A DNA stretch of 32,000 bases from Gottschalkia acidurici 9a (lineage in GTDB: Bacteria > Bacillota > Clostridia > Tissierellales > Gottschalkiaceae): the NCBI RefSeq assembly GCF_000299355.1, contig NC_018664.1, forward strand, positions 2,991,993-3,023,992. Reading direction: 5' to 3'. This document shows positions 1-32,000 of this stretch, piece after piece (positions within the stretch are counted from its first letter, which is position 1; the number at the start of each line of letters is the position of its first letter). The notes below the pieces were generated by a model. The model was not told where the DNA came from. It saw only the letters and a program-made list of their open reading frames with translations, and did no database searches. The position numbers and the translations under genes are program-made.

Positions 1-1136
1 ATATTTACACATCTTAAGGTAAATACAACTGCCACCACATAAAGAATCATTTCTGTATTGTATCTAACAACATCTGATATATCAAATAAAGATACTATAG
101 ACTTTGCACTTAAGCCTATAATTATCGATAATATTACTCCAATCACAACAGATATGAAAACAAATTGATATCCATATCTTTTAGCTTTTTCTTCATCACC
201 TAAACCTATTTGCTTTCCTATCATAACTACTGAAGCGCTGGCTAAGCCAAGTATAAGTACTGTAAAGAAGTTTTGAATAGTATTATATATCTGAACAGAA
301 GCTATAGCTTGTGTCCCCATACGTCCGTATACTATTGAATATATTATTATTCCAGATCCCCAGCACAATTCGTTCAATATAACATGTGTAACTACACTAT
401 ATATTCTCCTTACAAAATCTCTATTAAAGCTTAGTAAGTCAGATAACTTTCCCAATAAAACTTTATTAGTTTTTAACATATAAATACTTAATACTATGGT
501 TTCAAACCCTCTAGCTATAATAGTTCCAATAGCAGCCCCTTTAACACCCATAGCCGGAAACCCTAGTTTACCAAATATAAGTATATAGTTTATAACTCCA
601 TTACATATTAAAGCTAAAAAACTTACTACCATTGGAGGTATAGTTCTCTCTACTGATCTTGATGCATTTGCTATACCAAATGTTATAGCTGTAAATGTGT
701 AACTTAGAGAAACTAATTTTAGGTATACACTTCCGTATTTTATAACTTCAGGATCCGTATTAAATATTGAAATAATCGTATTTGAAAATGTGAGTATTCC
801 AGTCATAAATATTAGTGAAATTATAATATTACTAATCAGGCAAACACCCAATACTTTTCTTATGTTTCTCTCTTCCTTCATTCCCCAGTACTGAGATATA
901 AACACTCCACATCCACTACTGAGTCCCACTATCATGATATTAAAAAGAAGAAATATCTGATTTGATATACCTACTGATGCTATCTGTGCTTCTCCTAATC
1001 TTCCAACCATAAGTGTATCTAACATATTTATAGAAGATGCTATAAGATTCTGTATAACTACCGGAACTGCTATATAAAATAGTGTTCTATAGTATTCTTT
1101 ATCCTTAATCATATTACTTATAAAGCCTCTAGTCAT
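1..1136 (-). CDS. MATE-family efflux transporter (partial; C-terminus lies beyond the window start)
   Basis: Minus-strand frame is open from ATG 1136-1134 (SD aagggggt about 10 nt upstream) to position 1. My translation is MTRGFISNMIKDKEYYRTLFYIAVPVVIQNLIASSINMLDTLMVGRLGEAQIASVGISNQIF..., a typical MATE/NorM N-terminus followed by many hydrophobic segments. It is missing from the ORF track only because it runs off the window. Confidence 0.8.
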   Translation of the reverse strand, partial: MTRGFISNMIKDKEYYRTLFYIAVPVVIQNLIASSINMLDTLMVGRLGEAQIASVGISNQIFLLFNIMIVGLSSGCGVFISQYWGMKEERNIRKVLGVCLISNIIISLIFMTGILTFSNTIISIFNTDPEVIKYGSVYLKLVSLSYTFTAITFGIANASRSVERTIPPMVVSFLALICNGVINYILIFGKLGFPAMGVKGAAIGTIIARGFETIVLSIYMLKTNKVLLGKLSDLLSFNRDFVRRIYSVVTHVILNELCWGSGIIIYSIVYGRMGTQAIASVQIYNTIQNFFTVLILGLASASVVMIGKQIGLGDEEKAKRYGYQFVFISVVIGVILSIIIGLSAKSIVSLFDISDVVRYNTEMILYVVAVVFTLRCVN

Positions 1137-1357
1137 TTTTATAATACCCCCTTTTCTAATCCTTAAATATCTTTCTTCCTTTCTAATTATACTATAATTT
1201 ATATCAATTTACATGAAATAAGATTTTATTAATAATCTTAAAACCCTTAATAATCAATAGCTATATGTTAAAAGAAATTTACCGAAATATAAAATATTTC
1301 ACAGCTATAATTAATATAAAAAACTCTTATCTCATATATTTATGATGAGGTGAGTTT

Positions 1358-2965
1358 ATGAAAATAGCTATATATTCTCGAAAATCGAGACTTACAGGAA
1401 AGGGTGAATCTATTCAAAACCAAATTGAATTATGTAAAGAGTATGCAAATAAGCATTTCGATGTAGATGAGTTTTTAATATATGAAGATGAAGGATTTTC
1501 TGGTGGCTCATCTGATAGACCCCAATATCAACTTATGATAAAAGATGCTAAAAAAAACGTTTTCAATATATTAATGTGCTATAGATTAGATAGAATAAGT
1601 AGAAATATATCTGATTTTTCTGATACTATAGCAACTTTGCAATCTAATAATATTTCATTTATTTCTCTTAGAGAACAATTTGATACTTCTACTCCTATGG
1701 GTAGAGCCATGATGTATATTGCTAGTGTATTTGCACAATTAGAAAGAGAAACTATTGCTGAACGTATAAAGGACAATATGCTAAGATTAGCCCGTTCTGG
1801 AAGATGGCTTGGTGGTAACTGCCCTACAGGATATACTTCAGAACCTATGGAGTACTATGATGATAATATGAATAAAAAGACCATGTATATGTTATCGCAA
1901 GTTCCTAAAGAACTGTTTATAGTCAAAAAAATATTTAGTAATTATCTAGAGCTTGGAAGCTTAAATCAAGTAGAAGTATGGTCTATTCAGAATAATATTA
2001 GAACTCCTAATAATAACTACTTTGATATAACCTCCATAAGAGGAATTCTCACTAATATGGTATATGTAAAGTCCGATAAAAAAATATATGATTATTGTAA
2101 AAAGTCAGATATGGATATAGCTTCAGATATATCAGAATTTGATGGGGTACATGGCCTCATGGTTTATAACAAAAATCTTATACGAAAAGGAAAAGCTAAT
2201 AAACTTCGTCCCACTTCCGAATGGATAGTAGCCGTTGGTAAGCATAAAGGTATTATTTCTTCTGATGACTTTATTAAGGTACAAAATAAGCTTAAGAAAA
2301 ATAAGCATAAAGCTCCTAAAAAAATCTCTAATAATATAGCTCTTCTTAGTTCATTATTGACTTGTCATAGTTGTAATAGTAAATTAAGAACTACTTATGG
2401 TAACAAAAGAAAAGATGGAACTAGACCACACTATTATAAATGCATATTTAAGGAAAAATCCAAAGGTGATGGATGTAATATAAAGAATTTAAATGGTAGT
2501 AAAACTGATAGTTTAATTTTAAATGAAGTTAAAAAGATTAGTGTAAACTATAATAGTTATTATAGTTATCTAAAAAGTCAGCGAAATGATATCTTATTTT
2601 TAAACTCCTTGTATAAAGATAATTCTAGCTCTATAGAAAAGGAAATAGATAAGTACAAGAGTATGATAAGAAAATTGACGATAACTTTAAGCGAAACTAC
2701 AGATTCCAGCTCTAGCAAGCACATAATAAATCAAATAGAAGATCTAGATAAAAAAATAGTAAAAGCTACTAATGACCTTAAGGTTTTAAATTCTAAAAGC
2801 TCTTTTTCTCCCTCTGATACATCCAGTATACAATTTCTAGAGACCCTTATTGATGACTTTAATTCTGCTATAGATAGTCTTAGTTTCAGTGAACAAAAAC
2901 ATTTATTGTCTTCAATTATAAGTAAAATTTTATGGAACGGGGAAAATTTAGAGGTTCATCTATAG
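1358..2965 (+). CDS. Large serine recombinase (phage/ICE/transposon integrase type)
   Basis: 535 aa. N-terminal resolvase catalytic domain (IAIYSRKSR...ESIQNQ, with Ser in the Y-x-R-x-S context; DEGFSG; YRLDRISRN; FAQLERETIAERIKD). This is followed by a recombinase domain, a Cys-rich zinc ribbon (CHSCNSKL...YYKC...GC) and a Ser/Lys-rich coiled-coil tail. SD gaggtgag precedes the ATG. Confidence 0.9.
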   Translation: MKIAIYSRKSRLTGKGESIQNQIELCKEYANKHFDVDEFLIYEDEGFSGGSSDRPQYQLMIKDAKKNVFNILMCYRLDRISRNISDFSDTIATLQSNNISFISLREQFDTSTPMGRAMMYIASVFAQLERETIAERIKDNMLRLARSGRWLGGNCPTGYTSEPMEYYDDNMNKKTMYMLSQVPKELFIVKKIFSNYLELGSLNQVEVWSIQNNIRTPNNNYFDITSIRGILTNMVYVKSDKKIYDYCKKSDMDIASDISEFDGVHGLMVYNKNLIRKGKANKLRPTSEWIVAVGKHKGIISSDDFIKVQNKLKKNKHKAPKKISNNIALLSSLLTCHSCNSKLRTTYGNKRKDGTRPHYYKCIFKEKSKGDGCNIKNLNGSKTDSLILNEVKKISVNYNSYYSYLKSQRNDILFLNSLYKDNSSSIEKEIDKYKSMIRKLTITLSETTDSSSSKHIINQIEDLDKKIVKATNDLKVLNSKSSFSPSDTSSIQFLETLIDDFNSAIDSLSFSEQKHLLSSIISKILWNGENLEVHL

Positions 2966-2986
2966 TTCGATTACTTTTATACCTAG

Positions 2987-3727
2987 ATTGACTCTGCTAT
3001 ACAGTGGGTTATAGAAACAAAAGATAAATATAAAACTAAGATATTAAATCTTTCTTTAGGTACACCTGCTAATAACCCGCTAAATTCAGACCCTTTAGTT
3101 AGAGCAGTAAATGAAGCTGTAAATGCTGGATTAACTGTTGTTGTTGCCGCAGGTAATAGTGGTCCTAACTCCCAAACTATACTTTCTCCTGGAAACAGTC
3201 CATCAGTTATAACAGTTGGTGCTGTAAATGATAGAAGTGCTAATGATAATAGTTATACAATAGCTCCATTCTCAAGTAGAGGGCCAACTAAAGAAGGACT
3301 AAGAAAGCCTGATGTAGTAGCTCCAGGGGTAAATATCAATTCATTATCTAGTGCGAAATTAGATCAGTATAAATCTTTGAGTGGAACATCTATGGCAACT
3401 CCTGTAGTATCAGGTTGTCTTGCAGTTCTACTTAGTCAGGATAGTAGCTTAGGTTCAAAGCAATTAAAGTCTCAAATTATAAACTCTTGTACTAGTCTTA
3501 ATGAAAGATCAGAGAATCAAGGTGCAGGTGTAGTTAACTTGAGTAAGCTATTTAAACATAATAGAAAGCCTGTCCTTACACCTAATAAATCACGCCCTTT
3601 ACCTGATAATGCACGTCCTTTACCTGATAATGCAGACAGTGGTGAAAGAATAAATCAACAAGATTTCATTTCTAGCGGATTAATTTTTATGCTATTCTTA
3701 ATTCTGCTTTTGATAAGAGTAATATAA
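2987..3727 (+). pseudogene. 5'-truncated subtilisin-like (peptidase S8) serine protease, C-terminal about 245 codons with a C-terminal TM anchor
   Basis: Open frame without any start codon, beginning right after TAG 2984-2986. Translation: IDSAIQWVIETKDKYKTKILNLSLGTPANN...VVVAAGNSGPN (oxyanion Asn)...APFSSRGPT...VVAPGVNI...LSGTSMATPVVSG (catalytic Ser)...hydrophobic tail GLIFMLFLILLLIRVI. The Asp (DTG) and His (HGTH) catalytic motifs are absent. The track ORF 3377..3727 is only the tail of this frame, read from an internal TTG. Confidence 0.8.
3591..3632 (+). repeat. Two tandem copies of a 21-bp unit inside the protease tail (RPLPDNA RPLPDNA)
   Basis: cacgccctttacctgataatg / cacgtcctttacctgataatg, one mismatch, in frame. 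Confidence 0.9.
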
Positions 3728-3737
3728 TAAAAGAAAA

Positions 3738-3790
3738 AGTCCAAAAAGAAATTTTAAGTTTAAATCATTTCTTTTGGACTTTTTTATTTT
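3738..3790. terminator. Bidirectional intrinsic terminator between convergent protease fragment and M23 peptidase genes
   Basis: agtccaaaaagaaat ... atttcttttggact stem (one bulge), followed by tttttatttttt on the plus strand and preceded by an A-run (a T-run on the minus strand). Confidence 0.7.
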
Positions 3791-3802
3791 TTCTCTTACT
3801 TT

Positions 3803-5215
3803 TTAATTTAAATAACTTTCAGGATTTTGAGCTACTCCATTTTTTCTAACTTCAAAGTGTAAGTGTGGACCCGTACTTCTTCCTGTATTACCTACTGCTG
3901 CTATAACATCACCTTTTGCAATCTTGTCACCTTTGTTAACATAAAGTTTACTACAATGAGCATATCTTGTCACATATCCATTCCCATGGTCTATTTCCAC
4001 CATATATCCATATCCGCCATTGTTGTATCCTGAATAAATTACAGTTCCACCATCTGATGCCGTTATAGGAGTTCCTATCCTTGCTCCTATATCTATTCCT
4101 TGATGACTTTTTCCCCATCTAGCTCCGAATCTAGATGTAATAGTGCCCCTTGCAGGTGTCATAAAGTGCCCAGTTGCAGCATGTATAGGAATTGCTTTAG
4201 TTCCTTTTACTATAACTTGAGCTATAGGTTGTGAAAGTATTGTTTCACTCAATATCTCTTTCGCTACTTCTATTCCATTATGCTTTTCTACTTTAGCAAC
4301 TACTTCAGTTTTTCCTGACACACCTTCTACTTTTATTTTTTGTTCATTTGTATATAGTGAATCATCAACTTCATATTGAGTATCAAATGCTACTTCCTCT
4401 GTATGTTTTTGTTCTTCATAAGTTGCTACAGTTATAAACGGTTTATGTATAGGTATATTTACCTCTTCACCTGGCTTTATATTTTTAGCATCTTTCCCAG
4501 GATTGGCTTCCTCTATGTCCTCCATATTTACATTATAATCTAGAGCCATAGTCCAATAATTTTCGTTCTCTTTTACTAAATGTTTAGTTTCTTCAATATT
4601 TCCTGTTTTAAGTGTTTCTAATGTGGTATCTATATCAGTAATAAGTGATACAGGAACTTTCTTTTTTACTAACTTTACATCTTCTAGTATTTTTACATCT
4701 TCTACTTTTACATTCTCATCATCTGATGCATGTGAGAATGGTTCTTTAAATTTTTCTATTGCTTGTTTTGCTACTTCTTCAGATTTAACATAAGCTGCAT
4801 CTTTATCGTTTACTTTTATAGCATAGCCAACTGCACTAAATGTTAAGCTATCATTTATATTCTTTTTGATAGTATTTTTTGAAGTAAGTTCTTCGTCTTT
4901 TACGTGAGTACTTACAAAAGCTATCTTTTCATTTATTTTTATTTTATTATCATACTTTTTAGATAAGTCTTTTTCTATTTCTTTTACTAAACTAAGAACT
5001 TCCTCTTTATTTCTAGCTATACCCACGTCTTTTTTACCAAATACAACTTTTACTGCTCTAGTAGCTATCTCATATCTTTTATATTGAACTAATCCAACTA
5101 TTGATATGACCGTAATTAATATCAGCACTATATTCATCTTATTATTTTTAAAATTATTTAAGTTTAATGTTTCCTTAAACTTTTTTATTTTCTTATTTAA
5201 AAGCGAATTACTCAT
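3803..5215 (-). CDS. Membrane-anchored M23 (LytM-type) peptidoglycan endopeptidase with LysM and G5-like domains
   Basis: 470 aa. N-terminal TM (IVLILITVISIVGLV). LysM-like segment (HLVKENENYWTMALDYNVNMEDIEEANPG...IKPGEEVNIP). G5-like segment (VAFDTQYEVDDSLYTNEQKIKVEGVSGK...VKGTK). C-terminal M23 motifs HQGIDI...GNTGRSTGPHLHFEV. SD aaggag is 8 nt from the ATG. Confidence 0.85.
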   Translation of the reverse strand: MSNSLLNKKIKKFKETLNLNNFKNNKMNIVLILITVISIVGLVQYKRYEIATRAVKVVFGKKDVGIARNKEEVLSLVKEIEKDLSKKYDNKIKINEKIAFVSTHVKDEELTSKNTIKKNINDSLTFSAVGYAIKVNDKDAAYVKSEEVAKQAIEKFKEPFSHASDDENVKVEDVKILEDVKLVKKKVPVSLITDIDTTLETLKTGNIEETKHLVKENENYWTMALDYNVNMEDIEEANPGKDAKNIKPGEEVNIPIHKPFITVATYEEQKHTEEVAFDTQYEVDDSLYTNEQKIKVEGVSGKTEVVAKVEKHNGIEVAKEILSETILSQPIAQVIVKGTKAIPIHAATGHFMTPARGTITSRFGARWGKSHQGIDIGARIGTPITASDGGTVIYSGYNNGGYGYMVEIDHGNGYVTRYAHCSKLYVNKGDKIAKGDVIAAVGNTGRSTGPHLHFEVRKNGVAQNPESYLN

Positions 5216-5552
5216 GGTTTCGCTCCTTTCTTTTTTGCCGTACGTTTAATTATAATTTAATTCTTTTGTAATATTTTTGTAACATATTTTAGAATCACGA
5301 ACCTATTATATCACATATTAATTCTAATTCAATCATTATTTATGCTTTTATATACTATTTTCCAATATATTTTTTTATATTATGTAGAATTGTTGCCATT
5401 ATTCTTATTTTTATTACATTTTTTATTCACTTAATCAACCTTTATATTCTACTTTAGAAATTATTTGCATCAAAAACAAATATTCAGTAAGGAAATATTT
5501 TACCCATATTATGATATAATATTATTTAGATTTAATAGGCAGGTGATTTTAT

Positions 5553-6650
5553 ATGTCTTTTTTTATTGAAACCACAGATATAGATTTGGGTGACACTTCT
5601 ATAGAAAATATATTTTTAAACGACTTCATGCCCATGGCAGACGGCACTTATGTAAAGGTTTATCTCCTTGGATTCAAGTATGCTAAGGACAATGATAGAA
5701 ATTTATCTATAAGTAATGAGGTTATATCAAGACACTTAAATATTCCTCTTTCTGATGTTTTAAGAGCCTGGGACTTTTGGCAGGATAAGGGCATTATTAA
5801 AAAACATATTAAAGAAGACAGCAACGATTATGACTATAAAGTAGAATTTTTAAATCTTAAACAACTCTACATAAAAAATAATTATAAGCCTGTCTCATCC
5901 TCTACCACTAATACTACTTCTACTACTTACACATGCTCTTCAGAGGACTTGGTTGAGGCTAATAGAATTCAAGGAATTAATGAAATGTTTAAATCTATAG
6001 ATTATATAGTAAGAAGACCTTTAGTTCCTAATGAAAAGAGAAAAATTTTAGAATGGCTCTATAATTACAATATGAGTACAGATGTAATAGTTAAGGCTTT
6101 TTTCTATAGTATAGAAAAGAGAGGAAAGAAAAATTTAAATTATATCGAAGGTATAATCAGAAACTGGTACGATATGGGCATTACTAATGTTGAAAGCTTA
6201 AATGATTATTTCAAAAACCAAGACGAAAAGTTTTATAGATATGATAGAATTATGAAATCTTTAGGTATTGGATTTAGACAACCTACTGAGAGTGAAATGA
6301 AAGTAATGAGTAAGTGGTTTGATGATTGGAATTTCAGTATGGATTTAGTTCTAAAAGCTTGTGAAAGTAGTAGTAAGACTGCAAACCCTAGTGTCAACTA
6401 TATAAACTCAATACTATCTTCATGGCACAGTAAAGATATTAAAACTATAGATGATATAGCAGTAAAAGATGTCAATCAAAGTAATAAAGCCACTAATCAA
6501 ACATATAAAAATAATTATGGAAGATCTAATCCTAGTAATGCATCAGTAAAAACTAAGTTTCATAACTTTGAACAGAGAACTTCTAAATATACTCCCGAAG
6601 AGCTGGAGCAAATGGTTCTTAGGAAAAAACATAGGAGTGATATACTATGA
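5553..6650 (+). CDS. DnaD-domain replication initiation/helicase co-loader protein (Bacillus DnaB/DnaD family, not the helicase)
   Basis: 365 aa with two DnaD-like C-terminal repeats (NLNYIEGIIRNWYDMGITNVESLNDYF and SVNYINSILSSWHSKDIKTIDDI). Its stop overlaps the start of the downstream loader gene (ATGA at 6647-6650), as in the B. subtilis dnaB-dnaI operon. Confidence 0.75.
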   Translation: MSFFIETTDIDLGDTSIENIFLNDFMPMADGTYVKVYLLGFKYAKDNDRNLSISNEVISRHLNIPLSDVLRAWDFWQDKGIIKKHIKEDSNDYDYKVEFLNLKQLYIKNNYKPVSSSTTNTTSTTYTCSSEDLVEANRIQGINEMFKSIDYIVRRPLVPNEKRKILEWLYNYNMSTDVIVKAFFYSIEKRGKKNLNYIEGIIRNWYDMGITNVESLNDYFKNQDEKFYRYDRIMKSLGIGFRQPTESEMKVMSKWFDDWNFSMDLVLKACESSSKTANPSVNYINSILSSWHSKDIKTIDDIAVKDVNQSNKATNQTYKNNYGRSNPSNASVKTKFHNFEQRTSKYTPEELEQMVLRKKHRSDIL

Positions 6651-7636
6651 ACAAATCATTCATTAGAGAAGTTTTAAGAGACTATGAAAAACGTAGAGAT
6701 GATTCAATATATAGTCAAAAGATAAGACAAGAAGAAGTATATTCAAAGATACCGAGAATAAAGGAAATTGATATGGAAATATCAAAAACAGGATTTCTTA
6801 TATCTAAAGCTATTCTTCAAGATCCAGAATCATATGAGGAAAAAGTTAACGAGATAAAAGAAACAATGGATAGTTTGAAAAAAGAAAAAGCAATCCTTAT
6901 GACTGAAAATAACATACCTCTTGAGTATCTTGATATAAACTATAACTGCAATAAGTGCAAAGATACTGGTTTTTTAGAAAATGGTAATAGATGCAATTGT
7001 TTAAGACAAGTGCTCATAGAAAGATCTTATAGAATGTCTAACCTTGGAAATCTTCTTCAAAAAGAAAACTTTAAAACTTTTAATATAGATATATTTTCCA
7101 CAGAACCTTTTGAAGATGAGAAACTTACTCCTCGGGAAAATATATTAGATATTCTACAAATATGTGAGGGATTCTGCTTTAACTTTGATGAGAAAAATGA
7201 AGAAAATCTTTTACTTTATGGGACAACCGGCTTAGGTAAGACATTTATGTGCAACTGTATAGCTAAAAATCTTTTAGACAGAGGAAAAATAGTTATATAT
7301 CAAACTGCGTTTAATATTCTAGACATAATTAGTAAACACAAATTTCAACCAAGCTATAGTGTAAGTATAGACGAATCTGAGTATAACCTATTGTTTCAAT
7401 CCGATCTTTTAATAATAGATGACTTAGGTACAGAGCTTACGAATAGTTTTACAAATACAGAGATATTTAATATAGTTAATTCTAGGCTTATAAAAGGTCA
7501 GAAAACTATTATATCTACAAATCTAGCTCCTATGGAAATAGCTAATGTTTATACAGATAGAATATTTTCTAGATTATTTAGTCAATTTACACCTCTAAAA
7601 TTCTTTGGTCCTGACTTAAGATGGGAAAGAAAATAA
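6647..7636 (+). CDS. dnaI: DnaI/DnaC-type AAA+ replicative helicase loader
   Basis: 329 aa. N-terminal Cys cluster (CNKCKDTGF...RCNC), Walker A GTTGLGKTF, Walker B LLIIDDLG, IstB/DnaC-like C-terminus. Translationally coupled to the DnaD-domain gene. Confidence 0.8.
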   Translation: MNKSFIREVLRDYEKRRDDSIYSQKIRQEEVYSKIPRIKEIDMEISKTGFLISKAILQDPESYEEKVNEIKETMDSLKKEKAILMTENNIPLEYLDINYNCNKCKDTGFLENGNRCNCLRQVLIERSYRMSNLGNLLQKENFKTFNIDIFSTEPFEDEKLTPRENILDILQICEGFCFNFDEKNEENLLLYGTTGLGKTFMCNCIAKNLLDRGKIVIYQTAFNILDIISKHKFQPSYSVSIDESEYNLLFQSDLLIIDDLGTELTNSFTNTEIFNIVNSRLIKGQKTIISTNLAPMEIANVYTDRIFSRLFSQFTPLKFFGPDLRWERK

Positions 7637-7671
7637 CCGTAAGAGAACACTTTCTCTTACGGTTATTTTTT
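7637..7671 (+). terminator. Intrinsic terminator after the loader gene
   Basis: ccgtaagagaa-cac-ttctcttacgg stem followed by ttatttttt. Confidence 0.8.
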
Positions 7672-7708
7672 AATAATATATTTAAAATCAACATAAAAAA
7701 TATGTCTC

Positions 7709-8686
7709 TTATAATATGTCTCTTCTTAATTCTTCAGCTGACTTAGGTGAAAGATATGCAAATGGTATATCAAATACTGTTAGTGCCCCTGTTCTTCCTT
7801 CTTTTGAGTATTTATATACTGCTCTTGCATAAGCTGTTGCAACACTTGAAGTAAATCCTGGATTACTACCTAACTTAAGATTAAACTCTATGATTTGTCT
7901 AGCTCCTTCTTCAGTAGTACCTGAACGGAATACACTTCCTCCGTGCGGCATACCTGAGTGGTTAGCTTTAAATTCTTCTTCTGATATAAAGTTAACTGTC
8001 GTTTTATATCCTACAAAGTAGTTAGGCATATTTTTTATCTCTTGCTCTATCTTATCTTTATCTGCATTTTCAGCCGGTACTATATAACAAACACGCTCAT
8101 GTCCATCATTCCCTTTAATTTCTATTTCTTCTCCAGCTCTAACTTTTTGTAATGCTTCGTCATTAGGTATAGTATATTGAATTCCTAACTTTACTCCTTC
8201 AACTCTTCTTATCGCATCTGAATGTCCCTGACTAACTCCCTTTCCCCAAAAAGTATAATCAACACCTTGTGGTAGTACACTTTGTCCTAAAAGTCTATTT
8301 AATGAAAATAGCCCTGGATCCCAACCTGTAGATATAAGGCTTACTTTTCCTGATTCTTTTGAAACGCTGTCCATACTTTCAAAGTATTCTGGAATCTTCG
8401 CATGTGTATCAAAGCTATCTACAGTATTAAAGTGCTTAGCTATGCTAGGACCTTGTACTACTAAATCTGTAGCTGAACCACCACATAGCATCATAACATC
8501 TACTTTATCTTTATATGACTCTATTTCAGATATGTTAACTAGTTTTGAACTACCATTAGCTATTGTTTTAACATCTCTTCTTGAGAAGATAGCTACTAAT
8601 TCCATATCTGGGTTTTGCTTAATAGATCTTTCTACACCTTTTCCTAAGTTTCCGTATCCAACTATACCTATCCTTATTTTACTCAT
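7709..8686 (-). CDS. ddh: meso-diaminopimelate D-dehydrogenase
   Basis: 325 aa. N-terminal Rossmann motif IRIGIVGYGNLGKGV and overall resemblance to Ddh proteins (WDPGLFS, GHSDAIRRVEGV). SD aggag upstream. Confidence 0.8.
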   Translation of the reverse strand: MSKIRIGIVGYGNLGKGVERSIKQNPDMELVAIFSRRDVKTIANGSSKLVNISEIESYKDKVDVMMLCGGSATDLVVQGPSIAKHFNTVDSFDTHAKIPEYFESMDSVSKESGKVSLISTGWDPGLFSLNRLLGQSVLPQGVDYTFWGKGVSQGHSDAIRRVEGVKLGIQYTIPNDEALQKVRAGEEIEIKGNDGHERVCYIVPAENADKDKIEQEIKNMPNYFVGYKTTVNFISEEEFKANHSGMPHGGSVFRSGTTEEGARQIIEFNLKLGSNPGFTSSVATAYARAVYKYSKEGRTGALTVFDIPFAYLSPKSAEELRRDIL

Positions 8687-8850
8687 AATATCCTTACTCC
8701 TCTCGTTAGTAGTAAATTATAATCTATTCTCATTTTACCCGTTAACTTACAGTTTAGGCTAAAAATTTATTCAAATTCATTCTTTAGACTAAAGGGTATT
8801 TTATCTATATATATTAACATGTTATTATGAATTTTTGAAACATTTTTTTG

Positions 8851-8893
8851 AAATAAAAAAAAGAGCCCCAAAATCTCACATTTTGAAACCCTT
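8851..8893 (-). terminator. Probable terminator of the 5-tRNA operon
   Basis: Minus-sense gggtttcaaaat-gtgag-attttggggctc hairpin (contains G-U pairs) followed by an 8-T run. Confidence 0.5.
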
Positions 8894-8909
8894 CTTTTAT
8901 AATTTTTAT

Positions 8910-8985
8910 TGGAGCTGGTGAGAGGACTTGAACCCCCAACCTACTGATTACAAGTCAGTTGCTCTACCGATTGAGCCACACCAGC
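8910..8985 (-). tRNA. tRNA-Thr (UGU)
   Basis: 76-nt cloverleaf. Sense GCTGGTGTGGCTCAATCGGTAGAGC...ACTGA-CTTGTAA-TCAGT...GGTTCAAGTCC...CACCAGCTCCA. CCA is encoded. Confidence 0.9.
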
Positions 8986-8995
8986 AACTTACTTA

Positions 8996-9072
8996 TGGCG
9001 ACCTGGAAGGGACTCGAACCCTCGACCTCCAGCGTGACAGGCTGGCATTCTAACCAACTGAACTACCAGGCC
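8996..9072 (-). tRNA. tRNA-Asp (GUC)
   Basis: 77 nt. Sense GGCCTGGTAGTTCAGTTGGTTAGAAT..CCAGC-CTGTCAC-GCTGG..GGTTCGAGTCC..CCA. Confidence 0.9.
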
Positions 9073-9094
9073 ATATTGTTTTTTACTTATTTTA

Positions 9095-9170
9095 TGGTGG
9101 GCGTGACAGGGCTCGAACCTGTGACCCCCTGCTTGTAAGGCAGGTGCTCTCCCAGCTGAGCTACACGCCC
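9095..9170 (-). tRNA. tRNA-Val (UAC)
   Basis: 76 nt. Sense GGGCGTGTAGCTCAGCTGGGAGAGC..CCTGC-CTTACAA-GCAGG..GGTTCGAGCCC..CCA. Confidence 0.9.
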
Positions 9171-9208
9171 ATAACTACATTATGGTATCTGGGAAAATAT
9201 TATTTGTT

Positions 9209-9283
9209 TGGTGACCCTACCGGGATTCGAACCCGGGTTACCGCCGTGAAAGGGCGGTGTCTTAACCGCTTGACCATAGGGCC
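9209..9283 (-). tRNA. tRNA-Glu (UUC)
   Basis: 75 nt. Sense GGCCCTATGGTCAAGCGGTTAAGAC..CCGCC-CTTTCAC-GGCGG..GGTTCGAATCCC..CCA. Confidence 0.9.
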
Positions 9284-9291
9284 TTTTAAGT

Positions 9292-9367
9292 TGGTGACCC
9301 ATCCGCGACTCGAACGCGGGACACCCTGATTAAAAGTCAGGTGCTCTACCGACTGAGCTAATAGGTC
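9292..9367 (-). tRNA. tRNA-Lys (UUU)
   Basis: 76 nt. Sense GACCTATTAGCTCAGTCGGTAGAGC..CCTGA-CTTTTAA-TCAGG..GTTCGAGTCGCGG..CCA. Confidence 0.9.
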
Positions 9368-9409
9368 TCATTTTGTTGCTGAGGAACTGCTCTCTTAGGA
9401 ACATATACT

Positions 9410-9460
9410 ATATTATAAAAAATTTATCTAAGTGTCAACACTTTTTTTAAAGTTTTTTGT
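9410..9460 (-). promoter_or_regulatory. Sigma-A type promoter with A/T-rich UP element for the tRNA operon
   Basis: Minus-sense aaaaaactttaaaaaaagtg-TTGACA (9438-9433). The -10 is either TAATAT (9415-9410) with a 17-nt spacer or TATAAT with a 15-nt spacer. The UP/-35 module is nearly identical to those of the rRNA promoters at 30.5-30.8 kb. Confidence 0.65.
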
Positions 9461-9479
9461 CGATTCTTTGATTTCTATG

Positions 9480-9584
9480 TTATGAACAAAGTTATCAACA
9501 GCTTATGGTGTTTATAATTGTCGTTTTTATCAAATTTAATGCTATTTTAACAATGTTATCAACATATCCACAAAGATATGCACA
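9480..9584 (+). promoter_or_regulatory. Cluster of five same-orientation DnaA-box-like 9-mers
   Basis: Matches to TTATCCACA: TTATgaACA 9480-9488, TTATCaACA 9492-9500, TTATCaACA 9556-9564, aTATCCACA 9564-9572, aTATgCACA 9576-9584. Function is not established. Confidence 0.35.
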
Positions 9585-9597
9585 ATAGTTATCTTTT

Positions 9598-10191
9598 TTA
9601 TGTGAATAAAAAATCTTTATAGTCATTTTTTCCTAATCTCATCTTATAATAGTATCCATATAAGGTATCTTTTTTAATAATAAAGTAATTCTTTGTATCT
9701 TCTAGTTGTATATCATTTAAATTAATGTCATTATTTTTCATAGTATATTCTTTAATTATCTTAAATCCACATTTTTCATAACATTTTATAGCTCTTATAT
9801 TATGTTTTGCCACATCTAGATACATAGTTCTCATATTCATACTATCAAAGTAGTATTTTAGTAATACTTTTAAAGCCTCTGTCCCATACCCTTTATTTAT
9901 ATACCTTGGATCAAAAGCTATACCTAGATTAGCCGTCTTCAAAAGTTTTCTAATATCCTTTATGCTTATAAAGCCAATAGTTTTTCCATCTTCATTTAGT
10001 ACGCCAAAACTTTCACAATCTTTTTGAGATGTTTTTATATCAAACCATCTTTTTATCTCGAAATCTTCTAATTCCGGAAAGTTGTAGTCATCGAAAAGTG
10101 GATCTTCATGATTCCCCCAACTTCTCATTTCATATACGTTCACTAAGTTTAAAGACTCTAAGTATACTTTCTTTCCTTTTATAGTAACCAT
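9598..10191 (-). CDS. GNAT-family N-acetyltransferase (RimJ/RimL-like)
   Basis: 197 aa. Acetyl-CoA binding motif region (IAFDPRYINKGYGTEALKVLLKYYF) and a conserved C-terminal block (NIRAIKCYEKCGFK). SD gagggagg upstream. Confidence 0.8.
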   Translation of the reverse strand: MVTIKGKKVYLESLNLVNVYEMRSWGNHEDPLFDDYNFPELEDFEIKRWFDIKTSQKDCESFGVLNEDGKTIGFISIKDIRKLLKTANLGIAFDPRYINKGYGTEALKVLLKYYFDSMNMRTMYLDVAKHNIRAIKCYEKCGFKIIKEYTMKNNDINLNDIQLEDTKNYFIIKKDTLYGYYYKMRLGKNDYKDFLFT

Positions 10192-10205
10192 TATAATCCT
10201 CCCTC

Positions 10206-10240
10206 AAATACTAGTTACATTTGAACCTGAACTAGTATTT
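10206..10240 (-). other. Hairpin immediately upstream of the GNAT RBS, sharing its stem sequence with the dnaB terminator
   Basis: aaatactagtt-N13-aactagtattt. Function unknown. Confidence 0.3.
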
Positions 10241-10242
10241 TG

Positions 10243-10297
10243 CAAAAAAATATTGTACTAGTTATCTATATCATCTATTTATAACTAACTAGTACAA
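10243..10297 (-). terminator. Intrinsic terminator after dnaB
   Basis: Minus-sense ttgtactagtta-N21-taactagtacaa stem followed by tattttttt. Confidence 0.7.
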
Positions 10298-10299
10298 CA

Positions 10300-11637
10300 C
10301 TATTGATTCTCTGCATACCTTTCCATGTTCAAGAATTTAGTATATTCACCCATAAATACTAAGTCTACAGTTCCAATAGGACCGTTACGATGTTTTGCAA
10401 TTATAACCTCTCCTATATTTTTCTTTTCTGAATCTGGATGATAGTACTCATCTCTATATAAAAACACAACTATATCCGCATCTTGCTCTATTGCTCCAGA
10501 CTCACGTAGATCTGATAGAATTGGTCTATGATCCGATCTTAACTCTGGCGCACGTGATAGCTGTGATAAAGCCACAACAGGGCAGTCCATTTCTTTAGCG
10601 AGACCTTTTAGTCCCCTAGATATATTAGATATCTCTTGTTGTCTATTTTCATTTCTTCCGTCTCCAGACATCAGCTGTAAATAGTCAATCATTACTAGGT
10701 CTAATCCTTTTTCAATTTTAAGTTTTCTACACTTTGCTTTAAGTTCCATTAAGGTTATTCCCGGGGTATCATCTATATATATTCCTGCTTGTGATAATGG
10801 CCCCATAGCTCTGACTAACTTTGGCCAATCATCCTCATTTAACTTCCCGTTTATAATTTTTTGTAACTCAACATGAGATTCCGCACTTAACATACGTTGA
10901 ACTAGCTGATCCTTGGACATCTCTAGGCTAAATATTGCAACTGATCCTTTTCCTTTTAACGCAGCATTTAATGCAACATTCAACGCAAATGCTGTTTTTC
11001 CCATTGCAGGTCTTGCAGCTACTAGTATTAAGTCTGATCTTTGAAGTCCTGATGTCTTATTATCTAAATCTATAAATCCTGTTGTAAGTCCTGTTATTCC
11101 CCCAGAACTTTGAGACAACTGCTCTATCTTGGTAAAGCTATCTAGAAGTATTGTCTTTATAGACTCTAGTCCTTCTTGATTTCGCTTTTGAGTTATATCA
11201 AATATCCTTTTCTCTGCTAATTCCATTATATTTTCTATATTTTCTTCATCTTCATAACCTTTTGCAATTATGTCATTAGAGGCCTTTATAAGATTTCTTA
11301 ATATAGACTTTTCCTCTACTATCTCACAATAGTATTTCATATTTGCCGTAGTAGATACACCTTCTGATAAATTAGCTAAATACATTATTCCACCTATAGA
11401 GTCTAATGTATTACGTTTCTTTAACTCTTCAGATAGTGTTATAAGATCTACAGGCTCATCTCTTGCAAATATGTCTGTTACAGCTTCATATATTTCCTTA
11501 TGAGCTTCTTTGTAAAAATCTCCAGGTCTTAATATTTCCGTACCTGTAACTATAGCTTCCCTATCTAGAATCATAGAACCTAAAACTGATTGTTCTGCTT
11601 CTATATTATGAGGAGGTATTTTACCTAAATTCTCCAT
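10300..11637 (-). CDS. dnaB: Replicative DNA helicase (DnaB family; called DnaC in Bacillus nomenclature)
   Basis: 445 aa. PPHNIEAEQSVLGSMI N-terminus, Walker A ARPAMGKTAFALN, Walker B-region MIDYLQLM, and SQLSR...DLRESGAIEQDAD motifs. Confidence 0.95.
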   Translation of the reverse strand: MENLGKIPPHNIEAEQSVLGSMILDREAIVTGTEILRPGDFYKEAHKEIYEAVTDIFARDEPVDLITLSEELKKRNTLDSIGGIMYLANLSEGVSTTANMKYYCEIVEEKSILRNLIKASNDIIAKGYEDEENIENIMELAEKRIFDITQKRNQEGLESIKTILLDSFTKIEQLSQSSGGITGLTTGFIDLDNKTSGLQRSDLILVAARPAMGKTAFALNVALNAALKGKGSVAIFSLEMSKDQLVQRMLSAESHVELQKIINGKLNEDDWPKLVRAMGPLSQAGIYIDDTPGITLMELKAKCRKLKIEKGLDLVMIDYLQLMSGDGRNENRQQEISNISRGLKGLAKEMDCPVVALSQLSRAPELRSDHRPILSDLRESGAIEQDADIVVFLYRDEYYHPDSEKKNIGEVIIAKHRNGPIGTVDLVFMGEYTKFLNMERYAENQ

Positions 11638-12012
11638 AATTTAATCTCCTATCATCAAGTAGTATAGAGTAAAAACATTGTCTAATAAATATCATACTTA
11701 GATATATTTTTTCCATTTAGTAACTTATTAGACAAGCAATATGTGAATGAGTTAAGACTCAATTTGCTATATATCTAGATCAAATGTATAACAGATCAAA
11801 CATATATTTTGATTCTTTACCTAAATACAAGATACTAAATGCATATATTAGCAATAGTATCTTGTATTTTTACAATGGCTATCCCTATATTAGGGATAGC
11901 TTGAAAGCTAAAAATTTCACCTTATAGATTAATTTTAAGGTATTTATACTTAGTATATTATTTAAAATAAAGTTTAAATAACCAAAGTATTCTATATAAT
12001 TTAAGCTTTATT

Positions 12013-12461
12013 CTATTCTTCTGTTACTTGTATCTTCAGCTCTGAAGTAACTGATGGATACACTTTTACTTCTGCAATAGTAGTTCCCATTGATTTTATA
12101 TTTCCGCCATCAATGATAATTTTTCTCTTGTCAATTTTTATATCGTGCTCTTTTTCTAAGATTTCACAAATATCTTTACTCGTAATCGAACCGAAAAGTC
12201 TACCATTTTCTCCTGCCTTAGTTTTTATTACTACTTTAGTATTTGAAATTTTTTCTGCTAATTCTTTGGCTTCTTTAAGTTCTTGTTCTTTTTTAATTTA
12301 TCTGAACCCTTTTTCTCATTTAATTCTTTTAAATTTGCAGTATTAGCTTCTTCCGCTAAATTTCTTGGAAATAAAAAATTTCTAGCATATCCATCCTTAG
12401 AATTTACTACATCACCTTTTTTACCTAGTCCTTTTACGTCTTTTAATAGTATTACTTTCAC
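12013..12461 (-). CDS. rplI: 50S ribosomal protein L9, reading frame interrupted (0 frame to -1 frame) at an A_AAA_AAG run
   Basis: GTG 12461-12459. The 0 frame gives [39 protein letters not shown]...KLKK, then 9 codons to TAG 12260-12258. The -1 frame is open from 12288 to TAG 12015-12013 and encodes [44 protein letters not shown]...[18 protein letters not shown] (L9 linker and C-domain). The span is 449 nt, one nucleotide short of a 150-codon gene. Confidence 0.85.
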
Positions 12462-14455
12462 TATTTCTCACCTTCCTCAAGATATTCTATAATAGCTTTC
12501 TTAAGCTTTTCTTCTGCCTGCTGGATAGTAGCATTTTCTATTTTAGCTCCTGCCACTGTCATATGTCCTCCTCCTCCTACTTTTTCCATAATGAATTGGA
12601 CATTTATATCATCAGTGGATCTTCCACTTATGTGTACTTTATCACCATTCTTAGCTAATACAAAAGAAGCTACTATTCCTTGTATATTTAATAGCTCATC
12701 TGCAACTTGAGCAGCTACTAATATACCTCCATCAGTATCCTTTTCTAGCTTTGATATAGCTATTCCTTCTTTAAAAATATTAATGTTTTTTATTATCTCT
12801 CCTTTAAGTATAAAGGTATCTATGTCATTTTTAAAGAGTTGTCTAACCTTTAATGTATCTGCACCTTTTTTTCTTAAAAAGGATGCTGCTTCAAAAGTTC
12901 TCACACCTGTGTTAACAGCAAAATTCTTAGTATCTACAGCTATACCTGCTAGAAGTGCATCTGCATCAAATTTTGTCATATATATATTCTCTTCGATATA
13001 GTATAGTAGCTCTGTGACAAGCTCAGAGGTAGAAGATGCATACGGCTCTACATAAGTTAAAATAGGATCTTCTATAAAGCTTGCACCCCTTCTATGATGA
13101 TCTATTACTGCTACTTTATCAACTTTATTTAAAATTGCTGGTACTTCTGTATGCTCTGGCATATGTGTGTCTACAACTATACATATAGAAGATTTATATG
13201 ACATATTTTTTATTTGATCATAAGTCACTATATCCTCTAAATAATCAGGTTGTTCTTTTTTAAACTCTTCATATATATTTTTTATAGAGAGATTAACGTC
13301 GTTTAATACTATATAGCATCTTTTCTTTTTATTCTTAACTGCTCTATATATTCCTATAGATGCACCAAATGAGTCCATATCCCCTATTCTATGTCCCATT
13401 ATAAGAACTACTTCAGATTGATTAATAAGTTGCTTTAGCGCATATGATATAACTCTTGCTTTTACCTTTGTTCGTTTTTCTAGTGTCTTAATTTTACCAC
13501 CGTAAAAACTTAACTCATCTACATCTTTGACAACTGCCTGATCTCCACCTCTACCTAGAGCTATATCCATAGCACCCCTAGCATACTCATAAGTATCACT
13601 AAGAACCTTTCCACCGATTCCTATCCCTATGCTCAGTGTCACGGGTATCTTATTCCCTAAGTCTATATGTCGTATCTCATCTAGTATCTCAAATTTATCA
13701 TTCTCTAGGATATTAAAGTATCTATTTTCGAATACAATCAAATACTTATTTCTATCAGTCTTTTTTATAAAACCATTAACCCTTTTTGCTAGCTTATTTA
13801 GCCTCTTATCTATTTCTGCTAATACACTTGACTTATATATCTCATCCGTATCTGACATTAGTTCTTCGTAATTATCTATATAGATAAATCCAATATCTAC
13901 TCTCTCACCCACATACTTGCATTGTAGATCTATATACTCCGTTCTATCAATAAAATAAAGCATAATCATATACTTTATTTTATTGTCACTAGATTCAGAT
14001 ATATTTGCCATATTGTATAGCACATCATAAGTTCTACTTTTATGAGTTACCTGTATTGGTATGTTTTCTTTGCTTATATTTATATCTTTTAAGTCGATTT
14101 CTGGAATTATTTCATAAATGCTTTCATTAATCATTTCTTTATTCTTAAACATCTCTGATGATTTATAATTATACCACACTATTTCATCATTATTGTCTAT
14201 CATTATTAGAGGAGTTGGCATATTTCCAATTGCATAGTGAGTTGCTATATCTATTTCTTTATTTCTCTTTTCTATATATTTTGAAAGTTCTCTATTTCTA
14301 TTAATCTTAATTTCATACAAATACAAAACTAGTATTATTATCACTATTCCTAACAGACCTTCGTTATAACTATATTTCATAGATAATATCGAAATAACAA
14401 AAGCTAGCATTACTATATAAAATCTATAGTCTGTGAGTAAGGAACCTTTCTTCAT
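12461..14455 (-). CDS. gdpP: GdpP/YybT-type membrane DHH-DHHA1 phosphodiesterase (cyclic-di-AMP phosphodiesterase family)
   Basis: 664 aa. Two N-terminal TM helices, a PAS-like region, a degenerate GGDEF region, a DHH motif (VIDHHRR), and DHHA1 with GGGH near the C-terminus. Sits in the conserved position between the yybS-like gene and rplI. Its TAG stop overlaps the rplI GTG by 1 nt. Confidence 0.85.
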
Positions 14456-14464
14456 AGTTACCTC

Positions 14465-15409
14465 CTACAAGTTTTCCGCATCTCTAAGCTTTCTAAAGTC
14501 TACTAATGAATCTATTATACCTATAGAGAATAGTGCTAAGTTTAGAAAACCACTTAATATTATTATAACAACTAACAAATACTTAAGAAATCCTGCCATT
14601 TTAGCTTTATTCATGAGAAATACAACTAGTGACAGTCCTTCTAGTATGAATATATAAAATATTAGTACTACTACATTCAACATCATTTGTTCATAATTAA
14701 TATTTCCAAAATATCTTAGCAAAAATGTTAGTATAAATATAACTCCTAATCCGGACATAATATTTTTAGGGAAAATTAGTCTTGAAAAGTATGGTACATA
14801 TATATCTTCTCTTCCTAATTTCCTAAGTAATTTAGTTGGTATTAGGTAATTTATATATGCCACAACTGTAGATGATACTATTAGTAATGCTGGCATTAAA
14901 ACAACGATATAATTAGTCATATTATTTAAAAGACTTTTTATATTAGATATCTCATTTGGTGGAAAATTACCTTGCTTTAAGATCTCTTCACTCATTAACG
15001 CTAAAGAATTCTCAAGTCCTGTTACATAGTTTATACCCGTAATATACCATTCTAACCCCATATATATGATAGATGTCCCCAAAATTAAAAGAGTACTTCC
15101 TACCATAATTTGAGAAGGCTTATATCTTTTATTGATCATATATGTTGCACCTAATGATAGAATTCCGTACTCTATAAGTATAAGAACCGACTCAATAGAT
15201 CCACTTATGACTCCTACCAGGGCACATGATATAATTAAAGATATTATATTATACTTTATACCATTTTTAACTCCTATTAGAGTTAGTAATATAGGGTATG
15301 CTACTGCTATAATAGGCATTGATATTCCCATAACTCCTGCTATGGTAGCAAGTACTGTTATCATTAATACTTGAAAGGTAGTATTATTTTTATGCATATT
15401 TAAATTCAC
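14465..15409 (-). CDS. YybS-like polytopic membrane protein (DUF2232 family)
   Basis: 314 aa and highly hydrophobic, with many TM segments. Conserved synteny immediately upstream of gdpP, as in B. subtilis yybS-yybT. Confidence 0.65.
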   Translation of the reverse strand: MNLNMHKNNTTFQVLMITVLATIAGVMGISMPIIAVAYPILLTLIGVKNGIKYNIISLIISCALVGVISGSIESVLILIEYGILSLGATYMINKRYKPSQIMVGSTLLILGTSIIYMGLEWYITGINYVTGLENSLALMSEEILKQGNFPPNEISNIKSLLNNMTNYIVVLMPALLIVSSTVVAYINYLIPTKLLRKLGREDIYVPYFSRLIFPKNIMSGLGVIFILTFLLRYFGNINYEQMMLNVVVLIFYIFILEGLSLVVFLMNKAKMAGFLKYLLVVIIILSGFLNLALFSIGIIDSLVDFRKLRDAENL

Positions 15410-15411
15410 CC

Positions 15412-15726
15412 CTAATTTCTTCTTTTTATGTGATTCAATAAGTTAGTCAAATCTCCATACCACTGTTCAATATTATGCTCTTCTATACGTCCTAATTTAG
15501 CTTTATCTTCTATTTTGGCATCTATACTTTCAAATGATAGCCCTAATCTTTTCCCTAATAAGTATGTAATGAGTATTATATTTGCTATAATATCTAAAAC
15601 TAATTCTTGACTATTCTTAATTCCTTTAACCAAGGTCTCAAATAGTAATGCTATGGCAGTTAACAATTCACTTTTAAGCCACTCTATCATTTTTATATTC
15701 TTAGTTATATCTATTTTATTCCTCAA
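15412..15726 (-). CDS. Small all-helical protein, possibly of the MazG-like family
   Basis: 104 aa with no TM. Assigned only from my recollection of similar small MazG-like genes at this locus in Clostridia; not verified. Confidence 0.35.
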   Translation of the reverse strand: MRNKIDITKNIKMIEWLKSELLTAIALLFETLVKGIKNSQELVLDIIANIILITYLLGKRLGLSFESIDAKIEDKAKLGRIEEHNIEQWYGDLTNLLNHIKRRN

Positions 15727-15810
15727 AGTAATCCCCCCGCGAATATAGTATATATATTTAAGCTTATATTTATATTATAACAAATAAATGGTATAAAAAC
15801 TCCCCTAATA

Positions 15811-15839
15811 TACAAATAAAGAGGGGATATCCCCTCTTT
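15811..15839 (-). terminator. Intrinsic terminator after rpsR
   Basis: aaagagggga-ta-tcccctcttt stem followed (minus sense) by tatttgtat. Confidence 0.7.
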
Positions 15840-15840
15840 A

Positions 15841-16074
15841 TTAGTCTGTTGTATATGGTAATATAGCAATTTGTCTTGCTCTTTTTATAGCTATAGTTAA
15901 TTTACGTTGGTGTATAGCACAGTTTCCTGAAATTCTTCTTGGAAGTATTTTTCCTCTTTCAGTAACATATTTTTTAAGTTTATTTACATCTTTATAGCTT
16001 ATTTCGTTGTTGTTTTTATCAGCACAGAAACTACAAACTCTTTTTCTGCTTCTAAACTTTCTTCCACCTGCCAT
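15841..16074 (-). CDS. rpsR: 30S ribosomal protein S18
   Basis: 77 aa. ...RKRVCSFC...[50 protein letters not shown]. Confidence 0.95.
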
Positions 16075-16088
16075 TCTTATCCCTCCTT

Positions 16089-16535
16089 CTAGAATGGAAT
16101 ATCATCTTCGTCTACTGGATGAAATCCATCTCCAATAAATTCGTCTGACTCTGTTCTTGTATTTGAATCTATATTCGTATTTCTTGATGAACTGTCGTTC
16201 CATTCAAGAAACTCTACTCTTTCTCCAATTACATCTGTAGTATATCTCTTAGTACCATCGGCTGCAGTATAACTGCCCGTTTGTATTCTTCCTTGAATAG
16301 CCACAAGTCTTCCTTTGCCTAAGTAGTTAGCACAATGCTCTCCTTGTTTTCCCCATACTACTATATTTATAAAGTCCGCAGTAGGTTGTCCTTTACTTTC
16401 GAACTCTTGTCTTTTTTCTCTCGAAAGATCTTTGTCTACTGCTAAGGAAAATCTACATACAGCAGTACCACCATTAGGTAAGTATCTAAGTTCTGGATCT
16501 CTAGTGAGTCTCCCGATAAGTGTTGCACTATTCAA
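16089..16535 (-). CDS. ssb: Single-stranded DNA-binding protein
   Basis: OB-fold N-terminus [32 protein letters not shown] and acidic C-terminal tail DEDDIPF. I place the start at TTG 16535-16533 (SD ggaggtg 6 nt upstream) rather than at the track's upstream TTG at 16550. Confidence 0.9.
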
Positions 16536-16560
16536 TAAAAGCACCTCCAATGGCTCTTTA

Positions 16561-16857
16561 TTATTTTTCGTCTTCTCTAACTATCATATGTCTTATGATA
16601 CCGTCAGTGATTCTTGTAACTCTGTCGATTTCATCTATAACATCTGAACCAGCTTCAATGTTTAAAAGAATATAGTATCCTTCAGTTAAGTCATCGATTT
16701 CGTAAGCAAGTTTTCTACTTCCCCACTCATCTATGCTTAAAAGTGATCCATTAGTTTCTATTATCCCTTTAAATCTTTCTATTAAACCATTTCTTCTTTC
16801 TTCATCTACGCTTGGAGCGAAGATAAATACAGCTTCGTATTTTCTCATATTTTTCAC
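16561..16857 (-). CDS. rpsF: 30S ribosomal protein S6
   Basis: 98 aa. MRKYEAVFIF...IERFKGIIETNGS...WGSRKLAYEI...GYY. Confidence 0.95.
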   Translation of the reverse strand: MKNMRKYEAVFIFAPSVDEERRNGLIERFKGIIETNGSLLSIDEWGSRKLAYEIDDLTEGYYILLNIEAGSDVIDEIDRVTRITDGIIRHMIVREDEK

Positions 16858-16919
16858 CTCCCTGTGGACTATGCGGCCTCATATATTTCAATGAAGCAAG
16901 GATTTCTCTACATCTAGTT

Positions 16920-16948
16920 ATTATATCACTCAATGTACAATTTAACAA
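16920..16948 (-). promoter_or_regulatory. Candidate sigma-A promoter of the rpsF-ssb-rpsR operon
   Basis: Minus-sense TTGTTA (16948-16943), 17-nt spacer, TATAAT (16925-16920) with TG at -15/-14. It leaves a leader of roughly 55 nt. Confidence 0.55.
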
Positions 16949-16973
16949 GTATATTTATCTACTTTTCTAATAT

Positions 16974-17177
16974 TTATTTTTCATTGCTTTCTACACTGCT
17001 AAGAACTTTTTTTACTCTTCTGTTAAATTCCATCCTTGCTATCCATACTTGTCTATCACACCCTGTACATCTTATCTTTATATCTGCACCAGTTCTCATT
17101 ATCTCCCATCTATTTTCTCCACATGGATGACCCTTTTTAAGCTGAACTATATCCCCAACATTAAATTTTGCTATCAT
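16974..17177 (-). CDS. DUF951-family small protein
   Basis: 67 aa. FNVGDIVQLKKGHPCGENRWEIMRTGADIKIRCTGCDRQVWIARMEF matches my memory of the DUF951 signature. Its start overlaps the MscS stop (ATGA). Confidence 0.7.
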   Translation of the reverse strand: MIAKFNVGDIVQLKKGHPCGENRWEIMRTGADIKIRCTGCDRQVWIARMEFNRRVKKVLSSVESNEK

Positions 17178-18028
17178 AGTAAATCATCCCTTTCTAAGAC
17201 TACCTTTCTTCTATCATTTATAGATATTCCGTGTTTTTGGAATTCTTCTTTAATCGCTTTTCTAAGATTTCTTTCGACTTGCCATTGTTCCATAGGTCTA
17301 GTCATAGCCATCATAGATAAGGTTATTCCTTCTTTTGTAAGACTTGTAACACCTAGAACTTTAGGTCCAGATACTATTGTTTCTTCATTGGACATTGATT
17401 GTGCTACTCTTTCAAGTACCCTAAGAGCTTTATCGATATCTTCTTCGTAATTTATCCTAACCTCTACTAATGCCCTCATATCTCCTCTACTTCTATTAGT
17501 TACTATTTCTATTTTTCCATTAGGCATAATATGCAAGTCACCCGAGAAATCTCTTATTCTGGTTGATCTTATCCCTATTTCTTCTACTACTCCTTCATAC
17601 TCTCCTGTTTGAATATAGTCTCCTACAGAAAAATAGTCTTCGAACAGTATAAAAAATCCTGTTATAACGTCTTTAACTAAGCTCTGCGCTCCAAATCCTA
17701 TCGCAAGACCACCAACTCCTGCAGTTGCTAATATTGATTTTGTCTCTATGCCGAATTGATCTAGTATAGGTATTAAAGCTATGAAATAAAAGATGTATTT
17801 ACATAAACTTTTTAATATAATTGCTAAAGTATTTGCTTTTCTTTCTTCTATTCCTATCTTTAAGTTTTGTTGTCTCTTAAAAAATTTATCTATCATAACA
17901 TATGATATTTTAGTTATAATTTTAACACATATAAGGATTATTGCTATTTTTAATGTTTTTTCTAGAATTGTAATATGTTTGTCTTCTCCTAAAAGCCATC
18001 TATTTATTTCATTAAATACTTCTATCAA
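17174..18028 (-). CDS. Small-conductance mechanosensitive channel (MscS family)
   Basis: 284 aa. Three N-terminal TM helices, then the MscS core (AGVGGLAIGFGAQSLVKDVITGFFILFEDYFSVGDYI...GVVEEIGIRSTRIRDFSGDLHIMPNG). Confidence 0.85.
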   Translation of the reverse strand: MIEVFNEINRWLLGEDKHITILEKTLKIAIILICVKIITKISYVMIDKFFKRQQNLKIGIEERKANTLAIILKSLCKYIFYFIALIPILDQFGIETKSILATAGVGGLAIGFGAQSLVKDVITGFFILFEDYFSVGDYIQTGEYEGVVEEIGIRSTRIRDFSGDLHIMPNGKIEIVTNRSRGDMRALVEVRINYEEDIDKALRVLERVAQSMSNEETIVSGPKVLGVTSLTKEGITLSMMAMTRPMEQWQVERNLRKAIKEEFQKHGISINDRRKVVLERDDLL

Positions 18029-18041
18029 TATACCACCATTT

Positions 18042-18305
18042 CTAATTAATTTTTTGAGCTAATCTTACTCCTTCTTCTCTCTTCATTTCATATATTCCTT
18101 TTATAGATAGGTCACTGTTGTCTATAGTGCTTTGTACTTCTTGCAGATCTTCTTCTTCAAATCTTATAGAAAGACCGCAACTAGCTGTTATTTCTCTCGG
18201 TGTAGGCATCATCTTTATATTTAAATTATGCTCTTTAAAAAGCTTCTCTCCTTTTATTGCATGATGCGTAGAATTAAATGATATTACAAAAAATTTTTCT
18301 TCCAT
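18042..18305 (-). CDS. DUF3343-family small protein (putative Se/S carrier-like)
   Basis: 87 aa. FNSTHHAIKGEKLFKEHNLNIKMMPTPREITASCGLSIRF pattern, adjacent to the YedF-like gene. Confidence 0.55.
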   Translation of the reverse strand: MEEKFFVISFNSTHHAIKGEKLFKEHNLNIKMMPTPREITASCGLSIRFEEEDLQEVQSTIDNSDLSIKGIYEMKREEGVRLAQKIN

Positions 18306-18352
18306 AAAATCATCCTTTGCATTATAATTTTTGAACTAAAATAAATTTTAAA

Positions 18353-18952
18353 TTATAGAGTTATAGTATTTTGTGCATTGTTCATTTCATCAGCTATTAC
18401 ATACATATTACCTATTTCTCCTACTAATAACTTCTCTTTTAAATCGTAATAGTCTAAGCATGTTCCACAAGAAACTATTTTAACTCCTTTTTCTTCTAGC
18501 TTTTTAAGATCATTTATGACTTCTGATCCTTCTGTAGTTAATAGTACTCCACCGTTAACAAATAAAAGTGTCTTTGGTATTTCTTCTAACTCCGTTAAGG
18601 TATATATATATCCTTTTATAAGAACCTTTCCTAGCTCATCATTTCCATGTCCCATTTTATTTTTAGTAAACAGTATTACATTATCTTTAAAGTTAGTTAC
18701 ATCACAAACTCCATGGTCTGAATCTGTAGTTTCTTTAGAATCCTTGTTTATTGTAATGTAAAAGTCTCCTTCTTTAGACTCTACGTTATATTCAAGACCA
18801 ATACTTTTAGCTAATTTAGAAACATTTTCTTTAGCAACTTCATTATCAACTATTGTAAGTATAGTTCCACTTTGTATTTCATCTAATGCCTTTTTAGTCA
18901 TTATAAAAGGCTTCGGACAGTTTTCTCCTCTAGCATCTATCTCTTTTATCAT
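18353..18952 (-). CDS. yedF: YedF-like selenium-metabolism protein (TusA/SirA-like N-domain plus DsrE-like C-domain)
   Basis: 199 aa. N-terminal DARGENCPKPFIMTKKAL (CPxP TusA motif) and a C-terminal region with SCGTCLDYY. Confidence 0.65.
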   Translation of the reverse strand: MIKEIDARGENCPKPFIMTKKALDEIQSGTILTIVDNEVAKENVSKLAKSIGLEYNVESKEGDFYITINKDSKETTDSDHGVCDVTNFKDNVILFTKNKMGHGNDELGKVLIKGYIYTLTELEEIPKTLLFVNGGVLLTTEGSEVINDLKKLEEKGVKIVSCGTCLDYYDLKEKLLVGEIGNMYVIADEMNNAQNTITL

Positions 18953-19175
18953 TTTAATCCTCTCCTAATACATATTCTCGTTAAATATATTATATATTTT
19001 CTTATCATAGTTATTCAAATAGTATATATCAATAAATTAACTATATTATATCATATTTTTCAATTATCCTATTAATGATACTTCTATAATAAGTCTTTAT
19101 TTTGGCAAAGATATATTATAAAGAGTTAAAAAACTTATCCTTAAATCTTTGTGATGAGAGAAAGTAGGTGATATC

Positions 19176-19526
19176 ATGAAAAAAGAATCTATAGGAAAAT
19201 GTCCTATATGCAGTGAGCAAATAACTATTACTAAAATGCATTGCGAATATTGTGAAACTACTATAGAAGGTAACTTCTATCTTTGTAAATTTTGTGAACT
19301 AGATAATAAACAAAAAGAGTTTCTTGAAATATTTATAAGATCAAGAGGTAACTTAAAAGAAGTTGAGAAAGAAATAGGTATTTCTTACCCTACTATTCGA
19401 AATAAGTTAGAAGAAATTACAAATATCCTAAATGGTAATTGTGAAGAAAGAAACCTTAATAAAGAGGAAATATTATCTAGAATTAATTCTGAAGATACTA
19501 ATTCTATTAATATAATCGAACATTAA
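19176..19526 (+). CDS. DUF2089-family zinc-ribbon/HTH protein
   Basis: 116 aa. CPICSEQ...MHCEYCET...LCKFC zinc-ribbon cysteines, followed by EFLEIFIRSRGNLKEVEKEIGISYPTIRNKLEEI (HTH-like). Confidence 0.65.
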   Translation: MKKESIGKCPICSEQITITKMHCEYCETTIEGNFYLCKFCELDNKQKEFLEIFIRSRGNLKEVEKEIGISYPTIRNKLEEITNILNGNCEERNLNKEEILSRINSEDTNSINIIEH

Positions 19527-19549
19527 ATAGATATTTTAATCTCCACAAG

Positions 19550-19587
19550 AAAGAGGGAAAATAGTATTTTAAAAATCTTCCCTCTTT
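19550..19587. terminator. Hairpin between convergent DUF2089 and hisC genes (weak U-tract)
   Basis: aaagagggaa-N18-ttccctcttt. Confidence 0.45.
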
Positions 19588-19605
19588 AAATATTTAAATA
19601 TTAAA

Positions 19606-20667
19606 TTAAGAATTTAGAATTTCTTTTACACCTTTAACAAAAGCATCCATTTCTTCATCAGTCCCTATACTAACTCTTAAGAAGTTATCTATTCTAGGGC
19701 TGTTAAAGTATCTAACTAATATACCCTTTTCTTTTAATTTTATAAACAGTTCCTCTGCATTCACTGATGAGTGACTAATAAACACAAAATTTGCCTTAGA
19801 TTCTATTACATAGAATCCTATATTCTTTAGTTCATTTGATATTCTTTCTCTAGTATTTATTATTTTAGTTCTTGTTTCTTCAAAATATCCTTCATCTTTT
19901 ATTGCTTCTATTGATCCATATAGTGCCAGCGTGTCTATCGTATATGAATTTATAGAGTTCTTTATTCTATTCAATCCTTCTATTAGATCCTCATGTCCTA
20001 ATGCAAATCCCACTCTAAGTCCTGCTAGTGAACGTGACTTAGATAGTGTTTGAATTACTAATAAATTTGGATATTTATTAACTAGTTTAGCTGAAGATAT
20101 CCCTCCGAAGTCTATATAAGCTTCATCTACTATTACAACTTTATCCATATTCTTTTTCAAAATTTCTTCAATATATTCAATATCTATATATTTACCAGTT
20201 GGTGCATTTGGGTTTGGAAATATAATTCCACTATTTTTTTCACTAAAAGATTCTATTGGTATAGAAAAATTATCATCTAAAGATATTAAGTTATAATTTA
20301 TTTTAAATAAGTTGGCGTAAACTGGATAAAAGCTATATGTTATATCAGGGAAAATTATGGTTTCTCCTGGATTAAAAAATGCCATAAAAGCGAAGGCTAA
20401 AACTTCATCAGATCCATTTCCTATAAATACTTGTGTATTTTTCAGAGAGTAGTACTCACCTATTGTATCTCTAAGTTTTTCCACTGTTGGCTCTGGATAT
20501 AACTTTAATTTCTCATTTGCTGTATTCTTTATAGCTTCTATAACTCTTTTTGAAGGTGGATATGGATTTTCATTAGTATTAAGTTTAATATAAGTTTTGT
20601 CCTTTGGCTGTTCCCCAGGTATATATGGTTTTATTTCTTTTGTTATTTCACTCCAGTACTTACTCAT
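19606..20667 (-). CDS. hisC: Histidinol-phosphate aminotransferase (class II aminotransferase)
   Basis: 353 aa. LNTNENPYPPS N-terminal motif, PNPNAPTG, and TLSKSRSLAGLRVGF (PLP Lys). Confidence 0.8.
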   Translation of the reverse strand: MSKYWSEITKEIKPYIPGEQPKDKTYIKLNTNENPYPPSKRVIEAIKNTANEKLKLYPEPTVEKLRDTIGEYYSLKNTQVFIGNGSDEVLAFAFMAFFNPGETIIFPDITYSFYPVYANLFKINYNLISLDDNFSIPIESFSEKNSGIIFPNPNAPTGKYIDIEYIEEILKKNMDKVVIVDEAYIDFGGISSAKLVNKYPNLLVIQTLSKSRSLAGLRVGFALGHEDLIEGLNRIKNSINSYTIDTLALYGSIEAIKDEGYFEETRTKIINTRERISNELKNIGFYVIESKANFVFISHSSVNAEELFIKLKEKGILVRYFNSPRIDNFLRVSIGTDEEMDAFVKGVKEILNS

Positions 20668-20764
20668 CTATTCTTCGCTCCTTTAAGTGGTGTTCAGAAG
20701 CTTTATACTAGCTCCTAGATCCATAGTTGTATTCTTAATGAATATTCTATCATAAAGTTGATCT

Positions 20765-21871
20765 TTATTGACTTACAATCTCAAATATATCTATTTTATT
20801 GTTTGTAAATATAAATACTTTGTTATTAGCTTTATCAACTTTCTTTGCCTTTTCTTTTATTCTATACTTTAAGTTTATTTTTTCTTTTTTTATTCCTAGT
20901 AACTCTTCATCCCCTGCTAAGATAATATCATCATTATCAATAATTATCTGATTATATATCTTGTTAAATGTCTTTTTATATTTTCTATCTCCGTCATTAT
21001 CTAAAACTTCTAAGTTTGTATTTTTGTCCCCATATAATATATATATTTCTTTACTACCTAAAGTTTTTATGTCCTTTAAGTTGTAATCTATATCTTTACT
21101 CCATAATACTTTACCTTTATTATCAATACATATTATCTGTTTATCCTCTACTAAAACCATCTTTTTATTATCTAAAAACAAGGTATTATATATTAGTTTT
21201 TTCTCTAAATCTTTTTCCCAAACTATATTTCCTTTGTTATCTAAATAAGTTAAATCACTTTTTAATTCTGTAGATTTTTTATCAATATCAGTTACTATAT
21301 AATTATTCTTGTCCTGTGATACATTTGCTGATAGTATTTCTTTGTTGTTTTTATCATTACTTAAAACTTCATTTCCATTTTGATCTAATATCGTAATTCT
21401 TCTTATATCCTCATTTACCTTAGAATATATAAATAAGTACTCTTGATTTTCCGATATAGTGTATATCGGGTACTTTGTATCGTATGACCATATTTTCTTT
21501 CCATCTATATCAATTTTATCTATGTTTCCTTTTTCTTTATCTCCTATATATATTCCCTTTTCTCCTAAGCATACTATCTCTTTATCTTCGTCAATATTCC
21601 TATGCCAATTTTTTTGATTATCGAAACTGTAAGATACCAACTTCCCATCATCAGTAATCATTACAGAGTCATCATACCCTTTCATATTAATCTTTTCATT
21701 CCAATTAACTTCTATATGTCCTCTGTTTATTAATTTTTTCTCTCTAACGCTAGTTATATCTTCTATCTTCTCTTTTACAAGAGTTATAGTAAATATAAGT
21801 ATTATAAATGAGATTAAAGATATAGATGCTCTCCTTTTATTAACTTTTGTTTTTGATGTCAATTTTTTCAC
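20765..21871 (-). CDS. Hypothetical N-terminally anchored protein with repeated beta-propeller-like units
   Basis: 368 aa. Basic N-terminus plus one TM (ISLISFIILIFTITLV). Then repeated D/N-x-G-K-x-(V/I)-W units (DDGKLVSYSF, DGKKIWSY, NKGNIVWEK, NKGKVLWSK). Possibly DUF5711-like; not verified. Confidence 0.45.
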   Translation of the reverse strand: MKKLTSKTKVNKRRASISLISFIILIFTITLVKEKIEDITSVREKKLINRGHIEVNWNEKINMKGYDDSVMITDDGKLVSYSFDNQKNWHRNIDEDKEIVCLGEKGIYIGDKEKGNIDKIDIDGKKIWSYDTKYPIYTISENQEYLFIYSKVNEDIRRITILDQNGNEVLSNDKNNKEILSANVSQDKNNYIVTDIDKKSTELKSDLTYLDNKGNIVWEKDLEKKLIYNTLFLDNKKMVLVEDKQIICIDNKGKVLWSKDIDYNLKDIKTLGSKEIYILYGDKNTNLEVLDNDGDRKYKKTFNKIYNQIIIDNDDIILAGDEELLGIKKEKINLKYRIKEKAKKVDKANNKVFIFTNNKIDIFEIVSQ

Positions 21872-21891
21872 TCCTTAGTTCTTAAACAAAT

Positions 21892-22989
21892 CTAGCGTGA
21901 GGTCTTTGCAAATATCTTTTTATATATGCTTATAAATACAAATAAAAATAAAAATAGTGATCCTATATACCCAAATATAGGATAAAAAGTACTTACTAAA
22001 TTAGAAAATCCTATTCTCGCAAAAGGAACTGTTACGGCACAAAGTACTATTGCAACTATTTTAAAGTTTATTTTAGTAACTACACTAACTCTACTTATAA
22101 GCCCAAATCCGTTTCCTACCGCAGTAGTAAACATAGCGATCCAAAGTATAACACTATACATAACCTCTCCGCCTGATCCTATATATGAAGCTGCCTTTAT
22201 CATAGGTATTTCAATTTGATATACGTCTTTGTATAATATTAGTAAAGGTAAAATTATAAATAGAGACAACAAGCCTAATCCTAGGCCTCCCATTATACCA
22301 CCTGTTATAGCTGACCTCTTGTTCTTAATAATAGGTAAAAGTGAAGATAGTACTGCCACTGCAGATAATATATTATAACTTACATATAATATTGAAGAAA
22401 TAAACCAGTTATATTTAAAAGGTTTATTAGGTCCTATATATGTCGTATTTACTCCTTCTACATTAACAACAAGAAGTCCTATAACAACGATGACAATTAT
22501 TAAAAATGGTATCAATATAGTATTAACTATAGATATCCCTCTCACGCTATACATCATTGTAATCAGTGCTAGAACAGCCATTACCGCAAGTCCTATATCA
22601 TATGACATATTCAACTGATTTTTAAATAATGTACCGCTTCCTGCTAACATTATACAAAAACTCATAAATAGATAAGACAACATAAAAAGTTCTATTATTA
22701 TACCTAGCTTCTTCCCCAATACAGGAAATATGATGTCCTGATAACTTTGATATTTTCCTGTATATACTTTTAGCAAAATTACTGCAGCTATTATAGCAAA
22801 TAGTATAGACGATAATATTATTCCAAATATTCCTTTCGTTCCATAGTCCCCGAAAAATTGTAATATTTCTTTACCTGATGCGAAACCCGCACCTATTACC
22901 GTACCTATGTAGATACTTGCTATTTCCTTCCACTTTGTTTTATTCTCAATAGTATTTATTCCTCTCAGTCTAATATCCGTTGTTATCAA
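21892..22989 (-). CDS. YkvI-family polytopic membrane transporter-like protein
   Basis: 365 aa with about 11 hydrophobic segments. YIGTVIGAGFASGKEILQFF signature near the N-terminus. The only in-frame start is TTG 22989, which has no SD, so the start assignment is uncertain. Confidence 0.65.
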   Translation of the reverse strand: MITTDIRLRGINTIENKTKWKEIASIYIGTVIGAGFASGKEILQFFGDYGTKGIFGIILSSILFAIIAAVILLKVYTGKYQSYQDIIFPVLGKKLGIIIELFMLSYLFMSFCIMLAGSGTLFKNQLNMSYDIGLAVMAVLALITMMYSVRGISIVNTILIPFLIIVIVVIGLLVVNVEGVNTTYIGPNKPFKYNWFISSILYVSYNILSAVAVLSSLLPIIKNKRSAITGGIMGGLGLGLLSLFIILPLLILYKDVYQIEIPMIKAASYIGSGGEVMYSVILWIAMFTTAVGNGFGLISRVSVVTKINFKIVAIVLCAVTVPFARIGFSNLVSTFYPIFGYIGSLFLFLFVFISIYKKIFAKTSR

Positions 22990-23211
22990 AAATCTACTTA
23001 GTTAGGTCTCCGCAATGTTCTTAGATTCTTGATAACTACCTCCTTTCTTACTATACTTTTAAATAAATTATTGAACATTGTTTTTAAAACCCTTTTATTA
23101 TGTATACTCCGGGATATTAGCAAATACTACTAATATTTATTATATATCTTTTAATGGAACTTATCTATATTTAGCACTTAATATGATACCTGGAAAGAAT
23201 AGGATACCCTC

Positions 23212-23247
23212 AAAAAATAAAAAAGAACTCAGTCATCTGAATTCTTT
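23212..23247 (-). terminator. Intrinsic terminator after the XRE regulator gene
   Basis: Minus-sense aaagaattcag-atga-ctgagttcttt (one mismatch) followed by tttatttttt. Confidence 0.6.
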
Positions 23248-23374
23248 TAATCCTTTTTTCATAATCTTTTACTAGAAAAAATTCATCCCAGTACAACAAT
23301 ACTTTTCTTATTCACACACTATCTTTAATTATTATATAAGAATAATATTGATCTTTTCATCTTCCCTAATATCC

Positions 23375-23593
23375 TTATTTTCTTTTATAAGGTCTACTTT
23401 CATCCGTACCCTCAACCAAATAATCGATACTTGTGTCAAATAAATCAGCAATCTTGATAAGAGCTTGAATTGAAAAGTTAGATTTACCTAACTCATATTC
23501 TGAATAAGTTGTTTGATGAATATTAAGGTAATCGGCCATTTCTTTTTGTGTCATATCTCTATCCTCTCGAAGGTTTCTTATTCGCTTAAACAT
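23375..23593 (-). CDS. Small XRE-family helix-turn-helix transcriptional regulator
   Basis: 72 aa. RIRNLREDRDMTQKEMADYLNIHQTTYSEYELGKSNFSIQALIKIADLFDTSIDYLVE is a canonical Cro/C1 HTH. SD agaggtga. Confidence 0.85.
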   Translation of the reverse strand: MFKRIRNLREDRDMTQKEMADYLNIHQTTYSEYELGKSNFSIQALIKIADLFDTSIDYLVEGTDESRPYKRK

Positions 23594-23625
23594 AATAATA
23601 TCACCTCTGTATATTATTATGTATT

Positions 23626-23670
23626 AAGGGCTACACCCTTATTGACCCTTAAGGGTAATTCCCTTAGAAT
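23626..23670 (+). promoter_or_regulatory. Paired palindromic operators overlapping a plus-strand sigma-A-like promoter, divergent from the XRE gene
   Basis: AAGGG-ctaca-CCCTT (23626-23640) and AAGGG-taatt-CCCTT (23651-23665), with CCCTTAAGGG at 23646-23655. TTGACC (23642-23647), 17-nt spacer, TAGAAT (23665-23670). Confidence 0.5.
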
Positions 23671-23953
23671 AGAACTGATTTTCGAACTCCTTGAATAAGA
23701 AAAAAATTAGTTAAGCTATTTTCAGATTTTTATGTAGAAAATTTAAGATTCAAAAAATGGTCGATAGTGAACTTTATAGGTTCTAGTTGATAAGTTCTTA
23801 GAATTGACAAGGCAAAGCGCCGTACTGAAAAGATTGACAATAAAAGTATTATACAATTTTATTGATTATATTATAGTTCATCATAGAAGAAAACAAGCAC
23901 TGTTATAATCAAAGATTAGATATTTACCTTAAATACACTTGTAGTTGTCTACT

Positions 23954-23998
23954 AAAAATAAAAAAGTAGTAATAACAATCTTGACTGTCATTACTACT
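23954..23998 (-). terminator. Intrinsic terminator ending the rRNA-tRNA operon
   Basis: Minus-sense agtagtaatgaca-N7-tgttattactact stem followed by ttttttattttt, directly after tRNA-Pro. Confidence 0.75.
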
Positions 23999-24010
23999 CA
24001 CTTTTCACAT

Positions 24011-24087
24011 TGGTCGGGGTGGAGGGACTCGAACCCCCGGCCCCATGGTCCCAAACCACGTACGCTACCAAACTGCGCTACACCCCG
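24011..24087 (-). tRNA. tRNA-Pro (UGG)
   Basis: 77 nt. Sense CGGGGTGTAGCGCAGTTTGGTAGCG..CGTGG-TTTGGGA-CCATG..GGTTCGAGTCCC..CCA. Confidence 0.9.
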
Positions 24088-24135
24088 ATATATATCATTT
24101 GATTTTAATAAAAATCCAAACTAATTAAGCATTAT

Positions 24136-24224
24136 TGGCGGAGGAGGTGGGATTCGAACCCACGTGGGCTTGCACCCTAACGGTTTTCAAGACCGCCCCG
24201 TTATGACCACTTCGGTACCCCTCC
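24136..24224 (-). tRNA. tRNA-Ser (UGA)
   Basis: 89 nt with a long variable arm. Anticodon loop CTTGAAA. CCA encoded. Confidence 0.9.
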
Positions 24225-24228
24225 GGAT

Positions 24229-24304
24229 TGGTGATCCATCCGCGACTCGAACGCGGGACACCCTGATTAAAAGTCAGGTGCTCTACCGACTGAGCTAATA
24301 GATC
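24229..24304 (-). tRNA. tRNA-Lys (UUU)
   Basis: 76 nt. Differs from the 9292-9367 copy by one compensatory acceptor-stem pair (C-G to T-A). Confidence 0.9.
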
Positions 24305-24320
24305 ACAAAATATTTACTTC

Positions 24321-24396
24321 TGGCTGGGGTAGCAGGACTCGAACCTACGCATGCCAGAATCAAAATCTGGTGCCTTACCAACTTGGCGATACCCCA
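24321..24396 (-). tRNA. tRNA-Gln (UUG)
   Basis: 76 nt. Sense TGGGGTATCGCCAAGTTGGTAAGGC..CCAGA-TTTTGAT-TCTGG..GGTTCGAGTCC..CCA. Confidence 0.9.
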
Positions 24397-24416
24397 ACAT
24401 GTTATATATTATTTAT

Positions 24417-24493
24417 TGGCGTGCCTACAGGGATTCGAACCCCGGACACTCGGCTTAGAAGGCCGATGCTCTATCCAGCTGAGCTATAGGCAC
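24417..24493 (-). tRNA. tRNA-Arg (UCU)
   Basis: 77 nt. Anticodon loop CTTCTAA. CCA encoded. Confidence 0.9.
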
Positions 24494-24501
24494 TCGTTTT
24501 T

Positions 24502-24575
24502 TGGAGCGGGTGAAGGGAATCGAACCCTCGCAACTGGCTTGGAAGGCCAGGGCTCTACCACTGAGCTACACCCGC
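24502..24575 (-). tRNA. tRNA-Gly (UCC)
   Basis: 74 nt. Anticodon loop CTTCCAA. CCA encoded. Confidence 0.9.
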
Positions 24576-24586
24576 ATATTATATTT

Positions 24587-24672
24587 TGGTGGAGGAGACT
24601 GGATTCGAACCAGTGAAAGCGAAGCTAACGGATTTACAGTCCGTCCCCTTTGGCCAGCTCGGGAACTCCTCC
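24587..24672 (-). tRNA. tRNA-Tyr (GUA)
   Basis: 86 nt with a long variable arm. Anticodon loop CTGTAAA. CCA encoded. Confidence 0.9.
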
Positions 24673-24676
24673 ATAT

Positions 24677-24752
24677 TGGTGGGCGCGACAGGGCTCGAAC
24701 CTGTGACCCCCTGCTTGTAAGGCAGGTGCTCTCCCAGCTGAGCTACGCGCCC
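24677..24752 (-). tRNA. tRNA-Val (UAC)
   Basis: 76 nt. Differs from the 9095-9170 copy by one compensatory acceptor pair (T-A to C-G). Confidence 0.9.
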
Positions 24753-24787
24753 GTAATTTTATTACGGATTTCTGGGATTTTCTTTTT

Positions 24788-24862
24788 TGGTGACCCTACC
24801 GGGATTCGAACCCGGGTTACCGCCGTGAAAGGGCGGTGTCTTAACCGCTTGACCATAGGGCC
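24788..24862 (-). tRNA. tRNA-Glu (UUC)
   Basis: 75 nt, identical to the 9209-9283 copy. Confidence 0.9.
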
Positions 24863-24869
24863 ATCTATA

Positions 24870-24946
24870 TGGTAGCGGTGAACGGATTTGAACCGCTGAC
24901 ACTGCGGGTATGAACCGCATGCTCTAGCCAACTGAGCTACACCGCC
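24870..24946 (-). tRNA. tRNA-Met (CAU), elongator type
   Basis: 77 nt. Sense GGCGGTGTAGCTCAGTTGGCTAGAGC..TGCGG-TTCATAC-CCGCA. Resembles Bacillus elongator Met. It lacks the initiator features. Confidence 0.8.
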
Positions 24947-25024
24947 ATATTCAACTCGTAAAACTGATTTTTTCCAAGTTAATACTCAGCCTTAAGCTGA
25001 GTTCATGTTTTAGTTTATATATTT

Positions 25025-25099
25025 TGGTTGCGGGGACCGGATTTGAACCGATGACCTTCGGGTTATGAGCCCGACGAGCTGCCGCTGCTCCACCCCGCG
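25025..25099 (-). tRNA. tRNA-fMet (CAU), initiator
   Basis: 75 nt. Sense CGCGGGGTGGAGCAGC...TCGGGCTCATAACCCGA, with a C1 mismatch and three G-C pairs in the anticodon stem. Confidence 0.85.
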
Positions 25100-25110
25100 A
25101 TAATAGTTAT

Positions 25111-25225
25111 CTAGCAACGTCTTACTCTCCCAGGCAGTTTCCCACCAAGTACCATTAGCGCTGAAGGGCTTAACTTCTGTGTTCGGTATGGGAACAGGTG
25201 TGACCCCTTCGCTATCGTCACTAAA
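25111..25225 (-). rRNA. rrf: 5S rRNA, distal copy
   Basis: About 115 nt. Sense ..AGTGACGATAGCGAAGGGGTCACACCTGTTCCCATACCGAACACAGAAGTTAAGCCCTTCAGCGCTAATGGTACTTGGTGGGAAACTGCCTGGGAGAGTAAGACGTTGCTAG. Confidence 0.9.
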
Positions 25226-25241
25226 TATAATAACATTTTTT

Positions 25242-25330
25242 TGGTGCCGAGGACCGGAATCGAACCGGTACGATCTTTAAGGATCGCAGGATTTTAAGTC
25301 CTGTGCGTCTGCCAGTTCCGCCACCCCGGC
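25242..25330 (-). tRNA. tRNA-Leu (UAA)
   Basis: 89 nt with a long variable arm. Anticodon loop CTTAAAA. CCA encoded. Confidence 0.9.
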
Positions 25331-25336
25331 AAAAAA

Positions 25337-25411
25337 TGGCTCTCAGGGTGGGACTCGAACCCACAACCTACCGATTAACAGTCGGGTGCTCCACCGTTGA
25401 GCTACCTAAGA
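25337..25411 (-). tRNA. tRNA-Asn (GUU)
   Basis: 75 nt. Anticodon loop CTGTTAA. CCA encoded. Confidence 0.9.
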
Positions 25412-25418
25412 ATAAAAA

Positions 25419-25533
25419 CCAGCAACGTCTTACTCTCCCAGGCAGTCTCCCGCCAAGTACCATCAGCGCTGAAGGGCTTAACTTCTGTGTTCGGTATGGG
25501 AACAGGTGTGACCCCTTCGCTATCGTCACTGGA
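25419..25533 (-). rRNA. rrf: 5S rRNA, 23S-proximal copy
   Basis: About 115 nt, with 6 differences from the distal copy. Ends approximate. Confidence 0.9.
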
Positions 25534-25602
25534 TTTCTTTGCTTTTTTAAAGATGTTTTGCACCTTCAAAACTACACAGCGATTAGATTATTCTTTAATA
25601 TA

Positions 25603-28538
<2,936 letters not shown>

Positions 28539-28706
28539 AGTTAGTAAGTAAATATCAAATAAGTTTGACATTCACTACTCAATTTATTATTGAGATTTAA
28601 TTTTCCTTAATATATTAATATATCTCGGTTAATTGTATTTTAATCTATTTCGCTGTGTAGTTTTCAAGGTACAAATGAAATTACGACAACATCTTATAGG
28701 TTTTTA

Positions 28707-28782
28707 TGGTGGAGATGAGGAGATTCGAACTCCTGACCCCCTGCTTGCAAGGCAGGTGCTCTCCCAACTGAGCTACACCCCC
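28707..28782 (-). tRNA. tRNA-Ala (UGC) in the 16S-23S spacer
   Basis: 76 nt. Sense GGGGGTGTAGCTCAGTTGGGAGAGC..CCTGC-CTTGCAA-GCAGG (G3-U70 present). CCA encoded. Confidence 0.9.
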
Positions 28783-28874
28783 GCATACCTAAAGTCGTCT
28801 CTGAAATCTAAGATTTCTTCGTAACTTCTATTTCTGAGAGTTTTGGTCTCTCAAAATTAAACAGTAAAAAGCGT

Positions 28875-30408
<1,534 letters not shown>

Positions 30409-30531
30409 AAAAGTTTTCTGTCTCAGCTTCTGCTGACTGCTCTATTTGATGTTGAGCTTCATTTGTTATTAATTCTAGGAATTAACTTGCTTTTTACTGT
30501 TTAATTTTCAAAGACCAAAGTCTGCTTTATT

Positions 30532-30580
30532 ATTCTAACATTCTTTTAAGTTCTTGTCAAGAAGTTTTTTAAACTTTTTT
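30532..30580 (-). promoter_or_regulatory. rRNA operon promoter (proximal), with UP element
   Basis: Minus-sense aaaaaagtttaaaaaacttc-TTGACA (30560-30555), 17-nt spacer, TAGAAT (30537-30532). Confidence 0.7.
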
Positions 30581-30626
30581 ATCACTTCTTGTTTTTATTT
30601 GTCGCTTTCTTGTGGCGACTCTTATT

Positions 30627-30680
30627 ACTTTACCAGATTTCTTTTTCTTTGTCAACACTTTTTTCAAACTTTTTTATTTA
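30627..30680 (-). promoter_or_regulatory. rRNA operon promoter (middle), with UP element
   Basis: Minus-sense aaaaaagtttgaaaaaagtg-TTGACA (30655-30650), 17-nt spacer, TAAAGT (30632-30627). Followed by the GTCGC-N9-GCGAC hairpin. Confidence 0.6.
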
Positions 30681-30749
30681 TCTTTTAAGTTCCATTAAGT
30701 ATCTCTAAGAAAGTTCTATTGTTCGCCATCTCTCGTGGCGGCTTTTACT

Positions 30750-30803
30750 ACTTTATCAAATCTCACCTATCATGTCAATACTTTTTCTAAATTTTTATCC
30801 ATA
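30750..30803 (-). promoter_or_regulatory. rRNA operon promoter (distal), paralogous to the middle one
   Basis: Minus-sense aaaaatttagaaaaagta-TTGACA (30778-30773), 17-nt spacer, TAAAGT (30755-30750). The downstream gccgccacgagagatggcgaac resembles the middle promoter's gtcgccacaagaaagcgac. Confidence 0.6.
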
Positions 30804-30834
30804 TTATTTATCAAGTCTTAATCTTTATTAAAGT

Positions 30835-30880
30835 AAGAAGTTATGAGAATAGGTCTTTATCCCTACTCTCATAACTTCTT
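30835..30880 (-). terminator. Hairpin downstream of the TcaA-like gene (weak U-tract)
   Basis: aagaagttatgaga-N18-tctcataacttctt. The minus-sense tail is actttaataa. Confidence 0.45.
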
Positions 30881-30993
30881 TATATTCCTAAACATTATCC
30901 TATTACTTTTATCTTAATTAAGAATTTTTTATTTTTCTATTAGCATTTTCATTTGATAACTAAATGCTTATAATTAAATATGCTTATGGTAAC

Positions 30994-32000
30994 CTACTTA
31001 AGGTTAGTTAAATAATATTTATCGCCAACTTTCTGAACGTCATATTGCCATGTATGTTTAACAATATTTTCACCGCCATCAGCTTTATACACTTTGTGAC
31101 TTTCAGACACCGTAAGGTAATATTTAGCGTTATCAATTTTTTGTACTTTTATAAGTTCATGGCTTATATAGTCTTCCTTTATTCCTTGTTCATTTAAATT
31201 CTTTATGAGTTTAAGCTGGGCATTGTATAGATTACTTCCCTTTAGTATATAAGGTGATGCATAGCTAAAATCATTATAATTTATAGCATTTACTAACCCA
31301 ACTTCATAGTTGTATACTAATTCATTCAATGTTTCTTCAATTGAGTTTTCTTTGTCTTCTAAATTTAATTTGTAGCTTGTACTATGATTTACTACTTTCT
31401 CATCACTTTCTATTATCCCGTTCTCTGCTGTTGCTTTACTCTGTATGGTTATGGATCCATCTAAAGGAATTGGGCCAAAGTTATGAATATCTTTTACTAG
31501 TAATCCTGTATCTTTGCCATTTACGTACAGTTTAGCATCATCTCTATTAGAATATATATCTATATATCCAATATTTAAATCTAGTGAAACTTCAATAGTA
31601 TCTTCTACTTCATTCCATATCTTTATCTTTTCAGTTATCTCTGACTTTCCGTATTTACCGCTATATTCTACCTTTACATTATACTCTCCTGGAATTATAT
31701 TTTTATAGTGTAACTTACCCTCATCATTAGTTTCTCCTATGGCCTTATTATCTAAGTAAACTTTTGAGTTAGGTGCATTCGTAGTTAGTACTAGATTGAT
31801 TGTGTTTACATTTATAACAAATTTATCATATAAAAGCTTTTCTTTTCCGTCTTTTGATATAAACACGTTATAGCTATCATCTACTTCTTTATCAAATATT
31901 CTTATATCCATACTGCCCATGTTATTTAGTAGATTAGTTATCTTTTTTACATCTTCGTCTATTAGATGTGTCTTTCCTTTAACCTTAATGTATTTACCTA
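30994..32000 (-). CDS. TcaA/YvbJ-like envelope protein, C-terminal part (N-terminus beyond the window end)
   Basis: The frame stays open upstream of the track's Met 31920 through to position 32000 (..GKYIKVKGKTHLIDEDVKKITNLLNNMGSMDIR..). Two PEGA-like beta segments (VYLDNKAIGETNDEGKLHYKNIIPGEYNVKV and KLYVNGKDTGLLV), then an NTF2-like tail (YYLTVSESHKVYKADGGENIVKHTWQYDVQKVGDKYYLTNL). Family assignment is from memory. Confidence 0.45.
   Translation of the reverse strand, partial: GKYIKVKGKTHLIDEDVKKITNLLNNMGSMDIRIFDKEVDDSYNVFISKDGKEKLLYDKFVINVNTINLVLTTNAPNSKVYLDNKAIGETNDEGKLHYKNIIPGEYNVKVEYSGKYGKSEITEKIKIWNEVEDTIEVSLDLNIGYIDIYSNRDDAKLYVNGKDTGLLVKDIHNFGPIPLDGSITIQSKATAENGIIESDEKVVNHSTSYKLNLEDKENSIEETLNELVYNYEVGLVNAINYNDFSYASPYILKGSNLYNAQLKLIKNLNEQGIKEDYISHELIKVQKIDNAKYYLTVSESHKVYKADGGENIVKHTWQYDVQKVGDKYYLTNLK

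What the first reader, a model, noticed from the sequence alone, without database searches (positions are those of the whole stretch)
1358..3727. Large serine recombinase butted against a start-less half of a subtilisin-like protease gene: candidate gene-splitting integrative element
Seen directly:
- The 535-aa serine recombinase stops at TAG 2963-2965.
- From 2987 an open frame with no start codon reads straight into the middle of an S8 peptidase: IDSAIQWVIE..LNLSLG, oxyanion AAGNSGP, catalytic LSGTSMATP, and a C-terminal TM anchor.
- The Asp (DTG) and His (HGTH) catalytic motifs that must precede this point are missing.
- Both ORFs are on the plus strand and in the same frame (position mod 3 = 2), separated only by TAG, 6 codons, TAG. 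The shared frame has a one-in-three chance expectation and may be coincidence.
- The left neighbour of the recombinase is a divergently oriented MATE gene. The missing protease 5' half is therefore not adjacent.

Inference: the DNA containing the recombinase is an insertion whose right junction (attR-type) lies within about 2960-2990, overlapping the recombinase 3' end. Its body extends left beyond the window.

Established precedent: large serine recombinases sitting at the edge of elements that split host genes and restore them by excision. Examples are SpoIVCA/skin in sigK, SprA/SPbeta in spsM, and A118/phi10403S in Listeria comK ('active lysogeny').

I know of no described case where the interrupted gene is a membrane-anchored subtilase. 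If excision is regulated, this would be a new DNA-rearrangement switch controlling an extracellular or spore-associated protease.
Basis: partly seen in the sequence, partly recalled or inferred. Interest (0 to 1): 0.75.

Follow-up and report, generated by a model that had tools for sequence, protein, structure and literature searches.

The report
Mini recombinase element splitting a protease gene
A small DNA cassette (a site-specific recombinase, an efflux pump and probably a tiny helper gene) sits inside a subtilisin-like protease gene of a spore-forming Clostridia-type bacterium. It has been inherited there across a whole group of related species, so the protease can only be made after the cassette cuts itself out, as in the known sporulation gene switches.

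Summary
A complete 535-aa large serine recombinase (LSR, 1358-2965) ends 27 bp before a 9-bp crossover core (TCTGCTATA, 2993-3001). A start-less C-terminal half of an S8 protease follows, to 3727.

The missing 5' half is not in the window. In six independently assembled relatives, including Gottschalkia purinilytica, it lies just beyond the same MATE gene. The layout is: S8 N-half | 54-61-aa ORF | (variable cargo) | MATE | LSR | S8 C-half.

These elements are 3.3-7.6 kb and are not prophages. In-silico excision at the shared core gives intact 428-456-aa proteases.

Both halves and all element genes are under purifying selection (dN/dS 0.1-0.3, dS saturated). Element and host divergences are congruent (r = 0.98), and no intact allele exists in this clade. 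This points to an old, vertically inherited split gene that must be rejoined to function.

In Brassicibacter the same site holds a large element. There, a natural intact allele differs from the joined halves at 1 of 435 residues.

An unrelated LSR lineage splits the same gene at the catalytic His motif in other Tissierellales.

Excision and its timing (mother cell during sporulation) are inferred, not shown. This is a new member of the skin/gin class with a new target gene.

The parts
3..1136 (-). MATE-family efflux transporter gene. This is cargo of the intervening element. The window holds the N-terminal 378 aa; about 76 codons lie beyond the left edge.
   Evidence: Pfam MatE E 3.9e-48. NCBIfam TIGR00797 scores 201 bits, above its cutoff. 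An orthologous 454-461-aa MATE lies between the small ORF and the LSR in L006/L007/L008/L009/L092/L094. Identity is 63-66% and dN/dS 0.17-0.23.
1137..1357 (.). Divergent intergenic region between MATE and the LSR. The RBS GAGGTGA at 1347-1353 is preceded by TCTCATATATTTA.
   Evidence: Sequence. A similar CATATA(A/T)TTA lies just upstream of the RBS in the G. purinilytica element. The sigma-70 scan is not above chance: 14 sites against 15 expected. Which promoter acts here is unresolved.
1358..2965 (+). Large serine recombinase (integrase/excisionase catalytic subunit), 535 aa, at the right edge of the element.
   Evidence: Pfam PF00239, PF07508 and PF13408. PHROG 95 'integrase', E 8e-105. The catalytic motif YSRKS with Ser10 is invariant across 5 orthologues. 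Identity to LSRs at the same S8 site is 60-66%, with dN/dS 0.12-0.24.
2968..3025 (+). attR. It comprises the element-derived P arm (2968-2992, cGATTACTTTTATACCTAGATTGAC), the crossover core TCTGCTATA (2993-3001), and the host-derived B' arm (3002-3025, CAGTGGGTTATAGAAACAAAAGAT).
   Evidence: The core TCTGCWAT(A) is shared by attL and attR in L006, L008, L009 and L092. Reconstructed attP has imperfect inverted arms TGATyACTTyT about 52 bp apart. The natural attB of the intact orthologue L098 reads ...TCTGCTATACAATGGGTTATAGAAACTAAAGAT, matching the window's B' arm at 22 of 24 positions.
2987..3727 (+). Start-less 3' half of the S8 (AprX-like) protease gene. It encodes the oxyanion Asn (AAGNSGP), the catalytic Ser (GTSMATP), a low-complexity linker and a C-terminal tail anchor. 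Host-derived codons begin at the core.
   Evidence: Identity to the C-halves of relatives is 63-68%, with dN/dS 0.14-0.26.
3803..7636 (.). Host flank that fixes orthology of the locus: LysM-G5-M23 peptidase (3803-5215, minus strand), DnaD/DnaB_2-like (5553-6650, plus strand) and DnaI-like (6647-7636, plus strand).
   Evidence: Pfam. The same gene order lies to the right of the S8 gene in L003, L005, L006, L092 and L098.

Best explanation
The window holds the right two-thirds of a small, non-phage 'gene-intervening element' inside the coding sequence of a conserved, tail-anchored S8 (AprX-like) serine protease gene. The host is a Gottschalkia-like spore-forming bacterium (Tissierellales).

Element core:
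- An LSR at the right edge, with its stop codon 27 bp from the crossover core.
- A MATE efflux gene.
- In every relative, a 54-61-aa ORF at the left edge. This is the best candidate for the recombination directionality factor (RDF).

In the integrated state neither protease half can give an active enzyme. The Asp and His residues are on the N-half; the Asn, the Ser and the membrane anchor are on the start-less C-half.

The LSR, with the small protein, recombines attL x attR at the 9-bp core TCTGCTATA. This releases a 3-8-kb circle and restores an uninterrupted protease gene of about 430-455 codons, read from its own promoter.

The element is fixed and co-diverges with its hosts, so excision must occur in cells that leave no descendants. 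The most likely place is the mother cell during sporulation, as for skin/sigK, SPbeta/spsM and gin/gerE.

Shown: the anatomy, the att sites, in-frame restoration in relatives, purifying selection, vertical inheritance, and a natural intact allele for the Brassicibacter element.

Inferred: that excision happens, that the small ORF is the RDF, and the sporulation/mother-cell timing.
For: 1. Same architecture in six independent assemblies: S8 N-half | small ORF | (cargo) | MATE | LSR | S8 C-half. The elements measure 3335, 3370, 4585 and 7605 bp core to core.
2. attL and attR share the core TCTGCWAT(A), and attP reconstructs an imperfect inverted repeat typical of LSR sites. The natural attB in the intact orthologue L098, at the same locus, contains the same core and arm.
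3. In-silico excision gives open S8 reading frames of 428-456 aa with D, H, N and S in four lineages.
4. The Brassicibacter halves, once joined, differ at 1 of 435 residues from a natural intact protein.
5. dN/dS is 0.11-0.24 for the N-half and 0.14-0.33 for the C-half, with dS about 1 or more. This matches WalR, M23, MATE and the LSR.
6. Pairwise identities of host and element genes are congruent: r = 0.98 for S8N against MATE and 0.92 for S8N against the small ORF. This indicates vertical co-divergence.
7. No intact allele was found in this clade. Exact look-ups of the joined proteins failed. A junction-spanning profile search found no full-coverage hit above 61% identity. All members of 8 clusters are fragment-length. 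Twenty distinct 90%-identity clusters of N-halves end at SDIVSA(I/M).
8. The small ORF is always retained at attL despite cargo turnover, with dN/dS 0.15-0.46. Homologues accompany the nearest LSR relatives (48-51% identity), which target other genes (L002, L012, L086).
9. A conserved box TAG(T/G)ACAA(A/G)CCC, followed by a CATA-type -10 element, lies upstream of the small ORF whatever its upstream neighbour.
10. Gottschalkia is a spore-former (bioRxiv 10.1101/2022.02.25.481979). LSR-plus-RDF elements that rejoin sporulation genes are established (PMC5595907, PMC4191935, PMC5025042).
11. An unrelated LSR (28.6% identity) splits the same gene at NGHGT|HV in other Tissierellales.
Against: - The N-half, the small ORF and attL of this particular genome lie outside the window. 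The source genome was not found in any collection.
- No excised circle or repaired junction was detected for the mini-elements.
- The protease has no demonstrated role in sporulation. Its promoter motifs are only suggestive and not conserved in all lineages.
- The small ORF matches no known RDF or any Pfam, NCBIfam or PHROG family.
- Both split sites lie in the most conserved segments of S8 genes (a helix after the His region, and the His motif). Target choice could therefore reflect sequence conservation rather than the gene's function.
- dS is saturated, so dN/dS values are approximate.
Confidence: 0.62

Rival explanations
1. The element is an excision-competent integrative element that acts as a non-developmental switch. 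Excision would be stochastic or stress-induced in vegetative cells, in the style of active lysogeny or phase variation. The protease would be made in an element-free subpopulation, and the element would be kept by re-integration or by selection for the MATE pump.
For: - At the same site in Brassicibacter the insertion is polymorphic: a near-identical intact allele exists.
- The yin element in yabG shows growth-phase-dependent mixed populations (PMC10747680).
- The cargo (MATE pump, sugar ABC transporter, polysaccharide deacetylase) would benefit vegetative cells.
Against: - A 3.3-kb circle with no replication or transfer genes would be lost from dividing cells.
- No intact allele was seen in 20 or more clusters of the mini-element clade.
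- Strict co-divergence with the host fits germ-line fixation better than repeated loss and regain.
Confidence: 0.2
2. The arrangement is a dead relic. The element inserted once, can no longer excise, and the protease gene is permanently inactivated.
For: - No excision product was found in databases.
- One population variant (L006) carries a premature stop that removes the last 26 aa of the LSR.
- S. faouarense has the split with no LSR within 10 kb of either junction.
Against: - Both halves keep open frames, catalytic residues and dN/dS of 0.1-0.3 over saturated synonymous divergence in at least 5 lineages.
- The LSR and the small ORF are themselves under purifying selection, with an invariant catalytic Ser.
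- The att arms are conserved.
- Pseudogenes would have decayed over this much divergence.
Confidence: 0.08
3. The element is an ordinary prophage or large integrative element, as the first reader's precedents (skin, SPbeta, A118) suggest. The MATE gene would lie at the edge of a much larger body to the left of the window.
For: - The nearest LSR in phage databases is an integrase at the end of a prophage (L002, 49% identity; also CP51).
- At the same S8 site, Brassicibacter carries prophage-like genes next to its LSR, with about 90 genes between the halves.
- The S. faouarense halves are 74 kb apart.
Against: All six relatives that share the MATE-LSR pair with the window have the N-half 3.3-7.6 kb from the C-half and carry no phage genes. 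The window's MATE and LSR are orthologous to theirs at 60-66% identity.
Confidence: 0.08

Closest known systems
gin element in gerE of Bacillus cereus ATCC 10987 (GirC LSR + GirX RDF; Abe et al. 2017, PMC5595907)
   Same: Both are non-phage gene-intervening elements. Both have an LSR, a 9-bp core shared by the att sites with an imperfect inverted repeat in the element's site, and need (there) or probably need (here) a small accessory factor. Both split a coding sequence that is rejoined in frame.
   Different: - gin targets a transcription factor gene, carries three recombinase genes, is nearly identical between strains (recent transfer), and its excision in sporulation was shown experimentally.
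- The element here targets an S8 protease. It has one LSR plus a MATE pump, has co-diverged with its hosts to about 60% protein identity, and its excision is untested.
skin elements in sigK (SpoIVCA; B. subtilis, C. difficile skinCd with RDF CD1234; PMC5025042; survey in bioRxiv 10.1101/2022.02.25.481979)
   Same: [quoted passage not shown] Apart from the recombinase, gene content varies between lineages. The logic is the same: the germ line keeps the element and the terminal cell excises it.
   Different: - skin elements are 14-48-kb degenerate prophages in a sigma-factor gene.
- The elements here are 3.3-7.6 kb with transporter cargo, sit in a protease gene, and occur in class Tissierellia. 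The LSR is only a family-level relative.
SPbeta in spsM (SprA + SprB; PMC4191935, PMC5499854) and yin in yabG of C. botulinum (PMC10747680)
   Same: LSR-mediated precise excision restores a split gene. yabG shows that a protease gene can be the target. The large Brassicibacter element at this S8 site, with its polymorphic intact allele, resembles these active or strain-specific elements.
   Different: SPbeta and yin are prophage(-like) and strain-specific. The window's element is minimal and fixed across a clade. The yabG product is a cysteine protease with a known role in sporulation, whereas this S8 protease has none documented.
Tn4451/Tn5397-type clostridial transposons (TnpX/TndX LSRs) and SCC cassettes (CcrAB/CcrC)
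   Same: These are small, non-phage LSR-driven cassettes carrying resistance or efflux-type cargo. They excise as circles.
   Different: They insert at many sites or at a single non-coding-type site (orfX), carry mobilisation functions, and spread horizontally. Here one intragenic site is occupied with vertical inheritance. NCBIfam Ccr models score far below their cutoffs: 135 bits against a cutoff of 900.

Membership tests
Large serine recombinase (serine integrase) | N-terminal resolvase catalytic domain with a nucleophilic Ser | tested here: met
   PF00239, E 3.6e-37, residues 3-150. The motif YSRKS with Ser10 is invariant in 5 orthologues.
Large serine recombinase (serine integrase) | C-terminal Recombinase domain plus a zinc-ribbon domain | tested here: met
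   PF07508 (E 4.5e-18) and PF13408 (E 1.2e-8). PHROG 95 'integrase', E 8e-105.
Large serine recombinase (serine integrase) | Short (about 40-50 bp) att sites, attP with imperfect inverted arms around a central crossover | tested here: met
   Reconstructed attP of L006, L008 and L092 has TGATyACTTyT arms about 52 bp apart around TCTGCTATA. The window carries the P arm, the core and the B' arm at 2968-3025.
Sporulation-type gene-intervening element (skin / SPbeta / vfbin / vrin / gin / yin class) | The element interrupts a coding sequence, and the two halves lie on one strand and join in frame on precise excision | tested here: met
   Met in relatives: four in-silico joins give 428-456-aa ORFs. 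The Brassicibacter join equals a natural intact protein except at 1 residue. In the window itself only the attR side is visible.
Sporulation-type gene-intervening element (skin / SPbeta / vfbin / vrin / gin / yin class) | [quoted passage not shown] | tested here: met
   The LSR stop codon lies 27 bp from the core.
Sporulation-type gene-intervening element (skin / SPbeta / vfbin / vrin / gin / yin class) | A cognate recombination directionality factor is present | tested here: inconclusive
   A conserved 54-61-aa ORF at attL co-occurs with related LSRs elsewhere. It has no family match and is not present in the window.
Sporulation-type gene-intervening element (skin / SPbeta / vfbin / vrin / gin / yin class) | The host forms endospores | tested here: inconclusive
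   The closest named hosts are Gottschalkia species, listed as spore-formers in bioRxiv 10.1101/2022.02.25.481979. The window's own organism is unidentified, and no sporulation gene lies in the window.
Sporulation-type gene-intervening element (skin / SPbeta / vfbin / vrin / gin / yin class) | The interrupted gene is a mother-cell-expressed sporulation gene | tested here: inconclusive
   The only evidence is a conserved AC-N17-CATA(A/C)ATT motif upstream of the gene in 3 lineages, and it is not conserved in the L006/L008/L092 group. That this motif resembles mother-cell sigma promoters rests on my memory of the sigmaE/sigmaK consensus.
Sporulation-type gene-intervening element (skin / SPbeta / vfbin / vrin / gin / yin class) | Excision is observed during sporulation | not testable with these tools
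   This needs cultures. Database searches for repaired or circular junctions were negative.
Prophage | Phage structural, lysis or replication genes within the element | tested here: not met
   Orthologous elements contain only the small ORF, MATE and the LSR, with or without a deacetylase or an ABC transporter.
Subtilase (peptidase S8) | Asp-His-Ser catalytic triad in one polypeptide | tested here: not met
   The window fragment has only Asn and Ser (profile positions 101-288). The triad is complete only after the in-silico join in relatives.
SCC cassette recombinases (CcrA/B/C) and XisF | Score above the NCBIfam equivalog cutoff | tested here: not met
   CcrB scores 135 bits against a cutoff of 900. 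XisF scores 112 bits against 375.

The most novel reading that the evidence does not exclude
A minimal LSR-plus-RDF cassette of about 3.3 kb has been domesticated and vertically inherited across a family-level clade of Tissierellales (Gottschalkia and relatives). It acts as a developmental DNA switch for a tail-anchored S8 protease. An unrelated LSR lineage has independently taken up residence in the same gene at the catalytic His codons. On this reading the protease is a previously unrecognised terminal-cell (mother-cell) sporulation function, and the gene is a convergent hotspot for programmed rearrangement.
Probability: 0.45. Interest if true: 0.72.

Novelty: new member of a known kind. Interest (0 to 1): 0.58.

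Why it matters
All characterised gene-intervening elements of spore-formers lie in Bacilli or Clostridia proper. Most are prophage remnants, or strain-specific insertions, in known sporulation genes.

This case differs in several ways:
- It adds a new host class (Tissierellia).
- It adds a new target, an AprX-like S8 protease with no assigned role.
- The elements are only 3.3-7.6 kb, against the 14-48 kb cited for skin; they hold little more than the recombinase, a candidate 55-aa directionality factor and a pump.
- It gives unusually clear comparative evidence that such a split can be stably inherited through deep divergence while the split gene stays under selection.

Practical points:
- It gives a compact new LSR/att/candidate-RDF set for recombination tools.
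- It flags the protease as a likely late-sporulation factor.
- Both halves are currently annotated as separate 'S8 family peptidases' in public genomes, and this explains why.
- The idea can be tested directly in the cultured type strains G. acidurici 9a and G. purinilytica.

Tried and rejected
- **Source genome.** Exact look-up of the LSR found nothing. A scan of GTDB genomes returned only an irrelevant Niastella hit. The window could not be extended to the left.
- **Metagenome scan with an LSR alignment.** It returned 80 loci with LSRs of 51% identity or less. None lies next to an S8 fragment, so it gave no extra same-site elements.
- **Phage DNA search.** Only the LSR catalytic domain matched C. 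perfringens phage CP51, at 76% identity. The region is not a known phage.
- **Evidence of excision in public data.**
  - Exact look-ups of four in-silico-joined proteins found them absent.
  - An attP-junction pattern was absent from IMG/VR.
  - A junction-spanning profile search gave no full-coverage hit above 61% identity.
  - No cluster member of intact length exists in the mini-element clade.
- **Family assignment of the small ORF.** Pfam-style libraries, NCBIfam and PHROGs gave nothing significant.
- **Promoters and terminators.** The sigma-70 promoter scan was at chance level, and no intrinsic terminator was found in 1000-3900. Sigma-factor assignment from motifs was judged too weak to rely on.
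- **Shared frame of the LSR and the S8 half.** Rejected as coincidence, because it is not conserved in relatives.
- **Prophage reading for this element.** Rejected, because orthologous elements carry 3 to 7 genes and none is a phage gene.
Full report
**Observation**

- ORF 1358-2965 (+) encodes a 535-aa protein ending at TAG 2963-2965. It has the three domains of a large serine recombinase (LSR): Resolvase E 3.6e-37, Recombinase 4.5e-18 and Zn_ribbon_recom 1.2e-8. It also matches PHROG 95 'integrase'.
- Six codons and a second TAG follow. From 2987 an open frame with no start codon then runs to 3727.
- That frame matches Pfam Peptidase_S8 only over profile positions 101-288 of 288. It contains AAGNSGP, GTSMATP and a hydrophobic C-terminus.
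- The first in-frame start codon is TTG at 3377.
- tblastn with an intact orthologue finds only residues 199-392 anywhere in the 32 kb, so the N-half is not in the window.
- The left neighbour (3-1136, minus strand) is a MATE transporter truncated by the window edge.
- To the right lie a LysM-G5-M23 peptidase, DnaD-like and DnaI-like genes, then replicative helicase, gdpP, rpsF-ssb and an rRNA operon. This is an origin-proximal chromosomal region.

**Relatives reveal the whole element**

The source genome is in none of the collections. A search with the C-half returned many S8 proteins in two length classes. One class is about 425 aa and intact (several called 'AprX' by their sources). The other is about 220-295 aa and truncated, and many of these begin at the same point...I(A/V/D)SAIxWVI.

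Contexts of the closest truncated hits (L006/L007, L008) show this order: walR-walK-yycHI | S8 N-half (205-207 aa, with DTG and HGTH) | 54-56-aa ORF (minus) | MATE (minus) | LSR (plus) | S8 C-half | M23 peptidase | dnaD | dnaI.

The same core is found elsewhere with extra cargo between the small ORF and MATE:
- Gottschalkia purinilytica (L009/L010) has an added polysaccharide deacetylase.
- Two further metagenome lineages (L092, L093/L094) have an added four-gene sugar ABC transporter.

The N-half is also annotated as a separate 204-aa 'peptidase S8/S53' in G. acidurici 9a.

The MATE gene in the window is therefore cargo of the element, not host DNA. The element is 3.3-7.6 kb (3335, 3370, 4585 and 7605 bp core to core) and carries no phage genes.

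By analogy, the window's attL and N-half should lie about 0.5-5 kb to the left of position 1.

**Attachment sites and restoration**
- attL and attR of each relative share the core TCTGCWAT(A).
- Joining the element-side arms gives an attP with imperfect inverted arms (TGATyACTTyT) about 52 bp apart. This is what LSR sites look like (general description in PMC5595907).
- The window has the P arm (2968-2992), the core (2993-3001) and the host B' arm (3002-3025).
- An intact 430-aa orthologue at the same locus in another lineage (L098: walK-walR ... S8-M23 ... dnaD) carries the natural attB...GATATAGTT-TCTGCTATA-CAATGGGTTATAGAAAC... It matches the window's B' arm at 22 of 24 positions.
- Cutting at the core in silico yields uninterrupted S8 ORFs of 456, 428, 447 and 454 aa with the full D/H/N/S set.
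- In Brassicibacter mesophilus the same site is occupied by an LSR (60% identical to the window's) that sits beside prophage-like genes. The two annotated halves, once joined, differ at a single residue out of 435 from a natural intact protein found in a JGI metagenome. This is direct evidence that the split is a precise insertion into a functional frame.

**Age and selection**
- Between lineages dS is about 1 or more, which is saturated. dN/dS values:

| Gene | dN/dS |
|---|---|
| S8 N-half | 0.11-0.24 |
| S8 C-half | 0.14-0.33 |
| MATE | 0.11-0.32 |
| LSR | 0.12-0.28 |
| Small ORF | 0.15-0.46 |

- These ranges resemble the host genes walR and M23.
- Pairwise identities of host and element genes give the same relationships: (L006, L092), (L008, L094), and G. 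purinilytica as the most distant. The correlations are r = 0.98 for S8N against MATE and 0.92 for S8N against the small ORF.
- Twenty distinct 90%-identity clusters of N-halves end at SDIVSA(I/M).
- No intact allele of this clade was found:
  - exact look-ups of the joined proteins failed;
  - a junction-spanning profile search found nothing above 61% identity at full coverage;
  - every member of eight clusters is fragment-length.
- The simplest reading is that the element entered an ancestor of this clade, became fixed, and has co-diverged with its hosts. Meanwhile the split gene has stayed under purifying selection. That requires the gene to be rejoined regularly, in cells that do not pass on their DNA.

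**Candidate directionality factor**

The 54-61-aa ORF is always the last gene before attL, whatever lies upstream of it. An HMM built from it also detects homologues close to the three nearest LSR relatives (48-51% identity), which target other genes:
- a prophage splitting an ABC-ATPase gene (L002);
- L012, where it is the divergent neighbour of the LSR;
- L086.

The small ORF thus travels with this LSR clade as a unit, as RDFs do. It has no Pfam, NCBIfam or PHROG match.

A conserved box TAG(T/G)ACAA(A/G)CCC, followed by a CATA-type -10 element, lies upstream of it in four lineages. From memory this resembles a SpoIIID box or a mother-cell promoter, but that is a lead only.

A conserved AC-N17-CATA(A/C)ATT lies upstream of the S8 gene in three lineages. 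It is absent from the others.

**Wider pattern**

Database fragments of this S8 family fall into two split sites. Besides SDIVSA|IxWVI there is NGHGT|HV(A/S)G, inside the catalytic His motif, with about 35 N-fragment and about 33 C-fragment clusters.

One example of this second site (L097) has an LSR abutting the N-half. It is only 28.6% identical to the window's LSR. Its own 57-aa ORF and a polysaccharide-synthesis cluster accompany it. Two unrelated LSR lineages therefore occupy the same gene.

At site 1 the occupant also varies:
- mini-elements in the Gottschalkia-like clade, including the window;
- a span of about 90 genes, judged from the accession gap, in Brassicibacter;
- a 74-kb interval with different att arms in Sporosalibacterium faouarense.

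**Mechanism and rivals**

The best-supported model is a skin/gin-type programmed rearrangement. The LSR plus the small protein recombine attL x attR, excise a small circle and restore the protease gene, most probably in the sporulating mother cell. Gottschalkia is a spore-former, and the precedents are PMC5595907, PMC4191935 and PMC5025042.

Excision, the RDF role and the timing are inferences. The rivals are:
- A non-developmental excision switch. This is possible, but hard to reconcile with a replication-less 3.3-kb circle and with fixation.
- A dead relic. This is contradicted by selection on both halves, on the LSR and on the small ORF.
- A large prophage. This is contradicted by the orthologous elements.

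**Novelty**

Searches of the literature found the following elements:
- skin
- SPbeta/spsM
- vfbin
- vrin
- gin/gerE
- yin/yabG

They found nothing on an S8 or aprX split, and nothing on such elements in Gottschalkia or Tissierellia. I therefore class this as a new member of a known kind. It has unusual features: minimal size, transporter cargo, deep vertical inheritance, and convergent occupation of the same gene.

Noticed in passing
L097:10001-12294 (site-2 example); protein clusters P0138-P0199, P0017-P0120: The same S8 gene family is split at a second site, inside the catalytic His motif. N-fragments end ...NGHGTQVPCTV and C-fragments start MVHGTHVAG. About 35 N-fragment and 33 C-fragment clusters fall here. 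In L097 an LSR only 28.6% identical to the window's abuts the N-half, followed by a 57-aa ORF, an HTH gene and a MurJ/Wzy/glycosyltransferase cluster.
   Followed up: partly
L005:10001-10696 and L011:10001-10624 (Sporosalibacterium faouarense, one 126.8-kb contig): The halves, split at site 1, lie about 74 kb apart. The att arms are different (a perfect inverted CATTGCATTTTA). The interval holds a GerA operon, two-component systems and defence-like genes. No related LSR lies within 10 kb of either junction.
   Followed up: partly
L003:5835-9988 (Brassicibacter mesophilus): The site-1 LSR (540 aa) sits beside a second, tyrosine-integrase prophage module (integrase, M78 peptidase, HTH repressors, AntA, RecT). 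Accession numbers put the two S8 halves about 90 genes apart, which suggests a composite or tandem element.
   Followed up: partly
L006:9945-9953 versus L007 at the same position: Two otherwise identical ENA contigs differ by one base (TTA to TAA). The change truncates the LSR from 535 to 509 aa in L006. It is either a natural loss-of-function variant or a sequencing error.
   Followed up: no
L002:4349-4525 and 9929-11825 (IMG/VR contig): A prophage whose LSR is 49% identical to the window's splits an ABC-transporter ATPase gene instead. It encodes a 58-aa homologue of the small ORF in its early region.
   Followed up: partly
Clostridiisalibacter paucivorans proteins P0145 / P0087 (WP_284071439.1, WP_284071440.1): The N- and C-fragments, split at site 1, have consecutive RefSeq protein accessions and lie on the same 28.5-kb contig. 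They may be adjacent, which would mean a very small element or a scar. The context was not examined.
   Followed up: no
window:24014-25533 and 8913-9367: There are dense tRNA arrays. About 15 tRNAs lie interleaved with two 5S rRNA copies downstream of the 23S gene, and a separate five-tRNA cluster lies after the diaminopimelate dehydrogenase gene.
   Followed up: no
window:21892-22989 (-): A 365-aa ORF has no Pfam match. It lies next to a DUF5711/PQQ-like beta-propeller protein.
   Followed up: no
L006:6912-6975, L009:9143-9325, L092:5738-5790, L094:2388-2436: A conserved non-coding box TAG(T/G)ACAA(A/G)CCC, followed 10-13 nt later by a CATA motif, lies directly upstream of the small ORF regardless of which gene precedes it. 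It is likely a dedicated regulatory site.
   Followed up: partly

Follow-up and report, generated by a model that had tools for sequence, protein, structure and literature searches.

A one-base frame break in rplI of Gottschalkia acidurici 9a is probably a 454 homopolymer undercall

Introduction

The gene encoding ribosomal protein L9 (bL9, rplI) is interrupted in the deposited genome of Gottschalkia acidurici 9a. Its N-domain is encoded in one reading frame and the remainder of the protein in the -1 frame, and the switch falls at an A_AAA_AAG heptamer. The locus therefore raises the question of whether the break is a site of programmed frameshifting, a genuine mutation of the strain, or a fault in the sequence record. 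The A_AAA_AAG heptamer is intrinsically shifty in E. coli, where AAG is decoded by tRNA-Lys with the anticodon UUU. Homopolymer runs, on the other hand, are miscounted by 454 pyrosequencing. An earlier description of the locus (the original prediction) considered a homopolymer sequencing or assembly error to be the simplest explanation, and put forward, as speculation, an autoregulatory frameshift. Here, the locus was analysed within a stretch of 32,000 nucleotides (the window), together with the remainder of the genome and the corresponding locus in related genomes.

Results

Reading Frames and Neighbourhood of rplI

The following features make up the split gene:

12291..12461, minus strand: N-terminal part of rplI in frame 0, 57 codons before the break, Pfam Ribosomal_L9_N
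12289..12294, minus strand: A6 run in the sense orientation (plus strand, T6), one base fewer than the A7 of relatives
12288..12294, minus strand: A_AAA_AAG heptamer in the X_XXY_YYZ phase, a by-product of the change from A7 to A6
12013..12288, minus strand: -1 frame encoding the linker helix and C-domain of rplI, 91 codons followed by TAG 12015-12013, Pfam Ribosomal_L9_C

The 0 frame starts at a GTG (12461-12459, minus strand), comprises 67 codons, encodes the L9 N-domain and is closed by a TAG at 12260-12258. In the -1 frame, no stop codon occurs between 12288 and 12016, and a TAG at 12015-12013 closes it. On the sense strand, the junction reads GAT AAA TTA AAA AAG AAC (12302-12285). When the two parts were joined, with an X at the break, the resulting translation was 149 aa long and aligned without gaps to the 149-aa proteins of relatives. 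It matched both L9 domains of Pfam above the cut-off, with Ribosomal_L9_N at residues 1-47 (87 bits) and Ribosomal_L9_C at residues 63-147 (94 bits). The coordinates given in the original prediction, its 67-codon 0 frame and its -1 continuation were all re-found in the window sequence. The in-phase heptamer (12294-12288) is likewise present, and the claim that a -1 slip would give a seamless 149-aa L9 agrees with a joined protein that is collinear with relatives and carries both domains.

The genes on either side of rplI are the following:

12461..14455, minus strand: GdpP-type DHH/DHHA1 protein, 664 aa, upstream gene, identity taken from the Pfam matches of its collinear counterpart in contig L021 (see below)
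10300..11637, minus strand: dnaB-type replicative helicase, 445 aa, intact, downstream gene, identity taken from the DnaB and DnaB_C matches (Pfam) of its collinear L021 counterpart

The TAG stop of the GdpP-type gene overlaps the GTG of rplI by one base. The Firmicute-type order rpsF-ssb-rpsR ... gdpP-rplI-dnaB is present, and the open reading frames of the window run collinear to the genes annotated in L021. Among close strains, no other part of the region is as prone to indels as the spacer between rplI and dnaB (window 11790-12000). This spacer contains an 8-bp deletion at 11996 in the strain referred to below as X1, and indels of 16 bp near 11801 and 1 bp near 11916 relative to L021.

rplI in Close Relatives

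The public sequencing run closest to the window's genome shares 0.71 of the sampled words with it and represents a different strain (X1). A 3476-nt Logan contig of this run covers 11920-12700 and is approximately 99% identical to the window, from which it differs over this interval by seven substitutions and the 8-bp intergenic deletion. It also carries one more T behind 12288, corresponding to A7 on the sense strand, and encodes an intact 149-aa L9.

A protein search returned a further 149-aa L9 (P0001), with two residue differences to the joined protein of the window and the sequence KLKKEQ over the break. This protein is encoded by an ENA MAG contig of 10.6 kb (L021; 93.9% identity to the window) and by a Logan contig (L022; 94.4%). 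At the junction, both contigs read GATAAATTA, followed by A7 and then by G. The alignment to L021 over the full 10 kb (94.0% identity) contained seven indels, and the rplI A run was the sole indel within a gene. In the out-of-frame C-part of rplI, 14 codon differences from L021 were synonymous and one was non-synonymous, which indicates no decay of this part. Judged by this pattern, the C-part has been translated for essentially all of the divergence from L021.

Among 41 related genomes searched, rplI was located in 36. L9 was intact, as a single open reading frame of 148-150 aa, in all 16 species-level relatives with a readable locus; the nearest species representative encodes a 149-aa L9 that aligned without a gap. 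The closest named relative by protein search was Gottschalkia purinilytica, which has also been given as the nearest relative of strain 9a (PMC3519856). An exact look-up of the 67-aa stub and of the DnaB protein in a public gene index returned no match, and pattern scans of JGI metagenome contigs and species-representative genomes for the junction with either A6 or A7 returned none.

In the A7-versus-A6 comparison proposed in the original prediction, three independent assemblies of relatives (X1, L021 and L022) thus carry A7. From these alignments, TTA AAA AAA GAA is both the ancestral and the within-species state, with the window one A short. The A7 of relatives speaks for the ancestral state and not for the state of strain 9a itself. 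The original prediction had stated that independent assemblies with seven A's would make the break a plain assembly error; such assemblies were found for close relatives and not for strain 9a.

Origin of the Assembly

The genome to which the window belongs comprises 3,105,335 bp plus 2,913 bp, with a GC content of 29.9%. The published chromosome, plasmid and GC figures of Clostridium acidurici 9a (now Gottschalkia acidurici) are identical to these; that genome was sequenced using 454 Titanium chemistry and assembled with Newbler, with Sanger sequencing used for gap closure alone (PMC3519856). The genome paper lists 17 putative pseudogenes; it makes no mention of rplI, frameshifts, coverage or homopolymers, and its supplements contain no pseudogene list (PMC3519856). 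The rplI lesion is a single-base indel, lies inside a homopolymer and occurs in an assembly without orthogonal polishing, which are features of a 454 homopolymer-length error.

Other Split Genes in the Genome

The whole genome was scanned for pairs of same-strand open reading frames in different frames, in which each half outscored the other five frames under a codon model and no start codon was present in the second half. The six-frame codon-score filter replaced a plain scan for staggered pairs, which was noisy mainly because of antisense shadow frames. A split was counted as homopolymer-linked if an A/T run of at least 5 or a G/C run of at least 4 lay in the zone permitted for the shift. 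This applied to 13 of 20 split pairs, with 5.4 expected by chance. One added base was needed to restore the frame in 12 of these 13 (binomial p 0.003), and the direction in the pairs without a homopolymer was 3:4.

Besides rplI, at least seven genes are split at A/T runs of 5-7, each needing one added base. Translations with an X at the break were compared with Pfam, and a single domain spanned the break in six other genes, listed first below; the pilin follows:

G000:C1:275927-276645: TsaD-family protein (L024), A5, Pfam domain spans the break, one base to be added
G000:C1:1497687-1498918: D-Ala-D-Ala carboxypeptidase, PBP5-type (L031), A6, PBP5_C spans the break, one base to be added
G000:C1:1620159-1621720: RNase Y (L032), A6, Pfam domain spans the break, one base to be added
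G000:C1:1623174-1624453: CinA (L033), A6, Pfam domain spans the break, one base to be added
G000:C1:2020872-2021719: DUF364 protein (L034), T6, Pfam domain spans the break, one base to be added
G000:C1:2310673-2311118: C_GCAxxG protein (L036), A5, Pfam domain spans the break, one base to be added
Genome position 1465281: PilX-like pilin, A7 run, one A short, direction confirmed

RNase Y is called as a protein of 402 aa in this genome, compared with 509-526 aa in relatives. A search with its C-part returned proteins of at most 87% identity, together with the truncated call of the genome itself. The split RNase Y and CinA genes lie approximately 2 kb apart.

In four further cases, a Pfam domain was found on one side of the break only: a Cu_amine_oxidN1 protein (L023), a radical SAM protein (L028), a YceG fragment (L030) and a double FecCD locus (L025). 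The last of these (G000:C1:430748-432879) contains two FecCD permease domains of 352 and 356 codons in different frames, with T5 at the join and a second half without a start codon. It is either a fused FhuB-like gene with a one-base shortfall or two genes with an unusual start. The scan also returned a pair of 114 and 309 codons in a -1 arrangement at an A5, in two identical copies on the minus strand (G000:C1 ~35874-35949 and ~1573184-1573259). These resemble an IS3-type transposase carrying the programmed frameshift that is usual for such genes.

Heptamer, tRNA and Stimulatory Elements

Several properties of the rplI site would suit recoding. The heptamer is in phase, a -1 slip on it yields the seamless protein described above, and AAG is decoded through wobble, which is also the case in E. 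coli. The genome has four tRNA-Lys genes, each with the anticodon UUU; a tRNA-Lys(CUU) was not detected, so AAG is read in this way throughout the genome. Two of the four lie in the window:

9292-9367, minus strand: tRNA-Lys, anticodon UUU
24229-24304, minus strand: tRNA-Lys, anticodon UUU

The heptamer itself is commonplace. In-phase A_AAA_AAG occurs in 428 copies in the 1992 intact long open reading frames of the genome, and it arises automatically when A7 loses one A. Its presence is therefore uninformative, in line with the caveat of the original prediction that the motif is no independent evidence for recoding. No stimulatory stem-loop was found 3' of the heptamer: the 88 nt downstream folded at -4.6 kcal/mol, compared with a shuffle mean of -5.7 kcal/mol (z +0.54), and the lack of a strong structure noted previously was thus reproduced. 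The AAGGG located approximately 12 nt upstream is a weak Shine-Dalgarno (SD) match, and the K-K-G residues that it encodes vary among relatives. The out-of-frame arrangement is not conserved, since rplI is in frame in the 99% identical strain, the 94% identical relatives and all 16 species-level relatives with a readable locus.

Discussion

The A6 of rplI is best explained as a 454 homopolymer undercall that corresponds to no real feature, and we place the probability of this reading at about 0.85. The true sequence would be TTA AAA AAA GAA, that of an ordinary bL9 gene, and the deposited assembly, being built from 454 reads alone, would be one A short. An assembly of 454 reads only, combined with the tendency of this chemistry to miscount homopolymers, would account for the missing base, and that single omission would be sufficient to produce the switch of frame, the stub of 67 codons and the slippery heptamer in phase. 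We infer that the base is absent from the record and not from the DNA of the cell. The site is most probably neither selected nor regulatory.

The pattern across the genome bears directly on this assignment. Lesions of the same kind in rny, the TsaD-family gene, cinA, the carboxypeptidase gene and rplI, taken together, make a systematic undercall the economical reading. It is very unlikely that all five genes would carry real lesions of this kind at once in a free-living, readily cultured bacterium. With A7 in relatives, a 454-only assembly and a recurring shortfall of one base, the explanation that the original prediction had regarded as simplest is supported.

The next reading to be weighed is that the A6 is real and reflects a recent one-base deletion in strain 9a, arising by slipped-strand mispairing in the A7, perhaps during decades of laboratory passage. 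The result would be a plain loss-of-function allele, giving either an rRNA-binding N-domain stub or no stable L9. A7 runs are natural hot spots for indels, and the undecayed C-part is what would be expected of a very young mutation, the age of which would correspond to at most the ~1% divergence from the X1 strain. A delta-rplI strain of E. coli is in use and bL9 is dispensable there (PMC6815119), so a real lesion in rplI would be tolerated, and this counts against an artefact. However, such a deletion would have to coincide with single-base deficits of the same kind in RNase Y, the TsaD-family gene, CinA, the carboxypeptidase gene and others, in a genome known from 454 data only, and we consider it improbable.

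A real A6 that is bypassed during expression was also considered. Full-length L9 would then arise either from ribosomes slipping to -1 on A_AAA_AAG or from slippage during transcription of the A run, and we regard this as very improbable. In a variant of this proposal, the allele would be young, accidental and leaky and could form a self-correcting loop. Cells without bL9 show raised -1 frameshifting on a slippery heptad placed in cis (PMC6815119), and, as ribosomes without bL9 slip more, the synthesis of L9 would rise when L9 was scarce; we give this variant hardly any credence. An unstimulated heptamer would supply only a few percent of a protein that is needed in stoichiometric amounts by the ribosome. 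Appreciable transcriptional slippage needs runs longer than A6, so that the run in rplI is too short for this route. Programmed or autoregulatory frameshifting in rplI, as speculated in the original prediction, is not supported and is very unlikely, given an arrangement that is not conserved even within the species, no downstream structure and a commonplace heptamer.

With a 454 undercall as the preferred reading, rplI is an ordinary gene here and the biological significance of the break is most likely none. The finding matters for curation: this is a reference genome, by its contig sizes the 2012 assembly of C. acidurici 9a, with one-base homopolymer shortfalls, in which housekeeping genes appear as pseudogenes. 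The affected genes include those for L9, RNase Y, CinA, the TsaD-family protein, the carboxypeptidase and the pilin. Until the genome is resequenced, scans of it for recoding, phase variation or gene loss will meet recurring false leads. If recoding were nevertheless real, L9 would be the first known frame-maintenance protein to rely on frameshifting for its own synthesis.

The site can also be compared with known systems. In E. coli dnaX, an A_AAA_AAG heptamer is preceded by an SD-like element and followed by a stem-loop, and the shift yields a second, shorter product. The heptamer in rplI is identical and has the same phase, and the genome likewise has one tRNA-Lys species, with the anticodon UUU. 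The rplI site differs in having no downstream stem-loop, only a weak AAGGG upstream and an arrangement that is not conserved. Moreover, the shift in dnaX provides an extra, shorter product, whereas in rplI it would be needed for the sole functional one. The +1 frameshift in prfB (RF2) is autoregulatory and conserved across many phyla, and is stimulated by an SD-like element together with the poor context of its stop codon. The likeness to rplI is conceptual, in that the synthesis of a translation factor depends on the recoding event that it controls, but the arrangement in rplI is not conserved, has no downstream stem-loop and is preceded by a weak SD match only. In the insect endosymbionts Buchnera and Blochmannia, frameshifts in poly(A) tracts are reportedly rescued by transcriptional slippage. 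Those genes are likewise out of frame at an A run; however, their tracts have ~9-10 A or more and their genomes are reduced and under weak selection, whereas rplI has an A6 in a free-living bacterium with a 3.1-Mb genome.

A different kind of precedent is provided by C. beijerinckii NRRL B-598, in which 23 'pseudogenes' were one nucleotide short in homopolymers relative to the transcripts, a shortfall that the authors attributed to pyrosequencing (PMC5975590). There, RNA-seq data of the strain itself revealed the missing bases, whereas the call made here relies on relatives and on the pattern across the genome. The two cases are alike in a shortfall of one nucleotide in an A/T homopolymer of a conserved gene, in the 454 origin of the data, and in the involvement of many genes in the same direction.
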